The notes: a model not told the origin generated them from the sequence alone. 64,000 nt of DNA from Zygnema circumcarinatum SAG 698-1b (GCA_037447605.1 CM074805.1:1583361-1647360), one strand, 5' to 3'. Counted from the stretch's first letter, positions 1-64,000 are shown. Made by a program: numbers and translations.

Positions 1-429
1 TTATCTTGTGCTACATCGGGCTCGCCGCCGAGAGGCGGGACATGTACGGTCGTACGACCGTACGACCGTACATGTTGTAAAGGCGTTGTAAAGTAATATA
101 TATCAGCCGTTATCTAGTCGTCACAGTTGTATAATATAATATATATTATATAGTCGTAATTAATCCATCCCTAACTGCAACACGACCGTGTTCAGCCACG
201 CCGTACGGGCGACCAGGATTCGTCAAATACGGGATTTTTTTTTGAGAAAATCCCGTAAATACTGAATACAAACTCAAAAAGTCCTGAAAAGAAAGCCGTC
301 CTTCAATAATTTAATATGGAGGACAAAAAAAAAACTACATGAGGCGTGCCCGACGTTCGGATGGCGAAACGAAACGAAACAGTGTCTGCCTGCCTGCCTG
401 CCTGCCCGCCCGCCCGTTGGCCTGCCAGC

Positions 430-870
430 TTGAATCTCTGGCTGCAGGTTTCAAGCCTGTAAGGCTGGCAATGAAGGAGGAGTACAAGAAGTTGCTGAAG
501 TTCCAAGCAGGCCACGAAGACAAGTTTGGTCTCAAGGGCAGTCACTGCCCGTGACTCGCAAACAGGCCTTGTGGCTGCTTGTGTGCGTCGTTTCTGCCTC
601 GTTTTCGGGCGAGATAATAGGGTTGGCGCCAAGAGGAAATCTGCAGGTCGCCCAAAATACTTCGACAGTCTTCGAATAGGCAACTACATGCAGCATCTTA
701 CTAACCAGCATCCTTTGAAGGGGACTGAGTACAACCAGATTCTGTCACCATCACAACGAGACTTGTTTTCAAGGATGTGCCTTCTACCAATACTTTGGGA
801 GCTCATTTTGTAGCCAGTGCATCCTTACATTTCACTATCGGCAAATCGGTGGTCAAGGTGATTATTGGAG
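430..870 (+). pseudogene. Frameshifted N-terminal fragment of a DNA transposase (BED-like zinc finger; hAT-like family)
   Basis: Joining frames across +1 (~537) and -1 (~768) shifts gives LKFQAGHEDKFGLK/AVTARDSQTGLVAACVRRFCLVFGRDNRVGAKRKSAGRPKYFDSLRIGNYMQHLTNQHPLKGTEYNQ...DLF/KDVPSTNTLGAHFVASASLHFTIGKSVVKVIIG. This matches my recollection of a transposase family with CRFC..FGRE.KVGAKRK...KYF..FR.DNY..HL..QHP, then NTL.AHF and V.NKSIVEVI.G. No catalytic domain follows. Confidence 0.55.
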
Positions 871-1163
871 CCAAAAAAACAGCCCTAAAAACACTTGGTC
901 TTCTTGGCAAAAATGTAGGGAGGGCAGCATAGGGTTTGGGTGAGGAACTTTGGAGAAAAGAGAGTTGCCTTTTCAATTCTTTAGTTTTTGGACCAGTGAG
1001 CCTTGGTTTGCGGCTGGGGAAACCACAAGGGAAGCTGCACTTTTCCCATTTGAATCGATTCAACTCTACAAAAGAATCAAATTTAGTTAGTTTTTATAAA
1101 TGACAACATGGGTTGAAAAAGGAGTCGAACTCTGATGCTTCATGTGGTTTTAGACATATGCAA

Positions 1164-1367
1164 TAGAGGGAGTCAGACCTTGACCATCGCTTACGAAATT
1201 CCCCAATTCCTTATACTAAAAGTCACTTCTTTCGTGTACGAATTCCGGATCGGCATCCGGGGCTCCGCCGTACACAGCCGTACCGAAATGCGTACCTAGC
1301 CAATGCTGAATTTGCCCGACAGGCTTACGAAATTGATTTGGCGATGGTCAAGGTCTGACTTCCCCTA
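1164..1367. mobile_element. MITE-like element, 204 bp, with 27-bp terminal inverted repeats
   Basis: 1164-1190 TAGAGGGAGTCAGACCTTGACCATCGC versus reverse complement of 1341-1367 TAGGGGAAGTCAGACCTTGACCATCGC (25/27). Internal direct repeat CTTACGAAATT at ~1190 and ~1324. No 8-bp TSD found. Confidence 0.6.
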
Positions 1368-1543
1368 AATGTTAGAAAAACTGTGGTCGTCGAATGCTAC
1401 TACAGGACAAAAACTTCGTCCAAAAGTACAAATAAAGTACCTATGAAGGTACGAAAATGGTACGGAACAAAGAAATCCCGAAAATCACGAAAATGAAACT
1501 CAAAACGGTCCCGCAAATAGTAAAGTACGGGATATTCCGTAAA

Positions 1544-2050
1544 GGGGGTCCTCGTATTTACCACCCCAAAGAATGCGTCCTCAATATTTTCGCCCCAATT
1601 TTGCCGAAACCACTTTTTTGTACGGTAACTTGTGTTAGCCGTACTATCCGTGCTATTCGTACTGTCCGTATTGTCCGTACTATCCAGCGCTCGCTCTTCT
1701 CCCCGTCTTCTTGACTTCGATGCGATACGATACGATATTATATGGTCGATACGATACGAAACTCCCCGATACGGTACTATCCGTACTAGCCGTACGAGCT
1801 GTAGTACAGTACGTTGGTTGGATGACGACAGTATGTACGACAGTATATGCGTCACGATATGTCACGATAGGATACGATGATAAACGATACAGTACGATAC
1901 GGTACGATATGGTACGGTACGATACGTACGGTCCAACATGAACTCTAACATAATACCGCCCGTCTATTCGTAACACGAACCTTATATATGCAAATTTAAT
2001 ATTTTCGCCTCATTTTGCCCGGAACCAGGGTGGAAAATATGAGGACCCCC
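1544..2050. mobile_element. MITE-like element with GGGGGTCCTC termini enclosing a CGATA/CGTAC pentamer array
   Basis: 1544-1566 GGGGGTCCTCGTATTTACCACCC versus reverse complement of 2028-2050 (21/23). A subterminal direct repeat AATATTTTCGCC.CA.TTTTGCC.G.AACC lies at ~1583 and ~1998. Confidence 0.5.
1650..1930. repeat. Degenerate (CGATA)n/(CGTAC)n pentamer array
   Basis: Runs such as cgatacgatacgata, gtacgatacggtacgatatggtacggtacgatacgtacgg. A similar array lies at 63440-63530. Confidence 0.7.
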
Positions 2051-2168
2051 TACTGTATTTCGCGCGTAGGCCGTACCCCCCGCCGGAGGGCATGGACTCA
2101 CTTGCGGGGCCGGGTTCGAACCCTCGCGCGCGCACAGGGACACTTGCGTCCCGCGAGGCTACGAGGGT

Positions 2169-2222
2169 ACGACACCAGCGTACCGTACGGAGGGCACGAC
2201 ACCAGCGTACCGTACGGAGGGC
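2169..2222 (+). repeat. 27-bp perfect tandem duplication upstream of TAF12
   Basis: ACGACACCAGCGTACCGTACGGAGGGC occurs twice (2169-2195, 2196-2222); each copy contains the CCGTACGG palindrome. Confidence 0.85.
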
Positions 2223-2295
2223 CAGCAAGCGAACGGGCGCAGAAAGCGCTGCCAGCCGGCTGGCTGCCAATTAGGGCTGGGACGTTTTAGGGTTG

Positions 2296-2327
<32 letters not shown>

Positions 2328-2350
2328 CCCACGGCCAGGGCCTGGAGGCC

Positions 2351-2365
2351 ATGGCGGTGCCGTAG
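2351..2365 (+). promoter_or_regulatory. Short uORF (MAVP*) upstream of TAF12
   Basis: gccATGGCGGTGCCGTAG in the strong gccATGG context used by most gene starts in this window, 120 nt before the TAF12 ATG. Only relevant if the TSS is upstream. Confidence 0.35.
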
Positions 2366-2484
2366 GGACTGGGCCGCGGAGGGGCGGCAAGGCCCTTAGG
2401 CTCCTTGCAATAGGATAGCTGGCGCCTGTTGAGGTTTGACAAGGCGCGGGCGGAAGGCGGAGTGACGGCGGAGAGAAACGGCCA

Positions 2485-2919
2485 ATGCAAGCCGCCCCGA
2501 ACGGCAGCACACCTGGCACGCCGGGGACGCCAGGTGGCAGCGCTGCAGCGCATCCAGCGCTTGCTTCAAGCTCTCCTCCCGCGCCTGGAGGGAGCGAGGG
2601 AATTTCGGTGCTGAATGCTGCTACAGGGAACTCGCCTTCTCCGAGAGCAGCGGGTATTGCGCAAAGTGCACAGCAAGTGGCAAGCGGCAACCAAGGCCTT
2701 GCTTTTGCAAGTCATGTGGCATCCCTACCTTTCTCTTCTGCTGTGCACACATCCCTCGCTCAGCAGCAGCAACAGATCATGTTACCCTCTCAGAGCCAGC
2801 TACCCGGCACTCAGAACTTGCAGGGACAGCTGTCACAGGGTCAGCTGTCATTACAACAGCAGCTGCAACAGCAGCACGCCATGGCAGGCCAGTTAACTCC
2901 CCAGCAGAGACAGCTCCTC

Positions 2920-3002
<83 letters not shown>

Positions 3003-3003
3003 T

Positions 3004-3060
<57 letters not shown>

Positions 3061-4232
3061 CAACAGCAGCAGCTGCAGCTGCAGCAGCAACAACAGCAGC
3101 AGCAGCAACGAAGGAATTCCGGTCAGGGCTTGGTTCTTCCCTCTTCGCCCACTCCTCCTTCTCTTCAGTCACCTCTTGCAGGGTCCCCAGGGCTAAATCC
3201 GTCATCGTCGCAAGCTCCGCCAACTAATCCTACTGCATCCATGCAACAATCTCCAAGGCTACGACCTAACCTGGCTCCATCGTCATCGCACCTCGTACAA
3301 AACTCCTCCATTTCACCGCATCAACTGCCCCCTCTTCAGGCTCCCAAACCTACTGGTCAGGCACTTGGGACCTCCGCTCAGCCAGGCTCCATTTCGCGAT
3401 CCCTTTCTTCCGGGCTTTTGGTGCAACTCCCCTCTCTTCAAAACCAGGTTTCAAGCCCTAATTCTTCTGGTCAGCAGGCTTCGCCAGGTCCTCCTTCTTC
3501 CCCCGGCATGCCTCATCAGGGAAGCACAGCAGGCACCTCTCAAATGCAGCAGCAGACAACTCGTGCAGGAGCTGGCGCACCAGCGTTGGCTGCAGGGAGA
3601 CCGTCCCAACCGCAGCAGATGCGCCCTCCTTCCCAGGTTTGTCCGGCCTGCACCAGTGTTTGGCTTTACTGCATTAAGAGCACGGTTTTTGTATGAATGA
3701 ATTGACTCTTTTCCACGAGGTAGTTTACCTGCCATGGCTGAATCTTCCTCAGAGTTTTGGGACTTCTTCAAGGGAAGGCGAGTGAAGAGGGTGCTGCGAC
3801 TATGAGAGTCCTTAACATACTTGAGGGCCACTAGGTTAAGGTTTTGCTTGAATGCACCTCGCTATGGAAGGACTTTTCAGGTGCAGGATGAAACCGCAGG
3901 GCAGACAATTTTCCAATCACATTTGTCTGAAGTACGCAACAGTTGCTGCGATGCAGTTTCCCCAGTCGCCACTTGGACGACCTGCCACGGGAGGGGTTCC
4001 TACTGGCAATCCTTTAACTGCCCAATACATCCCAGGGCAGCAATCTCTTGCAGGCCAGCAAGCTGGGATGGCGGGACAGCTCCAATCGACACAAGCCCAG
4101 CAGCAGCAGCAGCAGCAGCAGCAGAGGCATACGAATATCGGACAAGCTCATGGAACAGTTTTATCCGCAGGCCTTGCTGCAAACTCTCCCTCCATGCAAC
4201 CTCTAACCCAGGTAGCGCTTCAGAGAGGCATT

Positions 4233-4276
<44 letters not shown>

Positions 4277-6967
4277 ACAACAGCAACAACAACAACAGCA
4301 GCAACAAAATCAGCAGCAGCAGCAGTCCCAACTGTTGCGATCCTCCCCTGCCTTGCAATCTGTCTCAACTCTTCAGAACTATCACCTTCCCCAGAGTATG
4401 GTTGGGTATTCTCCCCATGTTACTCAGCAACAGCTTCAACAGCAACAGCAGCAACAGAAATTCCAGCAGCAGCCAGGAGCTCTGGCAGGCGGCCCTTCGT
4501 CCACGCAGCAGCAGACAACGACTATTCCATCTCCATATCAGCAACGCGTTGCTCAGCATCAACCTCAACAGACGACCTCAACTGCACAGCCACCGCAGCA
4601 GCAGCAGAGGACAGGTGTCGGGGCAGTATCAGGAGGAGTAGCTGGTGTCTCCAGTCAGAAGCCTTCTCCAGTTGCTTCTCCGCTGAGTGCAGCCGGAGTA
4701 ACTGGATCAGCCGACACAAGTGGGAGTGTCTTGGGCAAGCGAACGATAAGGGACCTTGTCAGCCAGGTCTGCGTCTGCCCTCTGCTTCATTCACCTCATG
4801 ATCTGACTTATAGTGATGGAAAGGTAATGGACAAGAAGAGGGGAGGGGGGCCGGGGGAGGTAGTTGTAGTTTGTTGTGGACTAGGGCCTTGGTCTTCCAG
4901 TTCCGCCACAATGTCTTTGCCATACATGGTCCAGATAAGCTGTGCCAAAGCCAATGTCTCGGAGTTTCCAAATGAGGAGATTATGTTGCATTGAAGAATG
5001 CAACTAGATTGATAAGCCGAAGATGTCCTACATAGAAAATTGAAGTTGACGCACGTAAAGTATTGCTTGATCTGAAACACATATCTGCATGCATTGTGTA
5101 TGGAGATCATATGGTACTTCTTTCATGTTAGTGCTGCGTCAGTCTCTGGTGCCATATTTACAGACAATTCACTCAATTTTCGAACTTCTTGGTTGCTGTT
5201 ATGCTTGTTTCGTCCAACTGCTGTTTGTAGTTTCGCCAATACTGAGTCCAATGGTTGCCAACGTGCTTGGTCGAGTCATAAAAACCTCGTTCACAACGAT
5301 TTGTTTGTTTATGGCAGCTGGATTCCACAGAGAAACTGGAGGAGGGAGTGGAAGAGATCCTGGTGGATATTGCGGATAATTTCATTGATTCGGTGAAATT
5401 ATTTTGCCCTGAATTGCTTATAAGGATCCATTCATAGGGAACCCATGCAGTTCGTTAAGCAAAGATAACAGCAGAGACCGCCCTTTCGTTTCGAGCGTGC
5501 GATTTCGACGGGATAAAGAAAGGAACATAAAGTATTGTTTCCTCTTGTTATCCTGGGGCTTGATTTTGCAATCACCTAATTTGTGCATAGCTTTGTGAAT
5601 TAACTGTGGATAGGTGACAGCTTTCGCCTGTCAGCTTGCGAAGCATCGCAAGTCCCAAGTTTTGGAAGCGAAGGACGTGCTCCTGCATCTGGGTAGGTAT
5701 CTACTTCTGTTGATTTTTCCTTGCTTTACTCTTAGGTGTGATACGATGGTTATAGGTAGCTCTCAAGAGAGTCTTCGAGATACTGGTTGCTGAGCATTTT
5801 CTTCCTTCAAGTTTACTCACCTTTTGTAAAAGTAAGGAAGTGCAGTTACGCCTTCTTTTAGGTTTGGATTGATGGACGAAAGCTTGTCGAGGGAGCACTG
5901 TTCTTAGTTTCCATAACATCAATAGATGTTTTAATTGTGAAGGACGTTCTGTCGAAAATCAAATGAGGCGTCTGTTTGCCAATAGATCGTTTCCGTACTA
6001 TTCGTTGATAAAGTTATCAGTGGGGCATTACTTGTTCAGAGCGCAATTGGCACATGAAGATTCCCGGATTCGGAAATGATGAGTATCGGCAATATCGACG
6101 CCCGGTAGGCCTTGTCCTCTGGTTGTTTGCCGTTTGATGCGTAAAGTTCAGGACTTTGGTTCTCATTTGCCATATGTAAGACAGTAACTGTTGTCACTTT
6201 AAGCTCACATGGAGTAAGTGCGATCAAATGCCACCCTTGGTCTGAAGCCACAAAAACGTCTCTTCCTGCAATACCGCACTGCAGATAGAAAAACTCCAAT
6301 AGATACTATGAAAGGTCTTTCAGTTTGCGCCTCTTGAGATCAGCCATCAATGCATCGGATGCTCTTTGTGGGGTTGCAGAAGGTGGATGAAGCACACCGC
6401 GAAAGGCTTGCAGCGGTGAGTGTTTGAGTGCCCATTTGTTCATCTTAAGCAGAGGGCCTGTCTATGCGCAGAATGCAGATGCACCGGATTTAGTGAACAA
6501 GCCACTTCCTGCTTCTCAGTCACAGCTCAAATACATACGTTGTTACGAGGATCTCTGTGGCGGAAAGACCCATAATAGCCACCAGCCCTCGCATTGCTCG
6601 CCTGAGGATGCCATCATGCCAAACATTAGCAGATGAACCACAGGATGGAGGATTGAGTTCACACTGCCGGCGTCCCTGTTTACAGGTCAGGAAGTCAGCA
6701 GCCGCTACCCAGAACCAGCCGCAGGAGCCCCAGCCGACCCCCACAGGGCCTCCGCATTCTGGGGAGGCGGCTGATGGCAGTGCCGCCTTTGGCCTCTCCG
6801 GGCACACCGGAACGGCAGGGACACACCACAAGGTCGCGGGGCTCGGCTCCGGTATTGGAGGAGGGATGGGGGGGCTGGTGGGGGTGGGAGGGGGAGGGAG
6901 AGGAGGCGGGCAAGGAGGGCCGCCCCTGCAAGGAGGCAATGCAGGCCCCCTAGGGGCGTATTGGTAG
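2485..6967 (+). CDS. TAF12: Transcription initiation factor TFIID subunit 12 with long Gln-rich N-terminus (~832 aa)
   Basis: Exons 2485-3636, 3957-4766, 5318-5392, 5614-5692, 6040-6104, 6380-6415, 6686-6967, all GT-AG and phase-consistent. The histone fold reads [75 protein letters not shown]...HRERLAA. Confidence 0.92.
2920..3108 (+). repeat. Coding (CAG/CAA)n polyglutamine tract, about 60 Gln with H and L interruptions
   Basis: Long cagcagcag run inside TAF12 exon 1. Further polyQ runs at ~4097-4122, ~4232-4324 and ~4436-4456. Confidence 0.95.
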
Positions 6968-7511
6968 GAGGGTCGAAGGATTGGGGAAAGGGAAATGTAT
7001 TAGGCTGGCTGTAGCCTCCAGCTGCTCTACTGTCTGCACAAGAAGTTGAGGTCCTGCTTTGTACGAGACCAAGAAGTTGTTGTGTTACTGTGCCTGACGG
7101 TTGAATAAGAGGTGCCGCTAGTGAGGGAGGGGCTCTGCTCGTCGGCAAAGAGAGAACCTCCGTGTAAGTGAGGACGAGGGAGGGTGGGGCCTTCAGCGCA
7201 TTAAACCTGTACATTGTGGTTAAAAAAACAACACTTTGAAGGCGCTCACAGCCCTGAAAGCCCCATATTTGTTTGAGCCAGAAAGCTCCCAATTAGCAGG
7301 GTTCTATGGGAGAAGTAGAGAGGCGACAGTTCAACGGAACTACGTACATGGAGGCGGCTGCAAGGTCAAGTGTCAAGAGCAACGGATCCCTCTTCGCGAC
7401 CACTCGTTTGTCGTCTACCTTGGAGACAAGCGGGGGTCACGGATTCACGTAACGTCCGTACGAAACCAACCGTCGGCGGCCTAACTAACATCCAAAATCC
7501 AGATCCTTTCT

Positions 7512-7752
7512 GACACGTGGCACTCGGATTGCCCGATATTGCACGCGTCAATGTCGGTGGCCTGTTGCCGCATCTTCCGCTGCGTCGTTTGGCGGCGGCG
7601 GCCGTACGGACCGTTGGATCGGAGCGGGCGGGTGGGCGCGTGCGCGGTGGCGGGACGTGACCGCCAGCGGGCGGCCGGGCGGGGGCCGTACGAACAGGGG
7701 GTCATCGCGCCACGTGGCGCCGGGCCGGGCCGCCGGCATGCGTCCGCACGTG
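7512..7752 (+). promoter_or_regulatory. G-box/ABRE cluster upstream of the WRKY gene
   Basis: GACACGTGGC (7512-7521), GCCACGTGGC (7709-7718) and CACGTG (7747-7752) in a GC-rich island, followed by a GA-rich leader (7800-7875). Confidence 0.5.
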
Positions 7753-8022
7753 TGGGCTCGCTGCGTAGGCGCCTACTCGCTGGTTGCGGGCGAAGCGGGG
7801 TGGCCGTGAGAGGGAGAGGGAGTGGGAAAGGGAGAGGAGAGGGAGAGAGAGGGAGAGAGAGAAAGGGAGAGGAGGGCCGGACAGGGAGGGACACGAAAGG
7901 GGTGGAACCTGCCACCGCCTCTCCATGAGCCCGTTCTGTGTCGTTCCGTTGCCCAGCCAGGAACCTCGAAGAGCAGTGTCTGCCTCTCCTTCTGTCTGAG
8001 GCATTCTCAGCGGCAGGCAGCC

Positions 8023-8058
8023 ATGGCCATGGCCTTCGAGGGCGGCCCTCTGAAATGA
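8023..8058 (+). promoter_or_regulatory. uORF MAMAFEGGPLK* whose stop overlaps the first in-frame WRKY ATG
   Basis: gccATGGCCATGGCC...CTGAAATGA: TGA at 8056-8058 overlaps ATG at 8055-8057. Confidence 0.4.
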
Positions 8059-10847
8059 ATTTATCCGGGAGAAGATTTGCAGCAGGAGGCGTCGCAATGG
8101 CAAGCGTGGAAGTGGCGAGAGAGGACATGGAACCGGCGGCTAATGGCGGGGGAGGAGGCGCGGGAAGCAGCGACATGGAGAGCGCGGGGCCGCACTCTCT
8201 GAAGAGGAGGGCGGAGAGTGGGTCGGAGGCGAAGGGGTGGGAGCCGCAAGGGGGCGCGCGCAAGAGGTGAGATGCTCTGGACTCGCTTTCGCGCGCAGAC
8301 GTGGCTTGAAACCACGACGAAGTGTTGGGATCTATGGTTGACATTGCTCTTTCGACCGCGCCATGACCATGACCATGACCATGACATGCTACATTGGCGC
8401 GGGTGCATGCTACATTTGCCTCCGTATGAAGGCGCAACGTCTGATATGCTCCGTGTTAAGTTCCAGGGAAGTTGAAGACAAGGTTTTTGCATGTGTGCGC
8501 GTTGCCTGTGCAGGCGGAAGCCGTCGCATCACCTGAACATTCCCGGCGACGGGTGCATGTGGCGCAAGTACGGGCAGAAGGTCATCAAGCGGACCAACTT
8601 TGTCAGGTGCGTGCGAGCATGCGCCTCTCTCTGCCCTCCCTCTGACGTGTCCGCTGTCCACGTGGAGGCGTGTCGGTGTCTCCTTTCCTTCCATTGCCAT
8701 AAAGTTTGACTGCACGTGTCTCGCTCTCAGCTTGTGCAATTCGTTCAGAAACTGTACAGATCGACTATTGGATCAACCATGGAGGCCCTACCGAGGAGGA
8801 TCTAAGCTTCGATATTGTATTGAGTCGGTCGCCAACTATTGGATTCAATGGTTGACGCCCATTGCCAATGCAATGCAGCCAACCAGTGATGATTGTCGCA
8901 ACCATTGGATTCGCAAACCATACCATTGGTTGAATGGTTGTAACCATCGACCTCCATGGTTGAACCGTTTGATGGATTGGCTGACAACCATTGCCGATGG
9001 TTGCAACCATTGCCAATGGTTGCGACCCTTCGATTCGATATCATTCTAACCACGGCCAGTGGTTCGAGCCATTGGTAAGGCACTTCCTGTTATGTCCACT
9101 TTTTCACATACACGTTAATGGTGATTAGCGGTGTAATGGCAAAGGCAGGTTGCGTCTAAATCCGAGTCTGCCAGACGACGTGTAAATTTTCCGCTCTGTA
9201 GGTAATGGCTCCAACCATTGCCAAGGGTTGGAAGCATGAGATTCAATCGTGACCAACCATTTCCAATGGTTTGGACCATTGGCATCAGACCTAGCCAACC
9301 ATTGACAATGATTCGAACCATTTGATTCGATGGTCGCCAAACAATCCAATTCCGGCGGACTAGCCAACCCATTGATTGTCAACGGTTGCTAACAATTCCA
9401 ATGGTTGCAAACTATTGGCCGGCCAGCCTTCCATTGGCAAACAATCGTTGGCATGGTTCCCTGTGCAAAACTGTAATAACCTTCTCTTTCCCATTTTGTC
9501 CTATGTGTTCGCACAAAGCTACCTTACACTACTGCCTAGCAGCCATAGTGTCCTCTCTTGTGTCCTTTTCTGGCGGTTTCTAGTTTCTGTCGCAGTCCCA
9601 ACCCCTACAGGCCTTGCAAAACCTGAAGCTAATTTCAGCTGAACTTGATTTGCTTCTCCCAACTCATGTGGTGTCGTGGGGTTGCCGCCAAGGCTGTGGC
9701 AATCGTGACAGGGATGTTGATGGCTATGATCATGCCATGCCATGCCATGCCATCGCGCACACGCTGACAGCGGGGATTTGGAGGCAGGTTCTACTACCGC
9801 TGCGCTCTGCTTAAGGGCGCGGGCTGCCCCGCGAAGCGTACGGTCGACTTCGCGGCCGCGCGGCCAAACGCGCTCTCTGTGGCGTACGCCGACGCGCACA
9901 GCCACCCCACTCTGCCCCCCCGCCCTAACGGAGGACTCACAGGGACTAGAACTGGAACTGGAACTGGAACTGGAACTGGAACAGGGACTGCGGAGTGGAT
10001 CTGTTCGGGGAGCGGAACAGTAACTGGAACGGAGAATGGAATCGGAAGGAGGATTGAACCACTGGCTGATGTTCAAACTGAAGCAAAACCTGCGACGACA
10101 ACGGAGAGCGAGGGCAGCGCGCGGACTGGAAGTGTGACAGAAACGAGAGCTTCTGAGCAAAGCATGGAACACGGCGTCGCTGTTGTGGGTGCTGTTGGAT
10201 TGGAGCAGCCGTACGTTAAGCAAGAGACGGAGGCCTATGCAAGCCATGGCGGCCTTGCACCCACTCGCAAAGCAGCCGTGGATGCTGCCCTGGAGGAGGA
10301 AGGGGTGGGAGAGACAGGGAAGGAGGGAGACTCCGAGGCGGACTTTGAGTGGCTGCCGCTCCTAGAGGCCGTGGACGATCTGAGTCTGCCTCAGCTGCAG
10401 CCCTCCTCCTGCTGGCGGAGAGAGGAGCCCTCCACTCCCCACAGGAGCGATTCTTCCTGCCTGCCCAGCCTCCTGATCGGTCTTGCCCACTCTTCCCTTC
10501 AGCCTGAAGCAGGAGCAGCGGAAGCTTCGGACTATTCCTCTGCTCTCGAAGACTTTGCAGAAGCGCAGAGCAGCGAAGTGTGGCCGCCTTCAAGTGCCGA
10601 AAGTCCGATTCCCATTGACCTATGTGGGGCGACTCCGTTTGCTACATGCTTCCTCTCTCTCCCTCTCATCTCCCTCCCTGAAGTGCTACAGGAGGATGCT
10701 ATGGTTCCGTTGGAGTCCCATCCCTTTGAGAGTGGCTTTCTGAAGCAGGGCTCGTTCTGTCTGCAGCATCAGCAGAGCAGCAGTCTGAGCAGCAACACGA
10801 GTGGTTCAGATGGTGTTCAAGAAGAGGGCAATACTGCGCGGGTGTAA
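8055..10847 (+). CDS. WRKY: Single-domain WRKY transcription factor (~454 aa; start at 8055 or 8097)
   Basis: Exons 8055-8266, 8514-8606, 9788-10847. WRKYGQK in exon 2, with a phase-2 R-type intron at FVR/FYYRC. Zinc finger C-ALLKGAG-C-X23-H-S-H. Acidic, Ser-rich C-terminus with a (GGAACT)n Thr-Gly repeat at ~9945-9985. Confidence 0.9.
8770..9450. repeat. Palindromic CAACCATTG/CAATGGTTG repeat cluster in WRKY intron 2
   Basis: Two blocks (~8770-9075 and ~9205-9450) of degenerate units in both orientations, e.g. GCAACCATTGCCAATGGTTGC at ~9001-9021. Confidence 0.75.
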
Positions 10848-11989
10848 AAGAGCCACTGGCCACATTCTGTGAGCACATCAGTGAAGTGAGGTTGTGTGCT
10901 TTTTTTTGTTTAGGGTCTGGTTTCTGCCCCATCTGTCAGCTTGCAGATTAGCTTTCTGAATATGTTTTTTCTCCCTTTTTCAATCCTTCTTTGTCAGAGC
11001 AATGAAACGGCCGTAGTATATTTCTATTTTTCAGACATCGAAGTTGCTGACACTCGAGCGAAGAGATTAAAAGAGACGTGAAAGAGATTGACCTGTACTA
11101 TACACCAAGCCGACCAGTTTATTCTGAGAGCAGCATATAAGATCTTGCCTCTCTCTCTGATGTTTCTTCAAATGTTGAACCGACGATGATGATAGAGATC
11201 GCTGCTCCATGCATCCTTCTCCATCCTTCCTCTCACAAGCCCCCCTCCCCACCCCTTCTGTTTCCATCGAAGCGGAATGTGAGAGTTTGGCTAACCTCCA
11301 TAATGCACTCGCAAGCTCCATGCATGGGTGAACTGATTTCGCATGGAACACAAAAAAATCGGCAAGAAATATAATCAATAGGGCATATCCTTGGAGGCTG
11401 TTGTTTCGAAGCTATTGATGCATGTCTCAAACTTCAAGAATTTGACATTTTTACGAGTGATTGCAGACAGTTAGCTCAGCTAAGCTCCGGGTCAAGCTTA
11501 GAGACTCAAAACAATACGGATTTTACGGTCAGCGAAAAACTCTACTGATAAGGCTCAAGGTAAACAGACTAGAGGAAAGTCTCTGCAAGATAAATTACTT
11601 CAAAAAAACACAAGAAAACCACAGAAATATCACAGACATATAACCTATGTTAATGTCACTCAATATTGCTGAGTTCTTTTTTTAATCCCTTGGCATCTAC
11701 GACTCGCATCACACATGAAGCAAAGCGGACAAGAGATGGTCTCAAGACAAGGCCTCATTACTTGAAAGATATGTGGTCCTACACAGCAAGGAAGTCAGCG
11801 AGAATGACCCGCATGCAAACCCAAAACTGAAAATTGTTGACATATGGAGGGTTGAAAAAGGCAGGTACCTCACAACGAGCCAGAAAGTAGAGCTGTCTCA
11901 CCCCAACGCTCTTTCCTGTCTCGCCTACCCAAAGCATTCTTGAAGCGCGTTTCAAGCTATTGACTTCCCTGCCACTCAGCATTCCCCCT

Positions 11990-12262
11990 TCCGCCCTCCT
12001 CCCGCCTCCTCCTCCCTACTCCCTCCGTATTCTTCCCCTCCTTTAATGCCCTCCAGTCCTTCTCCCTCCTCTCCGTTCCACTTATGTCCCTCCCACTACC
12101 TTCCTTCCCATTCCCATTTCTCTTCACCTCTGCCTCTCCCTCCCTCGCTCCAATCTTCTCATACCCCTCTCGCTTCCTCCCACTTCTCCCTACTTCCCTC
12201 CTCCCGGCCTCTCCTCACTCCTTCCCCATCTCTCCTCTCTCCTCCCTATCCGTCTTATCCCT
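11990..12262. repeat. C/T-rich low-complexity tract (purine-rich on minus strand)
   Basis: Nearly pure C/T sequence with no perfect period. Confidence 0.85.
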
Positions 12263-12299
12263 CAAGGCATGTACAACTGTAATCCAACACTAATTCTGT

Positions 12300-12857
12300 C
12301 TCTAGCCCTAACCATCGCAATAACTTCACTTGAGCTCACGCAGTAACCCTAGCTCTCATCTAGCTACAGCGCAACCCTAACTGAACTCAGTCCTAACCCT
12401 AACTCCAGCCCACTTCTTTATCTTTATTGCTCAAATCAATTCCTACTTTTTCTTTATTAACACTAAGTCTTGACTCGAAAGGCGAGCAGTAACCTTAACC
12501 AAGCTCAGCTAGAACTCTTCATAAATCATAACCTTACCTCTTAACTCTATGCCTATCCTGACTCGAAATTAACCTAAGAAAATACTGTAACCTTAATCCT
12601 ACTCCTAACCCTAACCCTAGTGCCAACCCCACACCTAGCCCTAACCCTAACCCTAACATTAACCCTGACTCTAACCCTAATCCTAACCCTAGACTTAACC
12701 CTAACCCTAATCCTAACTCTTAACTTCTATTCCTAACCCAAACCCTAACCCTTCCCTAATCCTAATCCTAACCCTAACCCTAACTACTCACCCTAACCCT
12801 AACCCGACATACTAACCCTAACCCTAACCCTACTACTCACCCCAACCCTAACCCTAA
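12300..12857 (-). repeat. Interstitial telomeric array (TTAGGG on minus strand), degenerating leftwards
   Basis: CCCTAA units are near-perfect at ~12600-12857 and increasingly diverged toward 12300. Confidence 0.9.
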
Positions 12858-12859
12858 TC

Positions 12860-14250
12860 GTACTGCAATCGTACCGTGGTCCTCGTCCCTCCCTTCCCTC
12901 CGCCCCGCGCCCGTCCCCGGTCCCCGCCATCCCCCGCCCTGCCCTCCCGCCGCCCATGTGAGTCGCGGCCTCTCCCCAGCGCCCACGCGGCGCGTTCGTT
13001 CGCGCAGAATCCGGCGGCCGCCGTCCGTCCGTCCGTCGGCCCTCCCTCGCTCCCTCCGCGGCCGCCAAGTGGCGCTCGCTCTGCGCTCGGCGCGGCGGTT
13101 GCAACGACCGCAGAGCGCATCATTGCGCCAGCTGTCCGACTAACGACCGGGGGGGCACCGCCAGCTGGCGCCAGCTGGAAGGTGCCTCCGCCAGGGCCCC
13201 CGCGCAGCGCCTTGGCGCCCTGCCGTGGCTCCGCGCGTAGCCGACACGGATGCCAGCTGGCGACCGGACAGTGGCGCGCCGCCGGCCGGACCGCCCGCCG
13301 GTCAAAAGTGGAAAGTCCCCTCCTGCCGGCCGGTGCCACGGTGACGTGGCACCCCACAATCATCACTCACGCCAGTGCGGCTCTGGGCGGCCACCAGCCG
13401 CCATACCTTGCGACAAATTTTAGAAGCGACAAACTGCCAACGGCCGCGAACGTCGCCAAATTAGTGGCACCCACTTGGCTGAATGTTCCGCGAGAAATCT
13501 CGAAGAGGCGCTGACAGCTGTTTCAACGTACGAACATGTAATACGACAGAAATAAATACGGACGAAAAATCAGCACCGACATGCGGCCAAGCAATGCTGT
13601 ACCCGGAATTTGTCGCCGCGTGCGCAGCATCCGGCGGCTGTCGGCTCGCCTTCGGAAATTTTCTCGCGGCGCCGCCCGCCCGGGGCCAAGGGCCGGGAGA
13701 TGGGTCTGCCACGTGGCGAACAGTCGCCCGCCTCCTTTGTCCGCGCGCGGGGGCGGCTCCGCCTCGCGACGACAAACCCGTATTTGTCGTGTCCGCAGAT
13801 CGCCGATCAGCGCCCTTGGACGTGCGCAATCGAATCGCAAAGCGGCCCGCCGTACGGACGGGCGGCTCCCGCTGTCGCACGTGTCCGACAAGTAGCGTGT
13901 CGGCACGCGGCGACAGAGCGTAACGGCCGGCCGCGTAATCATTGGCTCCCGGCCGTTACGCGCGGCCGGCAGTTACGCGAATCCCGGCCAGCCCAACCGC
14001 CGCTCTCCGTAATGGCGCCGTACGGTGTACGGCGGCGGGCGGCGCAGCCGCTTGGCGCCGCTCCGCTCCGCGCGGTTGCAGTACAGCACGTGCGGCGGCA
14101 GGGGAGCGGCGCGCAGCGGTCGCGGATTAGGGCTAAGCGGCGGAGATTAACCGCGGACGCCCGCATGCATCGGCGGCCCACGGCGCCATTCATCCATCCA
14201 TGCATCCATGGCACGGCGAGGCGAGGCGAGGCGAACATGGCCGCGGACTA
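12860..14250. promoter_or_regulatory. GC/CpG-rich island with CGTACG motifs, G-boxes and short palindromes; probable promoter
   Basis: Composition matches the islands upstream of identified genes. Contains GTGCCACG-GTGA-CGTGGCAC (~13332-13351), GCCACGTGGC (~13708) and CCGTACGG (~13850, ~14018). Confidence 0.45.
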
Positions 14251-14624
14251 TGCATGAATTGGCGGGCACAGAAAACGGAGGCGCAGAAAATGGGCGATAC
14301 AGAGACGAAGATTGCACCAACATGGCATATCGTGGAAGGTTTGATGTTGAATTTGTTAAACAAAGTATGAAGTATGTAACATGTACATAGAAGCGCTTGC
14401 AGGCTATGCCCCGCAGAGCAAGAATGAGGGGCAGGAGCATCGTCGAACCACCTTTAAATAATGGAGAAGCCAGTACTAGCTCTCTAACCTAACGCTACGA
14501 AGGCTTCGTCTATCTGCCAGGAAAGAAGGTATCTCATCTCCTAAGTAAAAAATTACATTTTGGGCAAAATCGCTGAGGGTGCTAAGGGAAGATCCTCTTC
14601 CTCTTCCTCCCACAGTCCCTCGCA

Positions 14625-17600
14625 CTACCTCGGCACCCCCCCCAGGGCGTGCGCTTGATCCCTCGTGCCGTCCGAGCGCTGCTTGATCGCCTGCACATGC
14701 ACACGCATGCACATCCTTAAGGGGCAAGCTCGGAGGGAAGGAACCACCAAGAACACACTCAAGAAAGTGCTCTCTCGCCAACTTCAAGTGGCCACCAAAA
14801 ATTACAAAGGAATGTGACTGTCATGGGAATGCAAGCGGAGACAAGACAAGACAAGACAAGACAAGGCGCACCTCCATGCTGAGCATGACGCTTGCGAGGC
14901 ACTTGAGGCGGCGATGAGGCCACCGCGAGAGCCCCAAATCGCGACACCTCCTCTTCAGCAGCGTGGCCCCCACCCCGAGCTGCTTGGCAGCTTCGTTGAT
15001 CGGCATGGTGAAGTACTGCGCGGACAAAAACAGCAAACACATCCATCAAATTCGCACTCTGAATTGGTTTACAAACGAGAGCGAGTAAGGAGCCTGCGAA
15101 TAGAATGGAACATAGAGCTTACTAAACAAGTTGAGAGACCGACCGGCGTCTCACCTCAGACAGGTCCCGCAGAGTCATGGCCGCCAAACGGCCACTCGCA
15201 GTTTTCGGCCCACTATGTGTCGACCCCTCCATCTTGACGGGCTTCTTCGACCAGGCGATGCTTCCTAGAAGCTCCTGATGCAGCCCGGGGGGGATGGTGG
15301 CCTTCAGCTCGTTCCAAAGCGAGCTCGTCGACGCCATGGCGCTGCTATCGCTCCCCTTCAATGGCGACGGGGAGTGCGCGTCAGGAACATCCGCCATACC
15401 CGCCCCATCCGAGCCAATCTGTATGGGAGGGGGGTTCTCAGACATGGCCCCGCCGCTCTCTGTACAGTTGAAGGTGAAGTCGTTGGACCCTGACCTCGAC
15501 CTCGTTCCGCTTGCCGATGTATAGCGCGAGTGCGGTACAGCCCTCCCTGCGGCCGCCATGGATGCCAACCCCGGGAGACTCTCCTCCTTCGCCATGCTCT
15601 CCGCCACGACGTGCGCGGCGAGAGCGCGCAGCTGCTCAAGGATCAGACCGGAGTTCTCGCTTCCCGAAAGGAGGAGATTCTCCGCAGTCGCACCTTCATC
15701 ACGTGAGGGGTCCCGCTGCTCGCTCGTCTGCTCGCACGTGTGGCTGAGGGCAGCCATGGCGGAGGAGGTGAAGTTGGAGGAGGAGATCACGTCTGTCCCC
15801 GATAGGCCGGGCATTTTGCTCCAATGGGAGGGCTCCGCTTGCTGCCATAGCTGCTGACTCCTCTCTGAAGGGAAGGAGGAGCCCTGCGCCCTCCTGCTCT
15901 GTGCGAGCATGTCCGCCCACTCAGGCATGCTTCCGCAGTCGGCCTCTGCCTCTACTCCGGAAGCCGACAAGGGGCAGCCCGAGCAGCCCTCACAGAGAAG
16001 GTGCTCGCACACCGCAGAGAGAAGGTCGGGCCCGGTTTGGGAGAGATTGGGGGCTCTGGAAGCGGAGTCGAGAGAGGCGAGGTCGAACTGGGAGCGCATC
16101 GCCACGCTGTCACAGGAGGTGGAAGGGGCGGAGGAAAGGCTGCGGAGGAAGGTTGCTTCGAGTGGGCTCATGTTCCCATCTGGTTGCTGGGGAGGGAGAG
16201 GAGGGGGGTCCATGGCTGCTGCGGCGGAGGGCTCGCTGCTGCTGGAACCCCAACATCCTGTTTGGTCCTCACGGCTCTCATGGAACCAACGGGGCTTCTT
16301 TCCCCTCCCGGAGGAAGCCCATTCAAGGACCTGCTGAAGGGTGTTGGCGGAGCCTTCGTGATGGATGTCGTCGGAGGGTTGGGAGGGAGAGATGCTGGAG
16401 AGGAGTTGGCTTGTGGAACTCAAGCAAGAGAGAGCGTTGTTGTTCATTTCCTGCAAACAAGCCACAACCCATGTCAGCATGTGCATGTTAGGAACGTGGT
16501 ACAACACGGGACAACGGTAAAGTACATAGAAAACAAACACATATTCTTGCCTCAAACGTACCTTGAAGGAGAGATGGTCCTGGAAACCGAGTCCGCTGGA
16601 ATCCGCCACGTCCGGCTGAAAGTTCCTCGCCAAAACCTTGGTAGCTTCAAAACCAGGCCCAAGGTTGGCTTTCGACTTTTGCAACCCCAGGACCGCTGCC
16701 AGCGTTTGCTCACTTCCGGATGCCACGTGGCTAACTGACGACGTGGCACGTGTCGTTCCTTGGTTCGTCTCAAAGCGCTCGCCCCAACCTTGCGGCTTGT
16801 TGAAGGATATGGTGTCGGCAGCAGCAGCGTCCCGTTCCTCCCCGTCCTGCCCGTGAAGGAGCTCGTACTCTTTCAGCCGCACTGCGTACTCCACAAGCGC
16901 GAGATCCCGAGCGAGCAGAGGCACACTGTACAGGGACGGATTCCTGCACCACGTTCAAATCGCCGCGAAAAAAAACTTCAATCGACCGATGCGAAAGCGT
17001 CCACCTTCCCTACGACCCAAAAGGGCTGCAAATCGAAAGCTTGGAGGGGAGAGCGAGAGAGAGAGCGCGCGAGAGAGAGAGAGAGAGCGGGTCTGTCCGT
17101 ACTGTGAGAGGGAGAGCATGGGAGGCACCGCCATCTGCATGGGCCGATTGTTGCGGTATTCGAGCACGAGCTCGCAGCCGTCGCTGATGTGAAGGCGCGC
17201 GAGCAGCGCTGCGAAGTCGAGGCCCTCCGCGAGGGAGGCGAAGGCCTCCGGCGCCGACACGGAGAGCGGCGTGCAGGCCGCGCCGCGCAGCAGGAACTCG
17301 ACCGTCCGCACGTGCACGCGCCGCGCCTCCTCGTGCACGTGCACGCTCCGCCACCGCCCTGCTCACACCCGCCGGCCGGGCCCGTCAGAAGGGAGGCCAG
17401 GGGAGGAATGGGGATGCGCATGCATTGCATGAGTAGGGGATGGTGGGCATGTTGGTGTTGAACAACACGGGAGGGTTAGAGTTTGGGTCATGGTTAAGGG
17501 GAGGGATTGCGTGAGAAGAGGGTGGTGAGCTAGGAAAAGGGTGGGTTAAGGTGAGGAGCGTCTAGGATGGATGTATGGCAATGAAGGGAGCCAAGGAAGA

Positions 17601-18237
17601 AAGGAAGGAGTTCCAACCTAGTCCACTAGTCGTTCTATATAGGAAGCCATGGCTACCTATGGGAAGGTTTCCTAACACTACAGGGTCACTACAAGTAGGG
17701 TGAGCCTATGAAAGGATTGGTCTTGCCGCTCAAAATCTTCCTCAACCCAATGGACTTCCAACATGTTTGCAATCCACAACACATGCTTCACCTCCTCCGA
17801 GGAGGATTCATCCACTCCAAGTAACCTAACCTAGGGAAGGGAACTGTGTCCACTGGGAAGTCTTAAATTCTCCATTTTGGATCCAGCTATTCAACGAGAG
17901 CTACAGTCAGGCCCTTCGGAAAAGAGCGCTGTCAGCTAGTGAGCCGCCATGGCTCCTGCCTTTATGAAGGGGAGTCTTCTACTTGACTCGGAAGCCAAGG
18001 TTCCTCTATCAGGCAGGTCCATGTCTGAGTCTGAATGACCTCCAAGCTCCGGCGGAGCTGCGAGCTCCCTTCCCCCTAGAGCTAACCCTGCACCCAAGCA
18101 GCCGGAGCTCCTCCCTATCCGCCATGGATACCCTAACTAGAAGCATCCTGAGCTAGCTTCGCACCTGCAGCGTTCAGGCTCTTGAGCACGAAGAGCGCGC
18201 AGAAGGTCCGCGAGCCCGGCTGGAACAGGGCCGCCAT
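14625..18237 (-). CDS. RKD: RWP-RK domain transcription factor, RKD-like (~732 aa; 3' end uncertain)
   Basis: Exons 18237-18165, 17358-17103, 16925-16562, 16450-15155, 15015-14872, 14690-14625 are phase-consistent. The RWP-RK domain reads [48 protein letters not shown]. The N-terminus has [24 protein letters not shown]. No PB1 or GAF domain seen, so not NLP. Confidence 0.85.
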
Positions 18238-20401
18238 GGCCAGCTGGCAAGCGCTGGCACCCTCAAGCCCTAAGTCAGCGAAGCGTCCTGAGATCGCGCC
18301 AGCTGTCAGGGGGCGCGCCCAGCTGTCCCGCTCTCCCTCCCTCTCTCTCTCTCCCTCCCTCCCTCCCTCCCCCTCTCCCGCTTCCTCCCCCAGTCGCCCT
18401 CCCCCGCGCGCCGCGCCGATCCTTTATCGGAGCAGGCCGCGGCATTACTTCCCCTTCCGTACCTTCTGTACGAATTGTGTACGAAGAACGCGGGCCGGCC
18501 AATCGGATCCCTCCCCCGCGCGTCAGCCTGTACGGTCGGCCGTACGCATCCGTTGGTCGGGCCGTGGCCGCCCACAGCCGTCGGATTGGCGCCGCGTGGC
18601 GTGGCGGCCCGCGATCGACGGCGGGGGCCGCGTCCCAGGGGCCGCCCGCGCGGGACCAAAGCGGCGGGCGCGGTCAAAGGTTGCGCCGGTCTCCGCGGGC
18701 GGGCGGGCGGCAGGGGCCCCGGCCAGCTGGCGCAGACGGGCCCCCCATGGACCGCTTGTCGCATGCGCCGGCCGCGACGGCGAGGTCGGCGTGCCGACAA
18801 AAAATATGAAAATGTACGGTTGGGCGAGGGGGGCGGGCAGTGGGCACCGGCGGGGGCGGGCGGGCGGCGGCAAGTGGGGGGAGGGGGGTGACGTGGCGGG
18901 GGCGCGTGGAAGGCCGTACGGACGGCGTTAATGCGCTTCCATTACGGGCGCGGGCGGGGCCGTACGCTTGCTCCCACTTTCGAGGAGCGGGCAGCACCCA
19001 CAGATTGATCCGTACGTCTGTACGGACAGATGCCGCCGACGGGGGCTTGAGAATCGAGACGTTTGAAAAAAGCGGCGACGGGGGGTGTACATGTGACGCA
19101 GTTGGGAGACCCATTGAACGGTAGGAACCAGCACACAGAACGGACCGTTGGAAGCGTACGGATGGCCGGGCGGAGTGGGGCGGCTGGTGCCCCAAGGGGA
19201 CCGGGTCGGTCCCCAGTCCCCCCCACTCCCCCCGGGGCGCCCAATATTAGGAGGGGAAGGCGGGATTCGTCCCTGGCTCGGGGACGTTGGCGCGGAGATC
19301 GGATCGAACGGCTGGCGCTGCGAACGTCTTGTTCACACGCAGAAATCATCTTCTAAAAAAATAATCATGGCAGAAGGGAAAACTAGGTTTCCTTCAGACC
19401 ATGTCGAGTGAGAAAGTTCAACTTCAAAAAGTGGCTCCGGCCAAGGCGGCACAAGTTCAAAATGGTGGCTTGGCTCTGAGAAACTCGTTAGATGTCGAGC
19501 TTGAATTCCCATGCATGCATAGAAACCTTTTTTTTCTGCAGCCTTATGTGTCCGATCTCATGGTCCACACCTTAAACTATGGTGGGACGCCATCTGTGAC
19601 TTCCAATGTTTCATATCTACATGCTTATGTAAGTGTCAAAATGGCACCTGGTGACATGCCAATTCGGCGACTGCCACCAAAAGTGTGCTTGCCATTGCTC
19701 ACTTTTTGAAGCAACGCTTTCATCCGTAAAACTTTAAATCAAAACAAAAACGCTTCAGAAGCAAAATTTCCAGGAAGTTGCCTCCCACAAAGCCCGCACT
19801 CACGCCCGGTACGCGGAGAGGAGTTGCGGCGGTCCCGAGCGGTGGACTTTTCGTTCCCCGAGAAGTGCGGGCCATGACGCTGATCATTGCATGCGCCGGC
19901 GATCAATGCGCGCTTGCATGCGCCATCATGCGCGCCGTGTGGCGCCACCTGCGCACTCAACCGCGCCCACTGGCGCGGCGACCGAACCGACGGTTGCCGC
20001 CGGTCCAAATGATTGCCGCCGGCAGCCGTTGGGGGAGGCTGCCCGAGAGTGGGCTGCCCTCCCACCCGGCGGTTGGCGGTTGGCCGTTGGCCGTTGGCCG
20101 GGCGGCCAGGCGCCTCTCTGTACGGTGGGAAACTGATCTTTACGGATTTCCACGCTGTCGCAGCATGGAACCAATGGAGGCACAACCGTCCTTCGAAAAC
20201 GACAAAAATATCACAGAATCTACTCCAAAATATCGCATGGAACCCGACGGTTGCTGCCCTGGTTCTCATATCCGTACGTCAATGTACGAAAACGTACGGT
20301 TCGTACATGAATATGTACGGGTGGACGGAGGCATTCATGCCCGGAGCCGCGGCAGTGGTTTCCCTCTCCCTCTCCCTCTCCCTCTTCCCGGCAGGGGAGC
20401 C

Positions 20402-21451
20402 ATGGAGGCCATGGCGGCGGGCGGGGGGGAGGCGCGCGTGTGGCCGGGTCTGGAGAAGTTCAGCGCGGTGCAGGCGCTGCTGGAGCAGAACCGCCTGCTG
20501 CTCGCCGAGATCAACCGCAACCACGACGCGCGCCTGCCGGAGGGCCTCGCGCGCAACGTGGCGCTCATCTGCGAGCTCAACCAGAACGTGGGCAAGGTCA
20601 GCCACTGCGCGTGAGGGCCTGCCTGTGGTTGGAGGGCGTGTCTGCGGATTTTCACGGGGATGAGCTATAGGGAGGAGTTGCGGGCGGGAAGTAGAGGAGG
20701 AGAGTTAGGGCTAGGGTTAGGGTTAGGGTTAGGGTTAGGGTTAGGGTTAGGGTTAGGGTTAGGGTTAGGGTTACAAGAGGATTAGATAATAAGTAGGGTT
20801 ATTACAGGAGTAGAGTTACTATTGGAGTTAGGGCGAGGGTTATGGTTACAGCATTAGAGTTAGGGTCAAGCTAGGATTAGGATTATTACAGGATAACCAT
20901 TATGTTTGGAGTTAGGGTTAGGGTTAACGCGGGATTAGAGTTAAGGTCAGGCTAGGATTAGGGTTGCTACAGGATTAAAAGTTAGAGTTGGATTTTATCT
21001 TAGGGTTAGGGTTAAGTTAGGAGTTAAGGGTTAGGTTTAGGTTAAGGGTCAGGTTTCGGCTAGGTCTAGGTCAAATTTGCATGTCATTTTTTTTCCTGAT
21101 TGTTGTCTTCGCGGTGTTACCAGATAGTTTGCCAGTGCAAGCATGGTGAAGGAGTTATCTGTGTTTAGTCAGCTGTGCTGGGACCTGACGGATTAGATAG
21201 CGACACTGCAGAGTATACTGCTGTCAAGCGCTTGATGGCAGGGCTGAAGCGCGGAGTATTAGGAGAGCTATTTTCTAACGGACTTCCTTCACTTTCAATT
21301 CAAGGGCATCCAGTAGATTCCTTTGTCAGTTCACATCTGGAATGGTGTTAACAAACCTGCTGCTTCGCACGATTGAATTCAGGTGGTGGAACTGTACGGT
21401 GATATTTCAAAATCCTTTATAAAGGCGTTCGGAAGCAGTAGCCAGCAGTGA
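20402..21451 (+). CDS. ELF4: EARLY FLOWERING 4-like (DUF1313) circadian clock protein, 87 aa
   Basis: Exons 20402-20596 and 21383-21451: FSAVQALLEQNRLLLAEINRNHDARLPEGLARNVALICELNQNVGK/VVELYGDISKSF, matching the ELF4 consensus QNRLLI.EINQNH...L.RNV.LIRELN.NI..VV.LY.DLS. Confidence 0.92.
20704..21070 (+). repeat. Interstitial telomeric array inside the ELF4 intron
   Basis: Nine perfect TTAGGG copies at 20717-20770, then degenerate TTAGGG/TTAGGA/TTAGAG units to ~21070. Confidence 0.92.
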
Positions 21452-22586
21452 AGGAGGATTCAGTCACGTGACCGGTGATTGCTTAGTTCTCGCCCTCCTA
21501 GACCGGCTGGGAGTGAGTGGTTCGGAATGCGTCACTGAACAGGGGTCCTTGAAGTTGATGAAGGCTCGCCTGTGCAAACTTTGAGCGTTTTGGTCTGATT
21601 TCACGAACGCAGGATAGTGTGCGTCAGTGTATAGCCGAGAATTTCTTTCCGTTTTTCCACGTATGAGTAGTCCACAACGCATTTCGTCGCACATTGCTTA
21701 TCTATCGGATATGGCAAACTAGATAGCCTTGCGTCTCGTAGTACGCAGTACGGTTAGTGATTAGTCAGGTTAGCATAGTGCTGGACACGTAGCCGCACAG
21801 GAAGGCTTTTGATGCAAGCGCTTGTCTGGCACAGTGAGACGAGAGAGGAGCAAGCCATCTCTGGATCATAGAGCTGAGTCACGTCGCACTTAGTCAGGTT
21901 TTGGCATCGCCTTGTTGGCTGCACTAAAGCTGCTGCCCTCCCGTCCTGGCGGACATTGCATTCAAGTCCCTTGTTTCAAAAGACGCTGTATAGATAAGAA
22001 CTTTAACCCTGACTCGTCAGGAAAGAGACTACGTGCGTCTTGGGTTGGAAGTCAACCGGTAGAAGCACCCATCATATATAGTCATAGGGTACGACGACTT
22101 CCTTTTTAGGTAGTTGTTCTCTTCTACTGGTTAATGCTGGGAAAAAAGCAAACTCGGATTCTCGATGTGCAATTCCGAGACTTCAGTCGTAGAAAGCCAC
22201 AAACTGTATAGCTTTCAAAAAGTGTGCAATAACATAACGGAGCGTTATGTAGTATGTAGCGTCAATTCCCAAGGACCACACGCACAGTTTGACCAATGGC
22301 CATTATCTCGCCACACCATAACCCAGCTTCCACGACCTCGCTTGTTCAGTTTATTACCGAAGAAAAGAAATGTATAACTGAAACATCGCTACATTGCATG
22401 TCACTACAAAATGCCCTTCGTAGCAGGCAGTCTGCAAGGTGCCCAGGCCATAGCCACGGCCGTTCCATGGTGCGGCTTCACAGCGCTCTCAGTCCTACAC
22501 GGCCTCCGTCAGACGGGAACTAAAACAGAACGGCCCCACTTACCCACCGCTGTGAGGGAGGCGGTGGGACCCACCCCCCTCAGCTC

Positions 22587-27799
<5,213 letters not shown>

Positions 27800-27879
27800 G
27801 GCTGCCCTCTCCTCCCTCCTGCAGGGCACCCGCTGGCCCTTGCTCTTTCATGGGTCGCAAGGGCGGAAAAAGGTCACCA

Positions 27880-28040
27880 AATCAATGGCGCCGTTGCAAT
27901 AGCAACCTTTGGCGATGGCTGCCAACCAATGGTTGCTAGCATTTTTTGCCGTTGTTTGCCAATGGTTGTCAACCACTGACCAAGCCAAACGTTGGCAATC
28001 CATCTTGGCAGTGTTTTGCAGATCCAATGGTTGGACCTGT
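27880..28040. repeat. Second copy of the CCAATGGTTG palindromic repeat family, just upstream of the UBA5 start
   Basis: ACCAATGGTTGC, GCCAATGGTTGTC and TCCAATGGTTGG units. TTGTTTGCCAATGG (~27953-27966) is the exact reverse complement of CCATTGGCAAACAA (~9432-9445) in the WRKY intron. Confidence 0.65.
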
Positions 28041-28918
28041 GCAGTAGTTAAACCTCTCTTACCAGTGCAGGCTCGAGCCGACACTGCACTGCATACTGGT
28101 TCTGGAGAGCTTTCACCGAATGCCACCTTTGTATAAAAAGTAGATGTGCTCTTTCGGGTTGCACCAAATTCTACGCGAGCTTTTTCTAGAGCCGCTGTCT
28201 AACCTTTGACCTTCTCGGTGAAAGTCTTATCTTGCGTAGGTGGTGGCCCATGTCCTCGTGGTTCTCGAAGCCACTCACATTCCGAACTTTGCCACAGACG
28301 GCAAGCAATCGACACTTTTGGTTTCCAAGGCGAGATCTGTGACATGGGGCCGAATTGACACAGGCACTTTGAGCCACCTGACCCTTCTTCTAATCAATGA
28401 TGAGAAAGAAAGGCGGGTTTGTCCAGCAGAGCATAAGGTTGGGAATCGCTGAATCTGCTAAAGAGGGAATGGATGAAATCAACTCGGGCATGTGCTCAGA
28501 TTAGACACCCTCACGCAATAAAAGGGTCATTATATTGCTAAACCCTAAATTTAGAGGTGAAGCTGTCCACATCATTCTGTAATGTCAACATGAACCGAAC
28601 GCATTCATCTTCAATGTCCGTTAGACTCGTTTTTTACAGAAAGTGCTCCATTTCAACAATTAGCCCTCTTCACTAAGCAGAGGCCATATCAGTGCAACTG
28701 CTACTTCTTAAGGACGGGAGATGCTGTTTGTGCGGGGGAAGCAATGCCATTATTGACTGCCAAGTGAGAACTACACCTAGGAGGAAACTGCGCCCCATGT
28801 CTCTGCTTGAGGGCGAGACCAGTGCTGAACTGCGCAAGTGGAGAACATAACTTAGCGGCGCGAGGCAACCTTTATGTTTTTTTTTTCTGCTTATTGCTGC
28901 TAGTGAGCAAACAAATAA

Positions 28919-31225
28919 TCAAAGCTTGTCCAAGAAATCGAGTATGATTTCACACGTTTGCTCCGGCTCCTCCACATGCGGGTAGTGCCCCACTTTGGCG
29001 ATGATCTCATACTTCACCATCCGCGTTGATTCCAGGACTCTCGCCAGCTCGTGCGCTTCTTCCAAAGGATTCGCAAAGTCAGGGTCCTTCTCTCCAAATA
29101 TAAAGAGCACAGGGCACGCCACTTTCCCCACCGCCTGCACACGTGAAAAAAAAACGAACCTCCCGTTATGAAGGGGCGGGCCGCCCTGCAGGGGAGCGAG
29201 CAGCCATGGCCGAGCTTGCGGAGCCTCAACACGAAGGTGCCCCTACCTCAAAGCAGGGCTGCTTGCTCCCACGTGCCAGTTCCGCCACAGCCCACAGGCG
29301 GCCCGGCTCATTCAGGGACATTCTCAAGGCGGCCCCATACTCTGGCAGGTCGGCGGGAGGCTTGCACTTGAAGAGGGACTTGTAGAAGGAGACCCATGCG
29401 GCCATGCCCCACGGCCATGCAAACAGCACGTAGCTGAGCGGCCGAAACCACAGATCCTGCAACGGGCCACATTCGGCTTTCACAATTAGGACTGTTGGGC
29501 TACTGGGCGGGGGCTTCATTCTTAACGAGGTTTGGAGGTTGACATATACTTGCAAGTTCGACTGATAGTGGGGTCACAATTCGGTTGCCGCCTTAGATAA
29601 TGTACTGACTTTGTGCAGACCCCTCACAGGCTAAGTGAAAGGAGCAAAAGCGCAGTTAAAAACGACTCTCTTTGACAAGGCCTGGCCATCCAGACCGAAC
29701 TGCGCCCTGCTATTAAATCCCGGCCACTTCCTTGCCCTCTAAGTTAAAGTCTGAATATTGTCCCGCCCTGCGGGAGCCATGCATGCGGAGCACGTGCGTT
29801 TGCACACAACGCTGCTCTGCGTGGTGAGGGGAGAGGGCGTACCTGAGGGAAGTCGCGAGCAACTGGCGCGAGGCCAATGACAGCCTTCACGAGCGCTGGA
29901 CACACGGTTGCCACTTTCAGTATAGCGGCCCTGAAGGCAACAACAACAACAAACAAGTACTACGTAAAAGGGTAAGGATAATATTCCATAAGGAGCTTCT
30001 CTTGTCTTAAGCGATTTTCTTGCCAACACAGTTTCCTCGGACAGTTGTCCACATCAGGGCCTGGAAGAGGCGTCTCCTTGCCTTCAATGCAAGTGAACGA
30101 GAGAGAGATAGAGAGAGATTCAAAAGCATGCAATATAGACTTATACTCTCCGAAAGAATCATCCTCCTTCAAAGACTGAATTCTATGCAACATTTGACAA
30201 CGATAGGTCGTCGGGCTATAGCTTTACGGCGTGCAGGAAGAAGTCAAACGAGGCGGTTCCGTGAGGTAAGGAAAGTCCCTTGCTAGGAAGTCTGCGTGCC
30301 TTTGGTCCCTTGACTGCATACACGAGGCTGCAACCAAGCTACGAGAGAAAATGCACACATGTGCGATAGCCAGGATGACAATCACGCGGCTAGGCATGGA
30401 AGTTGACAAAATAGACATACCCTGAAAGAGAGTTTCCAACAAGAATCACGGGTTTGCCGACACCGAGAAATTTGAGAATGACGGCAACGTCATTGGCCAC
30501 ATCAAGGGGCGAATAGGAAAGAAACCCGGCGGACGACTCCCCGTGGCCCCGCAGGTCGGCAAGGAGCACTCTGTGGCCCTGCAACCCTCCTCCACATTGC
30601 ATTTTTTTTTTGAAGACTTCGGCTTCGCATTCAAGATTCGTAAGCATCGGCCCGCTGCGCAACTGCCGCACTTGCAATCAGGTTTTCGTGCGCTGTTATA
30701 GTAAAGAAGCAGCTAAACAAGCTGTGCCGGACCCCCCAAAAAAATCCCTTATGAACGGTCACACCTTCTTAGCAAACAGGAAAGCTAAAAACATGGAGCT
30801 GAACTCACAGCTGCATACAGAAGCGGAGCCAGGAAACGGTAGCTCTGCCGGAAATCGCCCATGCCGGGCAGCAGCAAAAAAGTCTCCGACGACTTGCCCG
30901 GATTTCTGGGCACTCCGCTATCCTCCACTGCGATGGCCCCCGCGGAGTGTATGGCCACATCCTGCATGACGCCATCGCCACTCCATCAGCTTCCGGAGAG
31001 ATTACATCCATCCCCTCCCATTCCAGCCCATGTCTCCGTCTCCTTCCCCCCCTTCACCACACCTGCCCCTCTCCCCCTTTCCGCCTCCCTCTCCCCCTCC
31101 CCTGCAGGCAGAGTCCCCTCCCTTCCCCTCGCCCCCCCCCCCCCCCCCCCNNNNNNNNNNCCCCCCCCCCCCCCGCCGCGTGCCTTGACGGAACCGTCCT
31201 GGAAGACAGGCGGGAGCGGCGCCAT
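28919..31225 (-). CDS. Alpha/beta-fold hydrolase, 288 aa, resembling bacterial Abhydrolase_1/6 proteins
   Basis: Exons 31225-31184 (GC donor), 30961-30809, 30578-30421, 29930-29843, 29456-29247, 29134-28919 total 867 nt, in frame. Motifs LLPGMGDFRQSYRFLAPLL, DLRGHGESS, nucleophile elbow GNSLSG, acid GEKDPDF, His GHYPH. Confidence 0.88.
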
Positions 31226-31349
31226 GGCGGACGGGACCCCCTCCCCTTCCCCCTTCGCCCAGCAGGAGGGCGGCCAGCACGCCCGCATCCTCCCTCCCTC
31301 CTCCCTCCCTCCCTCGCACGCGCGGGGCCTGAAGCAGGGGGGGCGCGCC

Positions 31350-31398
31350 TGACGTCACGCATATGCTTTTGTGACGTCGTTACTATGGTTCCGTACAG
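31350..31398. promoter_or_regulatory. P1BS (PHR1-type site GNATATNC) flanked by TGACGT motifs in a divergent promoter
   Basis: GCATATGC at 31359-31366, TGACGTCA at 31350-31357, TGACGTCG at 31372-31379 and CCGTAC at ~31390. It lies between the hydrolase ATG (31225) and the PHT1 ATG (31544). Confidence 0.7.
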
Positions 31399-31543
31399 TC
31401 CCGCGTGAAACCGGAGAGGGAGTAGAGAGGGGGGAGAGGGAGAAGGTGAGGGTGAGGGAGAGGAGAAAGAGGGGGGGAAGGGGAAGAGGGTGGAAGAGAG
31501 ACAGCGAAGGGAGGGAGGGGGGAGGGAGGGAAAGAGGGTCGCC

Positions 31544-31675
31544 ATGGCGCGGCGCAACATCCTGCGGGCGCTGGACGCGGCGAAGACGAGCGCGTACCAC
31601 TTCACGGCCATCGTGATCGCCGGCATGGGCTTCTTCACGGACGCGTACGACCTCTTCTGGTGCGCGCTCTGCTCC

Positions 31676-31707
<32 letters not shown>

Positions 31708-34207
31708 GCTTGGTCTGTCAGCCGTTAGCTGGAGAAACCCCGTGCTCGCCTTTTAAGCCGACCGCCTCTATTGCATGCAGCATTTCCACAGTGACGAAGC
31801 TTTTAGGGCGGCTCTATTACTACGATCCCTCAACAGGGAAGCCCGGGTCGCTACCGCCGAGTGTTTCCATGGCCGTCACAGGCGTTGCGCTCTGCGGTAC
31901 TCTGGCTGGACAGGTGGTTATCACCTAGTCCCCTCCTCTCTGCAAATATTTCCCAGTGCAGAAATGTATCATTTTGCGGGCGGCTTGGCTTTTTTTTTTT
32001 TTTCTTTACTTTTCTAATTATGACATGAATAAACTTTATAGTCTTAATAAACTGCGCCCAAGTAGTCTTTAATACTTGCTCCATCAGTCCTTGCTCAAAT
32101 CCTTGTGTCCTTTAAGAAACGTTACTTGGCCTATGCCCGAATCACCGCAGGTAACGCCTTTCACATGGCTGACGGAACGATAAACAAAAGTGTGAGATCA
32201 AAGACTAATTGTTGAGCGCAAATAATTGTGCAGCTCTACTTCGGATGGCTTGGAGACAAACTGGGGAGAAAGACGACCTACGGCATTACTCTATTGCTGA
32301 TGATAAGCTGCTCCGTCGCTTCTGCCCTCTCCTTTGGTCACTCTGCCAAGGCAGTTATGACTACTCTCTGCTTCTTCCGCTTTTGGTTGGGCTTTGGAAT
32401 TGGAGGCGACTATCCCCTTTCAGCCACCATAATGTCAGAATACGCAAATGTGAAAACTCGAGGCGCCTTCATCGCTGCAGTTTTTGCGATGCAGGTGAGC
32501 CTCGCGTCGTCATGTCTTTTGATGTCAGCATTGCCGCATAAAAAGCTAGCTTACTTCTCCTTTGTATGCACTTTTTTCGTCTGTAAGAGCTGTTCTTTAC
32601 ACCTCCAGGAGGGAGCTGCGGGGGACAGGGTATCGGGATTTTGTGTGCTGCTGGTGTCTCTATTATAGTTTCCGCTATCTTTATGAGGGCTTTTGACAGT
32701 CCCTCCTTTGCGGAGGACCCCGTGGCATCAACTCCTCCTGAAGCGGACTATGTGTGGCGGATTGTCTTCTTGGTCGGAGCATTTCCTGCTGCGCTTACTT
32801 TCTACTGGCGGATGCAAATGCCAGAAACGGCGAGGTACACCGCCCTGGTGGAGAAGAATGCAATGAGAGCTGCTGCAGACATGGCGGAGGTCGGTCATGT
32901 CACTCACTTTTGCCAATATCAAAGTCGGGACACCATGTCACTCTTATGGGAGCGTTCAATGCTTGTTAGAATACTCCTCGAGCTGCTTGTGAGGTGAGTG
33001 TGGGTGAAGGGGAGAGGACGAGTGATAACGAATAGGTGTTGGGAGAGCAAGGAATTTGGGTTAATTTTTTTGCAGTTGGAAGGGGGATGCAGGTTCTTAA
33101 GGTGGATTTGAAGGAGTTGGATGGACCCGTCCTGACTGGCAAGCTGGAGTATTCCCTTTTCTCGCGAGAGTTTTTGCGGCGCCATGGCTGGCAGCTTTTG
33201 GGCACATGCTCCACGTGGTTCTTTCTGGACATCGCATACTACAGCCAGAACTTGTTTCAAAAGGACATTTTTACAGCGGTTGGATGGTTGCCATCCGGCA
33301 GGTCTATGAGTGCGATCGAGGAGGTCTATAAAATATCTCGCGCACAGGTAAAGTTGCCAGATTGAAAACTGATTGACTTCTGCAATTGAAAGATGTTGTA
33401 TCTCCTTCAACATTTTTCACGAGCTTGCTTGCTCTCTGACGTTATGCTGCAGGCATTGATCGCACTTTCTTCTACTGTACCTGGCTACTGGGTTACTGTA
33501 TTTACGGTAGATTGGCTCGGTCGATGGATCATTCAGTTTCAGGTACGAGTCATTCTGGATTAATGCATTCTTGAAGCACCCTGAATCTGTGTCGTGATCT
33601 CTGCTTTTGTTCACCATTTTCACGGAAGTTGTCAGAAACAGTTTCTTATCTGTTTGTCTGCCTGCAGGGATTCTTTTTCATGACTGTCTTTATGTCCATA
33701 TTGGCCGGAAACTATCCCAGTTTCAGAGGTGAGAAATGTCCTCAACCCAATGCACACGAGCTTTGCGGTGGAAATCCACTCGCTTTCGCCGTCCTTTATG
33801 GCTTCACCTTTTTTTTCGCTAACTTTGGTCCCAACTCAACGACTTTTATTATTCCTGCCGAGCTTTTCCCGGCTCGCTTGCGATCTACATGTCATGGACT
33901 CTCTGCTGCTGCTGGCAAAGCCGGAGCCATAGTTGGGACATTCGGTTTCTTATATGCAGCGCAGTCGAATGATCCATCCAAGTTCCCCGTTGATCCCGGC
34001 TACTCGAAAGGGATTGGATACCAGTATTCGCTAATGATATTGGCTATTACAAACGTTCTAGGGTTGTTCATGACGTTCTTTGTGCCAGAAACCCGCGGTA
34101 AAGCGTTAGAAGAGCTGTCAGGAGAGTTGTATGATGAAGAGTCTGATGAGGTCGAGGAAGAAAGTGGTATCGACGACGACGAGTACCCATCTCATGAGTA
34201 CATTTGA
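31544..34207 (+). CDS. PHT1: PHT1-family high-affinity inorganic phosphate:H+ symporter (MFS), 551 aa
   Basis: Exons 31544-31659, 31781-31913, 32234-32494, 32629-32889, 33093-33347, 33453-33542, 33668-34207 total 1656 nt. Motifs [21 protein letters not shown], signature [53 protein letters not shown]. Confidence 0.97.
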
Positions 34208-34860
34208 TGGAAGCCGCTTGTATGCCAACTTAATATTCTTGAAATCTCATCTACAAATAAAGAGGCGGTGTGGAAACTGCTAATGCCCACGGACCTGTGG
34301 GCTCAAGTTTTGTTCAAAGTCCGGAGAGTGTACAGTCGCAGGTGTTGGCTACAGAGCTGACGAGAAGGGCAATAAGTGTTTGTGAGGGGAGGAGTCTCAA
34401 GCCATTACTGAGTTGGTGACGTAGTGAGTTCTAAATGTAGGAAGCGGCTGGCAGGAAGGGCGGCGCACAGGTGTTTATTTGATGTAGGGGTTGAAGTGTT
34501 GGAGCAATGTTGACTTATTTTTTAATGTACAAATTATGCTGCTGTGTCAAAGGTGTGAGCTCTCGGTGTTCTGAAAGTACTTGTGCATTCATGTCAGTTG
34601 ACTTCCTTCCCATCTTGACATGCTGCTTGCCAAAAGCAGACCGTTCCAGCATGCATGGGACAGAGGGAAGTCTGGCCATTCAGTGATAGGTAGACTGCAG
34701 ATAATGAACTCATATCTTCAATTTCTTTTATGATTTGGGGTTCTAAGGGTTTTGGGGGGCCTGGATATTACACACTCTTATTACACTTGGTTCCCAGAAG
34801 ACCTCAAGGTGGTTAAAAACTTTCTTCCACGAATGTTGTCTGTGGCCGAGTTTCACATAA

Positions 34861-34993
34861 TAGGGGGTCTCAAATTTAACAATATGTTTTACACCAGAAC
34901 GACTACTTTGGTGACATCGCGAACCCTCCCCCCAGAGGAGTACTTCCGTAACTTTCCTTCTCGTCAAATTTTGTTAAAGTCTGGGACCCCCTA
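34861..34993. mobile_element. 133-bp MITE-like element, TA-flanked, with GGGGGTC termini
   Basis: TA-GGGGGTCTCAAATTTAACAA at 34861 versus the reverse complement of the right end TA-GGGGGTCCCAGACTTTAACAA (2 mismatches, 1 gap). The flanking TA fits a Tc1/mariner-type TSD. Confidence 0.55.
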
Positions 34994-35331
34994 ATGCCAA
35001 GGACTTCTCACATTGTATGTACGAGCCAGAGCAGTGTAGACGATGTCACTCCAACAGAGTCGAGGAACGTAAGCAAAAAAGTTGCAGTTTTTGCGATTTT
35101 GCACGGCATTTCTTGCGGAAGGAATTGAAACAACGAAGGCGGAAAAACTCAGATCTCATCCTATACTTGTGGATGACTGGAAAGGGAGAATGGAAGTGGC
35201 ATTGATCTCACGATGGCGATGCTGCCATCAAGGGAAAGGAAAGGAAAGGTGGAAAGGTGTTTCGTTATGGCGATAACAAAACATCAACAGATGACATCGC
35301 TTCCTTTCTCCTTCGTCGTCCAAACGCCCTT

Positions 35332-37555
35332 TTAGTCCCCTCGAGGGAGGAGACGAGTCAGCTGCTGAAGGAAGGTCGCCGCGTCTTCTTGGCTTTGTGC
35401 AATCAGCCGGACTCGCAGCACCACGAAATCAAGGAGGAGTTGGACAAGACTGACTGCGTCCATGCGCGGAAAATCTGCGTCACGTGGAATGGTGTACAAC
35501 TCAACTGAATGTCGCACACAAAGACTGCCTCCAATCGCCTCTGCCATAATACTCTGTTCAAATACAAACCGATTCGTCGGCATTATTTGCACTTGTGTTG
35601 TTGAGCAAGCCTTTTGAAGATCAATGCAGGATTCTTTTGTCTCTGAAGGTAAATGCTGAGTAATGATTTACAAAAGACTGGAAAGCAGACCGCAGGCTGT
35701 AGGATTGTGGGTTGTCACCTCCATCGGAGCCGCTCCTATCCTCTCCATCGCCTTCACTCCCAAGGAGGGCGGACAGTACGTCCACAAAGATAGAGTCGGA
35801 CGAGCTTGTTGCACTCGTCACAGGAATGCTGGTCAGTACGTCTGAATTTGAGACAATACGACCTGTGCCCGAGGAAAATGGGTTTGCATATTCACTGGCA
35901 GCCGCATTCGTACTTGTGCTGCTTGCTAAAGCTTCTGCCAATTGCTGAGCATTAGGACGAGCGGGAAAGTCGTTGCTGTTTTCGTTAACCTGCGGGTGGA
36001 AAAAAGGGATCGTCAATGGAGGATAGTGCCCTTTTTATCTTCCTTTCACCTATGATCGATATGTGCTTTCATATACCTTTAGCTTCAGTGCTTTCAAAAG
36101 CTCTAACGGAAAACGACTAGAAACCAGAGACTAAGGGTGCGGATGTGCGATGGGGGCTCTATCCATGGAGGCACTTCACGGCATACAACATTTCCCTCTG
36201 CACCTGTGTCCCGCCAATACGAAGTGAACAAACGACCTGCGGGCAGCCACCAGGCTGATCGGCTGGCTTTGACCTTTGAATCTGTGTGCGCGTGTCCGCA
36301 TGAGGGAGGGAGGGAGGGAGGGAGGGAGGGAGGGAGGGAGGGAGTGCGCCAACCATGTCCGGTTCAGTGGTAGAGGGCCTGCTGGGTCCGAGTGCTTGAA
36401 CCAAACTCGTGATCGCCTCATTGTAGTCCAACAGTTGCGACGATGACGTGGTAGTCACTGAGCTGAGGTCAGCCTGTGCGCGACAATATCAGGCTGTGGA
36501 CTTCAGACCACGTTTTAGAATGCACTGAAAATTTGGATAAAAGGAGAAACCAAACGATGAGTCCGTTTGCAGCAATTAATAACACTGCTCGTACATGAAA
36601 AGAACAAAGCGTTTGGATTTGCTTCACTGGAGCCTTAAACGAGCAGAGTGAGCTTACAGTGAGTGGTGCAAAATTCGTAATGATTTGAGCATTTTCCATT
36701 ACGGTAACCCGAACAACATAGCCACTTGAATTCGCGAGAATCCCGTTGATCAGTTGCGGGGATGCAGTCACTTCCCCAACGTACGGTTGTTGACGGGACG
36801 ATGGAGCATTGTTAAGTCCGCCGTACAGCACTATTTCAGGAGTTTCAAAGGGGACTGCTTAAGACCCAAGATGATGTACACCTACGTGAGTTAAGCGGCT
36901 GCCACGAATAGATACAAGGGCTAAAGATAGCTTTTCAGATTTCCCAACAAACCTCGGGCATTATTTGCCCTTTTGTGTAATGAGGAAAAAAAACCCCAAA
37001 AAAAAATAAGGGAGTACAAGCCTCTCCTTAGGCATGCTGCTTACTAGGAAGAAGTAAAAAGTACCTGCGGAGTTTCCACTGTTGCGGTAGATTCCGGTGG
37101 AAACTGGTTGTGTGTCCGAGGGAAGGCCGCTGAGGATGTAGGAAATGAGTCCGGTTCCCGCAGCAGCCGAAATGGAGGACAGCCCACTCGCAGCTTGGTC
37201 ACCAGTACCTTCGAACTGAACACGGCTGAAAAAAACTCTACGAGTTTCCGGAGATGGGATCCCGTCCTGACAAACTGCAAAAAACGAAACAAACATTCAG
37301 ATGTTTGGCATGTCAGACAAAAAGCCCTTAATGTGAGTAGCAAAGGCACAAAGTTAAGCTGCAATGTGCCGCAGAATGACTAAACGAGTAATAACATAAG
37401 TACAGCACCGACTCCTTCTAACCAACAATAAAGCACAAATGCAAACTCGGCGTCAGCTGAGTACAGTATGCTAAAAAATCCCGCTCACCTGCAAGCGCGA
37501 ACAATGCCATGGAAACCACGAGTATGCAGCATGTCCTCCTCAAAGAATAAGCCAT
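35332..37555 (-). CDS. Putative secreted protein with a degenerate CHRD-like domain, a Ser/Thr-rich linker and an unknown C-terminal module
   Basis: Signal-peptide-like exon 37555-37489 (MAYSLRRTCCILVVSMALFALA). Exon 37274-37065 (..GLISYILSGLPSDTQPVSTGIYRNSG). Exon ~36852/36830-36660 (..VGEVTASPQLINGILANSSGYVVRVT). Further coding-like segments at ~36460-36355, ~35985-35690 and ~35570-35332 (IPRDADFPRMDAVSLVQLLLDFVVLRVRLIAQSQEDAATFLQQL). 3' junctions not fully resolved. Confidence 0.6.
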
Positions 37556-39065
37556 AACGGTAAAAGCGTACGAGCAAGACAACACGCACTCACCGAGCGA
37601 GCTATTGCGCGCCGCCCGCGCCTCCGAGGGGCCTTTAAACCCGCGGGTCGCCGACTCGCCGGTCGCGCCGTCTGATTCCCTCGCCCGCCGGCCATGCAGC
37701 GCCATGCAGGGCCGTACACGGTCCGCCGTGTCCGTACATCGGAGGACGCGCAGCGGCCCGTCGATGGGCGCTTTGTCCGTTCGCACGAGCGAGGCCGTTT
37801 GACCGGCGGCTGTCAACCGGCTTGCGGCGGTTTGGGCCGTATCGGTATCGGCTTCAGAGGTGCTGTACTGAGTACAAATATCACGATATACCGAGGGCGA
37901 TACTGCAGGCTCCGGTCTGGGGAGTGGACACAATCAAGCAAGACTAACTTGTTACACATCTCACACTAAAGAATGCGTTTTAGAAAGTGTTATCTTAAGT
38001 TATGCATCGCATTGCATGAAATGCCATGCAAGTTTGTTCACAGCCTGGTCAGCGATCGCTACAAGGCAAACGCCGACGAAACTGTTGCCAATTATTCATC
38101 AACAGCGGCATGCGAGGGATGGATGAAAGCTAAGGCTTTTTCAAAGTTTTTCAACAAGCGGTTGCCATACGAAGTAAAGCGAAAACCGCAGGTTAAAGCG
38201 GGTGGGCATTCAGGCCTGCCTTCCGATTTCAAATAGTGCAATCCGTCTGATGGCGAGTATATAGAAGCTACTTGATTCCCCATCGCCATATCTGAGCAGA
38301 ACATAAGGCAAACTCTCCATGAAAGTCCTTACGACGTATTCAACAGCAGACCAACAAACTAGTTGGTGCTGCCTTTAATTCAAATAAAGTGGCATAAAGA
38401 TCCATACGAGGTCCCTCGCAGAAGCAACTTTCTACAATGATTCCACTGCAATGGTCTCCGAAAAGAAATGTCTAACTTTTTTTCTGACAGCCACCGACTC
38501 CTACATCACGACCCGCGGCCTCTAAGGAAAAAGATAATATTGACAGACTTACCACTCACTCGTTTCCTTCTCTACCGCTACTGCCATCCCTAACACCTAC
38601 TTAAAAAATTTGAGATTGGTGTCACCAATTGGCAATGGTAGACAACATGGAACCGGACCCACCCAACCCTGCAACCTACCTCTCTCCCTGTCGCCCACCC
38701 TCCCTACTCTACATAGTTCACATGCGTGCGTTCCCGCTGCCTTATATACGCCTGAGAATTCGCTCGGTTTCTCGATCCAAAAACGGGGATTAATGACCGC
38801 CGTAATCCGCCCTCCATGCTGAAAACGTCATGACAAAGCAATACGCTTGCTTGCAATCTGTACAAATTGACGAGCTCCGACGGACCAGGCACCAAAGAGT
38901 AGGATCTCCATGAACAATAAGCGGAGTGATGAAGTGTTCCCACCTGGATAGCTCTGCTCCTACATCACTCGCCATGTCTAGAATATTCGGGAGACAATAA
39001 GAGAGCAGTTGGTGGCGGTGCGATAGTCCGAAAGCTACTGGAACTGTAGGAACCAATTTCCACTC

Positions 39066-42000
39066 TCAATCTGAAGGTGTCGGGACTGTGCCGGAATTGC
39101 GTGAGCCTGAAAGCGCTAACTCTGGTTCAGAAGCACCTGAGTTAGATAATTGCCTTGTACCATCGTCTTTGCTGCTTTCCTTTCCATTTGAAGATGTTAG
39201 CTGCGAGGGAGGCTCTCCATCCAACGGCAAGTCAAGAACTCTCTTTGGCCCTCCCAAAGCCACCTCTAAGACCAGATTCTCCTCCACAGACTGAGACCTT
39301 CCAGTAACTGCACCTTGCTTCTGCCCACTACCTAACGCGTTTGCCTCTGTCAATCTGTCGTGCCGGTCCTCCATAGATGCTGCATTCACCACTCCTATTG
39401 GCTCTGCGACCCCACCGCTGCTCACAAGACCCGCTGTCGAGTCAGGGGGGGGAGAGGGATCAAAAGCCAAGCTACCAGTTCGCCCAATGCTTGGCAAGGC
39501 ATCAAAGCCAGCTCCTGCATGCCGCTCGTCTGCAGAGCTTGCGGCGATATCATCACTACCAGGGCGAGTGCTTGGCGAGGGTGGGCCTGCTTTAGCTCTC
39601 ACAAATCTTTCATCGAGCACAAGTTTTTCGCCCTTCCCTTGTGGAATCCCAGCATAAGGTCCTACAGGACCCTCTGGAATGTTAGCTGGTAGCTTGTCGA
39701 ATGCAGCTCCTAGCAGAGTGATATCTCGGGAGTTCAAACCCATAGAATCCAAGCCCTCAAGTGCTCCTTTGCCAGTGGCTGCAGATGCTAGCGATGGTTC
39801 TTGAATGATACTTTTCGACCCATCGCCGACTGTCACTGAGATGCCGGGCTTTGCAACTTGACGTGTTTCCGGAGAGTGTGCAACCTTAGGGGACAATGGA
39901 GGGGGCTGCGAGGCAGGCATGTCCGCAGGCATTGAAAGTTCCTCTTCTGTACGGGATTCCACGGATGCTGCAGGTGCCTTAGACACCTGTGACGCTATTA
40001 CAATCTCAGAAGGACTGAACTTCTCCTGACCCACCTTACCAATCTCTTCCGGACGACTTCGTTGCGTCTCAAGATCCTGCACATCCCCTTGTGGGGCATC
40101 ACCACCAGCAGATCGATTTGAACTCTTCTGCGAATTCACCTGCAGTGCATCTGATGGCTGCTCACTCCATGGACTCGCTGCAGGTGTTGGTGCTGCTGAA
40201 GGTGCTACAGGAGGTGCAGGCTGTGCATCATCCACCACTGTCCCATTCACAGCCAGGTCGTCCCCAACAGTCTGCTGCTTCACTCGCTGCTGAGTATCTA
40301 AAAGAAGAAAGGGCTGCTGAACATGCTCATGTTCAGCAGGTGTCACGTCACGATACTGTACTCCACGATTCTCGGCCTCTTCGTATATGCGCTGCACGCT
40401 CCTGATTGGTGTGGCCAAGCGAGCACCATGAAAGGAGATGACATTAAGGAGGTCAAGTAATACCTCTTCCTGCGCATTTGGAAGCCCTAAGCCAGTTAGC
40501 CAGCTCAAACAAGTTCCTTCACTACAGACCTTTGAACTCCTATACGCGTTGTAGAGCGATTCAGAAAGAGCATATAGTGCAAGGGTCTATAACGGCAAAA
40601 CACCTCACCTTAACCCGCATGTACTCCTCGAAATGAGAAGTTTTCACAAAACAAGAAACCATGATCTGCATGAAAGAAGTTGAGCCAGAAAAATAAGCAT
40701 CAGAAATCCGCATCTCTAGATGCCTTGAGAAAAACATAGACTGAATGGGTCAACGGAAAGAGATGCTGCGGACTAATCCATAGTGTGACAGCAGTTTACC
40801 ATTCAAGGTGCCTCATCCAGACCCCACTCAAAGCAAATAAGTCAGAGCATAAGTGGTCTAACCATATGGATTCTCCGAGCAAAGATCTAAATAAGATGCA
40901 AAGGTCAGACGACGGAAACACAGATAAAATGGAACAATTATAGACAGAATTGCAAATCTAATCAATTTAGCCTACACATCAGCGTATGCAATGCCATCCT
41001 GAACGCCACGGTTTTTGTGGTCTTTAGACTGTTGGCTTGTACGACAGAGCTCGAAGCACGCACCATGAGCGCCTGGTTGTCAGGATTGACATGTTCTAAC
41101 ACCACTCGGCGATGCAGATGCTTCTGTTCGAGCTGGGGATGCTTGCTGATGACTTTGCGCATAGTCGCCACAATGTCCTGCGTTAGGGCAACAGCTCAGG
41201 TTGGGTCAGACAGAGCAGACCATTCTCACGCAAACTTTTTGGGTGTGCGTCATGCACACTTCACTAAGCCATGCTCAATCACCTCCTTGAAGGAAAAATG
41301 GTCTCCATATAGTGAGTGGCATCTGAGTAGTGAGCAAACGTTAAGGATCTACAATAATTTCTCAATCAAGCATCTACCACTCTGATCAAGAATCAAACAC
41401 CCAGAAAATGGCGACTCAGTGGATGGTTTTACAGGAAAATGGGACATCAATATGGACATTTAACAAACAAAAGGTCAGGAAAAAGCACGTGCTTCTCAGC
41501 TATTAAGCCCAGCACATGACACGGCTGGGAAGCTAAGAAGTGCATACCCCAATTTTGCCGACATCATAATGACTGATCCCGAAAAAGGTTTTGATACGCC
41601 AGTGTGTCTTTTGACTCAAATTCCGAACGACACTGACGCTGAATTTGTGGTTGGGAATGTGAACGGCTTCCCGATCATCGCCGCGAATGATGGTAGGCTC
41701 CCACCACCCCACATGCTGCAAGAAGCAATGATCCTTAGCAGCGTGTTAACAGCCCTGATGAACATAGCAAGGGTATCATTTCTCAAACAGTGAAATGAGA
41801 CCAAGGGGAATTCATTCCGACAGAAAAAGTAGCTTACCTCCACAGTGCCAGAAACTTCCTGCCCTTCTATCTTTGTTTGGATCCATTCGTTCACCATGAA
41901 GGGCCGAGTTGCATGAATCATAATGCTCGACAAGAAGTTTGTAACCAGCTGCATCATAACATAAACGGTGGCACGTTTGCCATAGAGCGTCACAACCAAA

Positions 42001-45000
42001 CGGTCCAATCAAAATGATGATGAATGGCAACTTTCACACTGTCCCTGAATTCTGCTACAATACTTGGCAGAACTTGAGACCACACTATGTAGCCTCTAAT
42101 TCATCTGCCCAGCCGAACATCTCCATTCCAAACTGATACTCCACCAACTTCCACCGCGCATATCCTGCTTACCTCCCTGCCTGCGAGAGTGAGCAGCACT
42201 GTCCCAAAGCCACCAGCTGTAATCCACTTTTGGGTGGAAAAGCCAAGGAGCTCCATGAACAGAATCACAGCTGCCACCCAAACCAGCGTGTATACAGTAT
42301 TCCCCACGAACTGCACTCCCAGCTGCAAAACCCAAGATAGTAACACTCACGTCAAACAAACAATCCTCCGGGTGTACCAGTAAACATTCCAGATCCTCAC
42401 AGCCGTGAAAACTTCACAATCCCAGCTATGGGACAACTGGCGAGCAAACAGGCAGCATCTCACATTCCGGGACTCCTCCGCATCGCCCTGCCGCTCCACC
42501 ATAAACTTCTGAATCCGCTGCGTCAGGCTGCAGCCCATGGCCCCTCAAGCACGACTTAGCCAAAATGGGGCACAAGCTGCGAATGGCTTGACCAGAGAAT
42601 GGGCGCTTTTCATGTACACAGGCATGAGAACAACCGCAAAACGACTTCATTTGAAAAGATGAGACGAGCTGTCGTTCGGTAGTCTCGATACCCATCAATG
42701 TGTATTTCAATTTGTTTTTTCAATCATCTGATTTACGAACTCTTCCTTCGTTCGCTGGGTTTGCAACTGCATTGCACGAAACGGCCACAGAGAGGGGCAA
42801 ACCTGGCAGTGCAGAACGCAAAAGCGAGCACTGTTGACAAGGAGCGGACGAAGTTAACGAAGCGATGTTTTATCGCCTGGCTGGTTTCAGATGCCAAGAC
42901 AACCGGATCAAAGCTCCTGCCAGCAGACAAATATAAAAATATTGAGTTCCAATAAAACCAGCGAGTGAAAATGCAAAGTAATAACATTGAGAACAGATCT
43001 GGAAATTCAGGAATGATCAAAAGGACCTACAGGGTCTTGCAACGAAACTACAATGGCATCAATTGAAAGTGCGTGTCTTGTTCAAAAGAGCCTCCATCTC
43101 AGTGAACGTCATCAGAGCTGTTTATTTGCTCAGTCTAGGATTACTTTAAGAAAGCTCTGTAAGTCCCTAAGAGGGCTCTGGGTACATGTGCAGTGGCACC
43201 CCACCTGCATATGACTAGTACTGCTATCCAGATAATAACAGGTCGCACATAGGATGCCATAATGTAGCGAGTCCGACTTTCATCCCAAAGGTAATCTTTT
43301 CTCTGCAAGGTCACACAGCTTGCCATTGCCTTCATCAAATGGTCCACTGACAGAAGCTGTAGTTGGCGTACCAATAAGATAGTACATTATTCAACAGACG
43401 AGTTGAATTTGATGAAGGAGGGTACACAGACAGAAAATGGTTTCACAAAACAAGCAGAGATTAGGGCAGAGAAGCAGAAAAACTTGAAGCTGCATAGTGA
43501 CAAAGACACAAACCTGTGAGGTGAAGGCCGTTTTATGTAACCAACAAATCACTACTTACTCTAAAAATTGTTCGTCGAAGAAAACGTAAAGTGGGAGTTA
43601 ACCCCCAGATAGCGAAAGCCATAACGGCTATAGCAGGTGGAGTCAGCCATAAAGGGTGTCCGAGATCAAGGCAGGTAGGCAACCTGTTCCAATAGCACAG
43701 GGCCGGGGAATAAGCTCGACCATTGGAGAAATCATTAAAGAAACCTTCAACATTCAGAGTACAATTATGGTGGGCTTCCTCATCTAAGCAAGACCTCAAG
43801 GTATGAGACATCACCCTGATGTTTGACACAGCATCTGCGTTAGCTTTTAAGGGATGCTATGAAAAAACCACGTGTCTGCCAACTGACCCAAGTTTGCCCC
43901 TTGGAAGTAACATATAGCTGCATAGTTAGATGTACAGGCTCCACTGTCTAAGCCGATGTTGAGTAGAAAGAGGAAATATAAAAGTAGTGCATGTAATACA
44001 TCATTTGAGGTGAAGGAAAGAAAGGCCACAGAAGCACTGCACTAGCAAGAACTGACCTGCTGCGCACGAGCGTCCATAATGTGCCGAGAGACGGCAAAAC
44101 TGAGGCCGCCTTCACACATCCCCTGCACATTTTGGAGGGCTGTGGACTGCGGCCAAGCTGAAGCTGACGCCACATGTCTTGGCACCATACATTGCTCAAA
44201 CCGCCGCTGCTTATCTGTCACCAACAGCGCAAAAGCAAGAAATAATGAGACCGGAGGCTACTGCTTCACACGATGTAGAGCAACGACATGGTCGCTGAAA
44301 CATGACTTCTCAAAATTCTCAAAGCATCACCTCCGGGGAGAAGTGCATTTATTTTCTATCATCACTACCAAAGGACTGATGTTGCAGTTAGAAAAAATGC
44401 AACGGGCCCTAAAATCTACTGACACAAGAATTTAGCATTTGCAAATGAGTGATGTATTCTTCAATGTGTTTCATGTCCCCAGTACTTACGATGACAGGAG
44501 TGTCCACGAAGGCATGGGAGAACGCATTTCTTCCAGAGATACATGCGGGCTTCGGGATAAGGGATGCCCGGGGCCGTGCAGCCACCAGGCGCCTGATGGG
44601 CTCGAGCTTTCTGGCGGGAGGTCGGCAACTACTGGCTCTCACACTTTGCTGCAATTACAAATAGCAAAAAAATGTTCTGCGACTCAGCCACTTCGTGCTT
44701 GCCCCGAGCTTTTACGCAAAACATGGATTACCTTCAAGATGCCCCATGCCATTCACTTTTACTCTAATGAAACTCCAACAACAATGACAGGTTTCTCTGC
44801 AGCTCCTCACTCAAAAAGGCGGCGAAATAAAAAAAAACCCGAATAAATAGCCTTCTCTTGAAAGAATGCCAAACCCTAAAAAACCACCACGCAGAACGCC
44901 AGCTTCCAGCCCAACCACTCGCCAGCAAGCCCCGTACCCTAACCTTGCACAGCGACGCGTGCGGGGCGGCGGGAGAGCGCGAGCAAGCCGCGCGCACAGT

Positions 45001-45006
45001 CGCCAT
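39066..45006 (-). CDS. MSL2: Plastid mechanosensitive channel of small conductance, MSL2/MSL3 type
   Basis: Transit-peptide-like start [12 protein letters not shown] at gccATG 45006. Exons encode [143 protein letters not shown], and a long tail with [15 protein letters not shown]. Confidence 0.93.
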
Positions 45007-45791
45007 GGCAGCAAAGTCGATGCGGACGCGCGGTGTAGGAGGCGCGAGAGCAACCCCTCCCCTGCCCTGCACCTCCCTCCCTCCTCCCTCGCTCCACTTC
45101 CTCCCTCCCTGGCAGGCAGGCAGGCAGGCAGAAAGCAAGGCGCAGTGGGCGGGGGGGGCGAGGGCGAACCCTAATTTCCGGCGCCCCGTAAGTCCGTGAC
45201 CCCTAGGCCGTACGCCCTACGGCGCATAAAAACTGTACGGTGCGGGCCACCCTGGACGCGCCGCGTGGCCATAGGCGGACCTCCCCCGCGGTCCCATCCC
45301 CATCGCACGTGCGAGCGAGCGCGGATAAGCGGAAGGGAAACACCGCGCCGTTCAAAGGGGGCCGTACGACCGCCGCAGTAACCGCTTTGGGAAGATCGGA
45401 CGGTCGGTAGAAGCGCAAGAGTGATTGGACGGCTGATATGGACGACGGTTCACCGGGTTGTGAACTGGTAGCTGTACGGCAACCGACGGAGCTCCGTACG
45501 GTCACGATCTTTTGGTTCCGAGGCCGACAAGCTTTGTTAAGACGGCCAATGAGAACGCACCACGTGTCTGGCTTAATCCAGGGCCAAGATTCCGAATCAC
45601 GCTCGGACTGTAACATGGAAACGCGTTCCAAAACTGGATCGGGAAAGGTCGCTGTCCTACAGTGCGTGTTGTAACTGCGAATATATGTTATCGTTACGGA
45701 GCGTCAACAGCGAACGGACAGTTGGATTTTAGGGTTTCCGTACAGGGTCCATATTTCGGCTCCCTCTCTGAAGGAAGCCGTCGGCAGCGCC
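45007..45791. promoter_or_regulatory. Divergent promoter region shared by MSL2/3 and FtsH12
   Basis: The ATGs are 786 bp apart and point outward. Telo-box-like AACCCTAAT (~45167) and TTTTAGGGTTT (~45727), several CCGTACG motifs, and CCAAT at ~45546. Confidence 0.6.
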
Positions 45792-48700
45792 ATGGCGACG
45801 GCCGCCATGGCCTCACTGGGCCGGTCGGAGGCGCTCTCTGCGCGCTTGTGCGAGGTATGTGCTGCGGTTTCTTTAAGTAAGTAGCTGAATATGCTGAATT
45901 TGAATTTAACACGGGCAGATAGTCAATTGTCTCGAGTGGGAAGGGCACGTCCTCCTCATTTTTCGAACGGCTCATTGGTTTTTGTTAAAATGTGGAGGAA
46001 TAGCTGCCACATTGACGGAAATGACGTGGATTATTGCACATGGCATCAAGGTGTCTGCAGAAGTTATGAGTTCTGATAGTTAGGGAGTGATATAGACAGA
46101 TAGGTAGAAGGAGAGAGAGAGGGAGAGGGGAGAGGGAGAGGGGAGAGTGGGATAGAGAGGGGGAGAAAGAGGAAGGGAGAGGGGGGGTGGAGAGAGGGAA
46201 GGAGGCAGGGAGGAAGGGAGGTGGGGGGGGGGGGGGGGNNNNNNNNNNGGGGGTAAGGGGTAAGGGGTAAGGGAGGGGACGCGGGGCGGGGGAGGCGAGA
46301 TGGGAGAGACGAGGGTGGGGAGAGGGGAGAGGGAAGAGAAAAGAGAGAGGAGAGAGAGGAGAGAGAGGAGAGAGAAGAGAGTGCGGGAAGAGGGAAGAGA
46401 GAAATGAGAGAGAGGGGAGAGTGAAGAGGAGAGAGGAAAGAGAGGAGAAAGGAGTCAGAGGAAAGTGAGGAGAGATGGGAGAGGAAGCGGAGAGGGGGGG
46501 AGAGAGGAGAGGGGAGAGAGGAGAGGGGAGAGGGGAGAGAGGAGTGGGAAGAGGGAAGAGGGAGAGGTGAGAGGGGAAAGAGAAGAGAGGGTAGAGTGGA
46601 GAGGAGAAGGGAGGAGAGGAGAGAAAGGGAGGGAGGAGAGAGCAGCTCACAATACCGCGAGGTTCACTTTTCGGGTACTGGATAGGTGGAAGCCTCGACA
46701 AGCGGATGCAGGAATTTTGCGAGGAATTGCAGCTCCTCGCCATGGCGAGCGGTGGCTGCACGAGCGAGAGGGTCCTCTGTGGCAAGACGTGCTTGCATTT
46801 CTCGCCGCTCAGCGGGCGGATCCTTTAAAAGCAACTCCTTAAATGTAAGCTGCTGATGTGGCCAACAACTTCATCATCATTCTGAGCATCATTTACGTTA
46901 CTTCTTCAACCCAATATTGGAGGTTTTGTAGAATTTATCGCTGTCAACAAAATGCGCTGCTTTTTATTTCTATTCCCCTGGCCAATGCGGCTATTAGCGA
47001 TAAAAAAATTTGTACTGAATGAGAAGTTTATGGCACATTCCAATAGCTGGTTAAACTGTGCCCATTCTTTGACAGGTAGGCAACATTCTGGTGAAAATTG
47101 CGTGTTGCCGACATCAATCTCAACGTCGACTTCTTCAATCCTGTCGAGCATCTGTGAATGGCGGAGAGGAGCCGCCTCAAGAGGTGGAAGAAGAGGAATC
47201 GGTCGAGAGAAAAGTTGAGGAAGGGGTGGAAGTCCAACCGTGGTGGAATCGCTTGATCGAATGGAGCCACTTGCATCACTGGATGGTCAGAAGCCCGAGC
47301 CGCAGATCTGTGCATTTGCCAGGTCACCCCTAGCTTGTGGACATGGTTCTAAATTCCAAGAATGGGGAAGAATTCCAAGAACAGCTTCCATCTGCTACAT
47401 TTGATTGTTGTATGTACCTTTCCCGAGCACATCCTCAGTGTCCTTTGTTGCATTTTGTTTGTCTGATTCAAATTCATCGGTGTCTTGCTCAGGAAATCCG
47501 GAAATGGAGCTTACAACGTTGGGCTGCTGCCGTTCTTGCGGCTGCTCTTGCCTTAGCCGCCATGCGAGTTGCTTATCGCAGTGCTTCATCCCCAAAGCCA
47601 AGCGCTGCCAACGTGGCAGAGGTTTGGTTGGACTGGGCCATCCCGGAGGCAACGCCGGAAAACATTAGAAGGTGCGTCTTTGGGTGCGTCTGCAAGTGAA
47701 GAATAAGCATTCGTCTTGTGTGTAGGTGCGGATTCAGGAATTAGGTTGAAGCATGCAAAAGGAGTAGCACCGAAAGCATCACAGATAAGACCGGCGCCAT
47801 GTATAGCCTTTGATGAGGTGGAGGTTGGGCAATCTGCTGTCAGAGCGAAAGTAGAGGAGTGGGAGCGGACCCATCCGCGGGGGATGAAGGCGTCGAGGTA
47901 TGTTCTGAAGGAGGACGGACAGTACCACAAGGACCCAAATTTTGCAGGAGAGATGGCCTGGCAGGAAGAGGCAGATGCTTCCAAGCAGGATACTTCAGCT
48001 GCTCAGGGTGAGTGAGTGAGTGAGTGAGGTCTTGTTTAGAGCACGCGTGCAGGCTTGGTGTCCGCAGACAGCTTTCTTAGCAAAGGCCTGAACGAAGGTC
48101 TTCTACAGCCGTGAACAATCCAGTTTCTGAACAGATAGGGAGGATTTGATGATGCTTGGGCAGCTTTGAAAGAGAGGGTTAACCATTAGCTTTGGTTATG
48201 AAGTGTGAGCAGGTGATGTGGCACAGGAGGATTGGAAAGTGCGGTTGAAGGACTGGGAGGTGGCGTTGGAGAAGGAGGAGCTCAAAGAGCGGATGGAGGA
48301 TACCATAAGCAAGTAGGAGACTTCTCTGGCCTCTTTTGGTGAAGCAGCAACTTGACATCGTGCTCACATTTGAAATTGCGATGTTTGGAGCTCTTGAAGC
48401 TTAAGCCAACTAATCTCTGCAACTTTTTTTGCTAGCTATTCTCACCATGTCAGAACAGCCTCATGTCTTTTGTCCTCCTTTCGTGGCACTCTTTCATTCC
48501 GACAACCGATGGCTGCATGGGCATATCCCTCACCAGTAGAATGTATGGCCATCTGTCTGACTGCATGCATACACTTTGATGCTCTGCAGGTATGAAGTGC
48601 GGTTCGACTTGGGCAAGATGTTGGAGGCCGGGCAGGAGGCTCGGGCCGAGGGAGGCGGAGGCAGTGCAGGCAAACCTTCAAAGCCTTCTGCGTCGTTCTG

Positions 48701-51700
48701 GTTGGCCAAACGATGGTGGAAGTACCGCCCTTCCATGCCGTACGCATGGCTTCTCAGGAAGATTGCGAATAATGAAGTGAGGCCAAACACTGCCCTCAAC
48801 TTGCAGTATATGTATGGGAGTTCTGTATTTGCAGTGTGGAGGGAGTTTAATGACTCTAATTGTGGGACACCGACAGGTGGTGGCTGCAGTCTACAGTGAA
48901 GACATGCGACATCTCTATGTAGTTATGGCGGATGGGTTTCCGTCAGAATATAAGGTGAGTGTGGAGTCGCACTGGCCAATGCATACGTTGCCAAAATACA
49001 GAAATTGCCTTCTGATCAAGATCTCTAAACTCGTCAACTTTTTGTGGAGTCGTCGTAGACATTTTGATCCCTTGAGCTGTTGCTGTATTCTCCATCTTTA
49101 CGTGTGGGCTTTCCAGGTGAACATTCCAATAGACCCCTATCTTTATCAGCAGTTATCGTTACGTGGAGTAGAGATGGGAATCTTAAGGAGAGGCCCGCTC
49201 TCATACTTGCGAGGACTTGCTATTCTCGCTCCGAGTCTGCTCATCCTTTGGGCGATCAACTATGTTCTCTATAATTTTCGGGTTTCTATGTCTGAAAAAT
49301 TGTACGACTACATCATGATGGATCGCTCGAACTTAATTTTGGTGAGTTGTCCTTGCATTGGGAAAGGTGGGCTGCAACTTACCTCCACTTTCAGTAAAAC
49401 CTCCTAAACATGCTTCAGAAAGATGACAACCAGAATCTTAATATGCAGTTGAACCTCTTTATTTTGTGAATCTCATAAGCGCCATTGCGACGGATGTTTG
49501 CAGCCGGAGGATGCTCGAAAGGACCGGATGACTCAATTCGATGATGTGGTGATGGGGCCCGATGTGTGGCAAGCGTTGGAGGAGATTCTGACATACATGC
49601 GTGATCCGATGAAGTATCACTCGCGGGGGATCAAGCTGCCGAGGGTGCGCACTTCTGGCAAATGCTTTCCAGCATAATTCATCATTGGCAGCAGGGGAAC
49701 AGTTTCAGTTTCAGTTTCAGTTGCAGTTTTTTGAAGGTCGACATTCATAGCGGATAAACGCACAGCTGCTCCATTCTATGAAGTGAGCGTTCACTTTTTT
49801 TAGTGCGGTGGCTGCTGAGAGAGGGATAGCACCAAATATGTGAAACCTTTGAAAGAAAAAAAGCTTTCTTGCGTTGACATTTTGTCGTGTAATTCTGCAA
49901 GTCTACAGGGGATCCTTATTAGCGGCCCTCCCGGTACGGGTAAAACTCTTTTGGCTCGCGCTATTGCGAGAGAGTGCGGCCTCCCCTTCGTGTTCAAGTC
50001 GGGGGCGGAGTTTGTGGACACCAACGCCATGGCGGGGAGGGAGCAGGTCTTCCAAACCTTCTTCACGGCCCGAGCCATGGTCCGTCTCTCGCTCCCTCCT
50101 TCCCTCCCTCTTGAGTCAAAGGGCTCATGCAGGTCCCACCTCTCTGAGAGTGCGAGCCTCGCTAACCTTCGCTGCTAATGCCACTCATTAGTCCCCTCGT
50201 CGTTATCTCTCTTCCCTGTTCGTTTATTCGGTTGAAAAGGAGATGAGGGATAGGTACTGAGTTATTTGGTTGAACAAGAGATGAGGTATTTCATTGAAGT
50301 GGAGATGAAATGTTTCGTTTGGCGATGGCGATGTGGTATGCGATCGAAAATGTGATGAGGTATTTGATTGACGAGGAGCCGAGTTATTTGGTGAAAAGGA
50401 CATGGGGTGCGGATCTGCTGTTGATCCGAGCAATGATTTTGGGAATTGAACGCACATCAATTGTTCGTTGCTTTGGTTCTGTGTTGCTAGCCATCATGCA
50501 TAGGACGGGAAGCGGATGCCAACCTGGCCATAGACAGTGATCGCCTCTTCTTCTTTACATTTTTTTTATTTCTACCACTTGCAACTGAGAAACTGCCATA
50601 TCAAAAGTGCGTTCTTGTTCCTCTGCTGGCGGTTTGTACCGCCCTTCCCATGGTTGCCCTTTTTTTAACCGGCCCTGTCTGGTATCTGGGTTCAGGCTCC
50701 CTCCTTTGTCTTCATCGACGAAATAGACGCGCTTGCCGGAAAGAGCGTAGTGAGCACCGACGCGGAGAGGAGAATCACATTCGAGCAGCTGCTCAAGGAG
50801 CTGGATGGCGAGTAGGGCTCCCCTCCCCTCCCCTCCCTTCTGAGATGGAATTGCCACACTTAGCACTCACAACGAAGTCATGATGAACTCATTCCTCAGT
50901 CCCTTCGGATCTTTCCAAGATGGATGCACAAGTGACGGGCTCATCATTTCACCCAAGCTCACCATTCCTCTCATCAAGGCATTCTTACATTTCTGTCTTC
51001 TCCTTCTCTCTTTCCTTCTACTCTTTCTTTGCTCACGTCTTCTTCATTGGCTGCTCCTCTCTCTCTGAACTCTCTTCTCCAAAATATCTCGCCTCTCGAA
51101 CTTTCCCTCTACTCCCTTTGACTTTCTTGGTTCCGTCTTGCGTCCTCATCGTTCATTCTCGAAATTTCTCACTCTTGTGGACCCTAACTGTCCTTAATTG
51201 AATGTACACAAACTTTCACTTGATTCTATCCACACAAGATGGACTAATATGATTCGTGAACCGAGACTTACATATACATCACTGTAATCTACCCATAATT
51301 CCATCGTATTTGAACACGAATGTTGTACGACCTCAAGGAGTTCTCTTAATCCACACAACATGCAACATACTCATGATACAATTCAATAAACTGCATGCTA
51401 ATGCATCACCTACATCACACCCTCCCCTCCCCCCTCCCCTGTCCACGGAAGCTTTTACCGACTGTNNNNNNNNNNCCCCCCCCCCCCCCCACCTTCCCCC
51501 TCTCCCTTCCCTCTCCTCTCCCCCCCCCCTCTCTCCCCTCCCCTTACCCCCCCTGGTTGGCAGGATCGAGCACACCGACGTGGACCGGTTCTCCCTCCGG
51601 CAGGCGGTGGTCCTCATCGCTGCGACCAACCGCCCGGAGGCCCTCCACGCGGACCTGCGCAAGCCGGGCCGCATCGACCGCGAAATTCACATCGGACTGC

Positions 51701-54700
51701 CCGCGGAACGCGAGAGGGTCGAGATCTTCAAAGTGCACAGCCGGGATCGGAACTTGGCGCCGGACGTTGACTTCTCCAAGGTTTGACTTTTTATCTTGCA
51801 AGCTGGGAACAGGAGGGGCTGGCTAATAAGGCGTGTGCAGGCTGGTTGGACGGTGTTGTTGGTTGGATGAAGGGAAGGGTCTTGCAACACTGGAGGGTGG
51901 TTTATGCTCACGGATGGAATGGACGAGAGGGGTTTATAGGTGATATTGTTTGTTGTTATCAAGAAGATAGTTTGGTTCAAAATGAGTCGGATGCTTTGTT
52001 GACACCTGATATATGAGAAGTGTGGGTTCATCAACTCATGTTTCCTTGCTCTCTGTCACACTCGTGTTGTTGTTGTTCTTTCATGGCAGCTTGTCTTCAG
52101 AACGCTCGGTTTCTCTGGTGCCGATATTCGCAACCTTGTAAACGAATCAGCAATTGTTGCAGTGAGACCCTTATTCTTTGATTCTCCATGTCAGTGTCAG
52201 ATGATGCATGTTCTTTCAACACTTTGAGACTTTATGCTTAGTCCATGGAACCTTGGATCCATGCTAAAGTCCAGACTATGATGATGCATGCTGCTGTTAA
52301 TTTGGATTTAGAAAACAAAGTTAAAGCTTTTTCTTTTCCGTTGAGGTTATGCTACCATCAGTACATATCTTAAGCCCGCACTCATTCACATTATTTAGAA
52401 TAACCCTAGCTTGCACTCTTTCGAGGCTAGACATGGAAAACACAATCAATATCTTTCAACTCCAAAAACTCCTCCTTCCGACTCCTTTCCTTGATCCCCT
52501 CAAGAGTAGACGATGTCTGAGATGGTGCCATTGACTTTCAGGTGCGCAAAGGCCACGTGGCCATTCAACAGAGCGACATCGCAGCAGCTTTGGACAAGTC
52601 GTTGTTTGAATCTCTCGGCATTGCGCAGACAGCAGACGAGGAGAAGGTGGCAAACCAATCGGTGAGTGCCCCACGATTTCGTCCCTTCATGTTCATGGCA
52701 CCGGTATAGCCTTGACTTCATGAAGGGCTGATTGTGTGCGGCTGCTTTTAACTTGCCGGAATGCAAAAAAGTGGATTGCAGGTTCCGGAAGGTGTTCGTC
52801 GAATTCTGGCAGTGCATGAGGCAGGGCATATTCTGTTGGCCCATCTCTTCCCGCAGTTCGACTGGCACGCATTCAGCCACATTCTGCCGGGGGGTCAGGT
52901 CGGTCCGAACACTTCAAGTCAAACTCACACCTGCAACTTCTCCAGTTTCACTTGAAAAATTCTCAAATCCTACATAACATGCGAGTTTTTGTGTTTTTTT
53001 TGTTTCGAGTTGTCGAAACTCAAATCGGCTGATGAACATGCTTTCTTGTGCCTCGAGTGCTCCTTCTTTTGAAGGAACGTTCAGGCAGAGAGGGGTTGCA
53101 ACTTGACTTCTTATATCATTGCAGAAGTACGGGAAACGGCCGTGTTGTGGGTGCAGGAGTCTGCTCTCTCCGTGTTCTACCCTCGTCAGAGCGTGTTGGA
53201 CCGGCGGGAAACCACTGTGGGATACTTAAAGATGCAGATGGTGGTGGCCCAGGGAGGGAGATGCGCGGAACGCTTAGTTTTTGGAGAGGAAGAAGTCACT
53301 GATGGGGGTCTCGACGACCTCATGAAAATCTCCAAGGTGCGTTTTTTTCTTTACTGAGAATAGCAGAAACTTCTATTTCAGTTGTGTTTGTGGGTGCTTG
53401 AACGATGGTCCCTTTCTTCATGTAGGCTCCTTCAGGAAAGCAGATTGGAAACAGAAACTGTCCCCAAGTAACGGGTCTGTTTCCAAAACCAGCTTGAAGT
53501 CGTGACAGTGTATGCTGGACCCCATGTTCAGACGCAGATACTTCTCCGTCAAGAAGATATGAACATTCTGAGTTAGGGTTTGCAGATTGCTCGTGAATTG
53601 GCTGTGAGTTATGCGAATCCTCGGTTGGGTCTCATGCCCCTCACGTACCATCCAGTGGTAGAGCCGCCCGCTAAACCTGACGAAGTTCGACTCATTCCGA
53701 ACAATGTAAGTGCTCTTTTTGCCGATTGGCATTGTTCAAACGATATGGGTTCTATGATAAACACCTTCCAAAGTCACGCTGTAGCACTTACTTGATCTGA
53801 TCTAGCTTCTAGATTTTTCCGCAATCGTGCCGTGCCCCTTTCGAGATACGTTATGATGTGCTGATTTTTTGTCAATGGAGTGTTTCTCATTCGCAGTGGG
53901 ATCGTCCTGGTACAATCGTCGCAAACATGTCAGTGCCACTTTCTGAAATGTTCACTCGGGAAGTCACAAGAGTGAGTTTTCCTCCTTTCCTGATGTGAGA
54001 ATTTTTACTATCATCTTTCACACCGGCTGCTGTCCTTTGATGCTAGTTTCTTCCTAATTTTCAGGGCCTTCTTTTGCATTCGGGTGGCTTAACTCTAAGA
54101 AAGCGAAAATGTATGTGCAGTACGTGACGGAGTCAGAGGCCATGGCTATGGAGGGCCTTAGAGCAAATCGGGCCATACTTGACAGCTTAGCGGAGACGTT
54201 GTTTGAAAACTTTCGAATGAGCGGATTGGTGAGTGCTGCTCTCACATGCCTTCCGGTGCTTGCTGAAGTCATGCCTCTTGAAAGCCAAAATTACCTCAAC
54301 ATCCATCTGCATTTTCTGGAGTGTGTGTATTCATGGAAACAACCTTTTACCAAAGATATGCATCCTTCTAAGGTGGCGGTCCAACACGGTGCAGGAAGCG
54401 GAAGAGTTGGTGAAGTCCCTGCACCCCATCATGCTGCCCGACCTCTCGGAGGGAGTGGAGATTGACCCCGAGGAGCTCATCAAGGTGGGTTTCGTCAACT
54501 TGTGGTTTGCATGACTGCTCTTCCGGGGGGGGTTGCTTGCCCTTTGTGAAAGGGAGGGAGGCCGGACCTTGACCACCATGGACTGACTGACTGATGCATG
54601 CATGCATGTTGGTTGGCGGCATCCATCATGTCCTGCAGGCGGGGCCGAGCTCGTGGAACCCCAACAAGCCCGGACGCTATGAGGAGCTGGAGATATATCC

Positions 54701-54722
54701 CGCGCCGCTGCACCGCTGCTGA
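45792..54722 (+). CDS. FTSH12: Chloroplast ATP-dependent zinc metalloprotease FtsH12
   Basis: Exon 1 45792-45854, then transit-like exons. FWLAKRWWKYRPSMPY, IPIDPYLYQQL, Walker A GPPGTGKT, Walker B FVFIDEID, DRFSLRQAVVLIAATNRP, LVFRTLGFSGADIRNLVNE, HEAGH zinc site, FDWHAFSHILPGG, YLKMQMVVAQGGRCAER. Last exon ends ...ELEIYPAPLHRC* (TGA 54720-54722). Confidence 0.95.
46085..46640 (+). repeat. G/A-rich low-complexity tract in FtsH12 intron 1, with a 10-N gap
   Basis: Almost purely purine on the sense strand; a poly-G run abuts the N gap at 46239-46248. Confidence 0.9.
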
Positions 54723-55120
54723 GATGAGAGGGAGGGAGAGAGAGAGGGAGGGAGGGAGGGAGGGAGGGAGGGAGGGAGGGAGGGCGCAGGAGGGAGAGCT
54801 CTAGTGGGGCGGCAGGTGTCTGAAGCCATAGAGGAAAAAGCATCTGAGCCAAACGGATATGTCAATGTGTTCAAAAAGGGAAGGGCGAATTGCCTCTATC
54901 TGCGGTTCCATTCATGGCCGTTGCTGTGCTTTGGTGATATCATGCATGCATGCATGCTAACCGGCTTGCGTGATGACCCGAACATACAAATGGCAATTCA
55001 TTCACGAGTAAGCAGTGGAGTAGGCAACTTCCTCAACCGCTCCCAATGTTGTAAAACAAGCCTAACCGTTGCTTCCTTCTCGAGATGCGCCTCATCGCCC
55101 GGGCCCCTGCCAGCGAATAA

Positions 55121-55428
55121 AGGGTTAGGGTTAGGGTTAGAATTCGGGTCAGGGTAAGAATTAGGATTAGGGTTAGAATTAGGATTAGGGTTAGAATCAG
55201 GATTAGGGTTAGAATTAGGGTAGGGTTAGGTTTAGAAGTAAGATTAGGATTAGGGATAGAATTAGGGCTTAGGTGATTTCGGGTTAGGGTTAGAATTTGC
55301 TTTTTGGTTTAGAACTAAGGTTAGGGTTAGAATTAGGGTTAGGGGTAAGAATCAGGGTTAGGTTAGAATACGGGTTAGGGTTATAAATAGGGTTAGGATT
55401 AGGATTAGGGTTAGGGTTAAGGTTAGGG
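55121..55428 (+). repeat. Interstitial telomeric array with an 18-bp higher-order unit
   Basis: TTAGGG units interleaved with TTAGAA/TTAGGA; GGGTTAGAATTAGGATTA recurs around 55151-55220. Confidence 0.9.
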
Positions 55429-58352
55429 CAGTCGGCCGCTCGGTCTGTCGGTCGGTCCGCACTTCCAGCCTGAGTCCCCTGACCCACCCGGGGCCGCCGT
55501 ACAACCACGGCGAGGGACTTCCATATGAAGAAGCAAGGCTTCAGCAGCCAATCAGGAGCCGCCGCTCACTTGGCGAAGTTTTCGGGCAGTAGAGGTCGGT
55601 CTACGGTTTTGGCGATTGGGCGATAGGGCTTTGGGAAACGCACGTATATCTCGATATTACCGGCGTATTGGCTGCGATGGACGGAAGATACCGCCGGCCG
55701 GCTTTCCGGCCGTCGGCCGCATGACGTAGTCAGTGTACGAAATCGTACGGAATCGCACAAAACTGCGAGAATGGCTAGGGTCCACAGGGAGGCGCTTTTT
55801 TGTGAAATTTGAATGGAGCCGGCGGTGGAGGGAAAAGGCCCAGGTTTGATTTTTTTTTGCGTTTCAACTAAATTTCTAGATTTCTAAATTTCCAGTTCCT
55901 CGTAGTTCCCATCATGATTTTTCCATGTACATTTGATGGTATCGCCATCATGAAATCGATCTACGCCACAATTTCTGCTTGAAGGGCACCGACAGAACCA
56001 AATGGACGATAAGAACGGGAAAGTGGTTCAGCTGCTCGACTGTGACCAATACAACAGAAGTGAAGAAGCATTATTGCGAACTTGCAATTCTCCATGGCCA
56101 AAGTTATTGACAAGCATGTCAGCAACATAAACATGATTGCCCTCATACATTTATGCTCAAAGTGGCTTACCATGCGGTGATGGCACGCGGCCAGGCTCCC
56201 TGCGGTGCATAATGCGCAGAGCATCTCCGCTTCGCGACAGGACGGGAACCGGAGCCGGCCGGACGGGTTACCTCCCTCAGGCTGTGGCGTGGCCCTTGGC
56301 GCTGGGCAGCACCCGGCTGTTGCAGAAGGAGGTGGGCCGGATAGCACGTACGCGATGGCGGCTGCAGGGGGAGATTCAGAGTGTGCTGCGCATTCACTGG
56401 CATGTGTGAGGGCGCCAAACGTGCGACCATACCGAGGCAGAGTTGGTCGTGTGGGCATCTCGCAATAGGGCAGGGCGTGACAGACTTCAAAAACGCCCGT
56501 ATGCGTGTTCTAAGTTTGACACCAGAACGAGTACTCTGAGGACGTCACGATCCGCCTGCTGAGTCACAAGAAGCCCTCTCCCGATTCTCCTCCCGTTTGC
56601 GCTCTCCCTCTCCCCCCCACAACCTCTTTCTCTCCCTTTCCTCTCCCTTTCCCTCCCTCCTCCCTCCTCCCTCTCCTCCCCCTCCTCCCTCCCGCTCTGT
56701 CTGCCTAACTAATCGCCGCCGCAAGGGGAGCTTTTCCTTCGTTCCGACGTCGCCGACACGTGCGCGTGCCAGGGCACGCTGCCCAGGGCTGCCAGCTGTC
56801 CCGCTGTTCCATGCCTCCCTCCGCGTCGTCCGTGCTGCGGCACAGCGCGCGCAGACCGCCCGGCGGCGGCGCGTTCCATGTCGTGGCCTCCGTGCGCAGG
56901 AACGGACGCAGCCGAGCGATTTCCGGGATCGTTTGGGACACGTGGACACGAGCCAACGTGCGCTGCGACCCCGCCCTTACGGCCCTCCGAGGGCCGCCGA
57001 CCTGCCCGCAAACGGACGCTGCTGCCCGCCCGCGGTCTTTCGTACGAATAACGTACGGCCTGATCCCGCCTTGCCGCGCTGGCGCTGACGCTGCGATGGC
57101 GCGAGGAAAGCCGGCGAGCGCCGCGAAGTCGACCGCGCGTGCGAAGTGGAGACCGGCCCTGATTGGCCATCGGGGGCAGGCCCTCCGCCAATGGGAGCAG
57201 CCGCTGCTCGCCGATGGCGGTCCGAGGTGACGGCGGCCTCGGCTACCGGTCGGCGTCGAAGCTTCCCCAGAAAGGACAAACCAGCACGACAGGCGGGCGG
57301 CCGCCCGAGTCGGATTCGGAGGATCTCGCGGATCTGACGGATCTGGAGCGGCCCGGGCCCGCTCGCGCGGCGCCGCACTGTTTGACCGACCGACAGACCG
57401 ACTGCGCGGCGCCCGCGGTACGGACGGCGGTCGCATTGCGGGGACGCACGCGGCGCGTCGTACGGCTACGAGGCGGGCGCTGCGAGGGAGGCCCCGCCTC
57501 GCCCCGCCTGCACGCCGCCTCCCGGCTGCTCACTCGCCCCCAGCCCGTCCCTTCGCCCCTTCCCTCGAATCCCTTCCCCGTCCTTTCCCCCTCCCGGCCA
57601 GCTGTAAAAGTCTATTCGAAAGCCACGTTACCAGACAGACGTGTTCGCGGGGCGAGGGAGCCCACGGCGCGGGGCATGCGAGGCGGGCGGGCGGCCGCTT
57701 TCATGGCGGCGGGCAGCCTGCGCTCGGTCGATCGCTCGGTCGGATGCGATCGCAGCGCGCATGCGCCGGCAAGTGTCGCGGCCCCTCCCTCCCTCCCTCC
57801 CTTTATGACGACCCGGACAGCGCCGCCGCCACGTGGCGCAAGAGTCCAAGCAGCTTCAAAAAAATATGTGCCGCGCGGCGGCGGGGGTCGGCCACGTCGC
57901 GGGCAGAGCTTGTTCGTACGAAAGCCGCGCCTTTCGGAGACTGTTCGCCGTACGCACGTCGTGGGTGACGCGCGCAGCCACCACGTCACTGCCGACCGCC
58001 CTCAATGCGAGATCAGATTCGATCTGATTTGATTCGATCCGGTCCACCAGATCGCGATCTGGCCCATGTGCTGCCGCCCGCGCGGGGACCGGCGGGGAAG
58101 TCGCGGATCGCGCCGCTGCGGGGCCCAGCATGGAACGGGCACTTCCATGATGGCATTACAGTTGCTGCAGCGCGTCGGCGTGGATGCCGGCTGTAGCGGC
58201 CCCCGGCGGCGGCCGACGACCTAAGCGCGGCTGTAGCGCGACGCCCGCCTTAGTCCGCTGTCTGGTGACCGGCGGCCGACCGCTACACGACGGGCGGGCG
58301 ACGGAAGCACGCGGAAGCCGGCGCGGGGTGGCGGCGATTCGTCCATCAATCC

Positions 58353-60719
58353 ATGGCGGGGCTGCGCAGAGGGGACCGCCATGGCGGCTCGGGCTGGAGC
58401 GCGGGAATGCGGACAGCAGTTTGGGACGAGGGCGAGGAGGAGGAGGAGGAGAAGGAGGAGGAGGAGGCGAAGCGGCGGCGCAGGGGCGCTGCGGGCGCGG
58501 CCACGAGGCGGACGGGGGAGGCGGAGCGCGGGGCGGGTGGAGGACCGCCGCGCGGGAGAGCTGCAGAAGGGACGTCCGGAGCTTGCCACGTGTCGGCCAC
58601 GACGTCGCTCATACCGCCTTCCGGGGCCCTCACGGGGGGGGACGGGGAAGGTGAGGTGATGGGATGGGGGCCATGCCCTCGCGCGGGTTAGAACGAGCGT
58701 CCTTGCTATGTCCAGTGCTGAGGGCGGTGGGGGGCTTTCTTGGAGCACGAGTGTCGCCAATACATGCTGTGAAATTGTGTCCGTGCGAAACATGAGATGT
58801 AGGAGTAAGAAAAGCCATTCGCTTGAGCTCTCGGTTTTAACCATATCGCGTACGCCGTTACCATCATCATTGTGATGAGTTTTTTGAAAAAACGACTCAT
58901 CAGAATGGTTGTTCTCAACAAGCTTTGATGGAAGCAATTTGTCTCAACATACAGCATGCGTAAAAGTACGAACTACATGAAGAAGCACTTCAGTCAAGTA
59001 AAGTTACAGATGTCGAGTGGCTGTCCTTGCAAGAAAGAAGGAAACAATGAGCGTCAATTAACAACTATAGAAACACAAATGATGCTGTTCTTGTACATAA
59101 GAAGTGAAGCAGCCATTGCTGCTTCCAGGTGCAACCTCAGACGGAGAATGTGTGAGTGGCTGGCACCGTGACATCAGTCAAGCGATCGTCGTGACAGACA
59201 TGACCGGCTGCATCACGCACTGGTGAGCTGTCAGACACCCTCCCCCCTCGCCCCTCGCCATCATCTCGTGATGTGTTCATAACTAATGGTTCCAATGTGG
59301 TCCAATACTTTCTGAAGCGGATCATCTGCCCTCCCCTTCATTCTGGATGATTTCACATGTACGTTTGATCCATGTATGCCTCTGACTACCGTGCACAACA
59401 CGCAAACATTGAAGGTGATCTCGGAAGAAACCCATGTTCCTCACTCTCCGCATCGCTTTCTTCTCTCTTAGGAACGAGGCAGCTTCGCAGCTCTTCGGTT
59501 GGCCGCCAGAAGGAGCGATTGGGAAGTACCGCTCAAACTTGATACCGGCCCTGCACGCGGACTTGGAGGAGGAGAGGGCCATGGAGGTCTTTGAGCATCT
59601 CCGGCGGGGCCGCCCCTGGGCGGGGGAGTACTCCGTACACTCCCGCCACCGCGGGAACATTCAGGTCATGGTGAGCCCTCCCTCCCTCCCTCCCTCCCTC
59701 CCTCCCTCCCNNNNNNNNNNCCTCCCTCCCTCCCTCCGCTTTGGGGCCTCCTCGTCCTCCCGCTGAAGGGAAGGCAGAGGGAGACTCGCACCGAGAAGAC
59801 TTCTACTCACAACTATGGCGGAGGGAGGGGGGGGAGGGCAGGGGACGGACATGCCTCTGCTCGACAGCAGGGGGGCGCTGGTGGGCATTGCGGAGGCTCT
59901 GTGTGACGTCTCAGCAGGAAGGGTGCTCGAGGAGAAGATTGAATCGCTCAATAGCCAAATACGGCAGATCACGGGGGTGCGTAGCATGGCATGTAGGACT
60001 GCATAATCTGCGGCATTTGAAGTGGCTGGAAGCGCACACATTGCAGACCATGATCGTGGACTGTGGTGGCAGCGGAAAAGCATTGATTCAGATTCAACTG
60101 CATGGTAGAATGTAAAATGTTCATCAAAGAGAAGAAACTGTTGTCTAAGGGCAAGATGGCAACTGTGGGGGAACAGGAATTGTTGGCGGTCTGCCAGAAA
60201 GCTAATCGCACGGGAACTCGTATTGCTTTAGAAATTATGGAGTCTTCTTTCTCCACGAGGGAAAGGATAAAATCGGTCTTGGCATGGGATAGAAGAGAGC
60301 AGATGAAGGTACGCATGGAGCTTTGAGAATTGTTCCCGATGCTTCCTTTGCTTTCGCCAGTCGTCATCCACCCGTCGGCCTCTTGAGAGCTCCCACCATC
60401 GTTGAAATCAGCATACTTTCTTAGTTTTTCGTTGCAGTCAAATCCTACATGATTTCAGCCTTCAAAAATCTGTCTCAATCCCATACCTTTTCCTCATGCT
60501 TTCTTTCATCCACCCTTGTACCTTCACCTTCATTACCCCTCCTTCCACTCTCCTCCAGTTGCCGCACTCTCTCCACTCCTGTCTCCTCCTCCCTTGCTCA
60601 TCTCCCTAGCGCACAACCTGCCTTCACATGTATCTCATGTGAGTAATGTATCACTTCAGATGATTGCCGTCGAGTATCACAACTCCACGACACGGAGTGC
60701 CTTGAGATTCTATCCATAA
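58353..60719 (+). CDS. PAS-domain protein with acidic/basic N-terminus and short coiled-coil C-terminus (~314 aa model; 3' end uncertain)
   Basis: Exons 58353-58650, 59129-59222, 59472-59670, 59842-59976, 60150-60308, 60660-60719 are phase-consistent. PAS core: AIVVTDMTGCITHW/NEAASQLFGWPPEGAIGK...GRPWAGEYSVHSRHRGNIQVM/GTDMPLLDSRGALVGIAEALCDVS. Confidence 0.72.
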
Positions 60720-60989
60720 TTGTAAGAATGAAGCTGTGCGAACGAGTTGCACATTTGGAATTTGTCAACTGACAAGGCCAAGTCGCTTTCACCACATCCA
60801 GGTGCTGCATCATGCTCAGTTGGCCGTACTCCTCGACAGCAGATGGGAATTCGACCAGATACGTTTTAGAAGAGAAGGAAGTGAGAGTTCCGCCACTGAT
60901 GCAGGTAAAGTCCATGCACGAATGTGTGATGCGCGACTCTCTTTTTGAGCTGTTATTTGGTGTAAGGATATCATGGTGTTCATACTTGT

Positions 60990-62000
60990 CTTGAAGGGAG
61001 GACGTAGGTAGAGTTGTGTAGCAGAGACGATGTGTGTGGAGGGATGAGGAAAAGGTGGGACGATGACGTCTCAGAAACGAGGAAAGGGTGGCTTATGAAT
61101 AGGGGATAAAGGGTTGGGGGGTGTTGGGTAGAGGGAATGGCCAAGTGTACAAGCGGAAGGATGGAGGGAGAAAGAGGGAGAGTGAGAGAGAGAGAAAGAG
61201 AGAGCGAGTTTGACAGGGAGAGAGGAGGGGAAGGGGGAGGAGGCAGGGAGAGGGATCGGGAGAGGAGGAAGGAAAGGGGAGAGGGAAGAGGAGAGAGGGG
61301 AGCGGGGCGAGGGTCACGGGGAGAGGGAAGAGGGGAATGGGGAGAGCGTGGAGGGGGGCAGGAGAAGGGGAGAGGGGAGCGGGAGGGAGAGGGGGGAGGG
61401 GAGAGGGTGAGGCGGAAGAGGGCAGGGCTGTAGGGGTAAAGGTGAAATGGGAGGGAAAGGGGGAGGAGGAGGAGGAGAGAGGTGGGCAAGGGCGAGGCCG
61501 AGGGCGGGGGCGAGGGGCAGGGGGAGGGGGAGGGCGAGGGGGAAGAGGGGAGAGAAGAGAAGGGAGTGGGGAAGGGAAGAGGCGGGTGGAAAGCGGGAAG
61601 TTTGAAAGGAAGAGGGGAGTGCGGAGAGGAGGGAGGAGGGAGAGGGGAGGGGGGACGGGGAAGAAGGAGAAGGGGGAGGGAGGGGGAAGAGGGAGAGGGA
61701 GAGGAGGGAGGGAGAGGGAAGAGGGAGAGGGAGATGGGGGAAGGCCAGGGCGAGGGGGGGGGAAGGGCGATGTGGGAACGCGAGGGCAAGATGGAGGGGG
61801 GGGTTGTGGGGGGGATGGGGGAGCGGGGGGAAGGAGGGGGAGGGGGAGGAGGAAGAGGAAGAGGACGAGGGTAGAGGAGAGGAGAGAGGAGGAGGAGGAG
61901 GAGAGGGGAGAGATGGGGGGAGGAGGGGTGACGGAGGAGGGGGAGCGGGAAGGCGAAGTGGGCGAAGGGGGAGGGAAGAAAAATGAGGNNNNNNNNNNGA
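60990..62000 (+). repeat. ~1-kb G/A-rich low-complexity tract with a 10-N gap
   Basis: Dense GGG runs and an almost purely purine composition; N gap at 61989-61998. Confidence 0.9.
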
Positions 62001-63419
62001 GAGGTAATGGTGAGGAACCTAAGTATACGTGTGACGTAGAGGAAAACACAATCTAGAAAAGGACAAACGATTGCTACAGGAAATTAGGAAAGAGTGGATG
62101 GCAATTAAGTTTTGCTAGTTGGTAATATTTGCGCTTGAAGATGGATCCCAGGTGATTTTGAACAGATATAATGATAAGACAATATTAGAGGAGGTTCGAT
62201 TGAAAAAACATTAAGTCAGGGAACGAGCGTGGATGTTGAAATGAGTGACAGGGGCACAGACGAGATGCAGGCATGCATGTTAGTGAGCGGAAGAAAGGAA
62301 ACGAAGGGACACGAAAATTAAAAATAGCGAAGGAGATAGCAATAGTGAAATACGTGGAAGTAGTTTGAGTGGGGATGAAAAGGAGTCTATGCCCAATGGA
62401 AAGTCACTGAGATGTAGTAGAAGTTAATGGAAGGTGGAGAAATCGGGAGCAGCAGATGGCGTGGGAGAGGGCTGCAGACGGGAGGGGAGAGTAGGAGAGG
62501 GGAGGAGGAGAGGGGAGGGACATCAGTTGTATATCAAGACAGGAGAATAGCGGAAGAAATTGGCGGTATTAATGGTGAAGCAAATGAGAGGGATGTACGC
62601 GACATTGGCTGACACGGGGACGGCCAAAAAGGGAGAGGGGGAGGGAACAGAAAAGAAAAGTAGATGCTAAGGGGAATGATAGTGGAGGCCTCCGATGTGG
62701 TAGTGGACGTGCATTTTCTAATCCTGGAGCACTTCATTTTTATTTTTTAAGTTAGCTTTTGTCTCACATTCCATAAAGATAATGTTTGAGAACGCTGATC
62801 GTCTGCTTGCTCCTATGTGGTAAGAGGACAGGTCTCTCCAGAGGACCGACCCCCGATTCTAGAACGTGATTTATGTTCATCCCCCGGTGCTTCATCGCAG
62901 CTTTTCGGTCGTTGAAGCTGATTCAATGGCAACTGCTCCACATTCATTATTCTATGCCTTCCATTGAAGGGTTTTTCGACCAAAATAGAAATTTGATTTT
63001 ATTTGTACATGTTGAATTAATAACTCTACTTTTTATGTTTAGATTAAAAGGCTTTGTTCGAAAAGGCTTCAACGGTGGTAGTCGAAGGGAGGGCGGGACG
63101 GATAACTAATTCAGCATGAGCGCCTGCCTTGCGGACCAATTTCCATAAAGGAAAACGCATCACGTTTCTGTCTTTTTTCTGCATGTGTGTTGGTTCCTAA
63201 TCGTTCCCACTCTCTCTAGGCGGGTCACTCGATGTGCTCGAGCTGCATGCATGCATGCGTCCTCGGGTGTGCGCTGCCCTTCCTTCCTCTTTCCCTCCCT
63301 CCCTCCCTCCCTCCCTCCCTCCCTCCCTCCCCTCGCCGCTCCCCGCCGCGTGCTGCATTGGAGGGCGAGGCCCGCCGGCCACTGTCCCAGGGCTCGGCGC
63401 GCAGCGGGGCAGGGCTGAT

Positions 63420-63600
63420 CCGTACGTTTGCGATGCGACCCAATACGTAATTCTGAGATACGATATAATGCGATACGACGAGATATTGTCCGGGTAGTTT
63501 CTTTTCATATCGTATCGTCTTCTCGATACGGGTGTGGTATGCGTTGTGCTGCCGGCTGATGACGTCACGCCGCGTGGGGGGTGCCGTATGAGTAGGGATA
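63420..63600. repeat. CGATA/CGTAC-rich degenerate array next to a GC-rich island
   Basis: gatacgatataatgcgatacgacgagatat...catatcgtatcgtc...gatacgg; resembles 1720-1930. Confidence 0.5.
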
Positions 63601-64000
63601 GCAATAATAATTAGGAAAATGCTATATTCACACCTTTTTTGTCTACACAGACCTTTTTCCGCCGGGCAGATTTTAAAATAGACAAAAAAGGATTAAAATG
63701 ATGGATGAGGATGCTTTTAACACACCTCTTTGGAATCGATACACACCTTGTTTCGGCGGGCAGATTTTATTTCACAATCTGCCCGTAGGCTGAAGATCCA
63801 TCCGCCACGAGATCGTTCGCGGGTGTCCGTCCTTCTCACGTGCATTCAATGTCCGCCGTCGATTCCTTCGCAGAGCACACCACGGCAGATCACCGTTCGA
63901 TCTGCAGACGGGCTGGGTCCCAGCGAATGGCACGCGCCCACGTGTCCAACCCAAGCCGGCACAAAACCCGTACAAAAGTGGTACGGTCGCAGCTTCGAGG

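Follow-up and report, generated by a model that had tools for sequence, protein, structure and literature searches.

An alpha/beta-hydrolase gene on the minus strand and a PHT1-type phosphate transporter gene on the plus strand lie back to back in Zygnema circumcarinatum SAG 698-1b, facing outward from ATGs at 31225 (-) and 31544 (+) with 318 bp (31226-31543) between them (coordinates are those of the window, the whole 64-kb stretch of DNA that was analysed). The initial annotation had proposed both the divergent ATGs at this distance and the two gene identities; the former are present in the sequence and the latter are borne out by family profile matches. The pair is head-to-head in the sense that its starts are <1 kb apart with no gene in between. 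Open reading frames within the spacer are translated low-complexity sequence, and a comparison of 31226-31543 with Rfam matched no family. All introns in both gene models are GT..AG and internal stops are absent. Both ATGs are contained in copies of the 10-mer CGCCATGGCG, which occurs seven times in the window against 0.10 expected. The hydrolase gene has six exons that tile along its homologues and encode about 286 aa with Ser, Asp and His intact:

31190-31225, minus strand: hydrolase exon 1, ATG + 12 codons, MAPLPPVFQDGS; start within CGCCATGGCG; GT donor next, at 31189
30962-31189, minus strand: hydrolase intron 1, GT..AG; holds a poly-G/poly-C run, the N gap and an in-frame TGA (30986-30988)
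31151-31160: assembly gap, 10 N, in a C homopolymer (left flank 19 C, right flank 15 C)
30809-30961, minus strand: hydrolase exon 2, DVAIHSAG...PGMGDFRQSYRFLAPLLYAA
30421-30578, minus strand: hydrolase exon 3, nucleophile elbow G-N-S-L-S-G; Pfam Abhydrolase_1/6
29843-29930, minus strand: hydrolase exon 4
29247-29456, minus strand: hydrolase exon 5, cap region, WPWGMAAWVSFYKSLF
28919-29134, minus strand: hydrolase exon 6, catalytic Asp (GEKDPDF), catalytic His (GHYPH) and stop codon

From its sequence context, we conclude that ATG 31225 is the real start codon of the hydrolase gene. The peptide that it opens, M-A-P-L-P-P-V-F-Q-D-G-S, fits the motif LPx[IVL]F..G at the N-terminus of the eukaryotic homologues; of the 123 family members fetched, only eight proteins, all of them eukaryotic, have LPx[IVL]F, and an HMM of the motif gave its top six-frame match in the window at 31222 (-) (score 9.5, E 0.17 over 117,802 residues). 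A start at M30967 was adopted at first and dropped on the LPx[IVL]F motif in the 12 codons after ATG 31225. Under that model ATG 31225 would be a spurious upstream ATG, the gap would lie in the promoter and the genes would be ~576 bp or more apart. The TGA at 30986-30988, in frame between ATG 31225 and M30967, speaks for it, as does the fact that bacterial homologues begin about equally close to the first strand. It is nevertheless very improbable: six ATGs precede 30967 within 64 nt, a metagenome relative (L015) has Leu at that position with the same CAG acceptor (its CAG/G[AT]GTGGCC junction is that of intron 1/exon 2, without an ATG there), the LPPVF after ATG 31225 fits all eight eukaryotic homologues with an agreeing spacing to the EDSG strand, splicing from GT 31189 to AG 30962 is in phase 0, and ATG 31225 sits in the CGCCATGGCG start-codon context. 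With the start at ATG 31225 the N gap falls in intron 1, and thus both the reading frame and the 318-bp spacer are untouched by it. A further in-frame ATG lies upstream on the hydrolase strand at 31288; it could add 21 residues, or transcription may start downstream of it.

The PHT1 gene has seven exons on the plus strand and encodes 551 aa ending in an acidic tail:

31544-31659, plus strand: PHT1 exon 1, TIGR00887 positions 1-33; ends in a split Cys codon
31781-31913, plus strand: PHT1 exon 2, TIGR00887 positions 35-73
32234-32494, plus strand: PHT1 exon 3, TIGR00887 positions 74-160, 136 bits
32629-32889, plus strand: PHT1 exon 4, TIGR00887 positions 161-246
33093-33347, plus strand: PHT1 exon 5, TIGR00887 positions 275-340
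33453-33542, plus strand: PHT1 exon 6, TIGR00887 positions 342-370
33668-34207, plus strand: PHT1 exon 7 with acidic tail and stop codon, TIGR00887 positions 371-502

TIGR00887 is the best family for all seven exons, which tile positions 1-502 without overlap, minus the variable central loop (247-274). Their scores sum to ~552 bits, with edge loss exon by exon, against a curated cut-off of 610.3 bits that applies to the whole protein. Exon 3 carries the PHT1 signature and shares 80-89% identity with fragments of land-plant PHT1, and the best solved relative of exon 7 is rice PT11 (9kmq, E 2.9e-31). The predicted product is a phosphate:H+ symporter. The alga shares the exon-by-exon match along TIGR00887 and the signature with plant PHT1 and yeast Pho84 proteins (TIGR00887; rice PT11 9kmq, Piriformospora PiPT 7sp5/8fvz), and its N-terminus, starting MA, is of the plant type. 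It differs from them in its long acidic C-terminal tail and, with seven exons, from a land-plant locus (L018) that apparently has one intron (two adjacent Sugar_tr ORFs ~320 bp apart).

The hydrolase matches only generic alpha/beta-hydrolase models, all below cut-offs, and named NCBIfam subfamilies (PcaD, MenH, BioH, haloalkane dehalogenase and others) reached at most 76 bits with the exons and full-length homologues, against cut-offs of 172-430. Its Ser (G-N-S-L-S-G), Asp (GEKDPDF) and His (GHYPH) stand in canonical order, with invariant alignment columns at S117, D236/D238 and H269/H272, and the closest full-length relatives with a solved structure comprise esterases, a haloperoxidase, the polyesterase RPA1511 and monoacylglycerol lipases. 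The most probable identity of the protein is that of a cytosolic carboxyl-ester hydrolase of the esterase, lipase or lactonase class; the organophosphate scavenging suggested initially is a poor fit to a Ser-Asp-His fold of the carboxyl-ester type. The family is functionally uncharacterised and is found in Actinomycetota, Chloroflexota and other bacteria and in a small eukaryotic clade (chytrid fungi and Adineta vaga). The label "bacterial-type" is only half right because, although the family is also bacterial, the nearest relatives are eukaryotic (chytrids and a bdelloid rotifer): the algal exons are 45-50% identical to the chytrid and rotifer proteins and 40-45% to bacterial ones. Common to the algal protein and its relatives are PGMGDFR..YRFLAP, the cap motif WG..AW..F/YKSLF and GxKDPDF...GHYPH, whereas the nucleophile elbow reads N-S-L-S in the alga and H-S-x-G in bacteria, and LPx[IVL]F at the N-terminus sets the alga, like the other eukaryotes, apart from the bacterial members. 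One bacterial homologue adjoins a YhhN-family (lysoplasmalogenase-type) gene, a faint lipid pointer. The hydrolase-PHT1 adjacency did not recur at any of the three eukaryotic loci compared, a weak test with two chytrids and one rotifer, none a close algal orthologue: no MFS phosphate transporter lies within 8 kb of the hydrolase in Polychytrium (L020), Synchytrium (L021) or Adineta (L027).

The spacer between the two ATGs is divided as follows:

31226-31320: CT-rich arm (GA-rich on the hydrolase sense strand) by purine profile, with tandem repeats; probable hydrolase leader
31321-31400: non-repetitive promoter core, 80 bp
31350-31357: C-box/CRE-type palindrome TGACGTCA
31359-31366: GCATATGC, palindromic, P1BS consensus GNATATNC; between the two TGACGTC boxes, 1 bp from the first
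31372-31378: second TGACGTC box, 22 bp from the first, about two helical turns
31400-31543, plus strand: GA-rich arm, 75-95% purine, no ATG; probable PHT1 leader

Low-complexity repeats fill both arms but are absent from the core. Purines make up 0.12-0.38 of the bases at 31240-31320 and 0.80-0.95 at 31400-31520, and the plus strand holds no ATG at 31388-31543. The spacer is mirror-built, in that a GA-rich tract runs from core to ATG on the sense strand of each gene. Transcription-start mapping in Arabidopsis counts GA elements among the classes of plant core promoters. Transcription would start on either side of the core and proceed outward through the GA-rich leaders. The spacer resembles the TATA-less bidirectional promoters of plants in having starts <1 kb apart, no TATA box and a GA-rich tract on each sense strand, and differs from them in its unusually short length (318 bp including both leaders) and near-mirror composition. 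The two genes form a genuine head-to-head pair and probably have one short TATA-less bidirectional promoter in common, for which the support is good, and we regard it as quite likely that they share regulatory input from the spacer core. To call them an "operon-like unit" is too strong for what is an ordinary head-to-head architecture.

The TGACGT(C) motifs said to flank the octamer are present at 31350 and 31372. The two TGACGTC sites give perfect 8-nt arms, GACGTCAC / GTGACGTC, 12 nt apart, and by analogy with land plants these C-box palindromes may be bZIP sites that confer two-way activity on the core. The bZIP factor HY5 binds the AtPHT1;1 promoter (Sakuraba 2018, cited in PMC7973493). 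The three palindromes crowd into 29 bp, so that their factors may be competitors and not partners. A GACGTC pair is also present elsewhere in the window, at 58571 and 58601.

The P1BS placed by the initial annotation near the middle of the spacer is there: GCATATGC fits the consensus and lies 22 bp left of the midpoint; the hydrolase ATG is 133 bp away and the PHT1 ATG 177 bp. It is a single exact copy, and no one-mismatch copies were found at 30960-31550. The window has 14 GNATATNC sites against 8.05 expected, and 6.8% of its 318-bp intervals contain one, so the octamer alone is not significant. Its placement between the C-boxes, in the sole non-repetitive 80 bp of the spacer, is unusual, a judgement made post hoc; at the site density of the window ~2% of 80-bp intervals are expected to hold a P1BS. 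As in the land-plant P1BS/PHR1 promoters (AtSQD2, AtPAP10, AtPHT1;1), GNATATNC stands less than 200 bp from the start codons in the alga, and a lone P1BS within 300 bp is also what several starvation marker genes have (PMC4991007). The engineered EZ2 enhancer of PLDZ2, in contrast, has two P1BS copies, with strength scaling with copy number, and a further difference is that the algal site is wedged between two C-boxes. As a candidate target of a PHR-type MYB-CC dimer, the palindrome would, if used, affect both genes by virtue of its position and symmetry.

The initial annotation proposed that a PHR1-type factor at this single P1BS induces both PHT1 and the hydrolase under starvation; the pair would then be a starvation module in which the hydrolase acts in lipid remodelling or ester scavenging. 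The distances of the consensus from the two ATGs are compatible with this, and the same octamer is listed as the P1BS, at -188, of Arabidopsis SQD2, a starvation lipid-remodelling gene (PMC4991007). Engineered P1BS enhancers work in either orientation and can drive two reporters divergently (PMC5398999), PHR1-SPX1 is reported to exist since the chlorophytes (PMC7672586), and the YhhN-family neighbour of one bacterial homologue adds a faint lipid hint. Against co-induction, the P1BS count is at chance level, no phosphate transporter stands beside the hydrolase homologues of the two chytrids and Adineta, and an alpha/beta hydrolase with Ser-His-Asp does not belong to the phosphoesterases. Chlamydomonas PTA1 and PTA3 carry P1BS yet are down-regulated under starvation (PMC7578391), so that a P1BS near a PHT1-type gene is no guarantee of induction in algae, and P1BS enrichment in Marchantia is alike in up- and down-regulated genes. 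The proposal, and with it the induction of both genes through the GCATATGC site, is a hypothesis that we consider unlikely. The fullest form of the idea, a natural compact starvation promoter in which one P1BS bracketed by two bZIP boxes switches on PHT1 and a eukaryote-clade hydrolase in both directions, is a doubtful one. Whether the PHT1 gene by itself responds to phosphate supply is a nearly balanced question that tilts towards no.

It is quite possible, if short of probable, that the octamer is a chance match and that the C-box/bZIP pair and the GA-rich elements drive the promoter, for example constitutively or in a light- or stress-dependent manner, with PHT1 as a housekeeping or low-affinity transporter and a functionally unrelated neighbour. 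The 14 GNATATNC sites in 64 kb lie mostly away from gene starts, three of them in one AT-richer stretch, the paired GACGTC boxes recur in the window, and the PTB-type Na+/Pi transporters that streptophyte algae also own could carry the starvation response (PMC11528361; PMC7578391). A chance match sits less well with the octamer's position in the one 80-bp stretch of the spacer that is complex in sequence, and most land-plant PHT1 genes are starvation-induced through P1BS (PMC11528361). Should the site be functional, it might serve PHT1 only, with the hydrolase insulated from the starvation signal behind a separate core promoter within the CT-rich arm. PMC5398999 describes head-to-head co-expression in plants as frequent yet by no means general, with few bidirectional promoters of natural origin shown to answer one stimulus both ways; the site is, however, only 133 bp from the hydrolase ATG with no insulating feature visible, and we find such a division improbable.

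The architecture of the locus is ordinary and the site within it a testable candidate; the firm outputs are the corrected gene models, the assignment of the assembly gap to an intron and the definition of a 30-bp candidate element. If starvation control is true, the 318-bp spacer would be a rare natural bidirectional promoter answering one nutrient signal both ways, of which the authors of PMC5398999 count very few shown to respond to a single stimulus; a word search of the literature found no paper on a head-to-head P1BS gene pair. The locus would then be a ready-made minimal two-way starvation switch. The hydrolase gene would encode a new starvation-induced ester or lipid hydrolase from a eukaryotic clade known otherwise only in chytrids and bdelloid rotifers, which would give this unstudied hydrolase family its first physiological context and would extend P1BS logic to the algal relatives of land plants.

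The hydrolase and PHT1 genes diverge from what is almost certainly a short shared bidirectional promoter, in which one P1BS-consensus site lies between two C-boxes. The two gene models and the parts of the spacer between their start codons are as follows.

Features of the divergent gene pair and its spacer (window coordinates)
31225-31190, 30961-30809, 30578-30421, 29930-29843, 29456-29247 and 29134-28919, minus strand: six exons of the hydrolase gene (861 nt, 286 aa)
31544-31659, 31781-31913, 32234-32494, 32629-32889, 33093-33347, 33453-33542 and 33668-34207, plus strand: seven exons of the PHT1 gene (1656 nt, 551 aa)
31226-31320: CT-rich low-complexity arm of the spacer
31321-31400: core of the spacer, about 80 bp of normal-complexity sequence
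31350-31357: C-box TGACGTCA, in the core
31359-31366: P1BS-consensus octamer GCATATGC, in the core
31372-31378: second box, TGACGTC, in the core
31400-31543: GA-rich arm, 75-95% purine, without ATG

Placement of the hydrolase start codon is complicated by an assembly gap, a run of N at 31151-31160 inside a C homopolymer (19 C on its left, 15 C on its right). The frame opened by ATG 31225 on the minus strand enters this poly-C/N run and stops at a TGA (30986-30988), six codons ahead of a second in-frame ATG at 30967 that opens the first clearly hydrolase-like stretch. Due to the in-frame TGA upstream and the shortness of the bacterial homologues, our first model began the protein at M30967, with ATG 31225 regarded as spurious and the gap as part of the promoter. 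This model was dropped after comparison of N-terminal motifs. The homologues nearest to the hydrolase of the alga are eukaryotic, from the chytrids Polychytrium, Synchytrium, Rhizophlyctis, Blyttiomyces, Dinochytrium and Irineochytrium and the rotifer Adineta vaga, together with two metagenome proteins, and all of them begin with M, 5-12 residues and then [TA]LPx[IVL]F[PS]xG. The sequence M-A-P-L-P-P-V-F-Q-D-G-S is encoded directly at ATG 31225, which is the top match of a small HMM of this motif in the six-frame window (score 9.5, E 0.17, 117,802 residues); if the search space is cut to the few hundred residues ahead of the hydrolase, the match is clearly significant. With GT at 31189 as donor and AG at 30962 as acceptor, the exon 1 peptide MAPLPPVFQDGS is spliced onto DVAIHSAG... 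in phase 0; the distance to the conserved EDSG strand then agrees with that in the homologues, I-H being aligned and the total one residue shorter. The closest relative of exon 2 (72% identical), on the metagenome contig L015, has Leu where M30967 would align and retains the CAG|G junction, and the 64 nt before 30967 are crowded by six upstream ATGs.

Both ATG 31225 and ATG 31544 are contained in copies of a palindromic 10-mer, CGCCATGGCG, which occurs seven times in the window (at 15332, 31220, 31540, 45788, 46738, 50025 and 58377) where 0.10 copies are expected. It looks like a preferred start-codon context of the Zygnema genome and could aid gene calling; since it is palindromic, the 10-mer does not reveal the strand. 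The N-terminal motif, the phase-0 splice, the Leu of L015 and this context uphold ATG 31225 as the start of the hydrolase, as the initial annotation had it. The gap is intronic and has no bearing on the reading frame, and the 318 bp previously given between the two ATGs stand independently of it. On the minus strand there is a further in-frame ATG at 31288, 21 codons ahead of ATG 31225, and no stop separates the two. A transcript beginning upstream of ATG 31288 would extend the hydrolase by MRACWPPSCWAKGEGEGVPSA.

Spliced models of both genes were searched one exon at a time, and every intron in them is GT..AG. The exons of PHT1 contiguously tile TIGR00887 (phosphate:H+ symporter); exon 3 shares 80-89% identity with PHT1 fragments from land plants, and rice PT11 is the best solved relative of the last exon. 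An exact look-up of two window ORFs among same-species transcripts and proteins gave no match, and PHT1 exon 3 found no 100% match in a word search. Elsewhere in the window, an ELF4-like ORF (+) at ~20440-20610 (…NRLLLAEINRNHDARLPEGLARNVALICELNQNVGKV) and, at 25447-26639 (-), exons similar to a UBA5/E1-type activating enzyme were read by eye. WRKY-like and ELF4-like ORFs nearby, along with the plant-type PHT1, are consistent with a streptophyte alga.

Within the spacer, read on its own sense strand, each gene has ahead of it a GA-rich tract beginning at the core. Such a mirrored layout is what would be expected of one bidirectional promoter whose leaders point outward, and the transcription start sites would lie so that those leaders run outward from the core. 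No TATA box was found in the core (31321-31400), and no Rfam match anywhere in the window. A P1BS-consensus octamer between TGACGT motifs had been reported, and it is indeed present, with GCATATGC at 31359-31366 and the boxes at 31350 and 31372. Together the boxes make up a perfect pair of 8-nt arms separated by 12 nt, and their starts are 22 bp apart. An as-1/ocs-type element, in which two TGACG motifs lie ~12 bp apart, was considered for the boxes and ruled out on this 22-bp distance.

How much weight the octamer can bear depends on its frequency. The consensus GNATATNC occurs 14 times in the 64 kb against 8.05 expected, a count reached in 2 of 100 shuffles, and 6.8% of 318-bp intervals in this window hold one copy. 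The spacer contains neither a second copy nor one with a single mismatch. On these counts the octamer by itself proves nothing. In favour of P1BS, we counted its location in the sole complex 80 bp of the spacer. The identical octamer is listed as a P1BS for SQD2 of Arabidopsis (at -188), and in several marker genes of that plant a lone P1BS lies inside 300 bp (PMC4991007). Three further copies of GNATATNC fall within 770 bp at 23173-23943, an AT-richer stretch with no recognisable coding ORF seen, and this cluster is probably an effect of composition.

The initial annotation had proposed that the pair forms a phosphate-starvation module driven by the one divergent promoter. Starvation co-induction of both genes is a reasonable hypothesis, if a rather doubtful one. 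Engineered P1BS enhancers, chosen because the site is palindromic, did yield a starvation-driven bidirectional promoter in Arabidopsis, with strength growing with copy number; according to the same authors, a response to one stimulus has been demonstrated for very few bidirectional promoters found in nature (PMC5398999). Arrangements of this kind are already known. A word search of the literature returned no natural head-to-head or divergent P1BS pairs, which is weak evidence of absence. Several observations argue against taking P1BS as proof of induction: the PHT1-type genes PTA1 and PTA3 of Chlamydomonas have P1BS yet drop under starvation (PMC7578391), P1BS enrichment in Marchantia is alike in up- and down-regulated genes (PMC7672586), and PTB-type transporters are also present in streptophyte algae (PMC11528361). 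For the C-boxes, binding of the AtPHT1;1 promoter by HY5, a bZIP (as cited in PMC7973493), makes a role at a PHT1 gene plausible.

Conservation of the hydrolase-PHT1 adjacency, by which the initial annotation had proposed to judge the module, is absent in distant relatives: no phosphate transporter lies within 8 kb of the hydrolase homologues of Polychytrium, Synchytrium and Adineta. A PF08613 cyclin gene (L020:12377-13529), of a family that includes the PHO80-like cyclins, lies 3 kb from the Polychytrium homologue and is probably a coincidence, as it is not repeated at the Synchytrium locus. The closest relative of the hydrolase, with the closest exon 2, is carried by two independent ENA metagenome assemblies, in which the N-terminal exons are on the strand opposite to the C-terminal exons (L015:670-2878, L016:601-2807); the layout reflects an inversion, a pseudogene or a pair of partial copies, and there is no PHT1 in the 4.5 kb of these contigs. 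A metagenome scan with exon 2 gave four short matches (19-24 residues), uninformative on neighbouring genes. Bacterial loci from genome contigs, matched through the generic GHYPHVEE end only, were set aside as synteny evidence. One 1002-bp contig from another organism (L014, Logan ERR11260149) is intron-less and transcript-like and encodes a ~50% identical hydrolase; its reading frame shifts where the exon 4 match gives way to the exon 5 match, and its S/P-rich N-terminus, open at the contig end, is unlike that of the alga.

The hydrolase matches generic alpha/beta-hydrolase models only, all under cut-offs. Its triad (Ser in G-N-S-L-S-G, Asp in GEKDPDF, His in GHYPH) coincides with invariant columns of the family alignment. 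Epoxide hydrolases are the top matches of a profile of full-length homologues, but over the N-terminal half only, and the nearest full-length solved relatives are esterases, a haloperoxidase, the polyesterase RPA1511 and monoacylglycerol lipases. Given the Ser nucleophile, the enzyme most likely cleaves carboxylic esters; a role as a phosphoesterase does not fit. No signal peptide was recognised by eye. The bacterial family is large (777 matches with E below 1e-10), and one Longilinea member is flanked by genes of the YhhN family and of TetR, no more than a faint hint of lipids. Inside this family sits a small eukaryotic clade of chytrid fungi, the bdelloid rotifer Adineta, the alga and a few metagenome eukaryotes. 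It is marked by the N-terminal LPx[IVL]F, which the bacteria lack; the motif was found in 8 of 123 fetched family members, all eight of them in this clade. The best identity to the last exon was 51% in an exhaustive search of 1.84 billion representatives, and no closer algal orthologue was found in the collections searched. The patchy distribution of this clade bears on a proposed origin of the hydrolase from soil bacteria.
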